Made by a program: the position numbers and the translations under genes
Assembly: GCA_964605735.1 (NCBI GenBank)
Contig: CAZSDS010000001.1
Span: 406,559 to 470,558, forward strand
Direction of reading: 5' to 3'
Source: an uncultured Candidatus Saccharibacteria bacterium
GTDB lineage: Bacteria; Patescibacteriota; Doudnabacteria; UBA920; O2-02-FULL-48-8
Length of the DNA: 64,000 bases
In this document: positions 1 to 64,000 of the stretch, in pieces
Position numbering within the stretch: position 1 is the stretch's first letter
Layout of the letters: the number at the start of each line of letters is the position of its first letter
Notes under the pieces: model-generated
Told to the model about the DNA's origin: nothing
The model's database searches: none
The model's input: the letters and a program-made list of their open reading frames with translations, nothing else

Positions 1-887
1 GCGGAAACGTCAACATCTCGGGAACAGTCGGCGATGACATGAGAGGATCCGGGGGGAACGTGCAAATTAACGCGGCGGTAACCGGTGATGTTTTTGTGGC
101 GGGAGGCACAATCACGACCTCTGACAACGCCAGCATTGGCAACGGCCTGTATGTTGCCGGCGGAACCGTTAACATAAACGGACCAGTCAGCGGGCCAGTC
201 AACATTTCCGGCGGGACTGTCACCATAAATTCAGAAATTGGCGGAGATGTGGTGGTCAGGGCTGGAAATCTGGTCTTTGGGTCTGAGGCAGTTGTAACCG
301 GACAAGTCAGGTACAGCGGCGGATCCCCGGCAGAAGTCGAATCCGGCGCCCAAGTCAGCAACATCCAGTTCACGCAGGTCGAACGGGACGTCTATGGCTT
401 CAGCTGGCTATCCATTTTCTTTGTGGCTTTGGCTTATCTGGTCACCACATTCCTGTTGTTTGCGATCTTCCCTGAGCGGACAATCGGCGTTGCAGAGGGA
501 GCTATCCGCAGGCCTTGGCTGTTTTTGCTCATTGGCCTGATTTATATGATTGTCATGCCGGTTTTGATAATACTTCTGATGTTTACTGTCATCGGCTGGA
601 TTGTGGCCATCATCCTCATTCTCGCCCACCTGCTTATTCTGCTTATCAGCTGGCTGCTAATGCCTGTGTTTTTGGGAACGCTTTTGCTCGGATGGCTCAG
701 GCGCAGAAGAAGAGAGGGCGAATCAGAAGTTACCTGGTATGGGATTTTGCTTGGGGCAGTTGTCTTGTGGGCACTTGCATTTATTCCGGTAGTGGGCTGG
801 CTGGCAATTTTCATCACCTATCTGATAACTCTTGGAGGCGTGATTATGTACTCAAGAAGGATCAGGCCGTCTTGGATGGAAAAATAA
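1..887 (+). CDS. 5'-truncated membrane protein with N-terminal beta-helical Gly-rich repeat region (bactofilin/DUF4097-like) and C-terminal multi-TM region
   Basis: Frame is open from base 1 upstream of the listed ATG at 39. Repeats of G-x-V/I-x-I/V-x-G and C-terminal hydrophobic helices. Stop TAA at 885-887. Confidence 0.5.
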   Translation, partial: GNVNISGTVGDDMRGSGGNVQINAAVTGDVFVAGGTITTSDNASIGNGLYVAGGTVNINGPVSGPVNISGGTVTINSEIGGDVVVRAGNLVFGSEAVVTGQVRYSGGSPAEVESGAQVSNIQFTQVERDVYGFSWLSIFFVALAYLVTTFLLFAIFPERTIGVAEGAIRRPWLFLLIGLIYMIVMPVLIILLMFTVIGWIVAIILILAHLLILLISWLLMPVFLGTLLLGWLRRRRREGESEVTWYGILLGAVVLWALAFIPVVGWLAIFITYLITLGGVIMYSRRIRPSWMEK

Positions 888-915
888 AAAAAGGACGAAC
901 GAATCGTCCTATAAG
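881..915. terminator. Bidirectional rho-independent terminator between convergent genes
   Basis: Hairpin AGGACGAACGAATCGTCCT (892-910) flanked by an A-run upstream, which reads as a T-run on the minus strand. Confidence 0.55.
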
Positions 916-1460
916 GTAAAGTGGCGTTTGTTATTTTCGGCAACCATCTGCCAGTCATGCTTGCCGAAGTAGGAGTTCTGAACCCTGACCTGATGAAGCA
1001 AATCGATGATTTGGGGGAAACAGTCTGCCAGTTCTTGGTATATAAACCGATAGGAACTGTCTTCCCCCACTCTCTGGTAGGCCCACCTACCCAGCGCTGC
1101 GAACTGCTTTGCGGAAACAATCACTCGGTTGAAGCGATCCGGATAGTATCCGGACATAAACAACGCACAATCACCAACACTCTTCAGCTTGAGAAATTCC
1201 GAATGTTTGTTTGCTGGAACAGCCCAATCCTGAACCCCAACTTGCAGGCGAGATTCCAAACGGCGATTAAACTCCTCTGCGAGCATCAAAGACTGCAGTA
1301 GATTCACCACGTAGAACTCGGCGTTATCACTCAACTTAACTCCGGTGTGTTCCGCTGCCTGCGCAACCTGCGAGCAGAAAAACTCCATTGGGAATTGTAT
1401 GATTTGAACCCTGCTCTGGTCCATGACATCCTCCTGATTGGAATATAAAAACTGTAACAA
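909..1460 (-). CDS. hypothetical protein
   Basis: 183-aa ORF with no recognisable motif. Terminator hairpin immediately downstream. Confidence 0.45.
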   Translation of the reverse strand: MLQFLYSNQEDVMDQSRVQIIQFPMEFFCSQVAQAAEHTGVKLSDNAEFYVVNLLQSLMLAEEFNRRLESRLQVGVQDWAVPANKHSEFLKLKSVGDCALFMSGYYPDRFNRVIVSAKQFAALGRWAYQRVGEDSSYRFIYQELADCFPQIIDLLHQVRVQNSYFGKHDWQMVAENNKRHFTL

Positions 1461-1527
1461 TATTGCTTGCTCCTGTCAAAATAAAAAACCTGGTCACTTA
1501 AGACGCAGGTAAGTAGAGGCAGGTAAG

Positions 1528-1776
1528 TCATGAACGTTTCACTGTCTTCCAGGCAACCAGCAAGTCGATGCAGAATCCGATAATCGTAAACTGCAGAAGG
1601 CTGAGCGGAAGCAGTGTGTTGATTGTGCTGTTGGAAGGTACAACCATCACGACTGGAGCGAAGATGAACTGGTAGACATCTATCCCCCAACGGTAGCCCA
1701 ACGCAACTGCCACAACGCAGAAAAAGAGCAACACCGCCCCTAATACTGTCATCCCAACAGTGTTGGCACATCTCAT
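1528..1776 (-). CDS. small membrane protein (hypothetical)
   Basis: Hydrophobic ORF. Internal Met (MRCANTV) gives an ATGA overlap (1773-1776) with the upstream gene's stop, consistent with translational coupling. Confidence 0.4.
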   Translation of the reverse strand: MRCANTVGMTVLGAVLLFFCVVAVALGYRWGIDVYQFIFAPVVMVVPSNSTINTLLPLSLLQFTIIGFCIDLLVAWKTVKRS

Positions 1777-2228
1777 GATGCCTTTGCCTCCTGGTTGGTA
1801 GCCAAAAACTGCTCGATTGAGCAAATCACTTCACGGGCGACAAACGCCCAGTCGAACTGCCGGCACTTCTCCACCTCAAGCTTGGTCGGGTTGACCCACC
1901 TGGCGCGGTTAATAGAATTGCAGTTCTTCAGGAAAGTAGCCAGCTCCGCGCAAGAATACATCTTCACGAAAAACGTGATGTGCAGATATTCGCGGCGGTC
2001 GTAACGGTCGTACTTGTCGGTTATAACCCGTATCGAGTATTCAACCCCGCAGACGTTGCCACTTGACCTGTACGGCCTGAAGGCTAAGTAAATCCAGGGG
2101 CTTGCGCCAATACAGGCGAAGATTGCGACCACCAACATGGCATACTGGGCCGACAGCAAATCCATCACTCCTCCTGAACTATTGAAATTATCAGACGCCA
2201 GAATAGCAGGTTTTTTGAGCGAAGTCAA
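1773..2228 (-). CDS. hypothetical membrane-anchored protein (N-terminal TM helix plus soluble domain)
   Basis: 151-aa ORF with an N-terminal hydrophobic helix, coupled to the downstream small ORF. Confidence 0.4.
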   Translation of the reverse strand: MTSLKKPAILASDNFNSSGGVMDLLSAQYAMLVVAIFACIGASPWIYLAFRPYRSSGNVCGVEYSIRVITDKYDRYDRREYLHITFFVKMYSCAELATFLKNCNSINRARWVNPTKLEVEKCRQFDWAFVAREVICSIEQFLATNQEAKAS

Positions 2229-2285
2229 TGATAGTGGACTGTTTTTGTCAAAGAAAAAAGCCAGAGTTAAAATCTCTGGCGTGTT

Positions 2286-2555
2286 CTACCCCTCCAATCC
2301 TCTCTTGCGTTTTCGGAGTCTCTGGTCTTGTACAATAGCGATGGCGTTTCCTTCCGGGTTCGTGGAATCAAGCTCCAGAAGCTGCCCGTCACTCATCTTA
2401 AGACGCAACCGGCCTGGTTCCCTGTGAGGCAAAAAGTTTTCGCCTCCGAAAAAACGAGCCACGATTTTTCGTGCCCTTAGACTCCCCAGGCTGTAGCCAG
2501 CTGCTGGCAAAACCAGACAAAGCGCTATCAAAAGCCAAAGCGGAACCGTAACCAT
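2286..2555 (-). CDS. small membrane-anchored protein (hypothetical)
   Basis: 89-aa ORF with an N-terminal TM helix and a basic C-terminus. Confidence 0.4.
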   Translation of the reverse strand: MVTVPLWLLIALCLVLPAAGYSLGSLRARKIVARFFGGENFLPHREPGRLRLKMSDGQLLELDSTNPEGNAIAIVQDQRLRKRKRGLEG

Positions 2556-2658
2556 TCAGACCTCCTGAAAAAATGTAAGTGAACGATAGGGAATAATAGC
2601 ATTACCGGGCGTTTAGGTCAACGACACAAAATACCCAGTACTTGCTGAGTGATGAATG

Positions 2659-2682
2659 TTAAAAACCCGCACTAAGCGGGTC
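2659..2682 (-). terminator. rho-independent terminator at the left edge of the AT-rich island
   Basis: Hairpin ACCCGCACTAAGCGGGT (2665-2681), followed on the minus strand by a U-run, directly after the stop of the 2683..3072 gene. Confidence 0.55.
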
Positions 2683-3072
2683 TTAAGTTTTATATTCATC
2701 TTTCCCTAGCACTTCTGCTGGAACAATTTGTGCTTTCACCTTACTTTCACCTAAAATTTTCAACTTGGTTAATCTATGAACGCCGTCTAGAATTACCCAT
2801 CTGTCATTATAATAAGTCACTAATATCGGATAACTGGTATCCGAATTCATTGTACGTTGGTAATGTGTGGCCGAACCCTCAATCTTGTTTATAACATTGT
2901 TCGGTGTAAGGTTCCAATCATCAGTATCATCCTTATCCCAAACCGGCATATCCAAATGCCACTCCAAGTCTTTTACATCAAATTCTTTTACTTCAAGCGG
3001 TAATTGCCTTAACTTAACAGTATCTACATACATGTTAAGCCCGGCATCAGTTATTTCTTTAGGAGCAATCAT
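2683..3072 (-). CDS. ParB-like nuclease domain protein
   Basis: ILDGVHRL motif resembling the ParB/sulfiredoxin-fold DGxHR signature. AT-rich codon usage. 4-nt overlap with the upstream gene. Confidence 0.5.
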   Translation of the reverse strand: MIAPKEITDAGLNMYVDTVKLRQLPLEVKEFDVKDLEWHLDMPVWDKDDTDDWNLTPNNVINKIEGSATHYQRTMNSDTSYPILVTYYNDRWVILDGVHRLTKLKILGESKVKAQIVPAEVLGKDEYKT

Positions 3073-3677
3073 GTATTACGGTTAAAGTTTGCTTTCAATA
3101 AAGAACCTGCATCCACCTGCGACACTAACTTTTCTTCAGATTTCTTTGCTGGCAATATCTCGCGGATTCTTTTCCTGTCAACTTCATTTAAAGTAAAATC
3201 GCCTATATGCAAAATTTTTAAATTAATTGATTTCAATGTCTCATCTATAAACATATCCCTCAAAATTCTCTTTTGAAAACGGTGTGTAAAATCATCAAGC
3301 TCTATGGCTAATAACGGAATCAAATCTGCTTTGCGAAACACTACAAAGTCAATAGTTTTTCTATTTATTTTATTTCTATATGTGTATGTATCCGCAAACT
3401 TGATTGTAGGAGCAACTGTTGCGATGGAACTAACCAAAACCTGTGGAAACACATAATATTCATCCTGTAATAATTTCAAAAGCTTTCGAAAGAAATCCTC
3501 TTCAACTCGAGTCAGAATCCTCTTAGGTACATAGTGTTGAGGATGCAAAATTTGAGCAGGCTGAGCAGGATCATTTTCCTTTTGAACATCGGTAGAATCA
3601 AAATTGTAAGGGGGAATATTCTTGAAAACGAAAGTAAATACAAGGATAAATAGCAATAGAAATAAGATTGCAGACAT
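3069..3677 (-). CDS. DUF2726 domain protein (restriction-endonuclease-like fold) with N-terminal TM anchor
   Basis: N-terminal hydrophobic helix. Motif pattern TRVEEDFFRKL...YVFPQV...IDFVVF is typical of DUF2726. Confidence 0.55.
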   Translation of the reverse strand: MSAILFLLLFILVFTFVFKNIPPYNFDSTDVQKENDPAQPAQILHPQHYVPKRILTRVEEDFFRKLLKLLQDEYYVFPQVLVSSIATVAPTIKFADTYTYRNKINRKTIDFVVFRKADLIPLLAIELDDFTHRFQKRILRDMFIDETLKSINLKILHIGDFTLNEVDRKRIREILPAKKSEEKLVSQVDAGSLLKANFNRNT

Positions 3678-3683
3678 ATTAGA

Positions 3684-5186
3684 TTAAATATCTTCCTTAA
3701 CTTTTACAAAATCATAGCCTTCTTGTTTTGATTTCTCAATGTATTCTTGAATCATATCCAGAGTTTGTTGAGGCGGATAAACTTCGCCTTTCTCAGGGTC
3801 AATTTCATCCCTGCGCAATTCTCTACCCTGGTCAGTCATAGTACCGATATGGAAAATCCTGATCCGGCCATGACCATTGCTGCTTAAAGCTTTTTTAAGC
3901 AGACTTTCGGATTTTAACTTTGTGCTTGGAGGGATGGCAACCACGTCATATGGGTTTCCGTGTATGATCTGAAGATCCATAGCCTGAAACTCACGCAAGC
4001 TATCAGTAGTGCCATGCACTCCTGCAATACGGCCAATCGTCGGCCTTATGCCGCTCACCTGTTCAATCAGCTCAGTTGTTTTCTTCACATCACCTAAATC
4101 CGCGCGCGGACCGATAAAGCGCTTTGCGTATTCTTTTATCCCTGCATTAGGCTTGGCGCCTTCTTGCGCCCATTCATGAACACCAATGTCATGCCCTTCA
4201 TCAATTATTCTTTTGATAATGTGTTCTCGGCCAGGAATAAGTGATCCGACTATAAAAAATGTAGCTTTGGCATTCTGTTCTTTCAGTATGTCTAAAAGTT
4301 TTTCAGTTTCTTCATTCGGACCATCGTCAAAAGTCAGAGCCATGACTTTTTTGCCTTCTTTTTCCAGCTGCTTCATCTTTTCCGGATTCAATTTCCAGTG
4401 GACGTTCTTCCCAGCTACCCATTCCTTGGCCCCGCTTCTTTCCATAGCCCATTCTATTTTTTCAATCAAGCCGCCCAATCCGATCATTTTCAAAGCACGC
4501 AGTTTATCTTGGCTAGGTTCAAACTTGCCTTCGCTTCCCATAACCTGCTTGGCAATTTCCGGGTTCAATCGGAACATGTTCACAATCTGCGTTTGGTTTT
4601 CCTGGGCGGAATGGAGGATGTCTTCCTTGAACTTCTTTGGGTGGAACAGTTCGGAATCTACCCAGCCGTCAGGGATGTCTGCAGAGTGTCTTTCCAGAAA
4701 ACCATTGAGACGTTCCTGGATCTCCAGTAATTTGTTAAGGAAATCCACTGAGAATTCCTGCATGTTCAATTCTTCCAATGCTTTTGCTTTCTGGTTGAAT
4801 TCAGGGTTTGCGAATTTCTGGACTACATAAAAAGACTGGCCTTCCTGGGAGGAGTCAGATGGTTCACCTTCCACGAACATTGCTTTTGGAAAGAGGTCGC
4901 CCAACTCTTCCTGAGCAGTTTCATAGAATTTCTTCAGTCTAACGAATTCCTCGTGGTTCTTGCCACCTTGGTCAAAATATTCTGTGACTGCGTATTCAGG
5001 CTTGTCAAAATCGCGTTCCTGTCCGCCTTCCAGTTCTATAACCGCTGCTGGCTCCCCAAGCTTATGGATATCAAACTCGTGGTTTTCGTGAACTGCTTCC
5101 AAGTCCCTGTTAAATGGATGCAAGTCTTTTGCTTCTTCTGGTATGTATTTCTCTGGGTTCATGTTACTACTGATAATAATTTTCAC
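3684..5186 (-). CDS. polysaccharide deacetylase (NodB homology) domain protein with large acidic N-terminal region and no signal peptide
   Basis: NodB motifs TFDDGP and HEW... with conserved His/Asp in the C-terminal half. N-terminal ~260 aa unassigned. Confidence 0.6.
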   Translation of the reverse strand: MKIIISSNMNPEKYIPEEAKDLHPFNRDLEAVHENHEFDIHKLGEPAAVIELEGGQERDFDKPEYAVTEYFDQGGKNHEEFVRLKKFYETAQEELGDLFPKAMFVEGEPSDSSQEGQSFYVVQKFANPEFNQKAKALEELNMQEFSVDFLNKLLEIQERLNGFLERHSADIPDGWVDSELFHPKKFKEDILHSAQENQTQIVNMFRLNPEIAKQVMGSEGKFEPSQDKLRALKMIGLGGLIEKIEWAMERSGAKEWVAGKNVHWKLNPEKMKQLEKEGKKVMALTFDDGPNEETEKLLDILKEQNAKATFFIVGSLIPGREHIIKRIIDEGHDIGVHEWAQEGAKPNAGIKEYAKRFIGPRADLGDVKKTTELIEQVSGIRPTIGRIAGVHGTTDSLREFQAMDLQIIHGNPYDVVAIPPSTKLKSESLLKKALSSNGHGRIRIFHIGTMTDQGRELRRDEIDPEKGEVYPPQQTLDMIQEYIEKSKQEGYDFVKVKEDI

Positions 5187-5193
5187 ACTCGTA

Positions 5194-6753
5194 CTACTTA
5201 AGTAAGAACCTTCTAAAGTACTCTCTTAACTTTTCATTATGAATATAGACATAGGTTCCATAAATACCACGTGTCAAAAGCGTTTTGTAAATATTGATGA
5301 TATACCTCTTTAGCTCTGCATCATCCCACACAGCTCGCTTTCCATTCGCGTCATAATATTTATCTTTATCAACAATAATTGCCTTTTTAGTTTCATCGTA
5401 ATCAATCTCAGGACCGATTATCACTCCTGCATAATTTAAATCATAACCCTGAATAGTATGAATACAGCCAACTTCATTAACGGCATTCTTGGAATTTACC
5501 CAGTCATGTAAAACACTGTTCCAGAACAGTTTGGTTTCTCCAATTACGATATCTGGAATATTCTTATCTTTTTTTGAGAGCCATGGCCATGCATAACCAG
5601 CAATTACTCGTGAAAGTTTATGCTCAGCATCTTTTTGCTTAATCAACTCTACAAGCTGACCAACACTGTCCAAAATTCTAAAATCATACTGTTGAATTTG
5701 CAGGCCATCAACAGGCAAACCTTCTAAAATGTTATCTATAGCTTTAATGTAGTTATCCCCGCCTTTTATTCTTACCTGAGCCTTTAAACTGTATTCCTTG
5801 CTTTCCAAGGATTTTACGTGTGTCGGAAGAATATCTGTTGGTCTTACAGATTGTTTTTCGTCATAAAATAAGATAATTCTCTTTGCAGAAACTTTAATCC
5901 AATCAAGTTCCGTAGCGTCGCCATTCATCCCCAACAATCTATTTGTTTCATCGAAACTTCTATAGTTTGTTAAATTTCTCCTCTGCCTTAATCTATGCGC
6001 CTCATCAACTATCAAAACATCATATTCCTTTTTCGTGACTTCGTTTGGCCCAATAACCATTGAGGGATTTAACCCTTTAATACTCTGAAAAACTCTCTTT
6101 AATGTTTTTCTTAGGGAGCCCATAGCAACTACCAAGGCAACATTTTTAACTTTTTGCTCAGTGAGTTGTTTTATTAAAAAAGTTGCAAGTATTGTTTTGC
6201 CGGTACCCGGACCTCCATGTATCAAAAAGTACCTATTACCATCTCGCTTCAACTCTTCAAGTATATCTTCTGCAATCTCTAACTGCTCGTTTGTTAAAGT
6301 TTTGTAAGGAGAGTATTTAAATAAATCACTGTTTCTGATTTGTACTAAATCTTTTTCGGCAATATTTGAAAGCTGGAGATCTCGCCAAAGTTGTTCGAAT
6401 TTTCCACTATACTTTTCCTTATCATAGTAGTTATGGTGCTGCAATCCTCCGTTGCTATTTTGTAATAAGTACTTACCGTCAGCGGCCAGATACTCAATTA
6501 ACCAAGCCTCGGCATCTAGTGTTGCTGAAGCATTATATTCTTCATCTGTGATGATATGAATTTTTTCTAAACCTTGTCTATCTGGATTTTTTAAATGATC
6601 CCTAGTTCTTTTATATGCATTTAAAGATTGGCCTACATACAACTCTTTATTGTTTTCAATAATATAAACAACTGGCCAATTATTGCCAAAGTTAAAGTGC
6701 TTTATTTTTTCAGCGCCTTCTTTACTAAAGGAGTAAGTCTTGAATACTGCCAT
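5194..6753 (-). CDS. GIY-YIG nuclease domain fused to DUF2075-type P-loop NTPase (Schlafen/helicase-like ATPase)
   Basis: N-terminal VVYIIEN...LYVGQS...YKRTRDH (GIY-YIG). Walker A HGGPGTGKT and Walker B/DEAH VLIVDEAHRL. Length and C-terminal region typical of DUF2075. Confidence 0.6.
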   Translation of the reverse strand: MAVFKTYSFSKEGAEKIKHFNFGNNWPVVYIIENNKELYVGQSLNAYKRTRDHLKNPDRQGLEKIHIITDEEYNASATLDAEAWLIEYLAADGKYLLQNSNGGLQHHNYYDKEKYSGKFEQLWRDLQLSNIAEKDLVQIRNSDLFKYSPYKTLTNEQLEIAEDILEELKRDGNRYFLIHGGPGTGKTILATFLIKQLTEQKVKNVALVVAMGSLRKTLKRVFQSIKGLNPSMVIGPNEVTKKEYDVLIVDEAHRLRQRRNLTNYRSFDETNRLLGMNGDATELDWIKVSAKRIILFYDEKQSVRPTDILPTHVKSLESKEYSLKAQVRIKGGDNYIKAIDNILEGLPVDGLQIQQYDFRILDSVGQLVELIKQKDAEHKLSRVIAGYAWPWLSKKDKNIPDIVIGETKLFWNSVLHDWVNSKNAVNEVGCIHTIQGYDLNYAGVIIGPEIDYDETKKAIIVDKDKYYDANGKRAVWDDAELKRYIINIYKTLLTRGIYGTYVYIHNEKLREYFRRFLLK

Positions 6754-6759
6754 GCCAGA

Positions 6760-7107
6760 TTAGAGTTGAGTGTATTTTGTATGTTTGCCTTTTGCTTTAT
6801 CTACAGGATACTTCTTTTCGTTTATTTCCATCTTCTTAAGAAAAGCTTGTTTCAGATCAATATCCAGGTCATGTGAAATAAGTAAAATCCAATATAGAGT
6901 ATCCACGACTTCTTCAGCTATATCTTCTTTGTGTTCAACTATATATTTCTCGATTTCTTCTTTACTTTTCCATTGGAAATGTTCAGCGACCTCAGCCGCC
7001 TCAAGCATCAAAGAAAGAGCCAAGTCTTTAGGATTATGGAACTGTTTCCAATCCCTCTCGTCTCTGTATTTAATTATTCGGTCTGTTAATTCCTCGATAT
7101 CAGACAT
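6760..7107 (-). CDS. MazG-like nucleoside triphosphate pyrophosphohydrolase (all-alpha NTP-PPase)
   Basis: 115-aa ORF with LALSLMLEAAEVAEHFQW...EEVVDTLYWIL pattern of the MazG/dCTP-pyrophosphatase family. 6-nt gap to the downstream ATPase gene. Confidence 0.65.
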   Translation of the reverse strand: MSDIEELTDRIIKYRDERDWKQFHNPKDLALSLMLEAAEVAEHFQWKSKEEIEKYIVEHKEDIAEEVVDTLYWILLISHDLDIDLKQAFLKKMEINEKKYPVDKAKGKHTKYTQL

Positions 7108-7131
7108 TGCTTTTATGGTTAATACTCTATA

Positions 7132-7160
7132 ACTATGCTAACGTTTGCTTTTTTTGTCAA
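7132..7160 (-). promoter_or_regulatory. Putative sigma70 promoter for the MazG / GIY-YIG-DUF2075 operon
   Basis: Minus-strand -35 TTGACA, 17-nt spacer, -10 CATAGT, ~25 nt upstream of the MazG-like start. Confidence 0.4.
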
Positions 7161-7173
7161 AAAAACGCCACTT

Positions 7174-7530
7174 TTATATTATTGGATCAAATTTCTTGAG
7201 TATGTAATGAGTAATACCAGCAAATATAATTATAATGACTGCACCCAACCATTGATTAAGACTACCTGTCTGTATTGCTACCATTAGTTGAAATATTCCA
7301 GTAACTGCCTGGATCAATGCAAACGCTGCAGCAATTTTTGAAAATCTATTCGCGCTCTCACTTTCTTTCTTCAGATTACTACTCAAGGATTTCATTTCTG
7401 ATAATAATTTTTTATTTACACACCTTGAAAGTTCCTCAGAAGCGAGAGCTGCGTGGACAGGCCCCACCTTATTAATCCATTTATGTAACTGCATCTCACT
7501 GGCTTTTTCAAGTTCTGGTGAAAAATTCAT
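7174..7530 (-). CDS. small 2-TM membrane protein (possible effector/holin-like partner, hypothetical)
   Basis: 118-aa ORF with a soluble helical N-terminus and two C-terminal TM helices. Starts 2 nt after the stop of the upstream Excalibur ORF. Confidence 0.4.
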   Translation of the reverse strand: MNFSPELEKASEMQLHKWINKVGPVHAALASEELSRCVNKKLLSEMKSLSSNLKKESESANRFSKIAAAFALIQAVTGIFQLMVAIQTGSLNQWLGAVIIIIFAGITHYILKKFDPII

Positions 7531-7531
7531 A

Positions 7532-8041
7532 TCATTCGCAAGCTAATCCGTCTTTATCACTATCAAGTTTATACTTATCTACACCAACAACTGTTGCTGG
7601 GCCCCTAAAGTACGCTGGCCCATCTCCACTACCGCCAGCACAATCCACATCACTGGCTATCGGCACACATCCACCAAAATAATTTGGATCACAACTTGAT
7701 GAAGTTGGTGCTGGAGTAGGTGCAGTTTTCTGTGCGGGCGTTGGATTTGGTAATGGAGTCGGCGTAACTTGCGGCTTTGTTGTCGTTGTTGGATTAGGGG
7801 TTGGCTGTAGAGTTGGTGTTGGCGTGACTTCCTTCAACTCAACTTCGCTTGAAGGAGTTGAAATTTCTGGCGCAGTGTTTTGTGGGGCATCTTGGACACT
7901 TGGCAGATCCAGTTGGTTGTTAACTGTTGTTGTCGATGACTACGGCTCGCTAATGCTAGCCAAACCAATAAAACCGGCAATAATTATGCTTGGGATAATA
8001 CCTTTTCTTTTGAACCATCTTTTTGGTGTAGATATTTCCAT
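7532..8041 (-). pseudogene. Secreted Pro/Thr-rich Excalibur (calcium-binding) domain protein interrupted by an in-frame TAG
   Basis: ATG at 8041-8039 opens a signal-peptide-like 33-aa ORF (MEISTPKRWFKRKGIIPSIIIAGFIGLASISEP), then TAG. The same frame continues for 34 codons into the listed TTG-start ORF 7532..7837, which ends in DCAGGSGDGP...DSDKDGLACE (Excalibur motif). TAG is a normal stop in this window (pnp and ileS end in TAG). Confidence 0.45.
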
Positions 8042-9802
8042 TTAACTATAAATTTTCTCAATTTTTGATTTTAATGGAAGTGGTATCTCGAATGCCTGAG
8101 CCGAAACAAGATTTAATGCTAAATAAGGCTTGTGTTTATCACTCGCTTGAGTAATACCTATTTCCTCGTCCAAGTCATTTATGAAAATTACACTATCCCC
8201 TATACTTCTATTTACCGTGGATTCGATTTTTGCCGATGATTGATCTGCACTCTGCAAAGCCTCAGATGATTTGCCAGACTGATGATCCTTATCATACACA
8301 GCTAAATATGAAATCTTAAACTTATTCAGTAAATGCACATACACTTGGATACTGTCTTTACTGCCGCAGTCTATTAAAGTGTAATCGTACCTAAAAATAC
8401 CTATTTTTTTCGCTAGATACGGTATAACTGTTTTTTCAGTAGCGCCCTCTAACAAAATTACTTTTTTAGCGAAAAATAGCTCACTGCGATCTGGATTGAG
8501 CCAGTATGTCATATTGAAATTTTTTTTATCATCACTCAAGGTAAATAATTCTTCTGAACATTGAAGAGTTTTACTTCCTTCCTCAAGATTCTTTTTATAA
8601 ACAATGACTATTGACTTATACGCTTCTAAATCTAAGAAAGAACTTGAGTGCGTTGACAATACTACTTGCGTTCCAGACTCGGATAGACTCTGCAAGGATG
8701 AGAACAGCTCTCGTTGAGCCTGAGGATGTAAATACAATTCAGGCTCTTCATAAAAAAGATAAATGGATTTCGAAGCAGAGCGACTTAATGTCTGTTCCTC
8801 TGAGATCTCAGTACTTGCTTTAACCCAAGCTTTAATGAGTGCAAAAATTAACGAACGCTGCAGTCCATTACCCTTCCTATCAACATCTGTGGGTACGCCG
8901 TCATCAACCCAAACAGAAGTCCCTAGACGCATAACCTCATCAATATCAGGCGGTGTTATTTCAATACTAATTTTTGTATCCCACTGCCTAAGTTCATCCT
9001 CAAGCAAACTCTCTAATTTGCTAATTTCGGCTGGTCTATTTTGGTTTTGAGCACCTGTAGAGACGGTTTTGTTTAAATTCTGTGCCAGTTCAGCAATTCT
9101 CTTTTTCGCATCCTTATAAGCATCGTTATTTTTTGACATCTCATTAATAACATTGGAAAAAAGCTGACTAAAAATTGATTTACTTTTTATGTTGAATTCA
9201 TCTCCGACGTTCTTTACCGCAGGCACAAAAAATACCTGACCAAATATACCTTGTGCGACAGATTTTAGGCCTAGAAAGTGAGAATGCTCCAATTGATATA
9301 AAAAGTTAACGGAACCAGTATGATCTTCAATATACTTTCTTTGGGCTTGTATTACCATCTCTTTTGTAACTCTTCCTTCATGGGGAATATATTGCAGAAG
9401 AGGTGTGCCTTGTATAACATCTCTGTTATTCAACTGGCCTGCACTCTCCTCTCGTAACCAACTATCTGAAGGTATCTGACAGTAGCCGTGATACTCAGGT
9501 GGATCACCCTTAATAACCTGCTTTCTTACAGTTATCGCTCCTTCACTGGTCAGATACTTTTTAAATTGATTTTTGTCATGATCATCCAGATCACAAAAAG
9601 TGACCTCGACATGCAACTCTTCTGATCCTTTATTAAAGTCCATTTCAGAAATTGAAATATACCCAAAAAAGAATAGCAGGGCAGTCAAAATATTTGACTT
9701 ACCATGATTATTTTGACCAATAAAAATCATCAAAGATTGAAAATCGACTTCACAATCCTTAATGGAGCGCCAGTTATGAATTCTTAGCTTCGAAATTCTC
9801 AA
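8042..9802 (-). CDS. OLD-family ATP-dependent endonuclease (N-terminal ABC/AAA15 ATPase plus C-terminal TOPRIM), class-1-like (no helicase partner)
   Basis: Start MRISKLRIHNWRSIKD, Walker A GQNNHGKSNIL, C-terminal TOPRIM VILLEGATEKTVIPYL. 586 aa, the same size as phage P2 Old. TTG start overlapping the upstream stop (TTGA). Confidence 0.8.
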   Translation of the reverse strand: MRISKLRIHNWRSIKDCEVDFQSLMIFIGQNNHGKSNILTALLFFFGYISISEMDFNKGSEELHVEVTFCDLDDHDKNQFKKYLTSEGAITVRKQVIKGDPPEYHGYCQIPSDSWLREESAGQLNNRDVIQGTPLLQYIPHEGRVTKEMVIQAQRKYIEDHTGSVNFLYQLEHSHFLGLKSVAQGIFGQVFFVPAVKNVGDEFNIKSKSIFSQLFSNVINEMSKNNDAYKDAKKRIAELAQNLNKTVSTGAQNQNRPAEISKLESLLEDELRQWDTKISIEITPPDIDEVMRLGTSVWVDDGVPTDVDRKGNGLQRSLIFALIKAWVKASTEISEEQTLSRSASKSIYLFYEEPELYLHPQAQRELFSSLQSLSESGTQVVLSTHSSSFLDLEAYKSIVIVYKKNLEEGSKTLQCSEELFTLSDDKKNFNMTYWLNPDRSELFFAKKVILLEGATEKTVIPYLAKKIGIFRYDYTLIDCGSKDSIQVYVHLLNKFKISYLAVYDKDHQSGKSSEALQSADQSSAKIESTVNRSIGDSVIFINDLDEEIGITQASDKHKPYLALNLVSAQAFEIPLPLKSKIEKIYS

Positions 9803-10005
9803 GCAATTTTAGTGTAGGAATAAGTATTTTTGACGTGATTTGCGAAAAAGCTACCCTTAGATCCAGCTGACATAAGTTGACTAAATACACCCTCCGGAAC
9901 TCCGTGATACTGGTATGTGCCACCATTCACAAATTCGACCTCTAATACACTAGCTTCGTACCCAATAGATCTAATATCACTTGAATTTACAGTTTGTCTC
10001 AACAT
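9799..10005 (-). CDS. KTSC domain protein
   Basis: 68-aa ORF with YQYHGVPEGVFSQLMSAGSKGSFFANHVKNTYSY, matching the KTSC (lysyl-tRNA-synthetase C-terminal-like) domain signature. Stop TGA overlaps the TTG start of the OLD gene. Confidence 0.65.
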   Translation of the reverse strand: MLRQTVNSSDIRSIGYEASVLEVEFVNGGTYQYHGVPEGVFSQLMSAGSKGSFFANHVKNTYSYTKIA

Positions 10006-10044
10006 ATTTTTTATTGAATAAATTATATATCAACTTATTATTAA

Positions 10045-10075
10045 ATAAAAACACCCTGAAAAGGGTATTTTTATT
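10045..10075 (-). terminator. rho-independent terminator after pnp (right edge of AT-rich island)
   Basis: Hairpin ACCCTGAAAAGGGT flanked by A/T runs, immediately downstream of the pnp TAG stop. Confidence 0.55.
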
Positions 10076-10076
10076 A

Positions 10077-12329
10077 CTAATGCCTTGCAAACCTTGGACC
10101 ACCTCTCCTGTGATCGCCATTTCCATGCCCATGACCGCCTCTGCCGTGGCCACCATGTCCGTGTCCGCCTCGTGAAGGCCTTGAACCGCCTTCTGGTCTG
10201 TCTGGCATGCCTTCTGGTTTTGGAATCATAACTCTGTGTGACAAATTCACTCGTCCCATTTGATCAATCTCAATCACTTTCACTTCCAACTCATCCCCAA
10301 TCTTCACAACATCCTCAACTTTCCCGACTCTTTCCCAACCCAGTTCTGAGATGTGCACCATGCCATCGTGTCCTGGCACTAATTCCACAAACGCACCAAA
10401 GTCCATGATGCGCACTACTTTTCCTTTAAAGACTTCGCCAACCTGAATCTCACGAGTCAGATCTTTGATCCACTGCACAGCCTTGGCACTTCCTTCAGCA
10501 TCATCTGAAGTGACCATAACCAAACCTGAATCTTCAATGTCGATCTGCACGCCAGTCTCAGCAATAATTTTGTTGATGACTTTACCGCCGGTTCCAATTA
10601 CATCGCGGATCTTTTCCGGATTAATGTGGAAAGAAACAATTCGCGGAGCCAGTGGCGACAAATCAGCGCGAGGCGCAGAAATCGCCTGCTTCATTACAGA
10701 CAGAATATGCATGCGGCCAGCTTTAGCGCCTTTGATGGCCTCAGCCAGAATATCAACCGTCAAACCCTTGGCCTTATTATCCATCTGAATTGCGGTAATG
10801 CCTTTTTCAGAGCCAGTGACTTTAAAGTCCATATCACCATTGCCGTCTTCAATTCCCTGAATGTCAGTCAGCACTTTGAACTTGCCGGATTTTTGATCAA
10901 AGATCAAACCCATGGCAACTCCACCGATCATATCAGAAATTGGCACGCCTGCATCCATCAAAGCCAGAGTTGAACCACAAGTAGAGCCCATGGATGTTGA
11001 ACCGTTTGAACCCAAAGCCTCAGAAACCAATCTTAATGTATAAGGGAATTTTTCTTTGTCAGGGATGACGACTTCTACTGCGCGCTCAGCCAAAGCTCCG
11101 TGTCCGATTTCTCTTCTTCCAGGGCCGCGCATAGGAGCGACTTCACCTACAGAGTAACCAGGGAAATTGTAATGGTGAATATAGCGCTTATGTGTTTCCA
11201 CAAAATCTTCCATGCCATCAAGAATCTGCGCATCACCGGATGAACCCAATGTGACAGTAGTTAAAATCTGAGTCTCGCCGCGGTTAAACAGCGCTGAGCC
11301 ATGAGTTCTAGGCAGTACGCCAACAGCACAGGAAACTTCTCTGGTCTTATCAAGCGGCCTTAAATCCACGCGCCTGTCGCGCTCTAAAATATTCTCACGA
11401 ATAACTTTCTTCAAAACCTTATCAAATGCCAAACCAAAATGCTGGGCAAAATTCAAAGTTTCATTAGAAGCAAAGTGCGTGGCCAGCTCTTCTGCCAAAG
11501 CTTTTTTAGCCGCATCAAGCCTTGCCTCACGCTCCGCCTTAGGGAATGTGCCATACAAAGCCTCTTCAATCTGCCCTTTTCTTTCAATCACAGCGTTTAA
11601 CACCGCTTCATCCGGCAAAACCAAAACAGGTTCGACTTTTTCCAGCCCAACCTTTTTCTTGATCTCTGCCTGCATTGCAGCCAGTTCGCCCAGGTAAGGC
11701 ATTGCAAAGCGCAATGCTTCAATCATGTCATCTTCTGAAACCTGTTTAGCACCTGCTTCCACCATCATGACATGCTCGCCGGAACCGGAAACCACCAGGT
11801 CCAAATCAGAAGCATTCTTCTGTTCGTAATTAGGGTTGATAATGAACTTACCGTCCACCCGTCCTACGCGCACGCCCGCGATCGGCCCCTCAAAAGGGAT
11901 GTCGGAAACTTCCAAGGCTGCGGAAGCGGCATTGATGGCCAGAACATCCGGATCATTGACTTCGTCAACTGACAAAATAGTCACGACAATCTGCACGTCA
12001 TTGCGCATGCCGTCCGGGAACAACGGACGCAAACTTCGGTCAACCAATCTGCCTGTTAAGATTGCATCATCTGTGGCGCGGCCTTCGCGTTTTATGAAGC
12101 GGGAACCTTTGATCTTTCCTGCCGCGTAAAGTCGTTCCTCATAATCAACCAAAAGCGGGAAGTAATCCATTCCTTCCCTGACCTTGTTGCTCATCACAGC
12201 TGTGGCCAAAACCACAGTATCACCCAAACGTGCCAAAACAGAGCCGTTTGCTTGTTGTGCCAACACCCCTGTTTCAAAGGAGAATTTCTTTCCGTCTATC
12301 TCCTTTTCTACTTTTTCTACTTTTTGCAT
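10077..12329 (-). CDS. pnp: polyribonucleotide nucleotidyltransferase (PNPase) with Gly/His-rich C-terminal tail
   Basis: Two RNase PH domains, KH and S1 domains recognisable. Adjacent to rpsO. Tail GGHGHGGHGRGGHGHGNGDHRRGG. Confidence 0.95.
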   Translation of the reverse strand: MQKVEKVEKEIDGKKFSFETGVLAQQANGSVLARLGDTVVLATAVMSNKVREGMDYFPLLVDYEERLYAAGKIKGSRFIKREGRATDDAILTGRLVDRSLRPLFPDGMRNDVQIVVTILSVDEVNDPDVLAINAASAALEVSDIPFEGPIAGVRVGRVDGKFIINPNYEQKNASDLDLVVSGSGEHVMMVEAGAKQVSEDDMIEALRFAMPYLGELAAMQAEIKKKVGLEKVEPVLVLPDEAVLNAVIERKGQIEEALYGTFPKAEREARLDAAKKALAEELATHFASNETLNFAQHFGLAFDKVLKKVIRENILERDRRVDLRPLDKTREVSCAVGVLPRTHGSALFNRGETQILTTVTLGSSGDAQILDGMEDFVETHKRYIHHYNFPGYSVGEVAPMRGPGRREIGHGALAERAVEVVIPDKEKFPYTLRLVSEALGSNGSTSMGSTCGSTLALMDAGVPISDMIGGVAMGLIFDQKSGKFKVLTDIQGIEDGNGDMDFKVTGSEKGITAIQMDNKAKGLTVDILAEAIKGAKAGRMHILSVMKQAISAPRADLSPLAPRIVSFHINPEKIRDVIGTGGKVINKIIAETGVQIDIEDSGLVMVTSDDAEGSAKAVQWIKDLTREIQVGEVFKGKVVRIMDFGAFVELVPGHDGMVHISELGWERVGKVEDVVKIGDELEVKVIEIDQMGRVNLSHRVMIPKPEGMPDRPEGGSRPSRGGHGHGGHGRGGHGHGNGDHRRGGPRFARH

Positions 12330-12573
12330 TTAGAACCTTTGTGTCTGGTCAGCTGTGCCTACGCACAGAAGTCGTATCGAATGACAATCTCAATTTATCC
12401 TTAGATCGGGGTCCTGCCGTCCTACACCCCTTCATTTTGCTTAAAGACGCAAAATGTCGGGGCCCCACGGACGTCACCCCTCGGCAATCATAATTCGATT
12501 GCCATCTTGGGTAACACAGGAATTGTCAGCCTATACCACCTCTATGTCAGCCTCAGCCGGACAGACTTAATTA
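12330..12573 (-). promoter_or_regulatory. Structured pnp 5' leader (GC-rich, several hairpins)
   Basis: GGCAATC/GATTGCC hairpin and extended GC-rich pairing between the rpsO terminator and the pnp start. Consistent with RNase III/PNPase autoregulatory leaders known for rpsO-pnp. Confidence 0.4.
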
Positions 12574-12641
12574 TTTAAAAAAACTTCTCGCTGAACGCTC
12601 GAAGAATACCACGTTTGATATCGTTCGAGCGAAGCGAGAAC
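12574..12641 (-). terminator. rpsO rho-independent terminator (long imperfect palindrome)
   Basis: TTCTCGCTGAACGCTCGAA ... TTCGAGCGAAGCGAGAA stem plus U7 on the minus strand, immediately after the rpsO TAA. Confidence 0.7.
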
Positions 12642-12647
12642 TTTTCA

Positions 12648-12914
12648 TTATGCTTTAAGCTTTAATTTATCCACCAGTTTTTCCCAGCGCTTTTCATCCT
12701 CTGCTTTCAGATAGCGGAGCAAGCGGCGTCGGTTACCTACCATTTTCAGCAAACCTCTTCTGGAGTGGTTGTCTTTCTTGTGCTGCTGCAAATGTTCGGA
12801 AACTTTCTCGATTTCCTTGGTCAAAATGGCGATCTGGACTTCTGGTGAGCCAGTATCGTCTTTGTGAACCTGAAACTTCTTAATTAAAGCGTCTTTCTCT
12901 TTTGGAGTAAGCAT
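12648..12914 (-). CDS. rpsO: 30S ribosomal protein S15
   Basis: 88-aa ORF with the S15 signature (GSPEVQIA...[16 protein letters not shown]). Upstream of pnp. Confidence 0.95.
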
Positions 12915-12972
12915 CTATTGCCTTTCTGCACGAGTCAGCCAGAGTATGCCGACCGTGGTTAATATGCGAGCA

Positions 12973-13001
12973 TTATACCATATCAGGCGAGGGCAAAGCA
13001 A
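12973..13001 (-). promoter_or_regulatory. rpsO promoter (extended -10)
   Basis: Minus-strand TTGCTT, 18 nt, TGGTATAAT, about 50 nt upstream of the rpsO ATG. Confidence 0.5.
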
Positions 13002-13018
13002 GCTCGGTTTTAGTATCA

Positions 13019-13044
13019 AAAAGCACCGAATCCGGTGCTTTTTA
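13019..13044. terminator. Perfect bidirectional hairpin (insulator/terminator)
   Basis: AAAAAGCACCGAATCCGGTGCTTTTT: 8-bp perfect stem with an A-run and a T-run on either side. Confidence 0.5.
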
Positions 13045-13161
13045 GTGGATGGTCTTAGCCTGTTAGTCAACCCTATGATATCTAGGCACATTAAGAAAGT
13101 CAACTTTCCTAATACTTGGACCCGCGGCATAAAATCTTGGCTGTGGATATTGATTCTACTA

Positions 13162-13190
13162 TTGACTTTTAACTTGGGGTGACTTAGAAT
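13162..13190 (+). promoter_or_regulatory. sigma70-like promoter for small ORFs upstream of the recombinase
   Basis: TTGACT, 17 nt, TAGAAT. Confidence 0.5.
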
Positions 13191-13216
13191 TTGCGTTCAG
13201 CTAGGCAGGAGGAGCC

Positions 13217-13399
13217 ATGCATGAAAAAATGAGGCGAACCAGGGAAGAACTGGTCAGGAGTCTCCGCGCTTGCGACGCTGCCACTGTAGCGGACCGTGTT
13301 TTCCGTGATATTTCACGGCCATCGTCCAAACCACAGTCTGGAGAAAAGTCAGATGCCCAAGATCAACGGCCGACCAAAAGATGCTCCTCGGGAGTATGA
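13217..13399 (+). CDS. small basic hypothetical protein
   Basis: Strong RBS AGGAGGAG 5 nt upstream. GC-rich. Overlaps the next ORF in another frame. Confidence 0.35.
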   Translation: MHEKMRRTREELVRSLRACDAATVADRVFRDISRPSSKPQSGEKSDAQDQRPTKRCSSGV

Positions 13400-13580
13400 C
13401 TACCTCAGCCACATAAGCAGAAATCGAGGATACGAGATTCGGAAGAGAGTTCGCTCGATCACGGAATTGCTAGATGAACTGCCGACGGGGAGGGATCGGG
13501 CGGAAGCACTCAATCTTGTGCTCGACAACTACGAACCCAAGACTTTCCGCAAAACAAAACGGCCCTTGCCTCAACCTTAG
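13353..13580 (+). CDS. small hypothetical protein (75 aa from ATG at 13353)
   Basis: RBS GGAGAAAAG upstream of ATGCCCAAG. Followed by a two-hairpin terminator. Listed ORF starts earlier at 13296 with an alternative start. Confidence 0.35.
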   Translation: MPKINGRPKDAPREYDYLSHISRNRGYEIRKRVRSITELLDELPTGRDRAEALNLVLDNYEPKTFRKTKRPLPQP

Positions 13581-13660
13581 CGCGCGATCATCGCCGCGCT
13601 TTTTTTATTCTCGAGCGCAGCGAGAACTGCCACGTTTTTACTTCTCACTTCGTTCGAAGG
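13581..13660 (+). terminator. Tandem terminator: GC hairpin plus T7, followed by a palindromic element related to the rpsO terminator
   Basis: GCGCGCGATCATCGCCGCGC + TTTTTTT. Then TTCTCGAGCGCAGCGAGAA-CTGCCACGTTTTTA-CTTCTCACTTCGTTCGAAGG, sharing the TCGAGCGNAGCGAGAAC and CCACGTTT motifs with 12574..12641. Confidence 0.45.
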
Positions 13661-13748
13661 ATAAGGAGTGGCTTGTCGCAAAATATCGACTTTTTCATGT
13701 TGTGCGAACATGGTATAATTTAAGCAAATCTCCCTACTTTTTGAAAAA

Positions 13749-14723
13749 ATGCCAGAAAAACAAATCGAAATAAAATCTAAACTCCATCGCTACTACATCC
13801 AATTCCTAGAATATTTGGAAATCGAACGAAACCGATCCAGATTAACCCTGCGCAACTACGACCACTATCTCAAAAGATTTGTGGACTTTTGCGCTAAAAA
13901 ATACGGCGTAACAGACCCAGAAGAAATTGACCTTGAATTGATCCGTTCATATCGCCTTTTTCTGAACCGGTTTGAAGAAAACGGCAAACCCCTGAAAATG
14001 ATCACCCAAAACTATCACTTGATTGCCCTTCGCAGTTTTTTCAAATACCTCTCCAGGCGCGACATAAAGTCCCTAGCCGCAGAAAAAATTGAACTGCCAA
14101 AGCCGCCTTCCAGGCACGTGGAATTTTTGGAACCCGCAGACGTGGCAAATCTGATTGACTCCACCAAACAGGAAAAAGACAAACTGACCCGCCTGCGCGA
14201 CAAAGCCATTTTGGAAACCTTGTTTTCAACCGGCCTGCGCATCTCTGAGCTCTGCAACCTGAACAAAGATTCCATCAACACCAAACGCCGGGAATTTTCC
14301 GTAAAAGGCAAGGGTGACAAAATCCGCCTGGTCTTTTTGTCTGACCGGGCCATTGCCTCAATAGAGGAGTACCTGAAAGCCCGGGACGACAATTCCAAAG
14401 CCCTGTTCATCCGCCACGACCATAAAGAGTCCGTGGAAAAGCAAATGAAATCATTCAGCGAGAAAGCCATGGGCCTGACCCCGCGCACCGTCCAGCGCAT
14501 TATAAAAAAATATGCCAAACTTGCCGGCATAATGAAAAATATCAGCCCGCACACCCTGAGGCATTCGTTCGCCACTGATCTGCTGTCCAACGGCGCTGAT
14601 ATCCGCGCCGTGCAGGAGCTTTTGGGCCACGCTTCAATCTCAACCACCCAAATTTACACCCATTTGACCAACCGCCGCCTGAAAGACGTTTACGACAAAT
14701 ACCACAATGACAAGAACAAGTAG
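13749..14723 (+). CDS. xerC: tyrosine site-specific recombinase (XerC/XerD family)
   Basis: C-terminal catalytic motifs RHSFAT...LLGHASISTTQIYTHL with the Tyr nucleophile. 324 aa. Confidence 0.85.
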   Translation: MPEKQIEIKSKLHRYYIQFLEYLEIERNRSRLTLRNYDHYLKRFVDFCAKKYGVTDPEEIDLELIRSYRLFLNRFEENGKPLKMITQNYHLIALRSFFKYLSRRDIKSLAAEKIELPKPPSRHVEFLEPADVANLIDSTKQEKDKLTRLRDKAILETLFSTGLRISELCNLNKDSINTKRREFSVKGKGDKIRLVFLSDRAIASIEEYLKARDDNSKALFIRHDHKESVEKQMKSFSEKAMGLTPRTVQRIIKKYAKLAGIMKNISPHTLRHSFATDLLSNGADIRAVQELLGHASISTTQIYTHLTNRRLKDVYDKYHNDKNK

Positions 14724-14779
14724 CATTTGTGCTTGAAGCATAATCCGTATATACTCCAGATAAATCACAAGGAGGAACG

Positions 14780-15142
14780 ATGAGTAAACCTAAAACGGCG
14801 ATCATTGTGGCTCCTGACGACGTCGATCCTGACGACCTTTCTTCCTTTGATTCTTGTTTCAGCTTCTTCTCGAAATTCGAATTGTCCAAAAACGTAAAGG
14901 TGGAAAACGTCTTGTACGCCGACGACAACATTATCCAGGTCTGCGAACAAGTCAAACCCGACATTCTTCTGGATCTCACGGACGACCTCCTGAGATACTG
15001 TAAGTTGTACACCTTCATTCAGCTTTCGCCGGTTCTCCAGCGAATCAACACCAGAGTGATCGTGTTCGACCACTACTCAAAACTTCAGCTGGGGGAATAT
15101 TCAAAATACACCGCCGCAGATTGGATGAAGAATATACATTGA
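14780..15142 (+). CDS. CheY-like single-domain receiver protein (tentative)
   Basis: Strong RBS AAGGAGG. Pattern KTAIIVAPDD ... KPDILLDLTDD ... VIVFD resembles the response-regulator receiver acidic pocket and phospho-acceptor Asp. Confidence 0.4.
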   Translation: MSKPKTAIIVAPDDVDPDDLSSFDSCFSFFSKFELSKNVKVENVLYADDNIIQVCEQVKPDILLDLTDDLLRYCKLYTFIQLSPVLQRINTRVIVFDHYSKLQLGEYSKYTAADWMKNIH

Positions 15143-15151
15143 GGGTGGACC

Positions 15152-15346
15152 ATGAGAACAAATCCGGACAGAACGTTGGGGCCGTTCGTCTACCTTGTTG
15201 ACGCCGCCGGATGGGGCACAATTTGGGCGATCTTTGCCGTGAACGGCTTATCCGGCACCTGGATGAACATTGTTTTTGGTGTCGGAGTGGGCGTCCCGCT
15301 CACGCTTCAGCTCCTTCTCTGGGCCAAAACCAGGAAAAGTCAATAA
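15152..15346 (+). CDS. small membrane protein (hypothetical)
   Basis: 64-aa hydrophobic ORF with GAGGG RBS-like sequence upstream. Confidence 0.35.
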   Translation: MRTNPDRTLGPFVYLVDAAGWGTIWAIFAVNGLSGTWMNIVFGVGVGVPLTLQLLLWAKTRKSQ

Positions 15347-15416
15347 CGAGCCCGTGCGAGTCTCGTACAAACACAAAGACCAGGGATCTTTCCTGGCCTT
15401 TTTTTATTTCCTGATT

Positions 15417-17195
15417 TTATTTCCCGAAAACGGGGACAGCTGGCTGAGTTTCTCTGACAGCTATCTGCTGGCGCCAAAGCGCAGCATACAAGCCGCCTTT
15501 TTCCAGCAGGGTACTGTGCCTGCCCTGTTCCACTATTTTTCCTTTTTCCAAAACGTAAATGGTTGAGGCATGTGCCACTGTGGACAAACGGTGCGCCACA
15601 GTCACGCTGATCATGTTCGGATATTCTTTTTCAATGTTGCGGATAGTCTGAGTGATCTGCTCCTCAGTTAATGAATCCAAACTGCTGGTGACTTCGTCAA
15701 AAATAACTAACTCTGGCTTACGCAATAATGCCCTGGCAATAGCCAGCCTTTGCTTTTCCCCGCCGGACAATTTCAAGCCGCCTTCGCCAATCCTGGTTTC
15801 CAGTCCCTTCCCGCCGCGCTCCACCAAAGACAAGGCCTGCGCCGCACGCAACGCCGCCAGACATTCTGCATCGCTCGCCTTTGGGTTGGCAAAAATCAGG
15901 TTCTCGCGGATTGTCCCGGCAAACAACTGCGTTTCCTGGGACACCAGCCCAATCTTGCTTCTAACCTTTTCAAAATCCAAATCTTTTGCATTCTTGCCGT
16001 TGAACAAAATGTCGCCGCTGACTGGCTTATACAAACCCACGAGCAATTTGATAATGGTTGTTTTCCCTGAGCCGGACGGCCCCACGAAAGCCACATTGCT
16101 TCCCGCCTCCACTTTAAAACTTAAATCAATGGCCGCCGGCCTGTCCGGGGAAGAGGGGTAGGCAAAACTGACGTTCCTGAATTCGATTGACCTGATGTTC
16201 TCAACCGCCACCGGATTAGCCGGCTTCTTTTCAGGTTCAGTCCTGAAAATCTCATCCAGCCGTTCCATGCTGGCTTTGGTCTCCTGATAAGCAGTGGCAA
16301 AATTTCCAAACTCGCCAAGCGGCTGGAAAATCGCAAAAGAATAAAACAGAAGAATGAAAAATTCACCCAAGGTAATTGTCTGGGTAAACGCCAGCCACAG
16401 CAAAAGAAAAGTCAAAGCCGTTCTGATGGCGTTGATCAAAGTCCCTTGAATGAAACTTAAGGTCCTAACCAGTCTGATTTTCTTCAACTCCAGCTGGAGA
16501 ATCTGCTCGTTAACCACGTTAAGCCGGTTTATTTCCTGCTGTTCCAAACCAAGGCTTTTCACCAATTCAACGTTTCTGATGGTTTCAGTAGTGGAGCCGG
16601 CCAGGGCCGCAGTCTCATTTATGACTTTCTGCTGGGCGTCTTTTATTCTTCTGCTAATGAAAAAGATCGAAGTGCCCAAGACCGGGATGACCATGAAATA
16701 AGCCAAACCAATTGACCAATGCACGTAAAAAGAATAGATAAGGACGAACAAAATGCCAATCAACGCCAGGAAAATGCTGTTGATGCCGGTTTGGATCAAA
16801 GTCTGTGAGTCTGTCCGGGCTTTCTGCAGTTTCTGCAAAAACTCGCCTGAACGCTGGTCTTCGAATATCGAATACGGCAGGGAGAAGGAGTGGGCAACGC
16901 TGGTTGCGTACATTTTGGTGCCCACGCGCTGGACAATGACGTTCACGTAATAATCCTGGAAGTTTTTGGCCACGCGGGAAACAAAAACAACTCCCACAGA
17001 AAGAAGCAGAAGCAAACCCACGCCCCGGACAAATTCGCTCGCCGGGATACTGCCAAAACTGGTGGTGTACCGGTCAACCACCAGGCGGAAAATTTGCGTG
17101 TCTAACAGAGAAAAAACCTGGTTTATAGTGGCCAGGATAAGTGCTCCGAACAGTATCTTTTTATACTCGCGAACGTAATTCCAAAGTAGTTTCAT
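15417..17195 (-). CDS. ABC transporter permease/ATP-binding fusion protein (MsbA-like exporter)
   Basis: Six N-terminal TM helices. Walker A GPSGSGKTT, signature LSGGEKQR, Walker B IFDEVTS. Confidence 0.85.
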   Translation of the reverse strand: MKLLWNYVREYKKILFGALILATINQVFSLLDTQIFRLVVDRYTTSFGSIPASEFVRGVGLLLLLSVGVVFVSRVAKNFQDYYVNVIVQRVGTKMYATSVAHSFSLPYSIFEDQRSGEFLQKLQKARTDSQTLIQTGINSIFLALIGILFVLIYSFYVHWSIGLAYFMVIPVLGTSIFFISRRIKDAQQKVINETAALAGSTTETIRNVELVKSLGLEQQEINRLNVVNEQILQLELKKIRLVRTLSFIQGTLINAIRTALTFLLLWLAFTQTITLGEFFILLFYSFAIFQPLGEFGNFATAYQETKASMERLDEIFRTEPEKKPANPVAVENIRSIEFRNVSFAYPSSPDRPAAIDLSFKVEAGSNVAFVGPSGSGKTTIIKLLVGLYKPVSGDILFNGKNAKDLDFEKVRSKIGLVSQETQLFAGTIRENLIFANPKASDAECLAALRAAQALSLVERGGKGLETRIGEGGLKLSGGEKQRLAIARALLRKPELVIFDEVTSSLDSLTEEQITQTIRNIEKEYPNMISVTVAHRLSTVAHASTIYVLEKGKIVEQGRHSTLLEKGGLYAALWRQQIAVRETQPAVPVFGK

Positions 17196-17265
17196 AAATT
17201 AGTCTGTACGTATTGTGCAGGAAGAAAGGAATAAATGTCAAACAAAAAGCCTGTAAGCGTGAGCT

Positions 17266-17838
17266 TCAGGCTTTGGGAGCGTGTTTCCACATCAGATAAA
17301 CAAAATCATTTTTGATGGGAGAATCCCAGTGACGGGCTGTATCTAGGACCCAGCGGTTACGTTTAGTTGTCAGGGTAGGGTACACCTGTTTATCACCGCA
17401 ATCCAGAAGAGAACCAAGTGCAATGATAGTCAGGCCCTTAACCTGGCTGGGTTTGATCAGGGTAGTAAGCTGGAGGAGTTTGTGCAGGTCGGCGGCAACA
17501 AAATGCGACTGGTAGAACTCGTAGCTTATGGTGCTTGCCGGGTTCGGCAATTCATACCGGAACAGCTTCAGGACCAGATGGGGCGGAACAAATTCCAGGC
17601 TCTGCCGCATTTCCCGAAAAAGCGGGAGCCTTGAGGTAATTTTCAGCTGGTGGGCCAGCCGGTGGTAGTCAGCCGGGCGTTTCATGCTGAGAGTCAGCGT
17701 CCCGCCTAATTCGGCAAGCTGAAGCTCGGAGATCCAGCTGTGCATGGTCCGAGCGACCAAAGGCATGCGTTCGCATTCCGGTCGCTTGTTCATCATGATC
17801 ATTAATGATTCCTCCCCAGGATTTTGATTTTGTATCAC
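17266..17838 (-). CDS. hypothetical protein (GC-rich, ~52% GC)
   Basis: 190-aa ORF with no recognisable motif. Codon usage differs from neighbours. Confidence 0.4.
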   Translation of the reverse strand: MIQNQNPGEESLMIMMNKRPECERMPLVARTMHSWISELQLAELGGTLTLSMKRPADYHRLAHQLKITSRLPLFREMRQSLEFVPPHLVLKLFRYELPNPASTISYEFYQSHFVAADLHKLLQLTTLIKPSQVKGLTIIALGSLLDCGDKQVYPTLTTKRNRWVLDTARHWDSPIKNDFVYLMWKHAPKA

Positions 17839-17899
17839 TGCAAACGAAAAAGAGAAGCACCATTAAATTATATATGCTTCTCGATTTCCCTGTAAAGCG

Positions 17900-18520
17900 T
17901 TAAAACCCCAGCGGTTGTTTTACGAAGATAAATCTGATCTTCCTGCCCAGAAACGCCGGATCTGCGTACATGATCAGGAGCTTGGAGAGGTTAGTGCCTG
18001 GTGCGCCAGTCGCTTTCATGCGCTTATCTTCCAGTCCAACCACGTAATTGCGCAGGCGGTCCAGGGCCTCATCCATGTTTTTTACAATTTTATGGGTTCC
18101 TACCACAAAGATCAGGTTCTGCGAGCCATACGCCACGCTCGGGATCTGACTGCCGGAGTTGGACCCAATAACGATTTCGCCGGCCTCGGTTAAGGCATGG
18201 ACACTGCCCAGGTAATATTCGGAGGACATGCTTTGCTTGCGGAGAAGCGACTGCTTTGCAGGATCTTTTTCAGCAACAATTCCTGCTTTCAGGTTTTTCC
18301 ATCCATGCTCGCCGGATCTAAGGTATTCCACGTATCCGATTTGCTCCAATGTGGTTGACGCGCCATTGGTAACGGACGCCCCAGATGGTATAAATTCCTT
18401 GATTTTAGCCAAAGCCTGTTCTGAGTTATCCACAGCCACGGATTCATAACCGTGATCAGAAAGGGACTTGATAGTTGCATTCAGCGTATCCTCAGAAGCC
18501 AAAGATGTGTATTTTTCCAT
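17900..18520 (-). CDS. LUD domain (LutC/YkgG-like) protein
   Basis: 206-aa ORF with a pattern similar to the lactate-utilisation LUD domain (VTNGASTTLEQIGY ... IFVVGTHKIV). Confidence 0.5.
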   Translation of the reverse strand: MEKYTSLASEDTLNATIKSLSDHGYESVAVDNSEQALAKIKEFIPSGASVTNGASTTLEQIGYVEYLRSGEHGWKNLKAGIVAEKDPAKQSLLRKQSMSSEYYLGSVHALTEAGEIVIGSNSGSQIPSVAYGSQNLIFVVGTHKIVKNMDEALDRLRNYVVGLEDKRMKATGAPGTNLSKLLIMYADPAFLGRKIRFIFVKQPLGF

Positions 18521-18574
18521 TCGTTCTCCTTTTTTTAATTAATAGTTAACAAGTTAACTGTTATGCCAAAAAAT

Positions 18575-19072
18575 TTAGCGCCTATCCCGCTTGCCTGTTT
18601 TGCCGCAAATCTTGTCCGCACCCTTGGAATGGATCTCCAACAGCAGTTTGTCAAAACACCTTGATAAAACCTGTTGTTCTTCACGGGTCCAAATTCTAAA
18701 CAATTTGCCGAAGCGTTCATCTATAGCATCCAATCCCTGACGGAATTTCTTCATGCCCGGCTTGGTCAGGCTTAAAACGTATTCGCGCTTACTGTCCGGG
18801 TTCCTGGTCCTTGAGACGAGTCCCAGGTTGACCAGGATGTCCACCTGGCGGCTAACAGCGGCCTGGGTCTGGTCCAGCGCCCTGGCCACAAACTTTTGCG
18901 GCGCCTTTGGCTGACCGGCCAATGTCAGCAAAACCAAAAATTGCGAAAAGCCAAATCCCAAACGGTCCTGCAAAATCTGTTCTGACATTTTATCCAACAA
19001 AAAAACCGCCTTATGTATCCTGTACGTTAGTTCCTTGCTCTTGTCTGTTGTCTGATTTGTAACCGCAGGCAT
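18575..19072 (-). CDS. MarR family transcriptional regulator
   Basis: Winged-HTH region LVLLTLAGQPKAPQKFVARALDQTQAAVSRQVDILVNLGLV. Confidence 0.75.
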   Translation of the reverse strand: MPAVTNQTTDKSKELTYRIHKAVFLLDKMSEQILQDRLGFGFSQFLVLLTLAGQPKAPQKFVARALDQTQAAVSRQVDILVNLGLVSRTRNPDSKREYVLSLTKPGMKKFRQGLDAIDERFGKLFRIWTREEQQVLSRCFDKLLLEIHSKGADKICGKTGKRDRR

Positions 19073-19126
19073 AAATTGTTGAATTTATAATAGTTTACAA
19101 GTTAACTATTTACCTGTCAAGAAAAT

Positions 19127-19660
19127 TTATGCCTGGCCAGACGTATGGACACGGTTTTTCATCCAAAACAGTGTGCCTAAAACTATAATGCCGCCCAACA
19201 ACGCAAATTTCAGCATCTGCTCAGCGCCCACACTCCCCTTCACTGGCACCGTAAAGGTAACCTCAGCCAACGCATCCCCATCCTTGTCAAATCTTGCGCT
19301 CATCTCATATTCTCCGCCGGCGGGAAAACTGTAACTCATCACCGTCAAAACATCCGTCCCGGGGCTGTGCACTGCTCCGGCATAGACTACCCCGCTTTTC
19401 TGGTCAGCCACAGTGACATAAACGCTGTCGAACTCCGCCAAGTTATTCACGTCTGATTTTGGGTATAAGTTGAATTCAAACAAAGTCAGTTCATTTGGCT
19501 CAATTTCCATCCGGTTCGCGCCAATGTCAACAAAGTATTCGCCGACTGGCGCTTCATAAGTAAAACCGGTTGAATGAGCCTGAGCCAAAACAGGCGCCAG
19601 GCTCACACAAACCACAGCTGATATTGAAAGTAAAATTTTATCTGTCATTCTCATCATTAT
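19127..19660 (-). CDS. secreted protein with signal peptide and C-terminal TM anchor (hypothetical)
   Basis: Probable start MMRMTDKILLSISAVVCVSLAPVLAQA (signal peptide). C-terminal hydrophobic segment. Listed ORF start at 19702 would overlap DoxX. Confidence 0.45.
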   Translation of the reverse strand: MMMRMTDKILLSISAVVCVSLAPVLAQAHSTGFTYEAPVGEYFVDIGANRMEIEPNELTLFEFNLYPKSDVNNLAEFDSVYVTVADQKSGVVYAGAVHSPGTDVLTVMSYSFPAGGEYEMSARFDKDGDALAEVTFTVPVKGSVGAEQMLKFALLGGIIVLGTLFWMKNRVHTSGQA

Positions 19661-20112
19661 TTCAGCAACCAAGTTAAGCGCGGGAAGGTTCTTGTGGCCC
19701 AATTGCCAAAGCCGTACGCACTGCCTGTATTCTCCACAGAAAGCAAAATCAAGACTATCGCATAAATTATATGTTCATCAACAATGTAGGAGTTTTGCCC
19801 CACGTGCGGAAAAGTCAAAGCCGGGAAATAGTACATCATCATCAGAATTGCGCCGAGCCAGCCGCTTAAACGCACGCCTATCCCCAAAATCAACGAAATA
19901 CCAAGCAAGGTCAGCCCCCACTGATTGATAAAATCAGTGAACGGAAGGATGTTTGGATCAAGCAGGGCTTGGAAAAAGCCACTGAATGTTTTGGCGCTCC
20001 TTAAGTATCCGGCAGAGGTCCAATCCGGATTCATAACTTTGGTTATGCCCGCGTAAAACAACAACCAGCCCATTGCAACCCTCAAAACCGCAAACCATAT
20101 TTTTGATTTCAT
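19657..20112 (-). CDS. DoxX family membrane protein
   Basis: Four predicted TM helices with a DoxX-like pattern (WLLFYAGITK...GWLGAILMMMYYFP). Confidence 0.6.
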   Translation of the reverse strand: MKSKIWFAVLRVAMGWLLFYAGITKVMNPDWTSAGYLRSAKTFSGFFQALLDPNILPFTDFINQWGLTLLGISLILGIGVRLSGWLGAILMMMYYFPALTFPHVGQNSYIVDEHIIYAIVLILLSVENTGSAYGFGNWATRTFPRLTWLLK

Positions 20113-20123
20113 TTTGTTTAAAT

Positions 20124-20621
20124 TTATTTAACTAAATTGTTGTTGGTTTCAATATTTTCGTTTGTTTCAATTTTCTGCCGTTGCCTGAGCCAGTTTGCCA
20201 GGACTGAGACTGCTATTATTGTAGTCAATCCGGCGGAGATCATGCAATATTGGCAAATTGCATTAATGACGGCGAACTGCAAGTAAACCAGGTATGCGCT
20301 TGTGGCCAGCCCCGCCAAAGCTATTCCCCGAATCAGCGCAAGCAACCTTCTGTCCCCGAAAATCTGATGGTAATAAACCAGAAGGAATAGCGTGGCGTAG
20401 TACAGCGCACCGAACAAGGCCAGTGGTACGCCATAAATTGTGGCGTATTCGCTGGTTAAGACCTGCTCACAGCCATGAGTAATGGAACACTCCACAGATC
20501 CGCCTGTGTAGTGGCTGACTGTCAGGTATGTGGCATCTGCCAGGCCCAATAAGGCAATAGCCAGCAGAAAGTAATAGAATTTATTGCTGAATCTGCTGGA
20601 GGAAACTGACGATTTGTTCAT
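20124..20621 (-). CDS. vitamin K epoxide reductase (VKOR) family protein
   Basis: Multi-TM protein with Cys pair in loop (CSITHGC) and CQYC active-site motif. Confidence 0.65.
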   Translation of the reverse strand: MNKSSVSSSRFSNKFYYFLLAIALLGLADATYLTVSHYTGGSVECSITHGCEQVLTSEYATIYGVPLALFGALYYATLFLLVYYHQIFGDRRLLALIRGIALAGLATSAYLVYLQFAVINAICQYCMISAGLTTIIAVSVLANWLRQRQKIETNENIETNNNLVK

Positions 20622-21213
20622 AGTTGGCTGGGAGAGAGACCTTTTGGCCGTTAACTACAAAAGTCGGGGTGGAATTGAATCCTGAAGCCACCGCCGTGCG
20701 GTAATCGGAATCGACCTTTAAGTGCACTTGATTTGAATCAACGTCGGCGACAAACCTGTTTTGGTCCATTTCCAATGCGTTTGCATACTCAACAAACTTC
20801 GGCATAGGGTCAATCATGCTGGCCCATTCAGTTTGTTTGTCGAAAAGCATGGCTTTGTATTCCCAGAACTTGCCCTGCAAGTCTGCAGCCTCTGCAGCCT
20901 GCGCGGCTTTGGTTGCGTTCGGGTGAATTTGTTTCAGCGGCAAATGCCTGTAAGAGAAATTGATCCAGTCAGAATTTTCTTCCATTAATTTCCTGATCAT
21001 TGGGTCATATGAGGCGCAAGCCGGGCACTGAAAATCCCCATATTCAATCAGCTCAACACTGGCCTGCGGATTGCCGAGCTGTCGTTCCCCTTCCTGGATG
21101 GTCGAGTCAAGGATTTCACCCTGAGGTTTTTCCTGTTTGCTGAGGAAAACCCCGCCAACTACGGCGCCAGCCACAACCAGCAAAATAATGATAGGGAGTA
21201 AAAATTTGTTCAT
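20581..21213 (-). CDS. DsbA-like thioredoxin-fold oxidoreductase (secreted)
   Basis: N-terminal TM/signal. CPAC active site in a YGDFQCPACASY context. Partner of VKOR. Confidence 0.75.
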   Translation of the reverse strand: MNKFLLPIIILLVVAGAVVGGVFLSKQEKPQGEILDSTIQEGERQLGNPQASVELIEYGDFQCPACASYDPMIRKLMEENSDWINFSYRHLPLKQIHPNATKAAQAAEAADLQGKFWEYKAMLFDKQTEWASMIDPMPKFVEYANALEMDQNRFVADVDSNQVHLKVDSDYRTAVASGFNSTPTFVVNGQKVSLPANYEQIVSFLQQIQQ

Positions 21214-21301
21214 ATATGTTCAGTCTAATTATAAGTTACGAATAAAAAACGCCCAAACTTTTCTGGATCGCCAAAATGCAATATAAAATGCCTTATATTG
21301 T

Positions 21302-21700
21302 TCAGCGAAGCAGGTTTGCGCGGATTGGATGTTGTTGACGCAAAGCCAGCCAGGAATCCAGTTTCAGCCGGCTGGCGGAATCAGCGGCGTTAAGATTGCC
21401 TATTGATATTTGGGCAAAGAAAAAATTCTGTGCGGATGCATAGGACAAGCTTATTACCAAGGCCAGACCAGCGGACAGCGCAATAACCAGCGCCAGGATC
21501 GCGGTTGAAAAACCCTGGAACATGTCAGCATGCAAAATGTCCATGCCCAGGTTATGGTAACTGCCGTCGCACGGCATGCCGCCTGGAATGGTTGCGTTTA
21601 TGCATTGTGAAAACAGACTGTTGTGGTCAGTAAGCCCCATAAACCCAAACACGGCAATTGCCAGGAAGCTTGTTAAAATGTATGCGTAAAATAATTTCAT
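21302..21700 (-). CDS. membrane protein (hypothetical)
   Basis: 132-aa ORF with three hydrophobic helices. Confidence 0.4.
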   Translation of the reverse strand: MKLFYAYILTSFLAIAVFGFMGLTDHNSLFSQCINATIPGGMPCDGSYHNLGMDILHADMFQGFSTAILALVIALSAGLALVISLSYASAQNFFFAQISIGNLNAADSASRLKLDSWLALRQQHPIRANLLR

Positions 21701-21748
21701 GCGCCTTAAGTATGGGAACTATTAACCCAAAAGTCAAGATTGGAAAGG

Positions 21749-22567
21749 TCAGCTTAATCTCTGTCTGCTAATTTCGTACAGAACTATGGATGTGGCATTT
21801 GAGACGTTTAGCGAAGAAGCTGAACCATGCATGGGAATTTTAACCATGACGTCGCATAGCTCCTTATACGCCGCACTCAATCCCCATGTTTCATTACCGA
21901 CCAGTAAAATTGTGGGCTTTGTAAAATCACACTCTTGAATGAGCATGCTCCCCTTTTCATCTGTGGCTGCGATTTGCAGGTCTTTGTATTGCTTTCTCAA
22001 TTGCTTGATCCAGGGGAGAAGTTCTTTATGCGAGGGCAATCGGACAGTCGGCAAAGAAAACAGTGAGCCGGTTGTGGCGCTGAGAGTTTCCGGATCATAG
22101 ATGTCCACGGCGTGCCCCGTGACCACCAAACCATTCGCTCCCAATGCATCGCATGACCTGATCAGTGTACCTAAATTCCCCGGACTTGCCGGCCGGTCAA
22201 AAACCACTGTCAGAAAATTTTTGCCGGTTTTGATGCGTGACAAATCATCTTTTGCTATTGCTACGGTTGCGACCAGCTCTGAAGTTTCCTCTTTACCGCT
22301 TAATTTCTCCATCAAATTCAACGGCAACTCATAATGATGCTTGGCTTTGGAATTCTGTAAAATATCCTGCGCCCAGCTGGACAAATTCTTTTCCGGAGAA
22401 TAAATAAATGAATTGATTTGCCACCCGAAACTGATTGCATTGTTGATGTTGCGAACCCCTTCAACAAAAAACTCGCGAAGCTTGTTGCGTTTTTCACGGT
22501 TTCTTTTCAGAGTTTCGATATTCTGAAAAACATCATTTTCAGAATAAATTTTTACTGTTTTTGACAT
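21749..22567 (-). CDS. SpoU/TrmH family RNA 2'-O-methyltransferase
   Basis: SPOUT motifs PGNLGTLIRSCDALGANGLVV and ESLNVSNATSIVLYE. Confidence 0.8.
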   Translation of the reverse strand: MSKTVKIYSENDVFQNIETLKRNREKRNKLREFFVEGVRNINNAISFGWQINSFIYSPEKNLSSWAQDILQNSKAKHHYELPLNLMEKLSGKEETSELVATVAIAKDDLSRIKTGKNFLTVVFDRPASPGNLGTLIRSCDALGANGLVVTGHAVDIYDPETLSATTGSLFSLPTVRLPSHKELLPWIKQLRKQYKDLQIAATDEKGSMLIQECDFTKPTILLVGNETWGLSAAYKELCDVMVKIPMHGSASSLNVSNATSIVLYEISRQRLS

Positions 22568-23013
22568 TAATTTTTAGAAGCTAATTCTTCTCTGATTTCC
22601 ATCCACATCTTACCCATGTGATTTAATCCTTTGCCATTTTCACCATCATCCCAAAATCCATCACCTGGTGGGTATGTAAATATATGTTTAACTATTACCT
22701 TATCGCCGGATTCCAAGAGCGCTTTCTTAACATCATCATGCTGTTGAGCTTTCAATCGCATCAGCATTTTCATTACCTCTAATTTCCTTTCACGAAAATC
22801 CGGCAATTGCAAATGCTTGTATTTGGATGAAGTCTCCCAAGCCCGGACCGGGCTAGGTGCTGATAAAATCTCTTCAATTATTTTATCATCCTCATACCTT
22901 AAACACTGGTATGCGTGTTCAACAGTAGGATAGACTGTTCCATTCAGCTCAATTGCATGGGCAGTATAAGGAGAGAAATATGTATAAAATTCAACGTCGC
23001 TCAATCTGTTCAT
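22567..23013 (-). CDS. NADAR (YbiA-like, DUF1768) domain protein
   Basis: FYTYFSPYTAHAIELNGTVYPTVEHAYQ ... PGDGFWDDGENGKGLN, typical of NADAR. Start taken at MNRLSDV. Listed ORF extends to 23238. Confidence 0.65.
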   Translation of the reverse strand: MNRLSDVEFYTYFSPYTAHAIELNGTVYPTVEHAYQCLRYEDDKIIEEILSAPSPVRAWETSSKYKHLQLPDFRERKLEVMKMLMRLKAQQHDDVKKALLESGDKVIVKHIFTYPPGDGFWDDGENGKGLNHMGKMWMEIREELASKN

Positions 23014-23065
23014 GCAATAAATATACCAAAAACCATTAGCATTAGCTATACAGGTTTGGTAAGAT

Positions 23066-23944
23066 ATGAGCATGAACATAGCTATTGTCACCGGCGGTGA
23101 AACCGGTGAACGGGAAATCTCCCTAAGATCAGCCCAAAACGTCGCAAAGAACATCGGCTTTGGGCGGTGCGAGTTGTTCGTTTTTCCTGAGGACCAGAAA
23201 ACCTTTTTGGACCGATGGAGCGAATTCGATGTAGCCATCCCAGTAATTCACGGTCTAGGCGGCGAAGACGGGCAACTGCAGACACTGTTTGAGTCACTGT
23301 CCTTGCCGTATATTTTTTCCGGCATTCAAGCACACGCAACCGGCATAGATAAAATCGCCACAAGAAAAATCGCGCGTGCTGCCGGCCTTGTTGTAGCCAA
23401 ACAGTTTTTTGAAAACCATCCATCTTTCCCTCTCTTTGCAAAACCAAGATTTGGCGGGTCCTCACTAGCCACGAAAATCTGCAACACACCAGAAGAGCTG
23501 AAGGATCTGGAGGAAGAAAATCCAGGCACTGAATTTATTTTGGAAGAACCTTTAAAGGGGCGGGAATTTACAGTCGGCGTAATCAATGAAAAAAACTCCA
23601 TTAGAGCTTTGCCGGTTATTGAAATAATTCCTAAATCAAAATTCTTTGACTTTGAGAGCAAATACGACCCAAAAAACCTGGCTCAAGAAATCTGTCCGGC
23701 GGACATCAGTCCTGAACTTACCGAACAACTGCAGGACTCAGCCATAAAAGCTCACATCAAAATCAATGCGCACCATATTTCCAGATCAGATTTCATTTAT
23801 GCCAATGACAAAATATATTTCCTTGAAATAAACACAATCCCCGGCCTGACGGATACTTCTCTGGTCCCGAAAATGCTCAAAGCAGAAAACTTGGAACTTA
23901 AGGATCTGCTGCGGACCTGGTGCGAAGAGGTGGTAAAAAAATAA
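23066..23944 (+). CDS. ddl: D-alanine--D-alanine ligase
   Basis: ATP-grasp, N-terminal IAIVTGGETGEREISLRSA, C-terminal EINTIPGLT. Confidence 0.85.
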   Translation: MSMNIAIVTGGETGEREISLRSAQNVAKNIGFGRCELFVFPEDQKTFLDRWSEFDVAIPVIHGLGGEDGQLQTLFESLSLPYIFSGIQAHATGIDKIATRKIARAAGLVVAKQFFENHPSFPLFAKPRFGGSSLATKICNTPEELKDLEEENPGTEFILEEPLKGREFTVGVINEKNSIRALPVIEIIPKSKFFDFESKYDPKNLAQEICPADISPELTEQLQDSAIKAHIKINAHHISRSDFIYANDKIYFLEINTIPGLTDTSLVPKMLKAENLELKDLLRTWCEEVVKK

Positions 23945-23989
23945 AAAGGACTTCTTTTCAGAAATCCAAATACAAATGTAGTTACGGGA

Positions 23990-24271
23990 TCAGTTGCTCG
24001 CAAGACGGAAAGTGATTTTTCCACCAGCTCTGGCTGGAAGGTCTCCATGAACCTCGCTGTCATTCAAGCTTAGTGGATGGAACCAGAAGCCATTTCCTTT
24101 GGCAAGACAAACCCGGTAAACTGCCATGTCATCCTGGTACTTCACGTCTTGACATACACCGTGAAGGTTTCCGATAGCCGAGTACGAGTGGGCTATCTCT
24201 ATACTCTTACCCACAAGCAGCGCGCGCATTTTCGGAAGGAGCTCTTCTACGGGCATCTCACTTACATTCAT
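23990..24271 (-). CDS. small hypothetical protein
   Basis: 93-aa ORF with a strong SD (AAGGAGGG) 6 nt upstream of the ATG. Downstream of the protease gene on the same strand. Confidence 0.5.
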   Translation of the reverse strand: MNVSEMPVEELLPKMRALLVGKSIEIAHSYSAIGNLHGVCQDVKYQDDMAVYRVCLAKGNGFWFHPLSLNDSEVHGDLPARAGGKITFRLASN

Positions 24272-24336
24272 CCATCCCTCCTTATCAATAAAATAAAAGT
24301 AGCACTGTTGGTGCTACTCGTCAATGCTTGCGTTAT

Positions 24337-25197
24337 TTAGATTCCCGCTTTTTCTAAAACCTGCTTAGCGGCGTTTATTGGGATGGCAAAACTCACCTCT
24401 TCTCCAATAGCACTGGCCACGTTCACACCAATAGCCTGCCCTCTTTCATCAAGCAACGGTCCTCCGGAATCGCCAGGATACAGGCGTGCGCTTGTCTGGA
24501 TCAAACCGCGCATCCGCTCAATCCCGCCGGTTCGGTCTAAAACAAGCGCGCTCCTGTCCAACCCGGAAACCTCACCACTGCTGATTGAATCATTTAATTC
24601 TCCGTAAGCATTGCCGATTCCGGTAACACTCTGTCCCATCTTTACGCCCGAAGAATCAGCTAAAGTTATGGTAGGATAGTTTCCGCCAGCAAGCCCGCTT
24701 GCCGGAGTTATTTTAACAACAGCCAGGTCGTAATCAGAATCGCGGTAAACGACTTCAACCGGCACCTCGCCATCAGCCAAATCCACCGTGTAGTTGGCGC
24801 TTGTGTTTGACACCACGTGCTTGTTGGTCAATAAATACCCGTCTTGCGAAATGAAGAACCCTGTACCTGACCCCACTTGCACCGTGGTGGTGAAATTCTG
24901 CAGGAATCTTAACCTCGCATTGTTTTGGTTTCTGTAAATCGGCACTTCTTCATAGACATAAATGGGAACCACCGCCTCAGCCGCCTGGCTAAGCGAAGTC
25001 GTTTCGCCAGCTGATTCAGAAGCTTGGGTTTGGTTTATTTTTTCCCGGATAAACGCGTTGAGGGAATAAATAGAATTCTCCAGGCCAATTGACCTGTTAA
25101 TGTTCAGCACTCCAATCCCCAGCAGAATGAGCGCGGCTATATTCAAAGCGGCGAATAATTTCCTCATAAAAATCCTCCGTACAAAGAATATTCCCAT
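24337..25197 (-). CDS. trypsin-like serine protease (S1C/HtrA-like, no PDZ), membrane-anchored
   Basis: N-terminal TM helix. Catalytic GDSGGPLL motif. His and Asp in TNKHVV and DLAVVKI contexts. Confidence 0.8.
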   Translation of the reverse strand: MGIFFVRRIFMRKLFAALNIAALILLGIGVLNINRSIGLENSIYSLNAFIREKINQTQASESAGETTSLSQAAEAVVPIYVYEEVPIYRNQNNARLRFLQNFTTTVQVGSGTGFFISQDGYLLTNKHVVSNTSANYTVDLADGEVPVEVVYRDSDYDLAVVKITPASGLAGGNYPTITLADSSGVKMGQSVTGIGNAYGELNDSISSGEVSGLDRSALVLDRTGGIERMRGLIQTSARLYPGDSGGPLLDERGQAIGVNVASAIGEEVSFAIPINAAKQVLEKAGI

Positions 25198-25330
25198 TTA
25201 AATCAGTCACAGTAAATGTGCCATATAAACCAAAGCTAACCAATAAAAAATCACGACCGCGTTGTGCAAATCGTGATGCAGTGATGCGAGTATAACAAAA
25301 AGCACTGTTATTAGCCAGTGCTTTGTTTGT

Positions 25331-26773
25331 TTATTCGTCGTCGTCCACAGCCTTCTTCAAGTAAAACGCGCCTGCGCCTTCCGTGGCTTTGCGGTTATGG
25401 TAAATAGTGCGGGGGCTGTGCGGGATATCTTCGTCAAATCTTTTCTTCTTTTTGTCGAATTTCTTCCGTTTGTCGAACTTGTCGTTTCTATTGAACTTGT
25501 TGCGGGAAAAAGCTTTTGCTCCCCTAACCTGTTTTCTTCCATCCTGTGGTTTGCGGGATTCACCGCGGTCAGAGCGCTGGTGACGGAAATTCCTGTTATC
25601 GTTTTTTTGGCGCTGATTTGAACTCTTTGCCTCATCCAGTTTTGCGCTGGCCAAAGAAGTAGGCATCTTAGAAACATCCAAATTGCGCTTAATCAATCGC
25701 TCAATGTTACGCACTTCCCTTCTCTGATCATGTGTGGCGAAAGTGATTGCGCGGCCAGTTTTTCCAGCGCGGCCTGTTCGTCCAATACGGTGCACATAAT
25801 CCTCGGCAGTTGCCGGCAAATCGTAATTGATGACAAGCTCAATGCCAGTTACGTCAATACCACGCGCAGCAATGTCAGTGGCTACCATCACGCGGTAGCG
25901 TCCCAATTTGAATCCTTCCAAGGCATCTTTTCTCTGGCCCAAAGACCGGTTGGAGTGAATTTCTGTGGCAGTGTGCCCCATGTTCCGGATCATTCGGGCA
26001 ATATCTTTAGCCTTGTACTTTGTTCTGGAAAATACCAGGACACTTCCCTTGTACTCGTTAAGCAAAGTTTTAAGCAAATCATTTTTCTGGTTGCGGTCCA
26101 AGAAATACAATTCCTGAGTTACGGTTTTAACCGCAGTTCCTGCAGGTGCTACTTCCACGCGCAATGGCGACTTCATATATGTGTTCGCCAATTTCACAAT
26201 GTCATCCGGCATGGTTGCTGAAAACAACATTGTTTGTCTTTGCTTAGGCACTTTCTGCAAAATCTTCTCTATCTGCGGCGCAAAACCCATGTCGAGCATT
26301 CGGTCAGCTTCGTCCAGAACCAAAATCCCAACGTTATGCAAACTCAACTTGCTGTTTTGCAAGTGATCATTCAAACGTCCTGGTGTAGCCACCACTATAT
26401 TTGGGTTGTTCTTCAAAGCGCGAAGCTGTTTGCCCATGGCTTCCCCGCCGATCAACACAGCTGTGCGCAAACCAATTCCTGCCCCGATTTTGCGCAGGCT
26501 TTCGTCCACTTGGATGGCAAGTTCGCGAGTCGGCACCAGGATCAAACCCTTTTTCTGGCCTTTAAACTGGGCCAACCGCTGGATCATAGGGATGCCAAAC
26601 GCCATGGTTTTACCTGTCCCTGTCTGCGCAATACCCATTAAGTCCTGCCCTGTGATTGCCACTGGTATTGAACGCAACTGAATGGGTGTGGGCACAGTGA
26701 ATTTGTTTTTTGTAAGCAATTCTAAAAGCTTCGGTGCAATACCTAAACCGTCAAAACCCTGTTTACTTTCCAT
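25331..26773 (-). CDS. DEAD-box ATP-dependent RNA helicase with basic low-complexity C-terminal tail
   Basis: Q-motif, GTGKT, DEAD, SAT, HRIGRTGR motifs. C-terminal K/R-rich repeats. Confidence 0.9.
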   Translation of the reverse strand: MESKQGFDGLGIAPKLLELLTKNKFTVPTPIQLRSIPVAITGQDLMGIAQTGTGKTMAFGIPMIQRLAQFKGQKKGLILVPTRELAIQVDESLRKIGAGIGLRTAVLIGGEAMGKQLRALKNNPNIVVATPGRLNDHLQNSKLSLHNVGILVLDEADRMLDMGFAPQIEKILQKVPKQRQTMLFSATMPDDIVKLANTYMKSPLRVEVAPAGTAVKTVTQELYFLDRNQKNDLLKTLLNEYKGSVLVFSRTKYKAKDIARMIRNMGHTATEIHSNRSLGQRKDALEGFKLGRYRVMVATDIAARGIDVTGIELVINYDLPATAEDYVHRIGRTGRAGKTGRAITFATHDQRREVRNIERLIKRNLDVSKMPTSLASAKLDEAKSSNQRQKNDNRNFRHQRSDRGESRKPQDGRKQVRGAKAFSRNKFNRNDKFDKRKKFDKKKKRFDEDIPHSPRTIYHNRKATEGAGAFYLKKAVDDDE

Positions 26774-26783
26774 AATTCCTTTC

Positions 26784-28508
26784 TTACATTCTCTCCACAG
26801 TCTTTATTCCGAGTAAAGACAATGATTGACTGATATATTGTTTTGCCAGACTGATGCCGGCGAGTAAAAATTCTTTTTTATGAGTGTCCTCTTCCGCAAG
26901 GACAGGCACGCTCTCATAGAGCGAGTTGATGTCTGAACAAAGATTGAACGCGTATCGGCAGATGACGGACGGGTCAGTGGCTTGCATTGCCTCTTTTACA
27001 GCTGATTCATAGCCGAGCATTCTTATAAACACCTGCTTAAGTTTGGCTGACTGCTCCTGTTCAAACTTTCCAGCATCAAATTGTACAGCATTTAAGGTGT
27101 TTTGTCCAGACTTTTCAATGATCTTACTTAGCCTGGTGTGTGCGTACAAGCAGAATGGTCCAGTAAATCCGTGGATGTCAATTGATTCTTTAGGGTCGTA
27201 TGCAATGTCACGGTTAGGGTCGACTTTCAGAAACTGGAACTTGATGGCTGCAAGGGCAATTGCCTTGGCATCAACTCCGGTTTTTTCTGAACGCTCAGAT
27301 TCCTGGATTTGCTTCTGTACCAGGCCAGTAACTTCCGTAAGCAGATCATCCGCGTCCACCACGGTCCCTTCCCTTGATTTCATCTTCCCGGAAGGCAAAG
27401 TTACCATGCCGTAAGAGCGATGCAGCATTTTATCCGCCGGGCTGATGCCAAGCTTGTCTAAAATGTAGAAAACCACCTGGAAATAATATTTCTGCTCTGA
27501 GCCGACCACGTTCCAGGAAAAGTCAATCTTGTTTTCCTTGAATTTTTTTGCTGCCAGGGCCAGATCCTGAGTCACGTACAAACTTGTCCCGTCTTCGCGC
27601 AAAACAGTCATTACCTTTGCACTGCCATCCTCGTTCCTGCCAAATTGTTCTTCCGGCAAATCAATAACCACTGCACCTTTTTCATTCTTGCGGAATACTC
27701 CTTGCTGTAAACCCTGCTCAATCAAATCTTTTCCACTCTTGTAAACTTCTGATTCAAAGTATTCTTTATCAAAAGTAAACCCGAAGTCATCACAAGTCTG
27801 CCTGAATCCTTCCATAAACCACGAGTTAAGCAGTTTCCAATCCTTAATGACTTCCTCATCTCCGCTCTCCCACTTCTGCAGAAGTTCCTGGGCTTCTTGT
27901 TCCAAAGCCGGATCATTCTCTGCTTCTTTGGCAAACCTTACATAGTATTCACCAACAAAGTGATCGCCTTTCATGCTGGCGGTTTCCGGAGTTGCACCAT
28001 TCCCGAATTTTTTCCAGGCCAAAAGTGATTTGCAGATTGCGATGCCTCGGTCATTGATGACCTGAGCTTTGATCACGCTGTTCCCTTGCGCCTGAAGAAT
28101 ATTTGCCAAAGATGAGCCGATCAAACCGTTCCTGACATGTCCAATATGAAGCGGCTTGTTTGTGTTCGGCGACAAATATTCAATCATATATGTCTGGCCT
28201 GTTTTTTGGTCCTCGCTTTTATCTGCCTGCACTAATTCGAACAAAAACTGAGGTTTGAAAGTGAAATTGATATAGCCTTTTACGGCTTCCACGTTCTCAA
28301 ACTGGTCCGCGAATGAAACGCGAAAAGACTCAATCACTTGAGTTTCGTCAATTTTCTTCAATTTGAGAAGTCGGAAAATTTTAAGGGTCAGATCTGCTTT
28401 TTCTGATCCCAATTCGAATTCAATTAAAGAAGTCAGCTCTTCGCGCTTTACATCTGTAACAGAAGCAAGATGGTTTATGAGCGAATCAGTTAAACTAGCA
28501 AAGTTCAT
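26784..28508 (-). CDS. argS: arginine--tRNA ligase
   Basis: HIGH motif (PLHIGHVRNG). Class I catalytic core. C-terminal DALR-type anticodon-binding region. Confidence 0.9.
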   Translation of the reverse strand: MNFASLTDSLINHLASVTDVKREELTSLIEFELGSEKADLTLKIFRLLKLKKIDETQVIESFRVSFADQFENVEAVKGYINFTFKPQFLFELVQADKSEDQKTGQTYMIEYLSPNTNKPLHIGHVRNGLIGSSLANILQAQGNSVIKAQVINDRGIAICKSLLAWKKFGNGATPETASMKGDHFVGEYYVRFAKEAENDPALEQEAQELLQKWESGDEEVIKDWKLLNSWFMEGFRQTCDDFGFTFDKEYFESEVYKSGKDLIEQGLQQGVFRKNEKGAVVIDLPEEQFGRNEDGSAKVMTVLREDGTSLYVTQDLALAAKKFKENKIDFSWNVVGSEQKYYFQVVFYILDKLGISPADKMLHRSYGMVTLPSGKMKSREGTVVDADDLLTEVTGLVQKQIQESERSEKTGVDAKAIALAAIKFQFLKVDPNRDIAYDPKESIDIHGFTGPFCLYAHTRLSKIIEKSGQNTLNAVQFDAGKFEQEQSAKLKQVFIRMLGYESAVKEAMQATDPSVICRYAFNLCSDINSLYESVPVLAEEDTHKKEFLLAGISLAKQYISQSLSLLGIKTVERM

Positions 28509-28534
28509 TTATTTGCATTTATTGGACAGCATTA

Positions 28535-28563
28535 ATTATACAATATTCTGCTTAAAGTTTCAA
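28535..28563 (-). promoter_or_regulatory. argS promoter
   Basis: Minus-strand TTGAAA, 17 nt, TATAAT (TG immediately upstream). Short ~25-nt leader. Confidence 0.5.
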
Positions 28564-28770
28564 CTAAAAAAATTTTGGATAAGGCGGCGCGTTTGCTGCT
28601 GTCGGAGCACGCAGTCGAACTTCAATTTGCTGCAATCCTGACAAAAGTCAGGATCTCCTCTTATGTGGTTCGCTGCTTCAGGCTCGGCACTGATGTGCCT
28701 GCGCCGAATCTCCGCCATCAGCAAAACGCTCTGCCTGAACCATTTTCTCTAAAAATGTACAGAGCAGAAT

Positions 28771-28812
28771 ATTGATAAAAGGGAAAACAAAAGCCGCAGT
28801 CAATAGACTGCG
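28771..28812. terminator. Bidirectional terminator after the ABC permease operon
   Basis: GCCGCAGTC-AATAG-GACTGCGGC perfect 9-bp stem with an A-run 5' and a T-run 3'. Confidence 0.6.
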
Positions 28813-28837
28813 GCCGTTTTTTATTCGTGTAAATTTT

Positions 28838-30109
28838 TTATTCGTACCTAAGAGCCTTGATTGGATCCAGGCGGCTGGCTTTAAGAGATGGCAGTGTTCC
28901 GGCGAGGAACGCCAAAACTATAATGCCAAGCACGATCAGCAGTGACGGCAGCCAAGGGAAAGCTAAGAGTTCAAATCCAACAAAATCTTTCAGCCAGTTG
29001 TTTCGCGCAACGCTGTTAACGAGCGGAGCCAATGCCATGCTAACACCAACTCCGAGCACTGCTCCCCAAAACCCGATGCTGGCGGATTCCAAGGCGAACA
29101 TAGTAAAAATCGTCCGCCTGTTGGTGCCAAGCGCTTTCAGCAAACCAATTTCTGAAGTCCGTTCAGTCACGGCCATAAACAAAGTATTAACAATACCAAA
29201 GGTGGCGGCAATCAGAGCAATCGCGCTGAAAACATTCAAAACTGTCAGAATCCCGTCAATGATCTGGTTTACCATGCCAATGGCATCTTCCATTGTCTGC
29301 GCCAAATATCCATTCGCGCTCAGCAACTCCTGCAAAGCTTTTTGCTGTTCGTCGGTAAAGCTCGGGTCATGTTTTACGAAAGCGCTGTTGTAGGAATCCA
29401 TCAGGCTGGCCACGCCTTGTGTTTGCGCGGTTCTGATTTCCTGCATCAAAGGGAATGACAAATAAACGCTGGTACTGCCAAGCAAAGACTGCTGCATCAC
29501 ACCGGCGATTGTCACGGTTTTTTCAATTATATTTCCGCTCACATCCCTGTAACCGACTGTCAAAGTCTTCCCCACTGCATCCTCGCTGGAATTAAAACCA
29601 AGCGGTTCCAAGTACCTGATAGGCAAATTAGCCTGGTTCGGATTACTGTTGTCCAAAACTGTTCCAGCAGCCATGGCAATATTCATGCCATCAATGTACT
29701 GTTCGGCAAGCGCCCGGTATTTTTTGCCGCCCGTGGAAATATACTCAATCTGAACATTGTACATAGGAGTAACCTCTGTCACGCCTGAGAGAAGTTTAAT
29801 CTCTTCAAGGTTGGCCTTGGTCAAAAGCGGCTGGTTGAAAACGCCGCTGACGCGTTCAGGATCATATTCCTGGACATCAGTGCCGAAAGGATTATCACCG
29901 CCTGGATTTCTTGCCTGAACGACAAAAGTATTTTCAACTCCAATGTTGCCAAGTTCCTGGTCAACGTACGCCTTCAAGCCATTACCCACGCCATTGGTCA
30001 ATGAAATGGTGAAAGTCCCAATGAAAATTGCGCCAATGGTAAGTACGGTACGCAATTTTGAGCGCAATAAATTGGTTTGTGAAATTCTTATTAAATCACG
30101 GACTCTCAT
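28838..30109 (-). CDS. ABC transporter permease (FtsX/MacB-like)
   Basis: N-terminal TM, large periplasmic domain, C-terminal FtsX-type 3-TM bundle. Confidence 0.8.
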   Translation of the reverse strand: MRVRDLIRISQTNLLRSKLRTVLTIGAIFIGTFTISLTNGVGNGLKAYVDQELGNIGVENTFVVQARNPGGDNPFGTDVQEYDPERVSGVFNQPLLTKANLEEIKLLSGVTEVTPMYNVQIEYISTGGKKYRALAEQYIDGMNIAMAAGTVLDNSNPNQANLPIRYLEPLGFNSSEDAVGKTLTVGYRDVSGNIIEKTVTIAGVMQQSLLGSTSVYLSFPLMQEIRTAQTQGVASLMDSYNSAFVKHDPSFTDEQQKALQELLSANGYLAQTMEDAIGMVNQIIDGILTVLNVFSAIALIAATFGIVNTLFMAVTERTSEIGLLKALGTNRRTIFTMFALESASIGFWGAVLGVGVSMALAPLVNSVARNNWLKDFVGFELLAFPWLPSLLIVLGIIVLAFLAGTLPSLKASRLDPIKALRYE

Positions 30110-30789
30110 GCTGTCTCTCCAATGACTTCCCCGTCCTTAAGAGTAATTGTTCGTTCGCAAAGAGCGGCCAAGTCAGGGTCATGGGTAACAATAATCAGGG
30201 TAATCCCCTTCCCGCGGTGCAGGCTAAACAACAAATCAGTGATAACCTTTCCGTTCTCCGTGTCCAAATTTCCAGTTGGCTCGTCCGCAAAAATTACCTC
30301 CGGCCGGGTGATCAATGCCCGGGCAATGCAAAGCCGTTGTTTTTGTCCGCCGGAAAGATCGCCGGCTTTTTGCCTGGCTTTGTCCAAAAGACCCACAGCC
30401 TTAAGCATTTCCAAACCCCGAGCTTTCCTTTCTCTGGCGCCAACACCCATAATCATCAGAGGCAAAACCACGTTTTCCAGGCAAGTGTTGCGTGCATTCA
30501 GGAAGAACTGTTGGAAAACAAATCCGTATTTTCTGTTTCTCAGCTGATCAAGGTCTTTTCCGGTCAGTGTACTGGTTGGCTTGCCGTCAAAAAACAGCTC
30601 ACCGCTGGTCGGCCGGTCCAGAGTTGCCAGCACGTGCATCAGGGTTGATTTGCCGCTTCCTGACTTTCCTATAATTGCCAGGCTTTCGCCTTTCTTGACC
30701 GTGATGTTGACATTTTTAAGAGCGTAGGTGTCTTCACCTGCGCTTGGATAGACTTTTGTCAGATTCGATGTCTCGATGATGTTGGCCAT
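30106..30789 (-). CDS. ABC transporter ATP-binding protein (MacB/LolD-like)
   Basis: Walker A GKSGSGKST, LSGGQKQR, Walker B IFADEPTGNLD. 4-nt overlap with the permease. Confidence 0.9.
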   Translation of the reverse strand: MANIIETSNLTKVYPSAGEDTYALKNVNITVKKGESLAIIGKSGSGKSTLMHVLATLDRPTSGELFFDGKPTSTLTGKDLDQLRNRKYGFVFQQFFLNARNTCLENVVLPLMIMGVGARERKARGLEMLKAVGLLDKARQKAGDLSGGQKQRLCIARALITRPEVIFADEPTGNLDTENGKVITDLLFSLHRGKGITLIIVTHDPDLAALCERTITLKDGEVIGETA

Positions 30790-30938
30790 AGAATTTCACA
30801 TCATTTTAGCAAAAAACGCCTGTTTTGTCCAGGCTGACAACATGATGCGCTGATTCGCAAACCAACCCGAACCAGAATTGACCTATCAGGGTAAAATCGG
30901 TAAAATATTCAAGTGATTTTAAGCAATTCGAAAGCAAA

Positions 30939-32405
30939 ATGTCCAACGATTCAGTTATTTTAAGATTTTCAGAAGTCAGTTTTACCATAGGCCACAACAA
31001 AGTCATCCTTGATGAAGCGTCTTTTTCAGTCCGCACCGGAAGCAGAATTACTTTGATGGGACAAAACGGCGCAGGAAAAAGCACATTATTCAAATTGATC
31101 ACCGGAGAATTGGAACCGGCAGAAGGCTCAATCCACAAAACCCCAAAAGACATCAGCATTGCCATCGCTCGCCAGGTCATGCCTAAAGAAATGCTCAACC
31201 TCACCGTCCGTGAATACTTTGAAACAGCTTTTGCAGAAAAGAAATACAACATCGACAAACTGATTGCCGAAGTTTTTGAAGTCGTCAACGTCCAGTTGCC
31301 GCCTGAAAAGAAAGTCGGAGAGTTGTCAGGCGGACAGCAAGCCCGCCTGCTTTTGGCGCATGCCTTGATTCAGCAACCGGATATTTTGCTCCTGGATGAG
31401 CCTACCAATAACCTGGACCAGCAAGGAATTGAACACCTGACGGGATTTCTGATGATGTACGAAAAAACCTGCATTGTCATCTCCCATGATGCGGATTTCT
31501 TGAACGCTTTTACGGACGGAGTGATGTACCTGGACGTCTTCACCCATAAAATTGAACAATACACCGGAAACTATTTTGACGTGGTGGAAGAAATCAAGAA
31601 CCGGATTGAGCGAGAAAACCTGCAGAACGCCCGCATGCAGGCACAGATCAAAGAAAAGCGCGCGCAGGCTGAAGTGTTCGCGCACAAAGGCGGAAAGTTG
31701 CGCGCCGTGGCCAAGAGGATGAGAGAGGCTGCTGAAGAAGCCGAGGAAAATATTGTGGATGTGCGGCGCGAAGATAAAACAATCCGAGAATTTACGATTC
31801 CTGCCCAGGAATTTGAAGTGCATTTTGACGGAAAAATCCTGGAGATTGATTCCGTGACCGCCATCAAGAACCACAAGCCTGTTGTCAAAAAAATTAACAC
31901 CATCATCCGCAAGAGCACCCACGCGCTGATTGCCGGACCAAACGGCATCGGCAAAACTACAATGCTGGAAAAACTTGCCTCAGGCAAAGGAGATGGTTTC
32001 AAAATTGCCAAGGACGTGGTGATTGGCTATTACAAACAGGATTTCAGCAACCTGGACTTTAACCAAAAAGCATACGATGCTTTGGCAGAAGTCATGAAAG
32101 AACAGGATGAGCACAAACTCCGCTCCACCGCAGCCGGTTTTTTGCTGGATGGGAAACTTTTGGACCAACCAATTGCTGCTTTGTCTGAGGGGCAAAAAGG
32201 TTTACTTTCTTTCTGCCGTCTGATTCTGCTCCAGCCTGGTCTGCTTATCCTGGATGAGCCGACCAACCATATCAATTTCCGCCATTTGCCTGTCATTGCC
32301 AAAGCACTGGACGAATTCAACGGAGCCATAGTCATGGTTTCCCACATCCCGGAATTCGTCTCCCAAATAAGAATTGATGAGGTCATAGATTTGGACTCGA
32401 TATAA
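30939..32405 (+). CDS. ABC-F family ATPase (tandem ABC domains, no TM)
   Basis: Two Walker A (GQNGAGKST, GPNGIGKTT) and two LSGGQ/LSEGQ signatures with a linker between. Confidence 0.85.
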   Translation: MSNDSVILRFSEVSFTIGHNKVILDEASFSVRTGSRITLMGQNGAGKSTLFKLITGELEPAEGSIHKTPKDISIAIARQVMPKEMLNLTVREYFETAFAEKKYNIDKLIAEVFEVVNVQLPPEKKVGELSGGQQARLLLAHALIQQPDILLLDEPTNNLDQQGIEHLTGFLMMYEKTCIVISHDADFLNAFTDGVMYLDVFTHKIEQYTGNYFDVVEEIKNRIERENLQNARMQAQIKEKRAQAEVFAHKGGKLRAVAKRMREAAEEAEENIVDVRREDKTIREFTIPAQEFEVHFDGKILEIDSVTAIKNHKPVVKKINTIIRKSTHALIAGPNGIGKTTMLEKLASGKGDGFKIAKDVVIGYYKQDFSNLDFNQKAYDALAEVMKEQDEHKLRSTAAGFLLDGKLLDQPIAALSEGQKGLLSFCRLILLQPGLLILDEPTNHINFRHLPVIAKALDEFNGAIVMVSHIPEFVSQIRIDEVIDLDSI

Positions 32406-32413
32406 TTGGACTC

Positions 32414-32452
32414 AATAAAAAAGACGCTAACCTGAGGTTAGCGTCCGGCTTT
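32414..32452. terminator. Bidirectional terminator
   Basis: GACGCTAACC-TGAG-GTTAGCGTC perfect stem flanked by A- and T-runs, between convergent genes. Confidence 0.6.
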
Positions 32453-32986
32453 CCATTTCTGGATGCTGACAATTTTTTCGTTTTTCCCTTTCTTACCCCG
32501 GACATTTGTCTTGGCTTGCTTGCCTGTTTGCAACCGGCGGGCAGCAGCCTTCAGGCGTCCGAGCCGCTCCGTTTTTTTCTCCTTTGTCTGCTCTGGACCC
32601 GGCACAGAAGGAACATAACTGCTCCCTACTATTCCATGGTCAGAAACAACCATTGGTTCAAAAAAAGAGCGGTTCCAATCATGGTGCCAGTAAGGCGTCA
32701 ACCGCCGCTGAAGTTCCTTGATCTGACAGTCCCAGACTACCACGTTGTTTGCCGTGGCTTCCTGCAGCAGCCTTTCGCGGTTGCTGTCCAGAACATACTG
32801 GGAGAGCCAGAGAATTTCAAGGCTGGCCGGTAAAGGCAAACCCTGAGCAGTCTGAGCCGCGTTCCAGAAAATGACTTGCGGGTCTTGCTTGGAGGTGAGA
32901 ACAAACGAATCTGCTTCCACCACCAAGACCTTAGGCAGAATCTGCTGTCTTCTCGCCTGCCTGCGTGGGGGAGTCGTTTTGCCCAT
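32438..32986 (-). CDS. hypothetical protein with basic C-terminal tail (GC-rich)
   Basis: 182-aa ORF, ~52% GC, no recognisable motif. Confidence 0.35.
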   Translation of the reverse strand: MGKTTPPRRQARRQQILPKVLVVEADSFVLTSKQDPQVIFWNAAQTAQGLPLPASLEILWLSQYVLDSNRERLLQEATANNVVVWDCQIKELQRRLTPYWHHDWNRSFFEPMVVSDHGIVGSSYVPSVPGPEQTKEKKTERLGRLKAAARRLQTGKQAKTNVRGKKGKNEKIVSIQKWKAGR

Positions 32987-33494
32987 TGGTCCTCCTGCTT
33001 TTCATCATTGTATATGAATACAACAATGCGCACAAAAACACAACCAACAAAATCGCCGAAAAAAGCGAGCCAGCCTGATTCCCGGCTTCCCTCGTTTGCA
33101 CCAGAAAACCAGTGCTGTTTTCTTGACCCGAAACCGGATCTGCAAAAACCAAATCCGCGTCAAAGTAATTTTCCTTCTCAAAAGTATATTTAAACTCAAA
33201 AGCGCCGTTGGCGTCAGTTGTGTAAGTTTCTTCAAAAGCAATCCTGTCCTGAAACGGATCGTCAAAAAAAGTGTCTATCATCTTTACCTGGACCTGGAGA
33301 TTCCTCAACGGTTGAAAATTTTTGTCAGTGATTGAAAAAGTAAACACCACCTCTTCCCCGACCAGTGGCGAAAGGGGATTTTGGTTAAGAAAGACAATTG
33401 CGTTGTTGACGTTTTTTGAAACGCCGCCATGCGCGAAGATAACTGCAGGCAAGGCTGTGAGCAAAGCGGCCAAACTCAGGATTTTTTTTATCAT
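32931..33494 (-). CDS. secreted protein with signal peptide and C-terminal TM anchor (hypothetical)
   Basis: Start MIKKILSLAALLTALPAVIFA (signal peptide). C-terminal hydrophobic helix plus basic tail. Confidence 0.5.
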   Translation of the reverse strand: MIKKILSLAALLTALPAVIFAHGGVSKNVNNAIVFLNQNPLSPLVGEEVVFTFSITDKNFQPLRNLQVQVKMIDTFFDDPFQDRIAFEETYTTDANGAFEFKYTFEKENYFDADLVFADPVSGQENSTGFLVQTREAGNQAGSLFSAILLVVFLCALLYSYTMMKSRRTNGQNDSPTQAGEKTADSA

Positions 33495-33578
33495 AAGTGA
33501 ATTATAGCAGACCTTGTTGGGGCAAAATATAAAGAGGCAGTTGCGGAGCAACTGCCTCACACAATTTCACACAAGGAC

Positions 33579-34325
33579 CTAGAACCACTTGGCTGCGGCT
33601 TCGCGAAGAAGCTTCATGACCTTGCTTTCCGGAGCCGCGTACTTACCCAGATCTTCCAGATCCAGCGGCTTGGGTGGCGGCATTCTCAGGAAGTTCTCCC
33701 TGACCCAGCTGAAGACATCGTGGTTCTGCAGATGGGACTCCGCCTGACGTGCGAGAAATTCCCGCTTTCCAGGAGTGGAGTCCGATGCAAACAAACCTGT
33801 CAATTGCGCCAGCGCTTCCGTCCTGCTGGCCACGAGGACCAGCTTGTCATCCAAACCTTTGTACGGAAGATGGCTTACAGGAAACTGCACGAAATCCCGG
33901 AGACGACCCTGATGATAGCAAGCAAGGTACACGTCCTCACCTGGCTCAATGTTGAGCCCATGCGGGTTCGAGCTCACATTCACGCGGAAGATCTTGCCAC
34001 AAGGTTCACGAACCAGGGCAAACTCCCCCTGCGGATGAATGAAGACCCAGCCGCTCAGTTCAACGCGGAACGTGCGCTTGAGGTCTGTGTTGCTGTACCC
34101 GCGGATCAAATAAGTCTGAACGTCCGTGGGAATAATCGTGACCATGTTGTTGTCCGTGGTCTCGATCGCGACAGGGCCATTCTGGATCACGTGCACAGCC
34201 GCGCAGACAGCGTATTCCGAACGCTTCACTGACCCGAACCATTCCGTGATTTTGACTGGTTGGCCAGAGAACCGTTCCACAATAACACTCAAAGCACTTG
34301 CTTCCATAGTCTGTGTCTCAGGCAT
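33579..34325 (-). CDS. hypothetical protein (GC-rich islet, ~54% GC)
   Basis: 248-aa ORF. Codon usage (CGC/CTG-rich) distinct from core genes. Confidence 0.45.
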   Translation of the reverse strand: MPETQTMEASALSVIVERFSGQPVKITEWFGSVKRSEYAVCAAVHVIQNGPVAIETTDNNMVTIIPTDVQTYLIRGYSNTDLKRTFRVELSGWVFIHPQGEFALVREPCGKIFRVNVSSNPHGLNIEPGEDVYLACYHQGRLRDFVQFPVSHLPYKGLDDKLVLVASRTEALAQLTGLFASDSTPGKREFLARQAESHLQNHDVFSWVRENFLRMPPPKPLDLEDLGKYAAPESKVMKLLREAAAKWF

Positions 34326-34549
34326 TTTTTCTCCTCTTTTTAGGTTTTTCGAACACTTCGTTTTTTGGAACTAGCCAGGACTTTTTTATAACTTGCCCAG
34401 CCCAAAAGCTGGAATAACAAACTATACCATTTTTAATGCTTAAGGTCAAGCTTTGTAAATTCGTTAGTGCCAGTTGACATTGCTGGCGTTTTATAGTAAC
34501 ATATGCAATCGTGTGCCGGGTTAAAAACTGCAATGGAGGAAAAGATTAA

Positions 34550-34750
34550 ATGAGCGATCAGAAGGTCACTGTGCAAGTCCGAATGAACGGCATCGTTCAC
34601 GAATACGGTGTCCCTGCCGATTCAGCACTGATACCTTACCTGCGCAAAGTGACCGCGGTTCACGGTAACCCAGCTCTGCACATGTGCGCGCTGGTGGTTA
34701 CCCAAGTTTTGGCCGAAGCAGAAGCTTCCAAACTACAGGAGACCGTCTAA
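34550..34750 (+). CDS. small hypothetical protein
   Basis: RBS GGAGGAAAAG upstream. 66 aa. GC-rich. Confidence 0.4.
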   Translation: MSDQKVTVQVRMNGIVHEYGVPADSALIPYLRKVTAVHGNPALHMCALVVTQVLAEAEASKLQETV

Positions 34751-34754
34751 TTCC

Positions 34755-35114
34755 ATGAAAGGCTATTTTTCTATGCGAGCAACAAGGCGAATTCTGTTCA
34801 CTGCGTCCTTTCTCTCGGCACTGGCCATTGTCTACTACTTCGGGACCAGCGCCTTGATTGGGGCGTGTGCCGGCACATGGGTCCTTGCCGGTGTCTACGC
34901 CGCCGCCATCGCCGACCGCCTCGAATTCGCCCACCCCGTAAACTCCCGCGAATTCGGGTTTCTGTTCACTGCCCTGCTTGGCTGGTACGCGCTCAGCCGA
35001 GTGATCGAGCTTAGGAACGACGAACGGCAGAGTGCAGAAACATTTCAGATGAGATACCGACTGGCTTCGCCTGATCCGCTCAAAGGGCTTCGCCTCTGGT
35101 TCTCCAAATTCTGA
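34755..35114 (+). CDS. membrane protein (hypothetical)
   Basis: 119-aa ORF with hydrophobic helices, 4 nt after the previous ORF. Followed by a terminator. Confidence 0.45.
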   Translation: MKGYFSMRATRRILFTASFLSALAIVYYFGTSALIGACAGTWVLAGVYAAAIADRLEFAHPVNSREFGFLFTALLGWYALSRVIELRNDERQSAETFQMRYRLASPDPLKGLRLWFSKF

Positions 35115-35132
35115 AACCGGATCGCCGCCCAA

Positions 35133-35172
35133 ACAAAAAGCCCCGTCTGCAGGACGAGGGCTTTTCTTTTTA
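35133..35172. terminator. Bidirectional terminator
   Basis: AGCCCCGTC-TGCAG-GACGAGGGCT hairpin followed by a T-run. Confidence 0.55.
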
Positions 35173-36417
35173 TCTGACTAAATAATCAATCAACTGATCC
35201 TGGAGCTGGAGCAGAATTATTATTGCTCCACCAAGCAGCATTACTGCGATTCCGGGCAGCCGCCTGATCAAGACCAGGAACATAACACCGGCCCAAAGAC
35301 CAAGCAATCTTGTGTCATGGAGCGCACCAACCAGTTTTTCCACGGCCAGCAGTTCTTCGGTGTGGTTAAAAAACACCCGAAAGTACATTTGACCCAACAC
35401 CTGCCCGACAATAAGCAGCATTGTCAGGCACCCCAAGAAACCGCTGAAACCAAGATGGAAATCCTCAACAACATATTCGTAGCTGACATCTGACGGATTC
35501 CATTCAAGAATTTTGTTGGGATCGAATTTGATCTGGTTGGGTGGCACAGCTTCAGCGCGCGCAACCGGCGCTGGGATCGCAACCGGCGCTGGCATGTTAA
35601 CCTCTGCAACCGGCACTCTTGATTGCACTTTCTGTTTTTCTGCAATAGCAGGTTCCACCACCCTCTTATGCAAGTTGATTGGTTTAGGCAAAACAACCGG
35701 CTTTTCAATTTCTGATTTTTTAATCTCAGACTCAACGGTCTTGGTCTCTGCCAACACAGGCTCAGGAGTTTTAACAGGGGCTGGTGCAGGCGCTGACGGC
35801 GCAGGTTTTGGCAAAATTTCTGACTTACCTGGAACTGGCGCCTGAGATTTGTCCTTCTCCAGTTCCACAGCCAGTCGTTTTTTCAAATCGTTCAAGCTGG
35901 TCCCTGGCTCTGCCTTTACTTTCTGCATTGCCGGGATCGCACTGATCAATTTCTTGTCCTTGATTTCCCCCACCGGCAAAACGTAAGGGCGAATATACTT
36001 AAAGTAATTGTAGGAAGCAACCGAACCGAAAACCGCCAGGACAAGAGCAATTATACCCCAACCAAAGACACTGCCATACTCGTAACCGATAAACAGCAGG
36101 CTGTAAAAAAACGCAAGGAATGCTCCCCAAGTAATTGTAAAAGTGTAAGCTACTTGATACCAGTCAAACGGCAACCTAAAACACCTGTAGTAGATAAAGT
36201 CATCAAACTTAAAGATGGTCGGCAGGATGCCTTTAGGCTTGGTCATCATGCGGTAAGTGTCATATGGGAATATTGGAAAGTAACAAAAACTCATCCACAA
36301 TGTAGTTGTGTATGAGCCGTCCTTTGCCTTGTTCTTCTTGCCGTAAAACGCCTTGCCAATTAAGTTGAAACTTAACTTCCGGTGTTTTGGGTTAAGCAGG
36401 TCGTAAACTTCATTCAT
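35170..36417 (-). CDS. multi-pass membrane protein with central Pro/Ala-rich linker (hypothetical)
   Basis: N-terminal TM helices, PAPAPV... low-complexity linker, C-terminal TM bundle. Confidence 0.45.
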   Translation of the reverse strand: MNEVYDLLNPKHRKLSFNLIGKAFYGKKNKAKDGSYTTTLWMSFCYFPIFPYDTYRMMTKPKGILPTIFKFDDFIYYRCFRLPFDWYQVAYTFTITWGAFLAFFYSLLFIGYEYGSVFGWGIIALVLAVFGSVASYNYFKYIRPYVLPVGEIKDKKLISAIPAMQKVKAEPGTSLNDLKKRLAVELEKDKSQAPVPGKSEILPKPAPSAPAPAPVKTPEPVLAETKTVESEIKKSEIEKPVVLPKPINLHKRVVEPAIAEKQKVQSRVPVAEVNMPAPVAIPAPVARAEAVPPNQIKFDPNKILEWNPSDVSYEYVVEDFHLGFSGFLGCLTMLLIVGQVLGQMYFRVFFNHTEELLAVEKLVGALHDTRLLGLWAGVMFLVLIRRLPGIAVMLLGGAIIILLQLQDQLIDYLVR

Positions 36418-36554
36418 AGCTAAAATGGGCTATTTGCTCTTGCTTTATTATATATCCGAATAAATGATTGCCACAAATTGATTTGCAACAAATAAGCGGG
36501 AGCAATCTAAATTACTTAATCCTGCTGCTTACCGCGTCATTTGCTTAACGAATT

Positions 36555-36944
36555 TTACTTTAGCTTCAGCAAAACACCTTTGCGCTTCACAATATTTTTA
36601 TAGTCCCACTGAATAGATCTTGATTTTTTCAGCCATCGGCGCAAGTCTTTTGATTTTACCTGGTCCTTGTCAGTATATCGAATTTCTGCGGCCTTAAACG
36701 ATCCTTCCGGCTTCAAGTCCGGCTCGTCAAAAGACTGCCCGCTCCAAAACAGAAGCCTGATGCTGTCCTTGAGCTTGCTGTATCCGACTATGGGATTATC
36801 GTTAATAAACCAAACAGGGTGCCCGTGCCAGATTTTACTGGTCGCACCGGTCAGGTTGTCGTCAATTTCTTTTTGCAGAAGTTTACAGATGGCCTTATCA
36901 GCGGATGCCTGCGCGTTATTGTAAGCCATTATATTTTTATGCAT
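36555..36944 (-). CDS. DUF1801 (YdhG-like) domain protein
   Basis: 129-aa ORF with a pattern like DUF1801 (HGHPVWFINDNPIVGYSKLKDSIRLLFWSG). Confidence 0.5.
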   Translation of the reverse strand: MHKNIMAYNNAQASADKAICKLLQKEIDDNLTGATSKIWHGHPVWFINDNPIVGYSKLKDSIRLLFWSGQSFDEPDLKPEGSFKAAEIRYTDKDQVKSKDLRRWLKKSRSIQWDYKNIVKRKGVLLKLK

Positions 36945-37592
36945 TTATTTTATTTGCAAACTTTCAACAATACCCGACATTTCCGCGAGCATTGAGTTTA
37001 AAGCTTCACTATCCCTTTCCGGAAAATCATTTAGGTTCTGTCCATTAAATGAAAACGTCACAACCAGAGCCTGTTGTTGAGTTTGATCATAGTAGTTGAA
37101 ATATCCATTGTCCTGGTTTGTGATGTAGGAGAAATACCAAACGGTTTTCCCATTATCAGGAACATTGCAGGTTTCTGAACTGTCCTGCGCAGACACAAAC
37201 AAATCCACCCGAGAGTAAACCTCTGTAACTTGCGTTGAGGCTGAATCGCCGCAAGGCGAACTTGGCTGGACTGTGACGACTGCGTCAGCGCTTGGCGAAC
37301 CCATGGCTATTTCCGCAAACCGGCCTCCGGTCACGCCGCTGGCCTGACTCGCCTGAGGGTTGATAAATAATATGTAATTGTCTTTTGTTATATTCACAGC
37401 AGATGCGTTGGAAGACGGCACGCTGATGTTCCAGCCTGATGGATAGTCAAATCGCATGAACGCATTTTCATAAACCTGAGTTTGTTGTTCTGATGGAGGG
37501 TTAGGGGTTGGCGTTTGGTTTTCACCTGAATCACTGGTGCATGCGGCAGAAATAAGGCTGATCCCTATAAGCAGTAGGAATAATTTTTTCAT
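36945..37592 (-). CDS. lipoprotein (hypothetical)
   Basis: MKKLFLLLIGISLISAAC lipobox-type signal peptide. Confidence 0.5.
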   Translation of the reverse strand: MKKLFLLLIGISLISAACTSDSGENQTPTPNPPSEQQTQVYENAFMRFDYPSGWNISVPSSNASAVNITKDNYILFINPQASQASGVTGGRFAEIAMGSPSADAVVTVQPSSPCGDSASTQVTEVYSRVDLFVSAQDSSETCNVPDNGKTVWYFSYITNQDNGYFNYYDQTQQQALVVTFSFNGQNLNDFPERDSEALNSMLAEMSGIVESLQIK

Positions 37593-37696
37593 GGTTCAAT
37601 GTTTCCTTGGGGATTAATGGCTACTAAACTAGGATAGCCCTGTTTTATTTCATGGTCAATGCAAAAAGCGCCAGGAAATTGACCATTGGCAATAAA

Positions 37697-37870
37697 CTAA
37701 GCCCCGATAAACTTCAAGGCCTCGTATACCAAAAAAGCAGGCCAAACAAGAGCCTTCAACAAACCCACAACTCCGCCCAAAAAAGTTGATGAGGCGCCAA
37801 TGTAATATACCGCGGCGCCTATCAAGCCCAGAAAGTAAATTCCACCTGAAGCACCATCTGTTTTTGCCAT
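37697..37870 (-). CDS. possible small glycine-zipper membrane protein (57 aa, below ORF-track cutoff)
   Basis: ATG at 37870-37868 to TAG at 37699-37697. MAKTDGASGGIYFLGLIGAAVYYIGASSTFLGGVVGLL... No clear SD. Confidence 0.25.
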   Translation of the reverse strand: MAKTDGASGGIYFLGLIGAAVYYIGASSTFLGGVVGLLKALVWPAFLVYEALKFIGA

Positions 37871-38002
37871 AATCGTAAAATTAAATTTATTGCTATTTTA
37901 CTGCTTATATTATGAAGCGGGCGGGCTTTTTTGTAAATTAGGCATCGCCTGTGCCCTATTATTGCTGAGGGCTGTACCTGAGCATTAGACTATTCCTTGT
38001 GC

Positions 38003-38030
38003 TTGACAAATGCTCTGTGGGAGTTATGAT
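38003..38030 (+). promoter_or_regulatory. folE promoter
   Basis: TTGACA, 16 nt, TATGAT, ~55 nt upstream of the ATG. RBS AAAGGAG. Confidence 0.5.
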
Positions 38031-38088
38031 AGTTAAGTAGTTATTTAAGTATTTAATTAATAACTGCCAATAAAAGGAGAAATAAAAA

Positions 38089-38721
38089 ATGGACCAAAAG
38101 AACCAAAACGAAGCAGTTACCGATCAGGCGGAAAAAGAACAAAAGATTCAGGAAATGGAAGCACATTACAGGGCCATTCTCAGCCTGGTGGGTGCAGATC
38201 TGGAGGCGGAAGGAATAAATGAAACACCCAAACGGGCAGCTAAGGCGCTTTGGGACATGACCGAAGGTTCCAGGATCAGCCATGAAAACATTGTCAAAAA
38301 ATTCAAGGCAGAGTGCAGGACTGCTGTGTGCCATGACATGGTGATCCTGCAGGGCATTAAGGTTGTAGGACTTTGCGAACACCACACCTTGCCAATCATC
38401 ATGAAAATCACTATTGGATATGTCCCTGACAAACAAATCCTGGGACTGTCCAAAATGACCAGAATAGCCCATCTGTTTGGCAGACGACTGCAGAACCAGG
38501 AAAGGATTGCCCACGAAATTGCGGTGTTCATGGAAGAAATCCTGAACCCACTGGGGGTGGCTGTGACCATAGATGGACACCATCTGTGTTCAATGGCCAG
38601 GGGCGTCCATGATATGGACTCGGTCATGAAAGTCAATGTCATGCATGGCACCTTCAAAGATGATCCTACTGTCCGGTCTGAATTTCTCCTGAGAACCCAA
38701 AACCAAGGAGGTGTACTATGA
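38089..38721 (+). CDS. folE: GTP cyclohydrolase I
   Basis: Conserved CEHH and zinc-binding region (VVGLCEHHTLPI...HHLCSMARGV). Confidence 0.9.
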   Translation: MDQKNQNEAVTDQAEKEQKIQEMEAHYRAILSLVGADLEAEGINETPKRAAKALWDMTEGSRISHENIVKKFKAECRTAVCHDMVILQGIKVVGLCEHHTLPIIMKITIGYVPDKQILGLSKMTRIAHLFGRRLQNQERIAHEIAVFMEEILNPLGVAVTIDGHHLCSMARGVHDMDSVMKVNVMHGTFKDDPTVRSEFLLRTQNQGGVL

Positions 38722-39554
38722 ACGCACTTCGTCCATTGAAATCCATTTTTGAAGCAGGCAACGAAGCTGGCGGAATACTGCCTGCTGAACTTGCCGAATG
38801 GTACGGGGGTCAGCTTAGCCTGCCTCTCTCCCCCAAGGATCCCTACGTCATAGGGAACTTTGTCACATCTTTGGATGGAGCCATCTTTCCCACCGAAATC
38901 CTTTTCGGTGATCCATCAGACCGCAGGCTTATGAGCGTGCTCAGAACCTGGGCACAGGCTGTGATTGTCGGGCGGGAAACACTGGATGCAGACCCGCAGG
39001 ACGCAACCTGGCACTACAAAACCACGGCTGCCAAAGAAGACCGGGAAGCTTTTCAAAAGTTTTCTGAAAGCATAAATCACGGCAAGCAGTACAATGTCTT
39101 TGTTTCAAATTCCGGAAAGGGGTTTGATTTTACGCGAGGCGTTTTCGCTGATCCGGATGTGCAAGCTGTGATCGCCACCACTTCCAAGGGCCAGCAGCAG
39201 GCACAGTCAGACCTAACAAAATCTGACGTTGGAAGCAGTGTCCTGATCTGGGATGTTGGCAATGACAGCGTTGACTTGAAGGCTTTGTTGGAGAAGCTGA
39301 AATCCTTGGCCTGTACGCGCGTGCTCTGTGAAGGCGGTGCCAGCCTTTATGGCAGTTTTGAAAAAGCAGGCCTCGTGGATGAACTTTTTCTGGCGAGAAG
39401 GCCGCGGGTTTCCGGCAGTGCCAAAAATTCGATTAGGAAATCTTTTTCCAACAGCGAATACGAAGGCGGCAACAATCCCCTGCTCCAACTGCGTTCATCA
39501 AGAATAGACCAAACAGAATCCATCCTGTTTGAACGATGGGTTTACTCAAAGTAA
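38718..39554 (+). CDS. RibD C-terminal domain / dihydrofolate-reductase-like reductase
   Basis: ATGA overlap with folE. N-terminal SLDGAI...LR...AVIVGRETL pattern of the RibD_C/DHFR-like fold. Confidence 0.5.
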   Translation: MNALRPLKSIFEAGNEAGGILPAELAEWYGGQLSLPLSPKDPYVIGNFVTSLDGAIFPTEILFGDPSDRRLMSVLRTWAQAVIVGRETLDADPQDATWHYKTTAAKEDREAFQKFSESINHGKQYNVFVSNSGKGFDFTRGVFADPDVQAVIATTSKGQQQAQSDLTKSDVGSSVLIWDVGNDSVDLKALLEKLKSLACTRVLCEGGASLYGSFEKAGLVDELFLARRPRVSGSAKNSIRKSFSNSEYEGGNNPLLQLRSSRIDQTESILFERWVYSK

Positions 39555-39681
39555 ACTCATAAGCCCGAATTCAAGCAATTCGGGTTTTTTCTTTGAAATT
39601 TTTTTAAAAACCCGGGCTCAAAAAAAACACCAGCTTGCTAGCTTGGTGTTTTTTCGTAAAACTAGATACTTGGCCTGAAGA

Positions 39682-40107
39682 CTAGTACTTTATATTACCT
39701 GGTCCCTTTGGAAATGGATTTGGCGCTGGAGGAGGGGGCGGATTCTGCTTGATATCGCCAGGCCCCTGTGGAGTTGGGTTTGGGCCAGGTGGCGGAGGTG
39801 GAGGGTTTTGAATGTCTCCTGGGCCTTGAGGCGGTGGATTAGGTCCCGGCGGAGGATTTTGGATATCGCCCGGACCGTCAGGTAAAGGAGAAGGGTTTGT
39901 TGGATCCTCACCTTGTTCTTCAGAGTCCGCTTCAGTGGATTCTGATTGAACCTCACCGGTTTGGTTTGACTCCTCAGTTTGCGTGGAGTTTTCCTGACCA
40001 TTCGCGTCAGTGTTCTGCTCGCTTGTTGGCTCTGGTCGGAAAAGCAACAATACCGCGACTATTACGATAAGCGCAATTATTGCTGTGATTATGTTTCGCT
40101 TGTCCAT
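39682..40107 (-). CDS. membrane-anchored proline-rich tandem-repeat protein
   Basis: N-terminal TM helix, acidic S/T/E-rich spacer, ~3.5 repeats of GPGDIQNPPPGPNPPPQ. Confidence 0.5.
   Translation of the reverse strand: MDKRNIITAIIALIVIVAVLLLFRPEPTSEQNTDANGQENSTQTEESNQTGEVQSESTEADSEEQGEDPTNPSPLPDGPGDIQNPPPGPNPPPQGPGDIQNPPPPPPGPNPTPQGPGDIKQNPPPPPAPNPFPKGPGNIKY
39700..39900 (-). repeat. In-frame tandem repeats (~54-57 nt units) encoding GPGDIQNPPP...PNP.PQ
   Basis: Repeated ggcccnggnggnggnggattttg / gatatcncc blocks visible in the DNA. Confidence 0.5.
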
Positions 40108-40211
40108 ATGTATGGCTTAATTTTTATTGTGGGTATTATAACACAAGCGGGAGCTATAACCTGCCCTGCAAATACCCACCAGCCATACTTGGGCGATTGT
40201 TACGGGGGTTT

Positions 40212-40808
40212 TTATGGTTGGAACAATTCTTCAGGGATAAAACGGACCTCGGACACTTCTGGAAATTGTTTTGCCGTGGCTTCAATTTGGAACCAAAGGA
40301 TGGTTACCCGAGCAGACCCGCCCACGCTTTTGTTTTGTGGATCTGAAAATTCCAAAGTTAAAACCTTATCTTTAAGGTCAGCTGACTTTAACTCAAAACC
40401 GGATAACGGGAATTCTGTAGTGATACCCTGAGCCCTTTCCTCCTGGGTAAGATTGCCTTCCAGCAACAACTTTATTGTGTCTTGAATAGGAGTTATTGTA
40501 ATTGGAATCTGCCGATCAACAGCCACCAACCCTTGCCTGGAAGCCAAAATGTTCCCGCTTTCATCCTTATCTTTTTCAGGGTTGTAGTAGTATAATTTGA
40601 CTGCCCTCTCTTCCTCTTCGACCATTTCTGGCAACCTCTCCTCCTCAGTGTTTTGCGGATTTTCTCCTGACTGTTGGCTTGGTCCATCCTCGCCAACAAA
40701 CCTCATGACCAACAATCCTGCCAAAACTAGCAGAATGATTGCCAAGAATGCTTTGATTTGATTCGATAACATAAATAATTTATTAATTAATAATGTGTCA
40801 ACTGCCAA
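40212..40808 (-). CDS. GerMN domain protein (membrane-anchored)
   Basis: N-terminal TM. YYYNPEKD...TPIQDTIKLLLEGNLTQEE...VLTLEFS...GGSARVTILWFQIEATAKQFPEV pattern of GerMN. Confidence 0.5.
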   Translation of the reverse strand: MAVDTLLINKLFMLSNQIKAFLAIILLVLAGLLVMRFVGEDGPSQQSGENPQNTEEERLPEMVEEEERAVKLYYYNPEKDKDESGNILASRQGLVAVDRQIPITITPIQDTIKLLLEGNLTQEERAQGITTEFPLSGFELKSADLKDKVLTLEFSDPQNKSVGGSARVTILWFQIEATAKQFPEVSEVRFIPEELFQP

Positions 40809-40923
40809 ATTTTAAAAATTATTTGAGGCAAGCAGACTACTAATGGGAATATTCTCATATATCGAAGTTAATTGCAAAAAACAAAAAAACACCCTGAGTG
40901 GGTGTTAATTTGTTTGGACAGTT

Positions 40924-41430
40924 CTAGTTAAAGACTTCGAAAGTCTCGGAACCTGTGCGCTCCAGAACATCCTGGCCGTTTGAAGCGACGTTGGAGTCCA
41001 GAGTGTTGCCTAAAGCGTGATCAAAGTTGACTACAGACTGCCCCGCCTGCTTGGCGGTTAGGTTTACAGTCATGAGCACACCCTGGCCATTAAAAGAGGT
41101 TCCCAAAGGTGCAAGCTGTGCGAACATTATTGTTCCATTAGCATTGTCGACCTTAGAGTAAACTGTCATGCCCAAGAGGTTGCGATCAGAAATCTGCGCT
41201 GAGAACATTTCTGGGTCAAAATGCATCGCGAAGATGTCGACCCCTTCTATGTTTGCACCATAGGTGTCCAGATAGACATCCATGCTGATCGTCTCGCCGA
41301 CCTGAACCGAGTTTTGGGAAGGAAACAGGTCCAACGAAACGCCTTGGGAAACACCTTGGCTTGTTGCAGCCGAAGCTGTAAACACGTTGGAAACCAGAAC
41401 CAGCCCAAATACCATTGCCATAGTTTTCAT
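40924..41430 (-). CDS. secreted cohesin-like domain protein
   Basis: Signal peptide MKTMAMVFGLVLVSNVFTASA. Body resembles the cohesin beta-sandwich (VQVGETISMDVYLDTYGANIEGVDIFAMHFDP...GTIMFAQLAPLG). Confidence 0.45.
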   Translation of the reverse strand: MKTMAMVFGLVLVSNVFTASAATSQGVSQGVSLDLFPSQNSVQVGETISMDVYLDTYGANIEGVDIFAMHFDPEMFSAQISDRNLLGMTVYSKVDNANGTIMFAQLAPLGTSFNGQGVLMTVNLTAKQAGQSVVNFDHALGNTLDSNVASNGQDVLERTGSETFEVFN

Positions 41431-41535
41431 GGTATTTTGCGTTAATTGCTTAGGTTTTGTTTGATAGCAAAATATACATGAAACTGGGCATAAAGTCAAG
41501 TTAATATTTTATACGATTTCAATATGATGCGCCTG

Positions 41536-42384
41536 CTAATGCGCCCACAAACCAGAACTGGCAGTCATGCCTGACATTTCTCCATGAGCTGTCACTTCAT
41601 GTTGGCCAATGCTGTTCGGCAATTGAACGTTGAGGGAAAATTCACCGTTTGAATCAGTTTTAGTACGGCCAGTTTCCATACCATCCACCCTGACTACAAT
41701 ATCTTCCTGGTAGCCAAATTGTCTGCCAGTGACGTTTACACTGCTGTTGGCCGGAAGGTAATAACTTCCAAGGATGATGTATGCCTGTGATGATGAAACG
41801 CTCACGACCACATCTCTACTGATGCCTGTGACATCACCTGCGATATGATAGGTTTTATTTGTTGGCGCGAAAGGTGTGTTTATTTGGGCGGTCATGAAGT
41901 TCCCGCTGGCGTCAGCTGTGGTGGAGGTAACTATGTTTCCGTTGAGCGTGACATTAATTCCTTCATTTGGTAAAAATCCAGACCCTTGAAAACTGACAGG
42001 CCCGCCAGGCAGGACAAAGTACGAACTTGGAACCACGTTTGGGTAGAACGTCCCAACGCTTAACTGCACCGAAGCCGAGTTGCCCATATTGCCTGCAACC
42101 GTCACGTTTTGGCTTGAATTAATCAAACTTACAGGCACCGTGATGGATGGAGAGGTAAATTCTCCGGCGGAGTTGGCAGTGGCGGATACTTGTTGGTCAG
42201 CAAGGGACACTGTCACAGTCTCGTCAGGGGCAAACATAAACCCCGAGACCGTAAAGCTCTGGCCTGGAAGCAAATAGTAACTGGATAAGATTACATATTC
42301 ACTTTGGGCGCTGGTTATTGGAGCGCTTGCATAGACGCCAAAGACCAAAGCGACTGCAAGAAGAAACGTAAGTATAGATTTCAT
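41536..42384 (-). CDS. secreted protein with three Ig-like (IPT/TIG-type) repeats
   Basis: Signal peptide MKSILTFLLAVALVFGVYASA. Three ~90-aa repeats each with YY.LPG...V.V.G.F. Confidence 0.5.
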   Translation of the reverse strand: MKSILTFLLAVALVFGVYASAPITSAQSEYVILSSYYLLPGQSFTVSGFMFAPDETVTVSLADQQVSATANSAGEFTSPSITVPVSLINSSQNVTVAGNMGNSASVQLSVGTFYPNVVPSSYFVLPGGPVSFQGSGFLPNEGINVTLNGNIVTSTTADASGNFMTAQINTPFAPTNKTYHIAGDVTGISRDVVVSVSSSQAYIILGSYYLPANSSVNVTGRQFGYQEDIVVRVDGMETGRTKTDSNGEFSLNVQLPNSIGQHEVTAHGEMSGMTASSGLWAH

Positions 42385-42553
42385 AATAATTATTTTAATT
42401 ATATTCCGGTTTATTTTACTCTCTCGCTCTTGCGAGTAAATCCGCTTATGTTCACAAAAATATGGTGGCGTCCTGTCCGTACGGGACGAAAATAACCGAA
42501 CCAATGTTTATTGGCAAACAAAAAGCACTAGCTTTCGCTAATGCATTTTGTTA

Positions 42554-42632
42554 TGGGGTGACATATGGGATTTGCACCCACGATCTCCTCTTCCACAGAG
42601 AGGCGCTTTGGACTAACTAAGCTAATGTCACC
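42554..42632 (-). tRNA. tRNA-His (anticodon GTG), with encoded G-1 and CCA
   Basis: Cloverleaf: G-1 pairs with C73, acceptor GTGACAT/ATGTCAC, D-stem GCTT/AAGC, anticodon stem CCTCT/AGAGG with loop CTGTGGA, T-arm GTGGG-TGCAAAT-CCCAT, 3' CCA. Confidence 0.8.
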
Positions 42633-42636
42633 ATAC

Positions 42637-43104
42637 CTATAGGGTTTTTCCGTTGTGTATTAAATAATGACAGTTCCTGCACAGCCACATCAAATTCTTA
42701 ATATCATTATTTCTGCGATTATGGTCAATGTGGTGTACTACCAAAACCCTTTTATCGTATATACCGCATTGCATACACACAATGTTCACACTTTGCTTTA
42801 CCATTATCTTGCGATAAACGTTCTCGCCATGTTTCCAGTTGCTATGCAAACTGCCACTGTAAAACTTGTTTCGCCAAACAGCTTGACAGGACTTCGAACA
42901 AAAAACGTGTCCGCTTTTGGAATGCCTTATTTCTCGGGGTTGTTTCCAAACAATTTTCTGACAGTTACCACAAGGAAGATATTTTCCGGTTTTCTGGGAA
43001 TTATACTGACATGCCCTGGAACAATATTTCCCCCAACCAATTTTCAAATGGCGGGGTTTTGCATAAAACCCTGATCCGCAGATTTTACAATTAACATAAG
43101 GCAT
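42637..43104 (-). CDS. HNH endonuclease with N-terminal Cys-rich zinc-finger repeats
   Basis: C-terminal VVHHIDHNRRNNDIKNLMWLCRNCHYLIH (HNH). Several CxxC...C pairs upstream. Start taken at MPYVNCKICG. Listed ORF extends to 43206. Confidence 0.7.
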   Translation of the reverse strand: MPYVNCKICGSGFYAKPRHLKIGWGKYCSRACQYNSQKTGKYLPCGNCQKIVWKQPREIRHSKSGHVFCSKSCQAVWRNKFYSGSLHSNWKHGENVYRKIMVKQSVNIVCMQCGIYDKRVLVVHHIDHNRRNNDIKNLMWLCRNCHYLIHNGKTL

Positions 43105-43154
43105 ATGAAAATTGTAAAAACGAAAAATTAACTTGAAAAGAGCTTGGCTGTGGA

Positions 43155-43457
43155 TTATACAATCGTATTCAGTACTATAAAGATTGCGGTATACAGCGCC
43201 AGCCATCCAACAGTATACAAGAACAGTTTGACAGCTTCCACTTTCTGACCGTTCAGGTACATCATCAACGGCCTGCCCAAAACCAGGGAACTGGTAATTG
43301 TCGCTGACAGGACGAACAGCATAAGCATCATCATCGGAACCAGGATTGTTTCTTTTTCACCAAGAAACTTCTCGGCGTTGAAAATGCCTAAGACCACCAA
43401 ACAGATGTACGCTACTGTACCCAATGCGTTCAAAAAACTGATACGCGTTAGATTCAT
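43155..43457 (-). CDS. small membrane protein (hypothetical)
   Basis: 100-aa ORF with three hydrophobic helices. Confidence 0.4.
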   Translation of the reverse strand: MNLTRISFLNALGTVAYICLVVLGIFNAEKFLGEKETILVPMMMLMLFVLSATITSSLVLGRPLMMYLNGQKVEAVKLFLYTVGWLALYTAIFIVLNTIV

Positions 43458-43479
43458 ATTTTTATATTAATTGGTTCAT

Positions 43480-43554
43480 TGGTGCCCTCGGAGGGAATCG
43501 AACCCCCATCAAGACCTTAGAAGAGTCCTGCTTTATCCATTAAGCTACAAGGGC
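43480..43554 (-). tRNA. tRNA-Arg (anticodon TCT), CCA encoded
   Basis: Acceptor GCCCTTG/CGAGGGC, D-stem GCTT/AAGC, anticodon stem GGACT/GGTCT with loop CTTCTAA, T-arm GGGGG-TTCGATT-CCCTC, 3' ACCA. Confidence 0.85.
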
Positions 43555-43836
43555 GCACTTTGTGACTATTTAGGAACTGATCGCCCAAAACTTACCCTTA
43601 TTCTGTGCTTTTTTTGGGCAAGATACAAATCCTGTCGATTTTTGTAAGGCATGTTAGAGAAAATTAATTCTAACTCTACTCAACAAAAAATCCCACACAG
43701 GGATGTTTTTATCTACTACGCAAGTGCTGTGTCAAATGCGTCTGTATTGCGAACGATGCAACAATTATACTCCATTTGGCTGCAAAAGTCAAAAAAATAG
43801 AAAGCTCGCGTTATTTCCCAATTCCCTATACAATAT

Positions 43837-44589
43837 ATGAGTATGAATACTGAACTAACCTACACATTGGTCTCCGTAGTCGCTGTCAGCCTCATCTCTT
43901 TAATTGGACTATTCCTCATTTCCCTTCGTTCGAACATAGGCCGCCGGGTTTTTGCTTTTCTGGTCAGCTTTTCTGCCGGTGCCCTCTTGGGCGATGTCTT
44001 CATTCACCTGCTCCCGGAGCTTGCTGAAGAAAACAACCTTGAACTGCAGACCTCGCTATACATCCTCGGCACAATTTTTGCCTTTTTCCTGCTGGAAAAA
44101 TATTTACACTGGCACCATCATCACGGCGAGGGCGCGGAAAACGAACACTCCACCCATCCCTTCGTTTACAACATCCTTATTGGTGATTCAATCCATAATT
44201 TCATTGATGGCATGGTTATTGCAGGAGCATACATGCTCGACATCCGGCTCGGCATCGCCACCACAGTGGCAGTGGTCCTTCACGAAATCCCCCAGGAGAC
44301 CGGCGACTTCGGTGTCCTGGTGTACGGCGGCTACACAAAAACCAAAGCCCTGATATACAACCTGATCTCAGCAGTGAGCTCAATCGCCGGGGCAATCCTC
44401 GCCTTCGCTCTGGGGAACGCAGAGACAATCCTCCCTGCCCTGATTTCCATCGGCATCGGCTCATTCATCTATATTTCTCTTGCCGACTTGATCCCCCAGA
44501 TTCACAAAGAACACACCAGAACAGGCATTCAACTGATAGCCTTCGTTCTCGGAATTGGCTCAATGCTCCTGCTCTTGTTTTTCGAATAA
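43837..44589 (+). CDS. ZIP family metal transporter (ZupT-like)
   Basis: 8 TM helices. His-rich loop HWHHHHGEG. HEIPQETGDFGVL signature. Confidence 0.8.
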   Translation: MSMNTELTYTLVSVVAVSLISLIGLFLISLRSNIGRRVFAFLVSFSAGALLGDVFIHLLPELAEENNLELQTSLYILGTIFAFFLLEKYLHWHHHHGEGAENEHSTHPFVYNILIGDSIHNFIDGMVIAGAYMLDIRLGIATTVAVVLHEIPQETGDFGVLVYGGYTKTKALIYNLISAVSSIAGAILAFALGNAETILPALISIGIGSFIYISLADLIPQIHKEHTRTGIQLIAFVLGIGSMLLLLFFE

Positions 44590-44632
44590 ATCTACACAAT
44601 ACGATACCTGAATATACGCCAAAACACTCTCC

Positions 44633-45163
44633 TTACGGGAGAGTGTTTTTATTTCTTTTAACCAACGGCCAAATGACGAGATAAATCGCAGCTAACAAAC
44701 CATAATTGATGGCCATAAAAACCGGATGCGCCCACGGCACACCGTTAACTTCCACTCCAGAAAGCGGATATAGGAAAGGCGTTGGGAAAAACTCGGTTGA
44801 ATGGGAAAAAATATCTATACATATATGCAACGCCCAACCAAGCAACAACCAAGGAAATTTTTTGCGAGCCGCCCAAATGAGCAAAACAACAACTGCCCAG
44901 ATCACCAAACTGTGGGTTAAGTTATACATCTGATCAGTTAAGCCGGCAAGCGGTATGCTTTCAAATTCCGGCCGACCATCAACCCACCTGCCTTCACCAA
45001 TAAGCAATCGATAAAGGGTTAAGATAAAAATCGGGGTGAACGAGGCAAAATCAGGCAAAACGCCAAAAACCACTCCCCACCAAATAGTTTTCTTGCTGTT
45101 CTTGGTTTGGGGAATGACGCGATACATCACATTTGTCCAAAGCCCATGCGCAAACACATCCAT
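44633..45163 (-). CDS. membrane-bound metal-dependent hydrolase (YdjM/DUF457-like)
   Basis: Starts MDVFAHGLW. Multi-TM protein with conserved His/Asp. Confidence 0.5.
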   Translation of the reverse strand: MDVFAHGLWTNVMYRVIPQTKNSKKTIWWGVVFGVLPDFASFTPIFILTLYRLLIGEGRWVDGRPEFESIPLAGLTDQMYNLTHSLVIWAVVVLLIWAARKKFPWLLLGWALHICIDIFSHSTEFFPTPFLYPLSGVEVNGVPWAHPVFMAINYGLLAAIYLVIWPLVKRNKNTLP

Positions 45164-45218
45164 ACAATTTACATTCTCCTGACTATTCGAATAAAATTCA
45201 TTAAGTTAATATGTATAT

Positions 45219-45848
45219 ATGATACCACTCTCTGATGAAACAAGGCCAAACCGCACGCCGTTAGTTACTTACCTGCTCCTTGCGGCAAATATTGTGATAT
45301 ATTTTATGGCAACGGAAGCAGACATAGACCTTTACGGCCTGCATGCCGGTGATCTTCTGGCCGGGACAAACTTTTTGAACGTAATCACTTCCATGTTTTT
45401 ACACGGCAGTTTACTGCATGTGATTTTCAATATCTGGTCGCTTTGGATTTTTGGCGACAACGTGGAAGATGATTTAGGACATATAAAATATCTGGTACTC
45501 TACTTGGTTTCAGGCGTGGTCGGCGGATACTTGTTTGCATTGTTTGCTGAACCAGAGGCAATTGCCATTGGCGCGTCCGGTGCAATTTCAGGAGTGATGG
45601 GGGCTTACTTGATTTTACATCCTAGAAACCGTGTACTGGCTTTAATCCCGCTGGGGTTCTTCATCACCACAGCGCGCATCAGCGCGCCCGTATTTATTGG
45701 CCTGTGGTTCTTGCTGCAGTTTATAGGGTTTACCGCCGCAACTGAAACAGGAATCGCCTACTCTGCGCATATAGGCGGCTTCCTTGCTGGCCTTATTCTT
45801 GCCTGGTTGCTCAAACCAAGCAGGCCAAAAGTTGAAGTCGTGCAATAA
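45219..45848 (+). CDS. rhomboid family intramembrane serine protease
   Basis: GASGAISG catalytic Ser and downstream AHIGG catalytic His in TM helices. Confidence 0.8.
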   Translation: MIPLSDETRPNRTPLVTYLLLAANIVIYFMATEADIDLYGLHAGDLLAGTNFLNVITSMFLHGSLLHVIFNIWSLWIFGDNVEDDLGHIKYLVLYLVSGVVGGYLFALFAEPEAIAIGASGAISGVMGAYLILHPRNRVLALIPLGFFITTARISAPVFIGLWFLLQFIGFTAATETGIAYSAHIGGFLAGLILAWLLKPSRPKVEVVQ

Positions 45849-45874
45849 AAAACACTGGAACTGACCAGTGTTTT

Positions 45875-46711
45875 TTATTTGGGTTCTGTTTTATACAACT
45901 TAATCCAATCTTCTACTGACAAATCTTCTGCGCGGGACTTGGGGTCAATGCCGTTTTTTTGCAACCATTCAGAAACTGTTTTTGCATCCAGTTTCAAACC
46001 ATTCGCCAAGTTGTTGTGAAGCTGTTTTCTTTTTGACGAAAAACCAATTTTCACAATCCTAAAAAACGCCTTTTTATCCGCAACATTGTATTTATCATGC
46101 GGCGTAATTTTCAAAACAACGGAATCCACCTTCGGCGATGGCCAAAAGCTTCTCTTGTCAACGTGGGCAATAATTTCAGGACTTGAATACAACTGGACTG
46201 ATACGGCGAGCAAAGACATGTCTCCCAGTTTTGCCGTTACCCGTTCCCCTACTTCCTTCTGAACCAAAAACACCATCAGTTCAGGCTTGTTCTCCAGCTC
46301 CAGAAAAAACTGAAACAGATGCGAAGTCAGGTAATATGGAATGTTGGCCACAACCTTGTAAGGAGTTTTTATCTCCCTGCCCACGTTAAACCGCAATACG
46401 TCCTGGTTGTAAACTTTTACATTTTTACATTCCTTCAGGTTCAAATCCAAAATATCCAGCATGGTACGGTCCTTTTCTATTGCAATGACGTTTCCAGCGC
46501 GCTGTGCCAGCTGCTGAGTGAGCACTCCTAAACCCGGCCCTACTTCCAACACCGTATCCGTCTTTTTCAATTCCGCGGCCTCAACAATGTCTGCCAGCGC
46601 AATTTCGTCCACCAAAAAATTCTGACCCAAGTAATCCTTAGGCTTGATTTGATAATGCCGGAACAAGTCCTTGATAAAGGTTGGTTGGGTTAGCTGGTTC
46701 ATATTATCCAT
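45875..46711 (-). CDS. rsmA: 16S rRNA (adenine1518/1519-N6)-dimethyltransferase
   Basis: GQNFLVD, VLEVGPGLGVLT SAM-binding motif, NIPY catalytic motif. Confidence 0.85.
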   Translation of the reverse strand: MDNMNQLTQPTFIKDLFRHYQIKPKDYLGQNFLVDEIALADIVEAAELKKTDTVLEVGPGLGVLTQQLAQRAGNVIAIEKDRTMLDILDLNLKECKNVKVYNQDVLRFNVGREIKTPYKVVANIPYYLTSHLFQFFLELENKPELMVFLVQKEVGERVTAKLGDMSLLAVSVQLYSSPEIIAHVDKRSFWPSPKVDSVVLKITPHDKYNVADKKAFFRIVKIGFSSKRKQLHNNLANGLKLDAKTVSEWLQKNGIDPKSRAEDLSVEDWIKLYKTEPK

Positions 46712-48767
46712 AGTTTACTTCGTAAATTTCTAGCATCTCATGAGGGATGGCTTTCAAAAAACGCGATGGCACAGACATATTCCTACTACCAAACTGTTTA
46801 CGTGTCATGGCATGCACCAAGTATAAATGTTTTCTGGCCCTCGTTACACCCACATAAGCCAAGCGCACCTCTTCCGCTATATCTTTGGGATCCAAGACAG
46901 AACGGGAGTGCGGCAAAATCCCCTCTTCCAACCCCACAAAAAAGACGATATCAAATTCCAGTCCCTTGGCTTGGTGCAAAGTCATCAAAGTTACCTTAGA
47001 CGTATTTGTATCCATATCATCCACTTTCGTCATTAACGCCACTTCTTCCAAAAACTTCACAAGCCCCTCCTTCCACGGCATATTGTTAAATGTAGTGGCC
47101 ACGTTAAACAATTCCTGCACGTTTTCAAATCTGGACTCGCCTTCCTCTGTCCCGTCACGCAAATAATTTTCATAACCAGTTAACTTCAAAACAGCTCCAA
47201 GGATTTCTGTGAGCGTCCCGCTTTCTTCCAAGTTCCTGATATGATCCATTGTTTCAAAAAACGCTTTGATGGCTGGTTTAACTGAAAACAGCTCAGCCAA
47301 CTTTTGGTCGTCCTTTTCTATGAGCACGGATTTAAGCAAATCAAAAGACTTTGCGCCAATGCCGCGCGGCGGGACATTAATCACCCGCTTTATGCCAACC
47401 AAATCATTCGGATTACTGATCAGGCGCAAGTATGAAAGCAAATCTTTAATTTCTTTTCGCTCATAAAACTTCAAGCCGCCGACAATTTGGTATGGGATGC
47501 CGGCTTCGATCAACATTTCCTCCAAAGCGCGAGACTGGACGTGAGTTCGATACAGGATGGCATAGTTATTCAAGCCGTCGCGGTTTTTAAGTTTAGGCAA
47601 GACCCTGGTTTGAGACTGGCGCATAATACGCCCCAAAATTCCCTCATCTTCGTATTCATATTTCAAGCCCTCTGGCTCCCCATCCTGGTGCTCCAAAATT
47701 TTTTTGGCCACAAACCATGCCTCTGCCATTTCGTCCTCCGCACGGTAAAGCATCGGCTTCTTGCCTTCTGTGTTTTCGGTCCAGAGCTTTTTCTTGTGCT
47801 GTTGTGAGTTCAAGGCAATGATTTTTTCGGCTATGGACAAGATAGGCGCAGTTGACCGGTAATTCTGCTCCAGCTTAACAATAGTTGCTTCCGGATAATC
47901 TTTTTCAAAGTCCAAAATATTTTGCAGATTGGCTCCACGGAATCCGTAAATCGCCTGCGCGTCATCCCCAACAACAAAAACATTCCTGTGCTTGGCGGCC
48001 AGCAATTTGGCCATGCGGTACTGCGAATAATTCGTATCCTGGTATTCGTCTATCAATATATACTGCCAACGGTTCTGATAATGCTCCAAAATATCTTTGT
48101 GTTTTTGGAACAACAGCACTGGCTTCATAATCAAATCGCCAAAATCCACGGCATTGTTTGCTTCCAACCGTTTCTGATATTCCATGTACACGCGCTGGGC
48201 AGTGACATTGAAAGCTTTCTCATCCACCTGAATATCCTCCGGCCCTTCAAGATTGTTTTTTGCGCGGTCAATAATGCTCCCGAACATGGACGGTTTGAAT
48301 TTAGTCGGATCAATCTTGAATTCCATCAAAATATCCTTAAGCAAACTTTCCTGGTCATCGTCATCATAAATGACAAAATTTTTATCAAGTCCCAGATGCT
48401 GGGCTTGCTCGCGGATAATGCGCACACCCAATGAATGAAAGGTTGCCATCAGCGGCACTTCCTCTTTGCTTAACAACTTAGCAATTCGTTCTTTCATTTC
48501 ACCCGCGGCCTTGTTGGTAAATGTCACGGCCAGGATATTTTCGGGCCTAAGCTTAAGCTTCCTGATCAAATACACAATGCGCAAAGTCAGCGCGCGCGTT
48601 TTGCCGCTGCCAGCTCCAGCCAAAATCAAAACAGGCCCCATCGGGGCTGTGACTGCGGCAAGCTGTTCCTTGTTTAAGCCTTCCACCGGTTTCCCGTCCG
48701 CTTTCACTGTCTTGCTCGCCTGCTTTTCAGTCTTTTTTGCAATAATTTTTTTCGTAGTTTTTTTCAT
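46704..48767 (-). CDS. uvrD: UvrD/PcrA-type ATP-dependent DNA helicase
   Basis: GAGSGKT Walker A, DEYQDTN, the SF1 helicase motif set, and C-terminal VGVTRAR. Confidence 0.9.
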   Translation of the reverse strand: MKKTTKKIIAKKTEKQASKTVKADGKPVEGLNKEQLAAVTAPMGPVLILAGAGSGKTRALTLRIVYLIRKLKLRPENILAVTFTNKAAGEMKERIAKLLSKEEVPLMATFHSLGVRIIREQAQHLGLDKNFVIYDDDDQESLLKDILMEFKIDPTKFKPSMFGSIIDRAKNNLEGPEDIQVDEKAFNVTAQRVYMEYQKRLEANNAVDFGDLIMKPVLLFQKHKDILEHYQNRWQYILIDEYQDTNYSQYRMAKLLAAKHRNVFVVGDDAQAIYGFRGANLQNILDFEKDYPEATIVKLEQNYRSTAPILSIAEKIIALNSQQHKKKLWTENTEGKKPMLYRAEDEMAEAWFVAKKILEHQDGEPEGLKYEYEDEGILGRIMRQSQTRVLPKLKNRDGLNNYAILYRTHVQSRALEEMLIEAGIPYQIVGGLKFYERKEIKDLLSYLRLISNPNDLVGIKRVINVPPRGIGAKSFDLLKSVLIEKDDQKLAELFSVKPAIKAFFETMDHIRNLEESGTLTEILGAVLKLTGYENYLRDGTEEGESRFENVQELFNVATTFNNMPWKEGLVKFLEEVALMTKVDDMDTNTSKVTLMTLHQAKGLEFDIVFFVGLEEGILPHSRSVLDPKDIAEEVRLAYVGVTRARKHLYLVHAMTRKQFGSRNMSVPSRFLKAIPHEMLEIYEVNYG

Positions 48768-48989
48768 CTACCTAAGTATAAAATTTTCCCGACCGCACAG
48801 CAAGAAAAAACCTGCATATTTTTACACAAACCCGATTTACGCAAGCTCTTCACAGGCAATTGCTTATGTGCTATAAATCATCGTCGGCTTCGCCGACAAA
48901 GGTTTGCTTTCTGTGGATATTCGTCTAAAAATATCCCTTAAAAAACCGCGTTTTTTGCCTCTAATACACAAAAGCAGGTGCTTAAACTG

Positions 48990-49018
48990 TTGACTAGGAC
49001 ACCCCCTTTTGGTAAGAT
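48990..49018 (+). promoter_or_regulatory. sigma70 promoter upstream of the LysM-M23 peptidase gene (long leader)
   Basis: TTGACT, 17 nt, TAAGAT, ~300 nt upstream of the coding start. Confidence 0.5.
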
Positions 49019-49296
49019 CAAAGGCGCGGAAGTAACAGTTGTGTTTTTACAAATAACCCCGAAAAGCGGCTTATTCTGGAAATAATTTCAGGATAATCGG
49101 TACGGATAAGTCACGGCTCGGGTGTGCAGGAGTTTTTATTCCACTCTCTCAGTCTACGAATGCTTCAGAGGATTCTTATAGACAATCGCGCATTCTCTCC
49201 AACTTATCAGCAACACAAAGCCAGTTTAAAAAATTCTGGCAAACCGGCAGCAAATTCACAATTCACCCATTCAAATCGCTTCACGCGAAGCATCTT

Positions 49297-50433
49297 TTGC
49301 CATTATCACCTACAGACTACATGGCGAGATTCGGTTTGGAGCTGGTGATTTTAGGAATCGCTGTTTTTTCATTGCTCACCAACCTTTCAATCACTGCTCA
49401 CGCCAATCATTTGGAAACAACTGACGAAAGCGTGATTTTTTCTTTCTTGAAGAGCAATCCTGGTTTGAACAACCCTCTGCTGGCCACAACCGGCACCACA
49501 ACAATCCTGGCCCGATCTGACAGCTGGCTCTCTGCCACGGCAGCACATGCCCAGTCACCTTACTCCAGCGCGTTTGCAACCACAGCGGCTGCAGGTTTGA
49601 CAACCATCCAGGAAAATGTGGTTATGAAGACTAATCCTGCTGACACGCAAAACTTCATGCGCCACGGCACCACAGAGTATATAGTTGCTCCCGGAGACTC
49701 CATCATTTCCATTGCCTCTTCTTTTGGCGTTTCACCTCAGACTGTCATGATGGAAAATAAAATTGACGAAACCTCCACTTTAAAACCTGGACAGAAACTG
49801 ATCATCCTTCCTACCACCGGCATTTCCCACGTGGTTGGCCCAACCGAAACAGTTGAATCCATTGCCTCTAAGTATAAAGTCAGTGAAGACGATATTTTGG
49901 ACTTAAACGATATTGAGCTGGCTGAAGACGTTTCCGCAGGCGCAACCTTGGTCATCCCATTAGCCAAGGTTGAGATGCCGGCCCGCCCTACATCAATCGT
50001 CAAGAACAATGTTGGCCAAATCGCTTTGAAACAGGCCCCTGCTCCGGCAAACTTTATTGGAGGCTCAGACTTCATCTGGCCTACTCCGGTCAGAAACATC
50101 ACCCAGGGATACCATAGCTTACATTCTGGATTGGACATCTCCAACAGCCGCCGTGAATCAATCTTCGCCGCTGCTGACGGGTTCGTGGAATTGTCAGGCT
50201 GGAGAACCGGTTACGGCAACACTGTCATCATCAACCACGGCAACGGATTCAAAACCCTTTACGGACACGCTTCTGAAATTTACGTAAAGGCCGGCGACCA
50301 GGTGGTTAAAGGCCAGGTTATTGCCAAGCAAGGCAACACAGGACGTGTGCGAGGGGTCACGGGCATCCACTTGCACTTTGAGATCATCAAAAACGGCGCC
50401 AAGGTCAACCCTCTCTCATACGTCAGACCATAA
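49297..50433 (+). CDS. LysM-domain M23 family metallopeptidase (cell-wall hydrolase)
   Basis: Two LysM repeats (YIVAPGDSIISIA..., HVVGPTETVESIA...). M23 motifs HxxxD and HLHFE. Probable start at 49321 (MARFGLELVILGIAV, signal/TM). Confidence 0.8.
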   Translation: MPLSPTDYMARFGLELVILGIAVFSLLTNLSITAHANHLETTDESVIFSFLKSNPGLNNPLLATTGTTTILARSDSWLSATAAHAQSPYSSAFATTAAAGLTTIQENVVMKTNPADTQNFMRHGTTEYIVAPGDSIISIASSFGVSPQTVMMENKIDETSTLKPGQKLIILPTTGISHVVGPTETVESIASKYKVSEDDILDLNDIELAEDVSAGATLVIPLAKVEMPARPTSIVKNNVGQIALKQAPAPANFIGGSDFIWPTPVRNITQGYHSLHSGLDISNSRRESIFAAADGFVELSGWRTGYGNTVIINHGNGFKTLYGHASEIYVKAGDQVVKGQVIAKQGNTGRVRGVTGIHLHFEIIKNGAKVNPLSYVRP

Positions 50434-50467
50434 ACCCGTAACGTCGCGGAACAAATAAATATAGGCG

Positions 50468-50501
50468 AAGCCACCGCTCAGAAATGGGCGGTGTTTTTAT
50501 T
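50468..50501 (+). terminator. rho-independent terminator (copy 1 of an identical 34-nt module)
   Basis: AAGCCACCGCTCAGAAATGGGCGGTGTTTTTATT: CACCGC/GCGGTG stem plus T-run. Confidence 0.65.
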
Positions 50502-50585
50502 TTCCACTCTTTACAAAAACAGCGCCATCTTATATTATTCCTTATCGTTCCTTTAAACAGCACTCAACCTATATTGGAGGAAAAT

Positions 50586-51596
50586 ATGGAAGCATTGGTT
50601 TGGCTGCTCGTCTTCCCCTACATGTGCATTGGCTACCTCATCGGGATGGCCGCAAACAACCTCTACCTGGACGACCGGCCCAGTGAAGAGTTGACCTTGC
50701 CCAACCGGCTGGCTCGCCTTCTATTCTTCCCGGCTAGTTATCACAACTGGCCCCAAAGGAGCATCGGCGGGGAGTCTGAGGTAGGTCTCGGTTTAAGAAC
50801 TATGGCTGAGGCGCATTTCAGGCGCGACACTCCACCAACGCCGGAACAGCTTCAAAGCTATTGCAGGCTAACATCAGTCGTGTGGCCCATGAAACTCATC
50901 ACGGTACCGTTCTTCCTCATTCAAGTAATTGTCCTATTGTGTTTCATGCCTTTCAGTTATGTAGGCAGGTTGGCGGAAAACACAACCACCAAGCTCGTTT
51001 CTCTGCTCTTTGGCAGCAAGGACATGCAGGATGAAATGGAGAAGAAAATCAACTCCATAAAAGATTTCCTGGAAAAGGAACTGTCCGAGTACTTTGCCGG
51101 CCTGCAGGAAAAAGAAAAACGGTTTGCAGGGCGCCGCAACAAAATCCTGCATCAAATTGAGGAGTGGACAAAGATCCGGGGAGAGGCTTTAGACCAAAAT
51201 CTGCCGACTGACCGGATTGATCTGGTGCTCATGAACCTCAGACAGCACCAGAAGGAAACTGAAACATCGGAGATGAAAAGCCGCGAGGCCACCAAGTTCA
51301 TCGAACAAAAAAAGCGCGAACTCGAGTTTCTCGTCCGCATGCTAAGGCGCTACCAGGAAACCAGCAGCCTGCTCCTGAGCATTAATTCAGAAATTGACCT
51401 TGATCTTGATGAGGGGATCAAAACCAAGCTTGATTCCGCCAACGAGATCATAACCGTTTGCCGCGAGGTTTACACCCTGGACAGCAAACTCCTGCCAATT
51501 CGGCCGAAAACTTCAGATCTTGCTTCGGAAGAATGGCAAAAGCCCGAGATGCAGGCCAACCAAACACCTCAGGCTTCGCTTCCATCAATCCACTGA
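50586..51596 (+). CDS. hypothetical membrane/coiled-coil protein (GC-rich)
   Basis: Strong RBS GGAGGAAAA upstream of MEALVWLL. Two N-terminal TM helices then a long charged coiled-coil. Listed ORF begins at 50484 with an alternative start. Confidence 0.5.
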   Translation: MEALVWLLVFPYMCIGYLIGMAANNLYLDDRPSEELTLPNRLARLLFFPASYHNWPQRSIGGESEVGLGLRTMAEAHFRRDTPPTPEQLQSYCRLTSVVWPMKLITVPFFLIQVIVLLCFMPFSYVGRLAENTTTKLVSLLFGSKDMQDEMEKKINSIKDFLEKELSEYFAGLQEKEKRFAGRRNKILHQIEEWTKIRGEALDQNLPTDRIDLVLMNLRQHQKETETSEMKSREATKFIEQKKRELEFLVRMLRRYQETSSLLLSINSEIDLDLDEGIKTKLDSANEIITVCREVYTLDSKLLPIRPKTSDLASEEWQKPEMQANQTPQASLPSIH

Positions 51597-51609
51597 TCCT
51601 TTCAGGATC

Positions 51610-51643
51610 AAGCCACCGCTCAGAAATGGGCGGTGTTTTTATT
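51610..51643. terminator. rho-independent terminator (copy 2, identical to 50468..50501), bidirectional position
   Basis: Identical 34-mer. Sits between the convergent genes 50586..51596 (+) and 51649..53424 (-). Confidence 0.65.
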
Positions 51644-51648
51644 TATTT

Positions 51649-53424
51649 TTATTCAATTGTCGATCCTACAGAATCTATCCTGCTGTCGTTCAAATCAGAA
51701 ACCGTTAACGTGCTAAGCTGGGTTGATTTTATTTCTTTTCCTGTGAAAGTGTCTGTCGCAACTGCTTGGATATCGCGCAGGAGAGTCATGTTCTGGCCGC
51801 GATTGGCCTCAGAAGGAGTGACTTGCAGTTGGAAAGACACGCTTCTGGCCACGGAGAATCTTCCCTGGAAAGCAGGGATGTTCCCCAGTCGCCACCTGAT
51901 CTTGCTGGCGTTCTGGTCAAATGTCAGATGCTGTTTCTCCGCGTCAGGCGCGATTACGTTAATCCAAGCCGAAGCCGGCAAAGGCATGGAAGCCAACAGT
52001 TCGCCGTCAGCCAGATCATTGCTCAAGTTGGTTAAAGTCACGGTAACTTCAAACGTGGTTGACTCCCCGACTTTCATTGGCAAGGCTCCGCTGACGTATC
52101 GGCCGCTGACAGTCATGCCCAACTCTGACTCGACCTTAACAATTTTTTCTTCGCCCCGAATCGGGCTGGTAACCTGGTCTGAGTAAATCGACACCGCTGT
52201 CTTAACTGTTTGGTTCTTGAGATTTGTAGTGATGTTCGGTTTCAAACCAACTGAGAAATCCAAATCCCCGGTTTGGTTTGGCGAAAGCAATGATAAATTG
52301 CTGACTGTGGCAGATTTCCAGGTTATGGTGTTGCCAGTGATTATGCCATTGGTTGAGCGCAGTTTGGTTAAATCCAGACTGGGACCCTCAATAGTGACGG
52401 TAATTACCACGTTGCTTTGGCTGACAGAGCCGTAATTCGCGTATTTGAGCCTGTATTGCATAGTCTCGCCCAATTTCACCACATCTTTGTCTGTGCTGTG
52501 CTGGATGGCCAAACTGGAAGCCTGAAGCTTAAAGCGGGCGGACGCGTGAATCTGAGGCGCCAAACCGCTGTTCAAAACCAATCCCAAGTCCCCGCTGACC
52601 TGCTGTTCAGAACCAGGGTCGCCTATAAAATTACCAGTCACCTCAATTTTTCCGACAGTGTCGACACCCAGCTTTCCCAAACTCCAGTAGTTATTGTCCT
52701 TTGACGGCGCCGGCTCTGCACTGACAAACATAAATCCTTCCGGATAAGCAAGCTGGACCGCGGTGGCATCAAACTCCTTCCCGGACACATTCTTATAATT
52801 GATGGTAAAAGTGGTGTTCTGGCCATTTGTCACGTCAATCGGCCCGGTAATTTCCATTTCAAGCTCAGGCGCAGTCAAAGCAGTCTTGAAACTCGTCTCA
52901 GTAAAAAAATCTGAGCTGAAATTAGACATCCTGAAAGACAACTTACTGCGCAATTCTTTCACTTCACCCGTGGCCCCGCTGACTTTTGCCTTGATTACCA
53001 CCTCTCCGGTCTGGCCCTGCCTTAATACAGGCAAATCAAAACGCTGGCCGTTTGATGAGCTTGGGCTTGGTTCAGCGCTGACGTATTTGAAATTAGACGG
53101 ATAAAAGACCTCCAGGGTTATCCCGGTCAAATCTGAATTCTCGCCGTTTGTATAGACAATGCGAAATTCTGTTTCGTTCCCTGAGGCAATTTGTTCTGGG
53201 CCTTTGATGTTTAATAGAACGTTAGGCGGTTCTACCGTGCCATCTCCCTGGTTGCGCAAAAAATACAGAGTGGCCACTACAACCAAAAGCAAAACCATGG
53301 CAACACTGCTGATCAACAATGCATGGCTTTTGATCCAGTCCCATATTCCTGGTTTGTGTTGGTTGAAATCTTCAGGAAAATCCTGACGCACGCTTTGGTC
53401 TAAAATTCTGTCGTCCATTTCCAT
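51649..53424 (-). CDS. membrane-anchored surface protein with multiple DUF11/CARDB-like beta-sandwich repeats
   Basis: N-terminal TM after a cytoplasmic segment. Repeated ~100-aa modules with V.YTN.G...L...V. Confidence 0.5.
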   Translation of the reverse strand: MEMDDRILDQSVRQDFPEDFNQHKPGIWDWIKSHALLISSVAMVLLLVVVATLYFLRNQGDGTVEPPNVLLNIKGPEQIASGNETEFRIVYTNGENSDLTGITLEVFYPSNFKYVSAEPSPSSSNGQRFDLPVLRQGQTGEVVIKAKVSGATGEVKELRSKLSFRMSNFSSDFFTETSFKTALTAPELEMEITGPIDVTNGQNTTFTINYKNVSGKEFDATAVQLAYPEGFMFVSAEPAPSKDNNYWSLGKLGVDTVGKIEVTGNFIGDPGSEQQVSGDLGLVLNSGLAPQIHASARFKLQASSLAIQHSTDKDVVKLGETMQYRLKYANYGSVSQSNVVITVTIEGPSLDLTKLRSTNGIITGNTITWKSATVSNLSLLSPNQTGDLDFSVGLKPNITTNLKNQTVKTAVSIYSDQVTSPIRGEEKIVKVESELGMTVSGRYVSGALPMKVGESTTFEVTVTLTNLSNDLADGELLASMPLPASAWINVIAPDAEKQHLTFDQNASKIRWRLGNIPAFQGRFSVARSVSFQLQVTPSEANRGQNMTLLRDIQAVATDTFTGKEIKSTQLSTLTVSDLNDSRIDSVGSTIE

Positions 53425-53444
53425 TTTTGTTTCTCCTACTGTTT

Positions 53445-54107
53445 TTACTTTTGTACCGACAGCAGAAACTGCTCGGATTTAATATTTCTTTCCAAAATAT
53501 ATTCAATAAAATTCTTGATCACGGTATGCGACTGTTTGGCCAGGCTTTCATCCAATCCCAGCCCCGGCAAATCTTCATACTGACATTCAGCCAAATCAAT
53601 CAAGGTCCCGTTCAGATTACCCGGCAGATTAAACGCGGCCTGTGCGTGCTCAATAGAAAAACCAAGGCAATTCATCAAGCGCAGGGAAAAACTGTCCACA
53701 GCTACGAACGCAGGCTGTCGGGAAATATCCGAGCTGTTTAAGAACTCAAAAAAATCCGCAAGCAAATCAAAGGCGTCCTCGTTAGGCTGTTCGTCTGCCG
53801 TCATTTTCAGCATCAATTCCGTGGCGTAAAACGCGGCCACGGTTTTGGGTAAATCGTCACGGAGCTTCGGAAAAATTTTTCTGGATTTGGCTGAGATCAG
53901 CGAAGGCAGGCTCCTCTTTCCAGCAACCTCAAAGTCAACCAGGCTCAAATCCTGCATGCTGAAAGCCAGCTTACTCTTTACCAGACGGAGTCCGCGCGCC
54001 ATAACCCTGACTTTCCCAGCCTCCCTGGTCCAAACAGTAACAATCTGATCTGCTTCCCGGTAATTTTGTTTCTTGAGAACGATTCCCGTAAGTTTATTAT
54101 ATTTCAT
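53445..54107 (-). CDS. recO: DNA repair protein RecO
   Basis: N-terminal OB-fold pattern (KLTGIVLKKQNYREADQIVTVWTREAGKVRVMARG) and C-terminal helical domain. Confidence 0.7.
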   Translation of the reverse strand: MKYNKLTGIVLKKQNYREADQIVTVWTREAGKVRVMARGLRLVKSKLAFSMQDLSLVDFEVAGKRSLPSLISAKSRKIFPKLRDDLPKTVAAFYATELMLKMTADEQPNEDAFDLLADFFEFLNSSDISRQPAFVAVDSFSLRLMNCLGFSIEHAQAAFNLPGNLNGTLIDLAECQYEDLPGLGLDESLAKQSHTVIKNFIEYILERNIKSEQFLLSVQK

Positions 54108-54207
54108 CTGCCTTATTGCAACCATGGCGCAGGTCGCCGACCGCCTCTCTCAACGTTTGGCTAATCGCCGACGTTTCGCGAGACGGATCGGCTCCCGCAC
54201 CCAGGTA

Positions 54208-57200
54208 CTATTTTTCAATGGCTAATTTAATAACCTTGCCGTCGAGGCTTACTGGTTCTTCGTTCTCGAGATTTTTGGCTGAAACTTCCTTAACAAAGGT
54301 CTTTTTACGGTCAAAAAGATCCATGGCTTTTGCCAGTTCTTCATCAGAAGTATCATAAGCCAAATTAACCATTTCGCCAACCTTTAAGCCGGACTTTTTG
54401 CGCATATCCTGGACAATTCTTTCAAGGTTGCGGGCCAAGCCTTCCAGCTTCAATTCAGGGCTGATTTCCGTATCCAGATACAGATGCTGGACATACCTGG
54501 TACCGGCATATGTTTTCACAAGCTCACCGGATTGGCTGACAAGCTTATCGTCAACCAACTTTACGTTTACTTCTGAAGCCAGAATTGCGGCCAGTTCGGG
54601 ACTCAATTGCACATCAGCTTTTGTCTGAACTGCCAGTCTTGATAATGGCTGGCGGATAGGCAAACCCAATTCTTTTCTCGCGTTTAAGGCAACACTGGCC
54701 GCTTCCCGGACAGCTTCCATTGCCGCGAGCAGTTCAGTTTCATCTGCGGACAAAGTCCTGGTCTCCGGCCATACTGCCAAGTGCACAGACTCTGCGTCAT
54801 TTTCCTGCCTCAGAACCTGCCAGATGTTTTCTGCCAGAAACGGCGTAAACGGCGCCATAAGCAAGCTCAGGGTCTTCAATACCTTATACAGGGTTTGATA
54901 AACTGCCGGACCTTTGCGTTCGCGGGAGCGGCGGACATACCAGGTGGAAAGCTCATTGATGAAATCTTCAATGCTCCTGGACGCTCGGAATGCGTCAAAA
55001 TTATCCAAGCTTTCAGTCACTGAGTTAACCAGCTCCTGCGTCTTTGCCAAGATCCACTGATCCAACACATCCAAAGCATCAGTTTCTTTCTCTGACGGTG
55101 TCCATTTATCAAAACTCGAGTAAGTCACAAAGAAGCTGAGCACGTTCCACAATGTCAGGAAATTCTTGCGTACAATCAGATCAAGGTCGCGCTCTGCAAA
55201 CAATTTGGAATCGCCGGGCTGGTTGATCGAATACATATACCAGCGCACTGCATCCACTCCCTGCTTGTTCATCGGTTCCCAAGGATCAATGATGTTGCCT
55301 TTGGACTTGCTCATCTTTAAACCTTTTTCGTCAAGCAAGTGCCCCAGACAGATGACGTGCTTGTATGCAGGGCCTTTGCCTAAGATGGTTGAAATGGCCA
55401 GCAGAGTATAAAACCAACCCCGAGTCTGGTCAATTGCCTCTGAAATGAAATCAGCCGGAAACTGCTGGCGGGCCAGGTTGGCATTTTCAAACGGGGCGTG
55501 CCATTGGGCGTACGGCATGGCGCCTGAATCAAACCACACATCCAAGACAGACGGCACGCGCTTGGAATCATTGCCACAATAAGGACATGGCAAAACCACT
55601 TCGTCAATGTAAGGGCGATGCAAATCAGTAAGGCCTAGCTCTATTTGGGTAAACTCCCCCACCTGCGGATAATGGTTGGCAACATCATAGTACTGGTTCA
55701 TCAACCAAATGACATCTCCGTGCGTCACCAGCAAAATCTTCTTGCCGTTGTGCTTGGAATTCAGTTCGCTGACAAAATCAAGCATGCGGGTCTGAAGATC
55801 CATATAGGATTCCCCGCCCTCTGGCGCCTCCTGCCATCTTCTCTGCACTGGCCAGTCTTTATGGTACTCTTCCAATTTTTTGCCGTTGTACACGCCAGTA
55901 TTGAATTCCCTTAATCGCGGGTCAAATTGGACTTCAACTCCCAAAATCTTTCCTGCAATTTCAGCAGTTTGCTTGGTTCTCACCAAATCAGAGGCAAAAA
56001 TCATATCCACACCACCTAATGCTTTGATTTTTTCACCCAGTTCATGAGCTTGTTTTTCACCTAGTTCGGTCAGTGGCATTGGCGTGGTTTCCGGATAATG
56101 CATATGGATTCCCTGCACCACGTTTTGCGCCTCACCGTGCCGGGCAATATAAAAGTGGTTTTTGTTCAGCTTCAGCTCATCAACACTGCCGATTATCTGG
56201 TGTTTTTTGCAGTGTTCGCATTTCCAAATCGGCAGAGGTGTGCCCCAGTATCTTTCGCGGGAAATTGCCCAATCCTTGATCTCTGCCAGCCAATTTCCAA
56301 AACGGCCATATTTAATGTGGCTTGGATTCCAGGTAATTTGTTCATTGTTTTTGATCAGGTCTTCGCGCAGCTGGCTCATTTTTATAAACCAGGATTCGCG
56401 GGCGTAATACAACAGCGGGGTGTCACAGCGCCAGCAATGCGGATATTCGTGCTCATACTTCTCTTTTCTTGCGAAATTTCCGTGCGACTTCAGGTGGCCG
56501 AAAATTTTGCCTTCCGTGGCTTCGTCCTTTACATACATTCCGGCCAGTTCTTTGACTTCAGGCACAAATAATCCGGCATCATTAACCGTATGGATTTTCG
56601 GCAGGCCGACTTTTTCTCCCAACTGGTAATCGTCCTCACCATAAACCACTGCTGTGTGCACTACTCCGGTTCCGTCTGTGGTTGTGACAAAGTCAGCGTC
56701 ATAGATTTTATATGACTGCGGCGTTTTCAGGAATTCCACTTCAAACAGCGGTTCGTATTCCAGGCCAAGCAGGTCTTTGCCCTTCATGCTGGCAACCACC
56801 TCCGGGTTTTCACCTGCAGCTTCCAATCTTTCCTTGGCTAAAATCCAAAACTCATCTCCAACTTTGACTTTTGCGTATTCAATGTCTTTGCCTACGGCCA
56901 AGGCCACGTTCCCCGGCAAGGTCCACGGCGTGGTGGTCCAGGACAGGATGTAGGTATTTTCCTGGTTTTTTAGTTTAAATTTTACGTAAACCGAGTTGTC
57001 TTTTACGGTTTTGTATCCTTGAGCCACCTCATGCGAAGAAAGCGCGGTGCCGCAGCGAGTGCAGTAAGGCAGAACTTTGTGGCCGAGATAAACCAGATCT
57101 TTGTCCCAAGCCTGCTTGAGAATATTCCAGATGGATTCAATGTACTTGTTGTGGTAAGTGATGTACGGGTTTTTCATGTCCACCCAGTAACCCATGCGGT

Positions 57201-57624
57201 GGGTCAGCTTTTCCCAATCATCCTTGTATTCCCAGACAGACTGTTTGCACAAACGGTTGAATTCAATGATTGACTCGCGGACAGTCGGGCGGATGGATTC
57301 AATCTGTTTTTTTCCGGAAATCTGGAGTTTTTTTTCAATTTGAAGCTCAACAGGCAAACCGTGCGTATCCCAGCCAGCTTTTCTGTTTACAAATCTGCCA
57401 CGCATTGTCTGGTAACGAGGAATCAGATCCTTGAAGGCACGGGCTTCCACGTGGTGCAGTGCTGGTTTGGCGTTGGCAGTTGGAGGGCCTTCGAAAAAGA
57501 CAAAAGGTTTGCCATCTTTGGTTTGTTCCAGGCTTTTTTCAAAAATTTTGTTGTCTTCCCAGAACTTAAGGACGTTTTCTTCCATCTCCGGAAAGTTGGG
57601 TTTTGGATTAAATTCTTTGTTCAT
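54208..57624 (-). CDS. ileS: isoleucine--tRNA ligase carrying an inserted histidine-phosphatase (phosphoglycerate-mutase-like) domain
   Basis: HIGH-type (PTANAKPALHH) and KMSKS motifs, CP1 editing domain, type-2-like C-terminus. Start taken at MNKEFNPKP. Listed ORF extends to 57678. Confidence 0.9.
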   Translation of the reverse strand: MNKEFNPKPNFPEMEENVLKFWEDNKIFEKSLEQTKDGKPFVFFEGPPTANAKPALHHVEARAFKDLIPRYQTMRGRFVNRKAGWDTHGLPVELQIEKKLQISGKKQIESIRPTVRESIIEFNRLCKQSVWEYKDDWEKLTHRMGYWVDMKNPYITYHNKYIESIWNILKQAWDKDLVYLGHKVLPYCTRCGTALSSHEVAQGYKTVKDNSVYVKFKLKNQENTYILSWTTTPWTLPGNVALAVGKDIEYAKVKVGDEFWILAKERLEAAGENPEVVASMKGKDLLGLEYEPLFEVEFLKTPQSYKIYDADFVTTTDGTGVVHTAVVYGEDDYQLGEKVGLPKIHTVNDAGLFVPEVKELAGMYVKDEATEGKIFGHLKSHGNFARKEKYEHEYPHCWRCDTPLLYYARESWFIKMSQLREDLIKNNEQITWNPSHIKYGRFGNWLAEIKDWAISRERYWGTPLPIWKCEHCKKHQIIGSVDELKLNKNHFYIARHGEAQNVVQGIHMHYPETTPMPLTELGEKQAHELGEKIKALGGVDMIFASDLVRTKQTAEIAGKILGVEVQFDPRLREFNTGVYNGKKLEEYHKDWPVQRRWQEAPEGGESYMDLQTRMLDFVSELNSKHNGKKILLVTHGDVIWLMNQYYDVANHYPQVGEFTQIELGLTDLHRPYIDEVVLPCPYCGNDSKRVPSVLDVWFDSGAMPYAQWHAPFENANLARQQFPADFISEAIDQTRGWFYTLLAISTILGKGPAYKHVICLGHLLDEKGLKMSKSKGNIIDPWEPMNKQGVDAVRWYMYSINQPGDSKLFAERDLDLIVRKNFLTLWNVLSFFVTYSSFDKWTPSEKETDALDVLDQWILAKTQELVNSVTESLDNFDAFRASRSIEDFINELSTWYVRRSRERKGPAVYQTLYKVLKTLSLLMAPFTPFLAENIWQVLRQENDAESVHLAVWPETRTLSADETELLAAMEAVREAASVALNARKELGLPIRQPLSRLAVQTKADVQLSPELAAILASEVNVKLVDDKLVSQSGELVKTYAGTRYVQHLYLDTEISPELKLEGLARNLERIVQDMRKKSGLKVGEMVNLAYDTSDEELAKAMDLFDRKKTFVKEVSAKNLENEEPVSLDGKVIKLAIEK
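55618..56157 (-). other. Histidine phosphatase superfamily (branch 1, PGM/SixA-like) domain inserted inside IleRS between the WKCEHC and CPYCGN zinc-knuckle halves
   Basis: IARHGEAQ (RHGE catalytic motif) ... LTELGEKQAHELG ... FASDLVRTKQTAEI ... DPRLREFNTG ... PEGGESYMDL ... ILLVTHGDVIWLM: all hallmark blocks of the histidine phosphatase fold, in-frame within ileS. Confidence 0.7.
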
Positions 57625-57640
57625 ACTTCCCTTATCTTTG

Positions 57641-57697
57641 GGGAGCAGGTCGTTCCGCTCGGCGCACGCTAATCGCAAGCACCTCGCCGGAACGAAC
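57641..57697 (-). promoter_or_regulatory. Long imperfect hairpin (~21 bp stem) immediately upstream of the ileS RBS
   Basis: GGGAGCAGGTCGTTCCGCTCGGCG ... CGCCGGAACGAACCTGCTCCC. Ends about 10 nt before AAGGGAAGT-ATG. Confidence 0.5.
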
Positions 57698-57961
57698 CTG
57701 CTCCCACACCAATTGCTAAATAAATAATTTAATAAAAACTTTTAAGGCACCTTGAGCTAACTGTGTAAAATAAAAAAGCCTGTTGCTTGCGATCCCTTGA
57801 ACTAAGGGAGGTGCCATCGCAATTCCAAAAAAGGCTCTCGCTTATGCTTTTTTACGTTAAGCGCAACGGGCAGGTCTACTTATTTCTTCTGCCAGCTCCC
57901 TTTTGGGATTCCGGTTGATAGCCGGTCTGCCTCGCCAGAGGCAAGCTTTTTGAATGCCTAA

Positions 57962-57990
57962 ATTATACCACAAATCCCAAAATCTGTTAA
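57962..57990 (-). promoter_or_regulatory. ileS promoter (near-consensus, extended -10)
   Basis: Minus strand: TTAACA, 17 nt, TGGTATAAT. Gives a ~330-nt untranslated leader. Confidence 0.55.
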
Positions 57991-57993
57991 ACT

Positions 57994-58449
57994 TTGTATA
58001 TGCCAAGTCTAGCCTCCAACAAAAAAGCTTTCCACACCTACTCTATTGAAGATTCTCTAGAGGCTGGCATTGTCTTGGAAGGACCAGAGGTGAAAAGCGC
58101 AAGAAATGGCCAAGTCAGTTTAAGTGGCGCTTACGTGACCATCAAAGGCGGCGAAGCCTATTTAAAGAATGCCTTTATCGCCAAATACAAAAATGCACCA
58201 CAACAAGAGCTATATAATGAATACCGCGACCGCAAACTTCTTCTCCACAAAGACCAGATATCAAAGCTGGCACACCGGCTGGATGAAAAAGGCACAGCAA
58301 TTGTTCCGCTTGAAATTTACACCAGCAAACGGCGGATTAAAGTGAAAATTGCAGTTGGAAAAGGTAAAAAGCAATTCGACAAACGCGCAACCATTAAAGA
58401 AAAAGAATCCAAACGAAAAATTGATCGAACCTTGCGCCAAAGAGTCTAA
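57994..58449 (+). CDS. smpB: SsrA-binding protein
   Basis: SmpB signature (KSARNGQVSLSGAYVTIKGGEAYL...KLLLHKDQISKL...GKGKKQFDKR). Confidence 0.9.
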   Translation: MYMPSLASNKKAFHTYSIEDSLEAGIVLEGPEVKSARNGQVSLSGAYVTIKGGEAYLKNAFIAKYKNAPQQELYNEYRDRKLLLHKDQISKLAHRLDEKGTAIVPLEIYTSKRRIKVKIAVGKGKKQFDKRATIKEKESKRKIDRTLRQRV

Positions 58450-58461
58450 AAAAACACCTTC

Positions 58462-59514
58462 TCAGGTGTTTTTTTCAACTCCAGCGACTGTGGTGGATAT
58501 GCTGATAATGCTGTTGTAAAGTGCGACCTGGCTTAAGGCGCGTGCTTTATTGTGCGCCTTCCTGCTCTTATATTTAGTTTCATCCCAGCCAAAATACGAA
58601 TCCTCAACATAGTCATTAAGGAAGCGCGTAGCAAGCCCAAGAATAATGTAAGTAACTGCCTGAGGAATAAGTCTGTATTCCCGCTCAGAAAGATAGCCTG
58701 TTGCTTGTAATCTATACCCTTCCAAAAAGGCGTTGGCTATTTCTAAGTTAAACGAATTGGCAGGATCATCTTCCTTTTTTCCGCACCACGAGCGCAGTGC
58801 ATCTCCCAAATCATACAAAGGACTTAACTTCTGTATGGTATCCAGATCTATCATACAAATCGCTTCTTTGTTTTCATTGAATACAAAGTTCGATATCTTA
58901 GGATCAGCATGGATAATCCTAAGCGGCAAATCAGAAGGTAAGGCCAGTTTTGGCAGCGCGTTCAGTATAAGCTCAGTTGCCTCTCGCACAGCAGGGTCTT
59001 CGTCAGAAAGAAGCTGGTCTTTGTATTTTTTCAACTTGGATATTTCATTTTCATATCTAAAAGATTTGCGGCCATCTTCAAGCGGCTTTGGGTACTTTGT
59101 CATTGCCAGGTGAAACTCTGCCAGTTTTCTGCCTGCCTCATAGGCCAGCTCAGGATCGTTAGTCTGGTTGAAAATTTTACCTTTTACGCCTCGGAGCAAA
59201 CGCCAGCGCCAGCCGGTCAGTTCACTATCCTCCACCCAGATACAGTCTGATTTTGTCTTAACCAGACTTTGGGCTGCCATGCCTAATCCCTTTAGATATT
59301 CTGTTACGTTCAAATAATTATGCATTGCCCCATCCATTGATACAGCAGGGTGAACAAACTGCAGCACGTATAAATCAGAATCATTTTTCCCCACATGGAA
59401 AAGAAAGACTTTGTTAACCAAGCCATGAGTTTGCTCGTGGAGTTCCACTTTATCCAGATTTATTCCTGGTATGTCCCAGTTACCAAGAATTGATTTTGGG
59501 TCAATGTCAGTCAT
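58462..59514 (-). CDS. phosphotransferase enzyme family (APH/choline-kinase-like) protein
   Basis: Brenner motif region IIHADPKISNF and DLDT. Start taken at MTDIDPK. Listed ORF extends to 59679 into the repeat. Confidence 0.55.
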   Translation of the reverse strand: MTDIDPKSILGNWDIPGINLDKVELHEQTHGLVNKVFLFHVGKNDSDLYVLQFVHPAVSMDGAMHNYLNVTEYLKGLGMAAQSLVKTKSDCIWVEDSELTGWRWRLLRGVKGKIFNQTNDPELAYEAGRKLAEFHLAMTKYPKPLEDGRKSFRYENEISKLKKYKDQLLSDEDPAVREATELILNALPKLALPSDLPLRIIHADPKISNFVFNENKEAICMIDLDTIQKLSPLYDLGDALRSWCGKKEDDPANSFNLEIANAFLEGYRLQATGYLSEREYRLIPQAVTYIILGLATRFLNDYVEDSYFGWDETKYKSRKAHNKARALSQVALYNSIISISTTVAGVEKNT

Positions 59515-59618
59515 TACCGTAAAGTATACTTTATGCCAAGATTTTCCCGCAAATTGCTTAAAAAATGCACAAAAAACCGCATCTCTGCGGTTATATACAA
59601 TTTTTTTTGGTGGAGCAG

Positions 59619-59724
59619 AACTGATCAGGTGCCTGCCTGCCGTCAGGCAGGGAAAATTGCTGCTTGTCCGCCGAAGCACTAAGCGCGAAGGTGGATGGCT
59701 TTAGTTAGCCAAATTATAAAGCTC
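59619..59724. repeat. 106-bp noncoding repeat, copy 1 (105/106 identical to 63766..63871)
   Basis: GGTGGAGCAGAACTGATCAGGTGCCTGCCTGCCGTCAGGCAGGGAAAATTGCTGCTTGTCCGCCGAAGCACTAAGCGCGAAGGTGGATGGCTTTAGTTAGCCAAAT. Contains a perfect 8-bp hairpin CCTGCCTG-CCGT-CAGGCAGG. Partial similarity continues ~50 bp to the right. Confidence 0.8.
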
Positions 59725-59782
59725 TGGTGAATTCTAACAGTTCTAGCTCTGGATCCAGCCTAGCTTCCTCAAACCATTTCAT

Positions 59783-62479
59783 CTATGCAAGCTTAACTTT
59801 TTCAAAGGTTATTTTTTGTGCTTTGCTATCATAAACAGCTTCAGCCTTATCGCCCTCAGTAATTTTCCCTGACAGCATCTCTCGAGCAAGTTCAGTCTCA
59901 ATCTCGGATTGAATTTTCCGTTTCAATTCTCGCGCACCAAACTCGGGCGTATAGCTTTCCTCTGAAATTTTTTCAACAACCGGTTGAGTAAAAATCAATT
60001 CAATGCCTTGTCCGCGGGCAGTCTGTCGGACCCGCTCTAACTGCAGAGTGGTGATTAATTTGATCTGCTCTTTTGTAAGCGCGTGGAAAATGATGATTTC
60101 ATCTATGCGATTTAAAAATTCGGGACGGAACCGTAAACGCAATGTTTCCATTAAGCTCTCCTTTAACTGTTCAGTTGATTTTTGCTCTTGCTTTTTAGCG
60201 GTAAGATTGCTTTGAATAATATCAGACCCAATATTACTCGTGGCAATAATAATCGTATTAGTGAAATCAACCAGCCGTCCCTTACCGTCGGTTAATCGAC
60301 CGTCATCAAATATTTGCAACAAAATATTATAAACATCGGGGTGAGCTTTTTCGATTTCATCTAAAAGAATGACACTATACGGGCGTCTTCGTACCGCCTC
60401 AGTCAACTGACCACCCTCCTCGTAGCCGACATATCCTGGCGGTGCTCCGACCAGCCGAGAAACTGCATGTCGTTCCATGTATTCACTCATGTCAATCCTG
60501 ATCATCGCATCTTCATCTCCAAAAACTGTCCATGCCAGGGCTTTGGCTAACTCTGTTTTTCCAACTCCTGTTGGGCCTAAAAACATAAAATTTGCAATCG
60601 GTCTGTCTTTGGCCGAAAGACCCGCTCGGGATCTTCTAATGGCATCAGAAACAGATACCACAGCCTGATCCTGCCCAATCACCCGCTCGTGTAATTTTTT
60701 CTCTAATTGCAGAAGCTTGTCTCTCTCTTCTTGGGTTAGCTCATAAACTGGGATACCTGTGATTTTTGAAACCACTTGTGCGATATGCTCTTTAGTAACT
60801 TCTGCGGTGGTAACGCCTTTTTGTTTGCGCCAAGCACTTTCTTTTTCTCCTCGAGTAATTTCCATTTTTTTAATTTGAGCCTCCTGCTTTTTAGCAGTAT
60901 CAAATTGTTTATGACCTACAGCGTAATCATGTTCTCTTTTGAGCTTAGTAATCTCATCATCGATTTGTTTAACCGCTTCCGGTCGGGAGGAGATGGTGAT
61001 TCTAACTCTGGATGCGGCCTGATCTATAAGATCGATGGCTTTATCAGGCAGAAATCGATTACTTATGTATCTATTTGATAATTCAGCGGCTGCGACAATG
61101 GCTTCGTCGCTGATTTTAACCTTGTGATGAGCTTCATAACGGTCACGAAGTCCGCGCAAAATTTCAATTGTTTGTTCAATTGTTGGCTCACTAACAAATA
61201 CTGGCTGGAATCTTCTTTCTAAGGCAGCATCCTTTTCAATATGCTTCTGGTATTCGCTTAATGTTGTAGCGCCAATAAGATGCAACTCTCCCCGGGCCAA
61301 GTGCGGTTTAATTACATTCGAAGCACTTAAGCCACCTTCATCTCCCATGCCACCGGCGCCGACAATAGTGTGCAACTCATCGATAAATAAAACCAACTCA
61401 TCTTTATGAGCTACGACTTCGTCCAGAACCTGTTTAATACGCTCTTCAAATTCCCCGCGGTATTTGGACCCTGCCACCATAGAATTTAAACTAAGCTCCA
61501 GCACTCGTTTATTTTTCAATGTCTCCGGCACTTGGTCTTGAATCACGCGTTGAGCTAATCCCTCTACAATGGCGGTTTTACCAACACCTGGTTCTCCAAT
61601 TAAGACAGGGTTATTTTTTGAGCGTCTGGAAAGTATTTCAATTGTCGTTTCAATCTCTTCAGCACGCCCAATCACAGGGTCAAGTTTGTTGTTACGCGCC
61701 AACTGGGTCAAATCACGGGAATATTTATCCAAAGTTGGGGTGGTCGTATGAGTTTCTACTCTGCCTTCCGCAGCACCTCGCCCGACAATTTTAACTATTT
61801 TTTGCCGCAAAGCTTCCGGTGTCAGTCCATATCTTCGCAGTAAATCCCCAGCCATGCCTTCGTCTTCAATTAAAAGTGACAATAATAAATGCTCAGGGCC
61901 AATATAATTATGTCCAAGTTCGTTGGCTGACTGAAAAGCAATTTCAAGTACTGTCTTAATGCGGGGGGAAATACTTAACTGAACGGTTTGGCCTTTTTCG
62001 GTCTTAAAGTTACCTTTCGGACTATTATTCTCAATAAAACTTTTGATATCGTCCGAATTTATTTTGAACTGTTTGTAAAGCTCTTTCACAACATCACTGT
62101 CCGAAATTGAATGCAAGAGATGTTCTGTATCAACTTCATCACGATTAAATTTAACTGCGGTTTGTGCGGCGTTTTGAATAAGCTCCTTGGTGTGGTCAGA
62201 AAGATATTGATCAATATCCACCGCCTCCCTATGACGAGGCAATGGGTAGCCTATGCGGGACGATAGATTTTCGAAATCATCGCCAAAATCCGAGAATAAA
62301 TCATTTAAGCCATTATTCTGGGAAAACATCCGTTCAAGTGGAGATCCTGCCTGTTGGCTCTGGAGTCTTCTTAAGTCCAGACTGCAAACACTAATCGTTT
62401 CTCTAATCCCATTTCGAATAACTGCGACTTGGTTAGTTGCCGGTCTTATTCCGCAAATATCACAAATCCGTTCAACCAT
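59783..62479 (-). CDS. clpC: ATP-dependent Clp protease ATP-binding subunit ClpC (two AAA+ modules, UVR-like linker) with Cys-rich N-terminal extension
   Basis: Two Walker A sites ([16 protein letters not shown]), Clp_N repeats, UVR motif in the middle domain, ClpB/ClpC signatures. N-terminal ICDICG...VC zinc-ribbon-like extension. Confidence 0.9.
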
Positions 62480-62500
62480 TTGTAATTCCTTTCCAATAAT

Positions 62501-63058
62501 TCATGTTTTTAATCCGGCAGCCCTTAGGGCTCGAATGAGATTTTTATAATAATATGATCCGTCGTGGCGGACACCATTAACATAAAATGTTGGTGTGCCA
62601 TTTACACCGCTTCTGACACCACTTATAAAATCTCGATCAACTTTTGTTTTGTAAATCCTGCTGGCTAAATCATTGACAAATTTATCTGCATCCAAACCCA
62701 ATGCCTGGGCATAGCGTACTAAAGATGCCTCATCTAGAGCATCTTGATGTTCAAATAATGCGTTGTGCATTTCCCAAAACTTTCCCGCAGATCCCGCAGA
62801 TTCTGATGCTTCGGAGGCTTGCTCTGCGTGGGGGTGAATTTCTGTCAGGGGAAAATGACGATAACTAAAAAGGATTTGATTGCCGTAAACTTTTAATATG
62901 TCTTTTACTATGCCATAAACCTCGCCGCAGTGCGGGCATTCAAAATCGCCATATTCCAACATGGTTATATTACTGTTCTGATTGCCAATCACATGATCGG
63001 AAGCGTCAATGGGAGTAGTAAGTTTGGCGGTAATTGCTTGTGATTGAAATACTTCCAT
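62501..63058 (-). CDS. DsbA-like thioredoxin-fold protein (no obvious signal peptide)
   Basis: CPHC active site in a YGDFECPHCGEVY context. Confidence 0.75.
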   Translation of the reverse strand: MEVFQSQAITAKLTTPIDASDHVIGNQNSNITMLEYGDFECPHCGEVYGIVKDILKVYGNQILFSYRHFPLTEIHPHAEQASEASESAGSAGKFWEMHNALFEHQDALDEASLVRYAQALGLDADKFVNDLASRIYKTKVDRDFISGVRSGVNGTPTFYVNGVRHDGSYYYKNLIRALRAAGLKT

Positions 63059-63337
63059 AGTAATAATTATCTCCTAATCTTCAACATAACCTTTCTAGAT
63101 AAACAAAGGTATGGGTGTTTTATCATATTGAATCCCAACAGGACTGCTAGTTTTTGTGCGTTTCTATCATTACATACAAAAGACCCCGCCTTTACCCTAG
63201 GTCTTGGCGGGGGTGTTTTCGTTCCTAATGTAACGGAGCCTAAATATAGCTATAAAAAGCCTTTTTTTCCATCAAAAAGTTTTTTCTCGCTTTGGTCTCA
63301 AAAATGGAAAACTAAAAAAAGCGCTAATGAAAGCTCT

Positions 63338-63583
63338 TTATTTTAGAAAATGTTTCTTCATAAAAGCTCTGCCTGATCCTGATTTCAAATATTTTTCAAA
63401 TTCTTTTGCTTGATCAGTATCAGTAAAAGCAAAATAACCAACTAATTCCCAAGGTTTAAATTTATTAGTGTGAGTTGATTGTCCAGCATTATGATACTCC
63501 AAACGCTTTTCATAATTTCCAGAATAACCGACGTAGTGTTGGTTTGGTTTTGAAATACTCTTGATTAGATAGACGTAAAACAT
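63338..63583 (-). CDS. GIY-YIG nuclease family protein (small, URI-domain)
   Basis: FYVYLIKS...HYVGYSGNYEKRLEYHN...E (GIY-YIG). Start at MFYVYL. Listed ORF extends to 63697 through structured noncoding sequence. Confidence 0.65.
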   Translation of the reverse strand: MFYVYLIKSISKPNQHYVGYSGNYEKRLEYHNAGQSTHTNKFKPWELVGYFAFTDTDQAKEFEKYLKSGSGRAFMKKHFLK

Positions 63584-63592
63584 AAAAATGCA

Positions 63593-63765
63593 ATCCTTAA
63601 AAATAGATTGCATTCTACAATAGGTCCGCCTTCGCGTAAAGCTTCCGCCTTCGTCAAGACTCCGGAGGAATAGCTTCGGCGGACAGACTTCGCCCACGAT
63701 GTTGGCAGTAATCCCAGGTGGTGAAACCAGACGTAGCTAGTCTAGCTTAATCCTGGGCGAAGTCT
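63593..63765. other. Highly structured noncoding segment adjoining repeat copy 2 (nested inverted repeats)
   Basis: Outer 9-bp IR CTTCGCCCA/TGGGCGAAG enclosing CCCAGG/CCTGGG and small hairpins (GGTGAAACC, GCTAGTCTAGC). GCTTCGGCGGACAG at ~63647 is complementary to CTTGTCCGCCGAAGC inside the repeat. Confidence 0.4.
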
Positions 63766-63871
63766 GGTGGAGCAGAACTGATCAGGTGCCTGCCTGCCGT
63801 CAGGCAGGGAAAACTGCTGCTTGTCCGCCGAAGCACTAAGCGCGAAGGTGGATGGCTTTAGTTAGCCAAAT
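63766..63871. repeat. 106-bp noncoding repeat, copy 2
   Basis: Same 106-mer as 59619..59724 with one T/C difference. Confidence 0.8.
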
Positions 63872-63942
63872 ATACCACACGTTGGTCAATTCTAGCAGTA
63901 ACCTAGCCTTAAGTCCAGTATAAAGCCTATTAGCCAAAAGCC

Positions 63943-63971
63943 TTGACAAAAGGCTGTTTTTGTGCTAATAT
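63943..63971 (+). promoter_or_regulatory. Near-consensus sigma70 promoter at window edge
   Basis: TTGACA, 17 nt, TAATAT. The downstream transcript lies outside the window. Confidence 0.5.
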
Positions 63972-64000
63972 TAGACGTTATAATCGGCTATTGAAAAGTG

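Follow-up and report, generated by a model that had tools for sequence, protein, structure and literature searches.

The gene considered here raises the question of why an isoleucyl-tRNA synthetase (IleRS) should carry a phosphatase inside its own body, given that no known step of isoleucine charging needs one. Aminoacyl-tRNA synthetases are among the best-studied enzymes, and it was through their accessory domains that new biology such as editing, signalling and antibiotic resistance came to light more than once. A first-pass annotation of the window, i.e., of the whole 64-kb stretch of DNA that was analysed, had described an IleRS with an in-frame phosphatase in its zinc knuckle, leaving the strand unstated. 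This description was borne out by an open reading frame (ORF) on the minus strand, and it is argued in the following that the gene probably encodes an active phosphatase functionally partnered with a working type-2 IleRS and nested in the loop of its second zinc knuckle.

The minus-strand ORF spans positions 57678 to 54208 and can be read from a TTG start at 57678 or from an in-frame ATG at 57624, the latter yielding a protein of 1138 aa (ileS, 54208-57624, with the stop codon at 54208-54210). It scores 886.3 bits against the ileS model TIGR00392 (cut-off 621.4) in two stretches that are interrupted by the insert, and a Pfam search of the whole protein returned tRNA-synt_1, Anticodon_1 (aa 855-995) and DUF5915 (aa 1013-1138). 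The full-length AlphaFold model, which the first-pass annotation had proposed as a check, has a pLDDT of 91.6 and a pTM of 0.80, and its best solved relatives are the Priestia megaterium IleRS2 structures 8c8u, 8c8v and 8c8w as well as 1ile of Thermus thermophilus. The N-terminal IleRS part (aa 1-486, 56167-57624, minus strand), which aligns to residues 2-481 of 8c8w, contains the CP1 editing domain and the first zinc knuckle in addition to the first half of the Rossmann fold, and it also includes the WGTPLPIW strand and one of the two cysteine pairs of the second zinc knuckle, the N-terminal one. The first knuckle consists of CTRC (57052-57063) and CWRC (56425-56436), which flank the CP1 domain, and the region between them (aa 192-396) matches the isolated editing-domain structures 1wk8 and 1wny. 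The C-terminal part (aa 667-1138, 54211-55626, minus strand), aligning to residues 487-872 of 8c8w and beyond, contains the DVWFDSG strand, the KMSKS motif (aa 770-774, 55303-55317), the anticodon-binding domain and the type-2 C-terminal domain. The class I signature motif reads ALHH (57451-57462, minus strand), the family consensus being GIHH, and is thus of the A/GXHH type that replaces HXGH and constitutes the mupirocin hyper-resistance variant in functional IleRS2 (PMC10485003). Judged from its sequence, the IleRS core looks functional, with TIGR00392 above its cut-off and with KMSKS, A/GXHH and every zinc cysteine present. Many proteins of this kind are labelled only as “class I tRNA ligase family protein” by NCBI, which leaves the sole IleRS of these genomes under-annotated. 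No Rfam regulatory RNA was detected in the ileS leader, the only Rfam families in the 64-kb window being two tRNAs.

The inserted domain occupies aa 487-666 (55627-56166, minus strand) and has no counterpart in solved IleRS structures. In the alignment to 8c8w, residues 3-491 of the query correspond to residues 2-481 of the chain and residues 667-1044 to residues 487-872, so that about 175 residues of the insert stand where the chain has about five; the suspicion that this might be the normal CP sequence of the lineage can therefore be dismissed. The insertion separates the two halves of the second zinc knuckle, C469-E-H-C472 (56209-56220) and C680-P-Y-C683 (55576-55587), the latter preceded by a conserved DLHRPYID motif. 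All four cysteines are kept in 114 of 120 relatives, and their pairs are spaced by 26-57 residues in insert-free relatives vs. 205-250 residues in those with an insert, a difference that is far outside chance. The motifs quoted in the first-pass annotation are all in frame, namely WKCEHCKK (aa 467), RHGE (495), LTELGEKQAHELG, LVRTKQT (547), GGES (603), THGDVI (634) and CPYCGN (680). Its claim of a complete branch-1 histidine phosphatase fold likewise stands: Pfam His_Phos_1 (PF00300) matches aa 492-644 (55693-56151) with an E-value of 2.6e-37 and 128.8 bits, and the segment 55618-56157 (180 aa) by itself reaches 133.8 bits, in both cases widely above the threshold of 21.7. The AlphaFold model of the insert alone has a pLDDT of 96.1 and is placed by Foldseek at TM scores of 0.74-0.81 to GpgP, PhoE, PspA, CobC and TIGAR, while a profile of the insert searched against the PDB retrieved PhoE (1ebb and 1h2e) as top match with an E-value of 5e-35.

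The catalytic set is complete. It comprises R495 and H496 of the RHG motif (56137-56142), the second phosphate-binding arginine R549 within the motif SDLxRTxQTA (55978-55980), E605 of the GGES block (55810-55812), which is the predicted proton donor, and the second catalytic histidine H635 of THGD (55720-55722), all on the minus strand. The roles of R495 and H496, the latter presumably being the phospho-accepting nucleophile, are assigned here on the assumption that the established superfamily mechanism applies. The set R-H...R...E...H is invariant in 185 of 185 family domains examined, inserted and stand-alone ones alike, even though the mean identity of the insert is just 39%; the sole deviation met was an E to Q change in one copy of a two-domain variant. 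If the standard mechanism holds, the domain would hydrolyse phosphomonoesters via a phospho-His496 intermediate, with R495, R549 and H635 holding the phosphate and E605 serving as acid/base. The label “PGM-like” used in the first-pass annotation fits at the level of the fold only, as the models of the dPGM type stay below their cut-offs (TIGR01258, 17.3 vs. 81.7 bits; NF038349, 78.8 vs. 225; NF002339, 32 vs. 316). The same is true for the CobC alpha-ribazole phosphatase models (TIGR03162, 90.3 vs. 162.9 bits; PRK15004, 65.3 vs. 250), for PspA (NF045917, 63.1 vs. 350) and for SixA (TIGR00249, 27.1 vs. 74.5), and the insert reaches the cut-off of no curated substrate-specific family. Profile and model comparisons place the insert with the compact PhoE/PspA/CobC/GpgP-like phosphomonoesterase type and not with the mutase type. 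The stand-alone phosphatases described below have a pI of about 10 and a net charge of about +19, and such high basicity had been considered a sign of RNA binding; the idea was dropped, as inserted domains reach the same basicity where the genome is equally rich in AT and the charge tracks GC content (r = -0.73), which is why it was judged a compositional effect.

The first-pass annotation regarded the protein as an unusual chimera and suggested checking relatives for the same insertion. Such a survey revealed that IleRS is instead usually built this way in a large part of the Patescibacteria (Candidate Phyla Radiation, CPR): 112 of the 120 closest database relatives, which are 47-76% identical and belong to this group, carry the insert at the same site. 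The nearest named relative, at 76% identity, is labelled Candidatus Doudnabacteria. A scan of species-representative genomes with one motif pattern identified at least 251 loci, a lower bound, as the query was a 10-sequence subset of the insert alignment and the scan is biased towards the “SHGDPLW” variant. Overall, the independent assemblies that show the architecture number in the hundreds and come from NCBI, JGI, ENA and Logan. Among 80 kept genome loci, the phosphatase was found embedded in IleRS or adjacent to it in every case and never away from ileS. Several variants of the arrangement exist: the knuckle may hold two phosphatases in tandem, an additional phosphatase may sit elsewhere in IleRS, the insert may be cleanly lost, or the two enzymes may be split. 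Some IleRS proteins contain two different His_Phos_1 paralogues (22-28% mutual identity) in tandem or at the second site, every copy being catalytically intact save for the one with the E to Q change, and two to four phosphatase copies per protein occur in P0220, P0123 and P0124. In the split form, a stand-alone phosphatase gene of about 190 aa, by profile an ordinary single-domain enzyme, immediately precedes an ileS without insert and has the same orientation. This was the case at 17 of 17 split loci, with intergenic gaps of -8 to +41 nt, and at one of them (L070) the adjacency is retained despite a changed upstream neighbourhood. A fusion of a phosphatase to ArgRS (P0128) was also encountered and resembles simple read-through between neighbouring genes.

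The identities of insert and core correlate (r = 0.75), indicating co-divergence, and the insert evolves faster (39% identity vs. 61% in the core). In outgroup-rooted trees, which were built by neighbour-joining only and have short internal branches, the inserted state is ancestral, with the root assigned as inserted in 59 of 60 bootstraps, and the split state is derived. The insert was cleanly deleted in at least two lineages that lack an adjacent phosphatase gene. Within the clade of the window itself, an upstream phosphatase gene was looked for in the three insert-free cases P0058, P0033 and P0031 and none was present; as their synteny is otherwise the same, these are considered plain losses. 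Clean deletions of this kind imply that the insert is dispensable for IleRS and that the phosphatase is accessory to aminoacylation. We read the pairing of IleRS and phosphatase as an ancient trait that has mostly been passed on vertically in a large part of the Patescibacteria. It has been retained through single inserts, tandem double inserts, insertion at a second site and fission, by which the phosphatase became a gene of its own directly upstream of ileS.

What keeps the two together can be explained in different ways. That the insert reflects a chimeric assembly, is a mobile or intein-like element, or represents a functionless decaying remnant can be regarded as effectively refuted. Nothing positive speaks for such an artefact or selfish element, and the same architecture recurs across the hundreds of independent assemblies with an intact reading frame, a confident model and invariant catalytic residues. 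Pfam detected no intein or endonuclease domain in the ileS product, only short, chance-level repeats flank the insert, and its GC content (0.44-0.51) matches that of the flanks without a break in composition. The distribution along lineages and the co-divergence of insert and core likewise led us to reject an intein or mobile insertion. The “degenerate mobile insertion” of the first-pass annotation consequently has to be given up, all the more as the domain also survives as an intact gene adjoining ileS. Alternatively, the main task of the fold might be the binding of a phosphorylated ligand, be it a metabolite, a nucleotide or a phosphate of tRNA, by which IleRS activity or tRNA binding would be tuned, with turnover secondary or absent. 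A pure binder would likewise conserve the residues of the phosphate pocket, arrays of two to four copies are more typical of binders than of metabolic enzymes, and the insertion lies, in sequence, next to the active-site strand DVWFDSG. However, pure binders in the histidine phosphatase superfamily usually lose some of the catalytic glutamate and histidines, whereas the proton-donor glutamate and both histidines are invariant here. There is also no consistent basic surface, the charge following GC content and amounting to -7 in the insert of the window, and the stand-alone forms have the profile of ordinary single-domain enzymes, which renders a binding module improbable.

A more serious alternative, though one we still hold to be unlikely, is that of an active housekeeping phosphatase whose role, e.g., in central or salvage metabolism, is unrelated to isoleucine charging. 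Such a domain would have entered, on a single occasion, a permissive surface loop encoded by a gene that is essential and constitutively expressed, and would have been kept for the needs of the cell and not for those of IleRS. The split genes would be neighbours only because ileS was duplicated in tandem and the two copies then underwent complementary deletions. The insertion site is indeed a naturally variable loop (26-57 aa in insert-free relatives), the domain resembles broad-specificity metabolic phosphatases, and the IleRS of several lineages works without it. Furthermore, an ancestral inserted and a derived split state, including the same-strand adjacency, is what duplication and loss would be expected to produce, and the read-through appearance of the ArgRS fusion fits the same explanation. 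Against this hitch-hiking stands the repeated recruitment of different His_Phos_1 paralogues to two sites of IleRS, which is not easily explained by chance insertion. The 17 split loci, moreover, are all adjacent, with stop and start codons that overlap or nearly abut, even where the neighbourhood has changed, and the family was never found away from ileS among the 80 kept loci.

These observations favour the reading in which the phosphatase would be a functional partner of IleRS, either tethered or co-translated, and not an unrelated passenger. Counting against such a partnership is that the IleRS reaction, to our knowledge, involves no phosphomonoester as substrate or product other than AMP and the tRNA 5' end, and we know of no histidine phosphatase that acts on tRNA. 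The dispensability of the insert, its faster evolution and the lack of a match to any curated substrate-specific family weigh against it, too. A nucleotide-borne or tRNA-end phosphate arising at or near the aminoacylation site may be put forward as the substrate, a guess made with low confidence; the first-pass annotation had suggested a nucleotide or an alarmone as possible substrates. A doubtful but conceivable extension is that isoleucine charging in the CPR is coupled to a catalytic step that has so far gone unrecognised, in which the phosphatase may remove a blocking 2'- or 3'-phosphate from the acceptor end of tRNAIle or hydrolyse, at the synthetic site, a nucleotide that arises as by-product or acts as inhibitor. 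IleRS and phosphatase would then form one machine, either nested in a single protein or made as two proteins that are translationally coupled and associate in a complex, and its activity in synthetase-linked repair or quality control would be new in kind. Against the partnership, it further has to be considered that fission by tandem duplication and complementary loss could have left the adjacency as a historical by-product that says nothing about coupling.

The pairing of IleRS with a phosphatase has apparently been neither described nor explained before. Our literature search yielded no publication in which IleRS or any other synthetase of the Patescibacteria is linked to a domain of the histidine phosphatase or PGM type, and two recent studies on IleRS phylogeny, one of them PMC10485003, make no mention of a phosphatase insert. 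In much of the CPR, IleRS has a second, apparently active enzyme lodged within its catalytic body. These bacteria account for a large share of bacterial diversity, and their minimal genomes retain little that serves no purpose. A pairing that is kept through fusion, duplication, re-insertion and fission bears the classic signature of a functional link, and the identity of the substrate could expose a hitherto unknown requirement that these symbionts have in translation or nucleotide economy. Natural controls are available in the insert-free, split and double-insert forms, and the system is amenable to work with recombinant proteins.

In overall fold and domain order, the protein resembles P. 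megaterium IleRS2 (8c8u, 8c8v and 8c8w) and T. thermophilus 1ile (Foldseek TMt 0.79-0.88), and it shares with type-2 IleRS the two zinc knuckles, the CP1 editing domain, KMSKS, the DUF5915 C-terminal domain and the A/GXHH-type signature; unlike any solved or described IleRS, it carries an enzyme domain in the second knuckle. The insert itself is similar to PhoE/YhfR of Geobacillus stearothermophilus (1ebb and 1h2e) in its compact fold of about 180-200 aa and its R-H-R-E-H set, and likewise to the phosphoserine phosphatase PspA (4ij5), the alpha-ribazole phosphatase CobC (6nru and 6e4b) and the glucosyl-3-phosphoglycerate phosphatase (GpgP) Rv2419c (4pz9 and 6s2q). It differs from these enzymes in sequence (25-30% identity) and in being nested in, or encoded directly upstream of, another enzyme. 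Branch-1 histidine phosphatases that are covalently joined to a nucleic-acid or nucleotide enzyme are found in the mycobacterial proteins Rv2228c, which combines RNase HI with a CobC-like acid phosphatase, and MutT1, which combines a Nudix with a histidine phosphatase domain. In contrast to the nested insert, these are end-to-end fusions with other partners, and the comparison is an analogy only, the insert scoring far below the cut-offs of both families (NF005567 for Rv2228c, 86 vs. 326 bits; NF052459 for MutT1, 21 vs. 475 bits). The window protein is also a non-member of NF040702 (334 bits vs. a cut-off of 1999), in which the extra domain is a GNAT, but this family of IleRS proteins with an N-acetyltransferase domain provides a precedent for an IleRS with an additional enzyme domain.

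The ileS gene of the window is contained in a single long minus-strand ORF (57678..54208), in which an in-frame ATG at position 57624 opens a protein of 1138 amino acids. The mechanically called ORF starts with a TTG 18 codons upstream of this ATG (57625-57678, minus strand); the ATG is the likelier start, as homologues align from there (MNKEF...). Translation of this ORF recovered all IleRS and phosphatase motifs listed in the first-pass annotation, all of them in frame, and its observation of a phosphatase domain inside IleRS is confirmed. The Pfam domains tRNA-synt_1, Anticodon_1 and DUF5915 surround aa 492-644, which match His_Phos_1 (E=2.6e-37) with 128.8 bits in the whole protein; the 180-aa segment that contains the RHGE motif, taken alone, reaches 133.8 bits, and both values are well beyond the threshold of 21.7. 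The NCBIfam model for ileS (TIGR00392) matches in two stretches with 886 bits (cut-off 621). In an alignment to P. megaterium IleRS2 (8c8w), the closest IleRS of known structure, residues 3-491 pair with 2-481 and residues 667-1044 with 487-872, so that about 175 residues replace about five. The insert is situated between C469-x2-C472 and C680-x2-C683, and thus in the second zinc knuckle; the first one (C188/C191 and C397/C400) flanks the CP1 editing domain. Neither a GC shift across the insert nor repeats flanking it were found in the window sequence.

The host enzyme exhibits every sequence-testable feature of a type-2 IleRS. Its class I signature motif (57451-57462, minus strand) reads ALHH and is of the A/GXHH rather than the HXGH type, with GIHH as the family consensus. 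This variant is present in most of the Patescibacteria IleRS sampled and makes IleRS2 hyper-resistant to mupirocin (PMC10485003).

An AlphaFold2 model of the whole protein, built with a 66-sequence alignment, was confident (pLDDT 91.6, pTM 0.80), with values of 84-96 in the insert region and a pLDDT of 96.1 for the insert modelled alone. Foldseek searches with the whole model returned the IleRS2 structures 8c8u/v/w, 1ile and yeast 8wnd, all of which lack a comparable insert. The insert itself matched GpgP Rv2419c, PhoE, PspA, TIGAR and CobC at TM 0.74-0.81, and a search of PDB sequences with a profile built from 35 inserts ranked PhoE first (1ebb/1h2e, E=5e-35), followed by PspA and CobC. None of the substrate-specific NCBIfam models (dPGM, CobC, PspA, SixA) reached its cut-off for the window protein. 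These matches therefore place the insert among the compact, phosphatase-type members of branch 1. Its earlier description as a “PGM-like” histidine phosphatase holds for the branch 1 fold, as found by both His_Phos_1 and Foldseek, but not for a recognisable mutase, as the dPGM models remained below cut-off.

Of the 120 relatives that matched the whole protein best in the databases (47-100% identity), 112 have the insert in the same position, as reflected in a Cys-pair spacing of 205-250 residues with insert (n=112) vs. 26-57 without (n=8). Among the source names of these relatives are Candidatus Doudnabacteria, Paceibacterota, Pacebacteria and Patescibacteria group. Using one peptide pattern, [VI]SHGDPLW[LVI], to scan a single genome for each GTDB species, we confirmed 251 loci. 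Those kept (n=80) bear the names Paceibacterota, Colwell-, Lipton-, Uhr-, Nealson-, Azam-, Niyogi-, Harrison- and Wildermuthbacteria, as well as Spechtbacterales, Minisyncoccota, Parcubacteria and generic labels. What had been taken for an unusual chimera is thus a lineage-wide trait of Patescibacteria. For several relatives, the recorded taxon (Binatia, Burkholderiales, Acidobacteriaceae) is implausible and points to Patescibacteria contigs having been mis-binned. In NCBI, insert-bearing proteins are named “class I tRNA ligase family protein” and insert-free relatives “isoleucine--tRNA ligase”; apparently, it is the insert that leaves the sole IleRS of such genomes under-annotated.

The residues R495, H496, R549, E605 and H635 are invariant in all 112 inserts and, likewise, in all 185 aligned domains of the family, inserted and stand-alone. 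Mean pairwise identity amounts to 61% for the IleRS core and 39% for the insert, indicating weaker overall constraint on the latter, and the identities of the two parts correlate (r=0.75). Judged from these alignments, the insert is co-diverging with its host IleRS and has kept the full catalytic apparatus. It is close to certain that a bona fide phosphatase fold under selection resides inside IleRS.

Further arrangements were revealed when 1.84 billion cluster representatives were searched exhaustively with phmmer and the matches classified by BLAST and Pfam. Some IleRS carry a tandem pair of His_Phos_1 domains in the knuckle (P0220, P0149, P0238), and in others a second copy is located elsewhere, immediately ahead of the anticodon-binding domain (P0123, P0197, P0192), at a site corresponding to aa 843-852 of the full-length model. 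Since the copies within one IleRS share only 22-28% identity, they represent distinct paralogues rather than recent duplicates; the R-H-R-E-H set is kept in every copy of the multi-domain IleRS but one (E to Q). Another protein (P0124, 1161 aa) comprises the N-terminal part of IleRS up to about aa 420, followed by four consecutive His_Phos_1 domains and no C-terminal part of IleRS, and could reflect either truncation of the gene call or strong expansion of the insert. Free tandem di-domain phosphatases were also among the matches, together with an ArgRS with a C-terminal phosphatase domain (P0128, 689 aa) and a fusion with QueC (P0235, 579 aa), which acts in precursor synthesis for the tRNA modification queuosine. 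The gene argS is also the upstream neighbour in split loci, in which a stand-alone phosphatase gene precedes an insert-free ileS.

The eight insert-free relatives form one clade of seven plus P0031, nested within insert-bearing clades. In P0031, the knuckle reads '...ELA' followed by 'DLHRPY', a clean excision of the insert. The insert-free loci share the synteny of the window (smpB, ileS - recO - CLIPPER/DUF11 protein), and no phosphatase gene was found near ileS at the examined loci with this synteny. The block smpB, (argS) - ileS - (small ORF) - recO - large CLIPPER/DUF11-repeat protein is kept in very divergent Patescibacteria (window 51649-58449; genome loci L081, L084-L090); the window copy has no argS between smpB and ileS. 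At two loci, an rve-family integrase of an IS element lies upstream of an insert-free ileS (L082, 1459-3505; L083, 212-2258), along with a small gene matching the bAvd/23S_rRNA_IVP family, which is linked to diversity-generating retroelements.

At 11 of the 80 kept genome loci, the phosphatase is a stand-alone protein (190-216 aa), and in all 11 an insert-free ileS begins directly downstream on the same strand, for example after a gap of 4 nt (L027) or with an overlap of 8 nt (L070). The same arrangement was found for an independent sample of six stand-alone homologues on long contigs, taken from a 621-hit database family (6/6; gaps of -4 to +41 nt), bringing the total to 17/17. The usual neighbourhood of these six is rplT-rpmI-infC, smpB, argS - phosphatase - ileS - recO. 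In L070, the place usually taken by argS is occupied by a defence-like pair (3070-5950), directly upstream of phosphatase-ileS: an Mrr-type restriction endonuclease and a Schlafen-like helicase to which GIY-YIG and S24 peptidase domains are fused. Split-form IleRS of the main clade show EMHKS for KMSKS, 'PHRPW' for 'DLHRPY' and 'NPWLD' for 'DVWFD' (L027, L039, L041, L059, L067, L078, L087, L088 and others), a catalytic core unusually divergent for an apparently sole IleRS. A basic shift of the stand-alone phosphatases, considered as a sign of RNA binding, was rejected as an effect of GC composition.

In neighbour-joining trees of both the IleRS core, rooted with P. megaterium IleRS2 (sequence transcribed from the 8c8w alignment), and the phosphatase, rooted with PhoE, inserted forms occupy the basal positions, with split forms nested among them. 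Fitch parsimony assigned 'inserted' to the root in 59 of 60 bootstrap replicates, with three to four changes to 'split'. A direction from inserted to split is therefore favoured but not settled, given the neighbour-joining method, the short internal branches and the divergent EMHKS-type IleRS of the main split clade. Probably between one and four fission events took place. A plausible route would be that ileS was duplicated in tandem and the two copies then underwent complementary deletions, which would leave exactly the same-strand adjacency seen.

The insert is probably an active phosphatase in functional partnership with IleRS. Such a partnership, and the predicted phosphomonoesterase activity, are indicated by the catalytic set kept intact under purifying selection, the phosphatase-type fold and the lasting association with IleRS, which outlasts fusion, duplication, re-insertion and fission. 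An unrelated housekeeping phosphatase might instead have hitch-hiked in a permissive loop, with the adjacency in split loci as a mere relic of fission. The inferred polarity favours this scenario, as does the dispensability of the phosphatase for IleRS, but we consider it less likely: different paralogues have been recruited repeatedly and at two sites, gene adjacency is maintained strictly, with codons abutting or overlapping even where the upstream neighbours changed, and the phosphatase family is never away from ileS among the 80 kept genome loci. The comparative evidence for the proposed functional link is strong. A binding or sensor module is conceivable, but the invariance of the acid/base Glu and the lack of a consistent basic surface speak against it. 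An artefact or a mobile element is excluded by the occurrence of the architecture in a broad range of independent assemblies and by the absence of any mobile-element feature; the suggestion of a degenerate mobile insertion, at odds also with the intact catalytic residues, was accordingly abandoned.

For the active phosphatase partnered with IleRS, the superfamily mechanism predicts a phospho-His496 intermediate, with E605 acting as acid/base. As the insert is tethered beside the strand leading into DVWFDSG, a nucleotide or tRNA-end phosphate is suggested as a candidate substrate. This proposal is held weakly, since we know of no nucleotide- or tRNA-end-dephosphorylating step for IleRS. Clean losses of the phosphatase module characterize it as accessory.

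A full-text literature search, including recent papers on IleRS phylogeny and structure, yielded no description of a histidine phosphatase nested in IleRS. Automated Pfam annotation of insert-bearing proteins is already present in databases; the novelty lies in the recognition and interpretation of the architecture, as the sequences themselves are already recorded. Its two parts belong to known families, the host enzyme to type-2 IleRS and the insert to Pfam His_Phos_1, outside all curated substrate-specific families. Partial analogies are provided by Rv2228c (RNase H/acid phosphatase) and MutT1, in which a histidine phosphatase is fused to nucleic-acid enzymes with another partner and position, and by NF040702, an IleRS with a GNAT domain and hence a different accessory domain; the window protein scores below the NCBIfam cut-offs of all three model types. 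The nested two-enzyme architecture is real and conserved, and it adds a variant to the synthetases already known to bear accessory domains.

Follow-up and report, generated by a model that had tools for sequence, protein, structure and literature searches.

A window of 64,000 nt (the whole stretch of DNA that was analysed) from an uncultured Candidatus Saccharibacteria bacterium carries a noncoding sequence in two nearly identical copies, and it raises the question of what this repeat is: a dispersed small RNA family, a MITE-like element, or a regulatory or terminator module, the three options put forward in an earlier note on the same DNA. Repeat search and alignment define a direct repeat of 107 nt with copies 4157 nt apart, and blastn and nhmmer find these two copies only within the window. 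They are identical at 106 of 107 positions, the single difference being T59657 versus C63814, so the claim of a near-identical pair about 4 kb apart with one differing base holds, but with a length of 107 nt. The position given earlier for copy 2 is correct, whereas that for copy 1 (59619-59724) is shifted by about 10 nt. The neighbours are as had been described, with copy 1 between clpC and an APH-like gene and copy 2 upstream of a GIY-YIG gene. We refer to the repeated sequence as the a-unit.

59608-59714, minus strand: a-unit copy 1 (ATTTGGCTAAC...GCTCCACCA), stand-alone; 71.8 bits with the covariance model R1.
63765-63871, minus strand: a-unit copy 2, with the GIY-YIG cassette beginning right after its 3' CCA; 83.2 bits with R1.
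59783-62479, minus strand: clpC, one neighbour of copy 1.
58462-59514, minus strand: APH-family gene, the other neighbour of copy 1.

That the pair is an assembly duplication is scarcely credible. In favour of this, the copies hardly differ, and the one other assembly that covers the region breaks inside them. However, this independent contig (Logan SRR7082976, 4110 nt) is exactly the stretch between the copies; it connects the inner flanks and stops within the repeat, which is what a true two-copy repeat should produce. Moreover, the copies are distinct in their outer flanks, one internal mismatch separates them, and a homologous multi-copy arrangement occurs in another genome. The high identity of the copies may reflect gene conversion.

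Several signals point to the minus strand, which the earlier note had left open, as the best reading of the repeat. Read this way, both copies end in GCUCCACCA. The sequence TGNTAGAAT occurs twice in the 64 kb, each time 19-20 nt upstream of one repeat copy on the minus strand, and at both it has the form of an extended -10 motif, TGnTAGAAT. The weaker similarity that had been noticed beyond the repeat is present in the alignment and corresponds to this motif. An intrinsic terminator stands behind copy 1, as behind the window's tRNA-His, which encodes its CCA and has the same layout; the tRNA-Arg of the window likewise encodes CCA. After copy 2 there is no terminator, and the cassette stands in its place.

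59731-59739, minus strand: promoter-like extended -10 motif TGTTAGAAT; TGGCTAAC of copy 1 follows 19 nt downstream.
63889-63917, minus strand: promoter-like site of copy 2 from the promoter scan (TGGACT, 17 nt, TG-extended TAGAAT).
59568-59592, minus strand: intrinsic terminator from the terminator scan, AACCGCAGAGATGCGGTT then TTTTTGTG, 16 nt past the CCA of copy 1.

From these signals we infer both the transcription of the a-unit and the ends of its mature RNA, although a second -10-like sequence (TATAAT/TAAATT) directly beside the first hairpin of the unit makes the transcription start ambiguous.

Relatives of the a-unit were sought with the covariance model R1, which recovers six copies in three CPR genomes, the window's included. 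These score 61-89 bits, whereas no sequence exceeds 14 bits in the roughly 0.85 Mb of further loci that were scanned. In the two other genomes the unit has a shorter form of 51 nt. Locus L164 (L numbers designate loci outside the window) has three copies, two of them stand-alone. The TGnTAGAAT motif lies at equal spacing before the copy at L164:1997-2062. ACTGnTAGAATTnAC stands at equal spacing before a homologous copy from a Doudnabacteria contig, and about 60 kb of other CPR loci are free of it. In all a-unit copies, sequence homology breaks off exactly at CCACCA. The signals of a stand-alone unit are thus present in the sequence, namely the upstream TGnTAGAAT, the downstream terminators and the end of homology at CCACCA.

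We therefore read the repeat, with a probability of about 55%, as two paralogous small non-coding RNA genes, the second of which has a GIY-YIG cassette at its 3' end. Such a small RNA gene would be an undescribed one. Copy 1 would be a stand-alone RNA gene with its own extended -10 promoter that stops at the intrinsic terminator. Copy 2 would also have its own extended -10 promoter; it lacks a terminator at the CCA, where the cassette follows directly. Of the three options raised earlier, the dispersed small RNA family is thus best supported, by promoter-like and terminator signals, sharp borders and relatives in two other CPR genomes, some of them stand-alone. Against this reading count the three genomes from which the family is known so far and the weak structure of the basal RNA beyond its first hairpin (fold z of -1.8 to +1.1). 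Within that hairpin, the stem GGCU/AGCC has changed to CCUU/AAGG at L168 around an unchanged AACUAA loop. Since this one lineage is the sole source of compensatory changes, the structural case for an RNA gene is thin.

Measured from TGGCTAAC to CCACCA, the unit of the window is 104 nt, twice the basal 51 nt, and it is longer because two hairpins, H2 and H3, have been inserted.

59697-59710 (copy 2: 63854-63867), minus strand: H1, the conserved 5' hairpin GGCU-AACUAA-AGCC of the predicted folds.
59666-59695 (copy 2: 63823-63852), minus strand: H2, a GC-rich, REP-like module of 30 nt (TCCACCTTCGCGCTTAGTGCTTCGGCGGAC) that lies within the a-unit.
59632-59651 (copy 2: 63789-63808), minus strand: H3, a perfect 8-bp hairpin CCUGCCUG-ACGG-CAGGCAGG, the second of the two hairpins that the basal a-unit lacks.

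H3 is the 8-bp hairpin that the earlier note had described as CCTGCCTG-CCGT-CAGGCAGG, and it is found at both positions. The outer complementary arms proposed with it (GGTGGAGCAG and CTGCTTGTCCGCC) pair over GCAG/CTGC, but the rest of them is unpaired. L164 and L168, whose a-units are basal, lack H2. Modules of its type match 124 loci, 120 of them metagenomic (more than 120 metagenome contigs overall) and four viral, and 75 of the 124 share an identical 6-nt spacing. Across 68 distinct instances, conservation is limited to about 33 nt, with zero information content outside. Only this 30-nt module has the features of REP-like elements, being a short GC-rich imperfect palindrome with many extragenic copies and conservation confined to the hairpin. 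The MITE-like option therefore survives in part, for a hairpin of a widespread family is nested in the repeat, while the 107-nt unit itself does not fit: its ends (ATTTGG... versus ...CCACCA) are not inverted repeats, and the flanks of the six copies are free of target-site duplications, which the note had suggested looking for.

Short GC-rich palindromic hairpins in very many extragenic copies are also typical of REP/REPIN sequences with their RAYT genes, as are a single-copy nuclease gene flanked by its hairpins and the existence of non-autonomous, hairpin-only copies. The systems differ in the enzyme, which is a GIY-YIG nuclease here and an HUH/Y1 transposase there, and in the full-length copies at tRNA and tmRNA 3' ends. 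A GIY-YIG homologue lies just downstream in only 3 of the 124 module loci; these co-occurrences in sequence hint at a causal link between nuclease and hairpin.

Between copy 2 and the GIY-YIG gene lies a segment of some 170 nt in which nested inverted repeats had been noticed. It proves to be the conserved leader of the GIY-YIG gene, and it folds onto the repeat.

63684-63766, minus strand: leader hairpin A (CAGACTTCGCCC...GGGCGAAGTCTG), whose stem takes in the CA of the CCA.
63624-63684, minus strand: leader module B (GTCCGCCGAAGC...CGCGAAGGCGGAC), GC-rich and of the H2 hairpin family, with a 36-nt insert.
63585-63616, minus strand: AT-rich hairpin just before the ATG, specific to the window and containing AAGGA.
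63338-63583, minus strand: gene for an 81-aa predicted GIY-YIG nuclease, Slx1/UPF0213-like, catalytic domain only (Pfam PF01541, E = 4.4e-14).

Six loci conserve hairpin A, four of its stem pairs showing compensatory changes, and its stem covaries in a Planctomycetes locus (L206) too. Of the 33 consensus pairs in the leader alignment as a whole, six show compensatory changes, and a U.G wobble is conserved on the sense strand. In relatives, the 3' arm of module B bears a Shine-Dalgarno-like GAAGGCGGA, and the module may hide the ribosome-binding site. In the window, the AAGGA of the AT-rich hairpin is a probable ribosome-binding site, and a second TAGAAT (63612-63617) precedes this hairpin. The sequence GCTTCGGCGGACAG (63673-63686), which had been reported as complementary to part of the repeat, does pair with 63821-63834, and the copy-2 flank is complementary to the repeat because H2 belongs to the hairpin family of module B. 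The window's RNA would have gained two hairpin insertions, one of them from the REP-like family of module B. The option of a regulatory or terminator module is unsupported for the repeat, although the flank of copy 2 is a conserved structured leader.

The strong folding of this region could also be read on the other strand, as a structured plus-strand RNA of about 250 nt (63622-63871) that is antisense to the leader, with copy 1 as a truncated 3' duplicate or a target. The plus strand of 63600-63960 folds at -138 kcal/mol (z = -5.5), the two mismatched positions of the long-range outer helix at copy 2 read as G.U on the plus strand but as A.C on the minus, which weakly favours the former, and a plus-strand terminator lies at 63939-63955. 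We nevertheless consider this improbable. The minus strand folds just as stably (-138.5 kcal/mol, z = -4.8), the terminator also suits neighbouring transcription units, and the promoter scan found none on the plus strand upstream of 63622. Furthermore, the wobble pairs of the leader alignment fall on the sense strand, and in every related locus the unit, leader and ORF share the orientation of the tRNA or tmRNA.

The Pfam domain spans residues 1-72 of the 81-aa GIY-YIG protein, which is without a sequence-specific C-terminal DNA-binding domain. The protein has whole-domain similarity to Slx1/UPF0213 proteins (YhbQ, BH0048; PDB 1ZG2) and carries the GIY-YIG motif residues, but the similarity is weak at 20-24 bits (E = 5.8e-4 against 1ZG2 and 2e-3 against SLX1). 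The 845 homologues that we collected conserve Y, Y, G, R, H and E residues; across 12 of them Y3, Y5, Y17, G19, R27, H31 and E63 are invariant. The protein is 79-81% identical to those of other CPR-type contigs, two of the closest being named Doudnabacteria, against a best identity of 73% for the window's ClpC, a difference that we count among the signs of mobility. Searches of 72,556 plasmids and 50,697 phages gave no homologue of this subfamily, which leaves the mobility of the cassette without an identified vehicle.

The cassette of about 430 bp comprises hairpin A, module B and the 81-codon gene, and the junction CCA/GACTTCGCC recurs in other genomes together with leader and gene. CCA followed directly by GAC(T/C)... 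is found after a-units (window, L164, L168), after tmRNA in CPR bacteria and Planctomycetes (L165-167, L185-188, L204-208), and after tRNA-Val (L193) and tRNA-Gly (L194-203). A variant leader stands behind tRNA-Ser (L101) and tRNA-Glu (L076), and leader-only copies lie behind tRNAs at L048, L071, L074 and L076. Because it sits at this junction of tmRNA and tRNA genes elsewhere, the cassette behaves as an itinerant element. Its presence also seems to vary, the tmRNA of L164 lacking it and those of the distant relatives L165 and L185 carrying it, and a single genome has cassettes at two different RNA genes (L164, L193). The leader-only copies, and a decayed tRNA-Gly 3' duplicate at L194, count as further signs of mobility. 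The suggestion that the GIY-YIG gene hints at mobile DNA was right and became the key lead. We picture the cassette as an itinerant element of CCA-ending RNA genes, with the a-unit as one gene type that it would occupy; it is probably selfish, and its movement may be driven by the nuclease.

Literature searches did not find a genomic linkage of such GIY-YIG genes to CCA ends and a structured leader. What has been noted for prokaryotic Slx1-like proteins is limited to fusion with, or linkage to, methyltransferases of the TrmH and COG4123 types, and a cellular role in RNA metabolism has been proposed (PMC1564403). By analogy, the steady linkage of the cassette to tRNA and tmRNA genes could reflect such a role instead of mobility.

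The relation of unit and cassette could also be turned around, the 107-nt unit being the 5' terminal segment of the cassette (a portable promoter with a mimic of the tmRNA 3' end) and the stand-alone copies relics or MITE-like offshoots. We regard this as possible but doubtful. Each of the three unit-bearing genomes has one cassette-fused copy, the last 9 nt of the unit (GCTCCACCA) are those of tmRNA, and the copies are clustered locally in direct orientation. In addition, the cassette of L214 is preceded by a tRNA-Ser-like 3' fragment, the intact tRNA being missing, so cassettes may carry upstream fragments. However, each stand-alone copy has a different well-formed terminator within 15-30 nt (those of L164, counted from GCTCCACCA, are unrelated) and no trace of hairpin A, and the promoter motif is kept at stand-alone copies (copy 1 of the window, L164-1) rather than specifically at cassette-bearing ones. 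The missing terminal inverted repeats and target-site duplications also argue against it.

Genomic islands at tRNA and tmRNA 3' ends resemble the cassette in their target, the 3' end of a CCA-ending RNA gene, and at L194 the tRNA-Gly 3' end recurs in decayed form past the ORF, on the far side of the cassette. They differ in that an integrase is absent here, the insert is only about 0.4 kb and the duplicate is unseen in most loci. On a larger scale, site-specific recombination into an RNA gene might have brought in a 4-kb island (GIY-YIG, dsbA-like, clpC), the two copies being its attL and attR. Islands classically integrate at tmRNA 3' ends, the direct repeats surround a gene block and end in a tmRNA-like CCA, and the L194 cassette is bracketed by a duplicated tRNA 3' end. 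This is very unlikely all the same, since no tyrosine or serine recombinase gene lies between the copies, where the ORFs are GIY-YIG, DsbA-like and ClpC, the latter two of housekeeping type. Both copies are also complete with promoter-like motifs, rather than an intact gene and a 3' fragment, and L164 carries three copies at irregular spacing.

Free-standing GIY-YIG homing endonucleases offer another comparison. An example is SegB in the tRNA gene cluster of phage T4. As here, a nuclease gene stands between or beside tRNA genes, its presence seems to vary among relatives and neighbouring sequence appears to travel along. The present predicted nuclease, by contrast, has 81 aa with the catalytic domain only and no DNA-binding domain, is chromosomal in CPR bacteria and Planctomycetes without a homologue in the phage and plasmid collections, and has a precise junction after CCA and a conserved two-hairpin leader. 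SegB is discussed in PMC13096335.

The RNA that the a-unit most resembles at its end is tmRNA: its 3'-terminal 9 nt are the tmRNA ends of the CPR loci L164, L165 and L185, and the same cassette stands behind both. The a-unit differs in having no T-arm, acceptor stem or tag reading frame. As a tmRNA it was rejected, for a T-arm cannot be drawn before CUGCUCC-ACCA and the complementary 5' strand is missing. ARAGORN finds no tmRNA in the window, and Rfam returns no match there even with E values up to 10; ARAGORN and Rfam RF00023 do detect the true tmRNA of L164, and neither detects the a-unit. As a tRNA it was rejected too, ARAGORN and Rfam RF00005 finding only tRNA-His and tRNA-Arg in the window; nor does the repeat match a tRNA or rRNA fragment. 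The Rfam scan proposed earlier returned no Rfam 15 family at 59450-59850 or 63550-64000 beyond chance-level matches (E of at least 0.86), and no match at the L164 copies.

C-rich trans-acting small RNAs of Firmicutes, of the RoxS/RsaE type, have a 5' hairpin, a single-stranded C-rich stretch, an intrinsic terminator and several paralogues per genome. The a-unit is analogous in layout only, differing in having neither sequence similarity nor an Rfam match. Our guess is that its RNA acts in trans, with a 5' hairpin and a single-stranded, C-rich CCACC tail that mimics the tmRNA 3' end. By the same analogy, the CCACC motifs could pair with G-rich ribosome-binding sites.

The 107-nt repeat occurs twice in direct orientation with an offset of 4157 nt, and its copies differ at a single position (T59657 in copy 1, C63814 in copy 2). 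No third copy is present within the 64-kb window. The earlier note gave copy 1 coordinates that are ~10 nt too high. All other features named in it are present, including the gene context (clpC and an APH-family gene on the two sides of copy 1, copy 2 upstream of a gene for an 81-aa GIY-YIG protein) and a perfect 8-bp hairpin in each copy. By window position, the features are:

63765-63871, copy 2 of the repeat, with the 8-bp hairpin at 63789-63808
63766-63624, minus strand, leader holding a long hairpin (hairpin A, CAGACTTCGCC...GGCGAAGTCTG) and a GC-rich hairpin (module B, GTCCGCCGAAGC...GAAGGCGGAC)
63338-63583, minus strand, the 81-aa GIY-YIG gene, which together with hairpin A and module B forms a cassette
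59608-59714, copy 1 of the repeat, with the 8-bp hairpin at 59632-59651
59592-59575 plus a T-run, minus strand, intrinsic terminator, 16 nt after copy 1

Near-identical copies could be an assembly artefact, an explanation that we consider exceedingly improbable. A Logan contig of 4110 nt from an independent assembly runs exactly from one copy to the other and has both its ends inside them, as expected of an assembly graph at a true two-copy repeat. Identity between the copies (106/107) exceeds that of their flanks (~50-60%) and that among three related units in another CPR genome, L164 (82-96% among themselves), and may stem from gene conversion or a recent duplication event, possibly set off by the nuclease.

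The structured segment before copy 2 does pair back with the repeat, as had been proposed, in a fold of 63600-63960 that reaches -138 kcal/mol on either strand (z = -5.5 for plus, -4.8 for minus). This fold could also belong to a structured RNA of the plus strand, which we hold to be improbable. Promoter-like and terminator signals of the repeat copies lie on the minus strand. There, TGTTAGAAT and TGCTAGAAT precede the two copies at equal distance from each, and the extended -10 pattern TGNTAGAAT has two matches in 64 kb, both upstream of the repeat copies. These motifs also explain the weaker similarity previously seen for ~50 bp beyond the repeat. The minus-strand unit reads ATTTGGCTAAC...GCTCCACCA, and beyond the terminator of copy 1 there is room for a separate promoter of the APH gene. 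Copy 1 has the layout of the window's tRNA-His gene (encoded CCA, short spacer, terminator), and the CCA of the window's tRNA-Arg is likewise encoded. One of three terminator-like hairpins with 74% identity (AACAAAAAGCACT...AGTGCTTT; 25294-25324, 42517-42547, and 45844-45874) immediately follows tRNA-His.

Relatives of the repeat unit ("a-units") were found in two other CPR genomes, L164 and L168. A covariance model trained on both window copies plus the a-units that precede the cassettes of L164 and L168 recovered two further copies in L164 (73 and 61 bits) and gave no match above 14 bits in ~0.85 Mb of other loci, all other cassette loci included. The family thus comprises six copies in three genomes so far. 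The three L164 units (1997-2062, 2812-2879, and 4666-4731) share one orientation and lie within 2.7 kb with genes interleaved, a spacing that resembles the local clustering of the window copies. The two additional L164 units are stand-alone: one has TGGTAGAAT upstream in the context ACTGnTAGAATTnAC, spaced as in the window, and AAAAAACGGC-TTTCATTG-GCCGTTTTT downstream, and the second has a terminator of another sequence. In all six units homology stops exactly at CCACCA; what comes next is either the cassette or one of three dissimilar terminators, with no relation between them. ClpC-based synteny led to best relatives of 73% identity with a different gene order and no a-unit copy.

The basal a-unit spans 51 nt from TGGCTAAC to CCACCA. 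Its 5' hairpin (H1) has a constant AACUAA loop on a stem that reads CCUU/AAGG in one genome and GGCU/AGCC in the other two; beyond H1 lie ~35 nt that form no stable fold and contain two CCACC motifs. Because of the sharp conservation borders, the promoter motif shared across genomes, and the private terminators, our main reading is that a-units are putative paralogous small RNA genes, with thin structural support. A role as a C-rich base-pairing regulator is a guess from the layout only.

Rfam contains no family for the repeat unit, either at gathering thresholds across the whole window or at E <= 10 in both repeat regions; it returned two tRNAs elsewhere in the window and chance-level matches, with no self-cleaving ribozyme family among these results (an incidental negative). 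We rejected a tRNA or tmRNA identity, as ARAGORN found neither at the unit and a T-arm and acceptor stem could not be drawn by hand; likeness to tmRNA is limited to the last 9 nt. An internally deleted or two-piece tmRNA was dropped because L164 carries a normal tmRNA in addition to its three units. Comparison by eye with integron attC core sites gave no match. The window encodes smpB (57994-58449, plus strand), but neither ARAGORN nor Rfam detected tmRNA anywhere in it; this genome must carry its tmRNA gene outside the 64 kb.

Downstream of copy 2, the 170-nt segment of nested inverted repeats described earlier is present and is the structured leader of the GIY-YIG nuclease gene. The first lead came from a low-GC contig (L101), one of the metagenome matches to the ~30-nt hairpin described below, in which tRNA-Ser is followed by hairpins and these by a small GIY-YIG gene with 49% identity to that of the window. 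Among 845 homologues of the nuclease, the closest (79-81% identical) are on other CPR-type contigs, two of them named Doudnabacteria; every retrieved locus of these close homologues with enough upstream sequence has the same two elements 5' of the gene as window 63766-63624. The left junction is constant (CCA|GACTTCGCC), and the RNA gene upstream of it is one of the following.

Bona fide tmRNA of CPR: L165-167 and L185-188
tRNA-Val, the cassette lying between tRNA-Val and tRNA-Phe: L193
tRNA-Gly: L194-203
tmRNA of Planctomycetes, 66% GC, with a covaried stem sequence: L204-208
Relative of the window's repeat unit: the window, L164, and L168

Across six leaders, RNAalifold predicts 33 consensus pairs, 6 of them with compensatory double changes; the outer stem takes in the CA of the CCA, and a U.G wobble is conserved on the sense strand. 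In relatives, a Shine-Dalgarno-like GAAGGCGGA lies in the 3' arm of module B, a few nt before the ATG. The repeat unit might be merely the portable 5' end of this cassette, as its position in the window, L164, and L168 would allow; we consider this rather unlikely, given the stand-alone units.

In the Planctomycetes genome (66% GC), tmRNA, hairpin A, module B, and a GIY-YIG gene (58% identical) follow one another at ~979-1743 of L204-L213. This order is identical in the four contigs checked (L204, L206, L207, and L208; L206 is from assembly GCA_022071975.1). Altogether, 16 contigs of different sample origin are listed with the protein, and within that species the arrangement is stable.

Sequence comparison establishes the two paralogous, transcription-unit-like copies, the junction, the leader, and the nested module. 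To explain them we favor, with a probability of about 0.55, a small RNA combined with a cassette. The a-unit would give rise to a small minus-strand RNA that ends at its terminator or is trimmed to CCA, and its tmRNA-like 3' end would be the site for the GIY-YIG cassette. In copy 2 the cassette would have replaced the terminator and be co-transcribed with the a-unit, and module B may pair with the ribosome-binding site and so limit GIY-YIG translation. Phage homing endonuclease genes are known to have RNA hairpins that mask the ribosome-binding site.

Compared with the basal form, the window a-unit has two insertions: a 30-nt hairpin (TCCACCTTCGCGCTTAGTGCTTCGGCGGAC) immediately 3' of H1, and the 8-bp hairpin. 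The ~30-nt hairpin occurs three times in the window: each repeat copy has one, and the flank has one in inverted orientation. This hairpin and module B are members of one family, which is why flank GCTTCGGCGGACAG and GGTCCGCCTTCGCG pair with the repeat. A metagenome search with the hairpin matched >120 contigs. Among 124 matching loci, it recurred 75 times with an identical 6-nt spacing, and across 68 distinct instances conservation falls to zero beyond ~33 nt, as in REP-type elements. REPs have earlier been matched with a partner enzyme, the RAYTs; if our reading is right, an abundant GC-rich hairpin repeat of soil metagenomes gains a candidate partner enzyme. The hairpin TTCCGCCTTCGCGC-NNN-GCGCTTCGGCGGAC occurs in extremely high numbers in metagenome contigs L040-L159, most of which are GC-rich, often beside GTAG-containing hairpins (CCGCCGTAGCTCGCGAAGCGAGCGTAGGCGGG) and sometimes in tandem arrays (L050, L087); 7/12 tRNA genes in these contigs lie <400 nt from a module. 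The pattern GGTGGAGCAG-N35-60-GTCCGCCGAAGC gave 19 loci in the genome collection, of which L003, L006, and L011 were chance matches in GC-rich sequence and the remainder were judged chance from their unrelated host organisms. Four motifs compared with viral contigs gave chance matches only.

Several observations speak for mobility of the cassette. It has different RNA genes as partners; it is missing behind the tmRNA of L164 but present behind those of L165 and L185, and one Doudnabacteria genome carries two cassettes at different RNA genes. In L214 it is preceded by just a 3' fragment resembling tRNA-Ser, an intact tRNA being absent, and leader-only versions (A and B, no ORF) occur directly 3' of tRNA CCA in GC-rich contigs. 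Between distant contigs the 81-aa protein is 79-81% conserved, vs. 73% for ClpC. In L194, the cassette is bracketed by an intact tRNA-Gly 3' end with CCA (1905-1948) and, directly after the GIY-YIG stop codon, a decayed duplicate without CCA (2307-2340), which reads as a putative insertion scar. Since only the intact copy has the CCA, the insert may have supplied it. On the other hand, a classic mobile element is disfavored: phage and plasmid collections gave no match by DNA or protein, a protein-based IMG/VR scan found two homologue loci only, and the protein has no DNA-binding domain.

We tentatively raise the possibility that the GIY-YIG protein and hairpins jointly form an undescribed class of minimal, nuclease-driven mobile elements. 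These would target the CCA 3' ends of tRNA, tmRNA, and small RNA genes that mimic tRNA ends, and their non-autonomous derivatives, leader-only or reduced to the 30-nt module, would have spread REP-like in CPR genomes and among soil bacteria. In that case the a-unit, as a small RNA, would serve as landing pad through its tmRNA-like 3' end, with paralogues kept near-identical by nuclease-induced gene conversion. The protein also resembles UPF0213 (PDB 1ZG2) and the structure-specific nuclease SLX1. For prokaryotic Slx1-like proteins a link to RNA metabolism has been suggested, with TrmH fusions or linkage to a COG4123 methyltransferase (PMC1564403), so a cellular role at tRNA/tmRNA 3' ends is possible.

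The nearest known kinds each share one or two features but fail a defining one: free-standing GIY-YIG homing endonuclease genes among phage tRNA genes (SegB) have a DNA-binding domain that is missing here, REP/RAYT systems have a RAYT, and islands in tRNA/tmRNA 3' ends have an integrase. Read as attL and attR, the two direct copies would bound such an island, which we regard as very unlikely; the interval has no integrase. In the literature covered, which mostly leaves out subscription journals, we found no account of the a-unit RNA, nor of any small GIY-YIG gene that lies at CCA ends behind a conserved leader. Searches on the hairpin sequence, on GIY-YIG with tmRNA/ssrA, Patescibacteria, or REP, and on YhbQ returned nothing relevant except PMC1564403. 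If these readings hold, obscure but widespread stand-alone Slx1/UPF0213-type GIY-YIG proteins gain a concrete context, a conserved structured leader at the exact CCA end of tRNA/tmRNA genes in distant phyla, which would point to minimal selfish elements or to a part in the biology of tRNA/tmRNA 3' ends. In CPR, whose non-coding RNAs are almost uncharted, the a-units would be a small RNA family present in several copies, tmRNA-like at the 3' end and now open to modelling and searching.

An APH-family phosphotransferase gene (58462-59514, minus strand) adjoins the stand-alone copy 1, and a second one (L194:2449-3432) adjoins the tRNA-Gly-linked cassette of L194-L203, which may be coincidence. 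Two 35-nt terminator-like hairpins (AAGCCACCGCTCAGAAATGGGCGGTGTTTTTATTT; 50468-50502 and 51610-51644), 100% identical and 1142 nt apart, flank an ORF at 50484-51596 on both sides. The isoleucyl-tRNA synthetase ORF (54208-57678, minus strand; 1156 aa) has a PGAM-like histidine-phosphatase domain (PF00300, E = 2.7e-37) at residues 510-662, inserted within the class I synthetase core.
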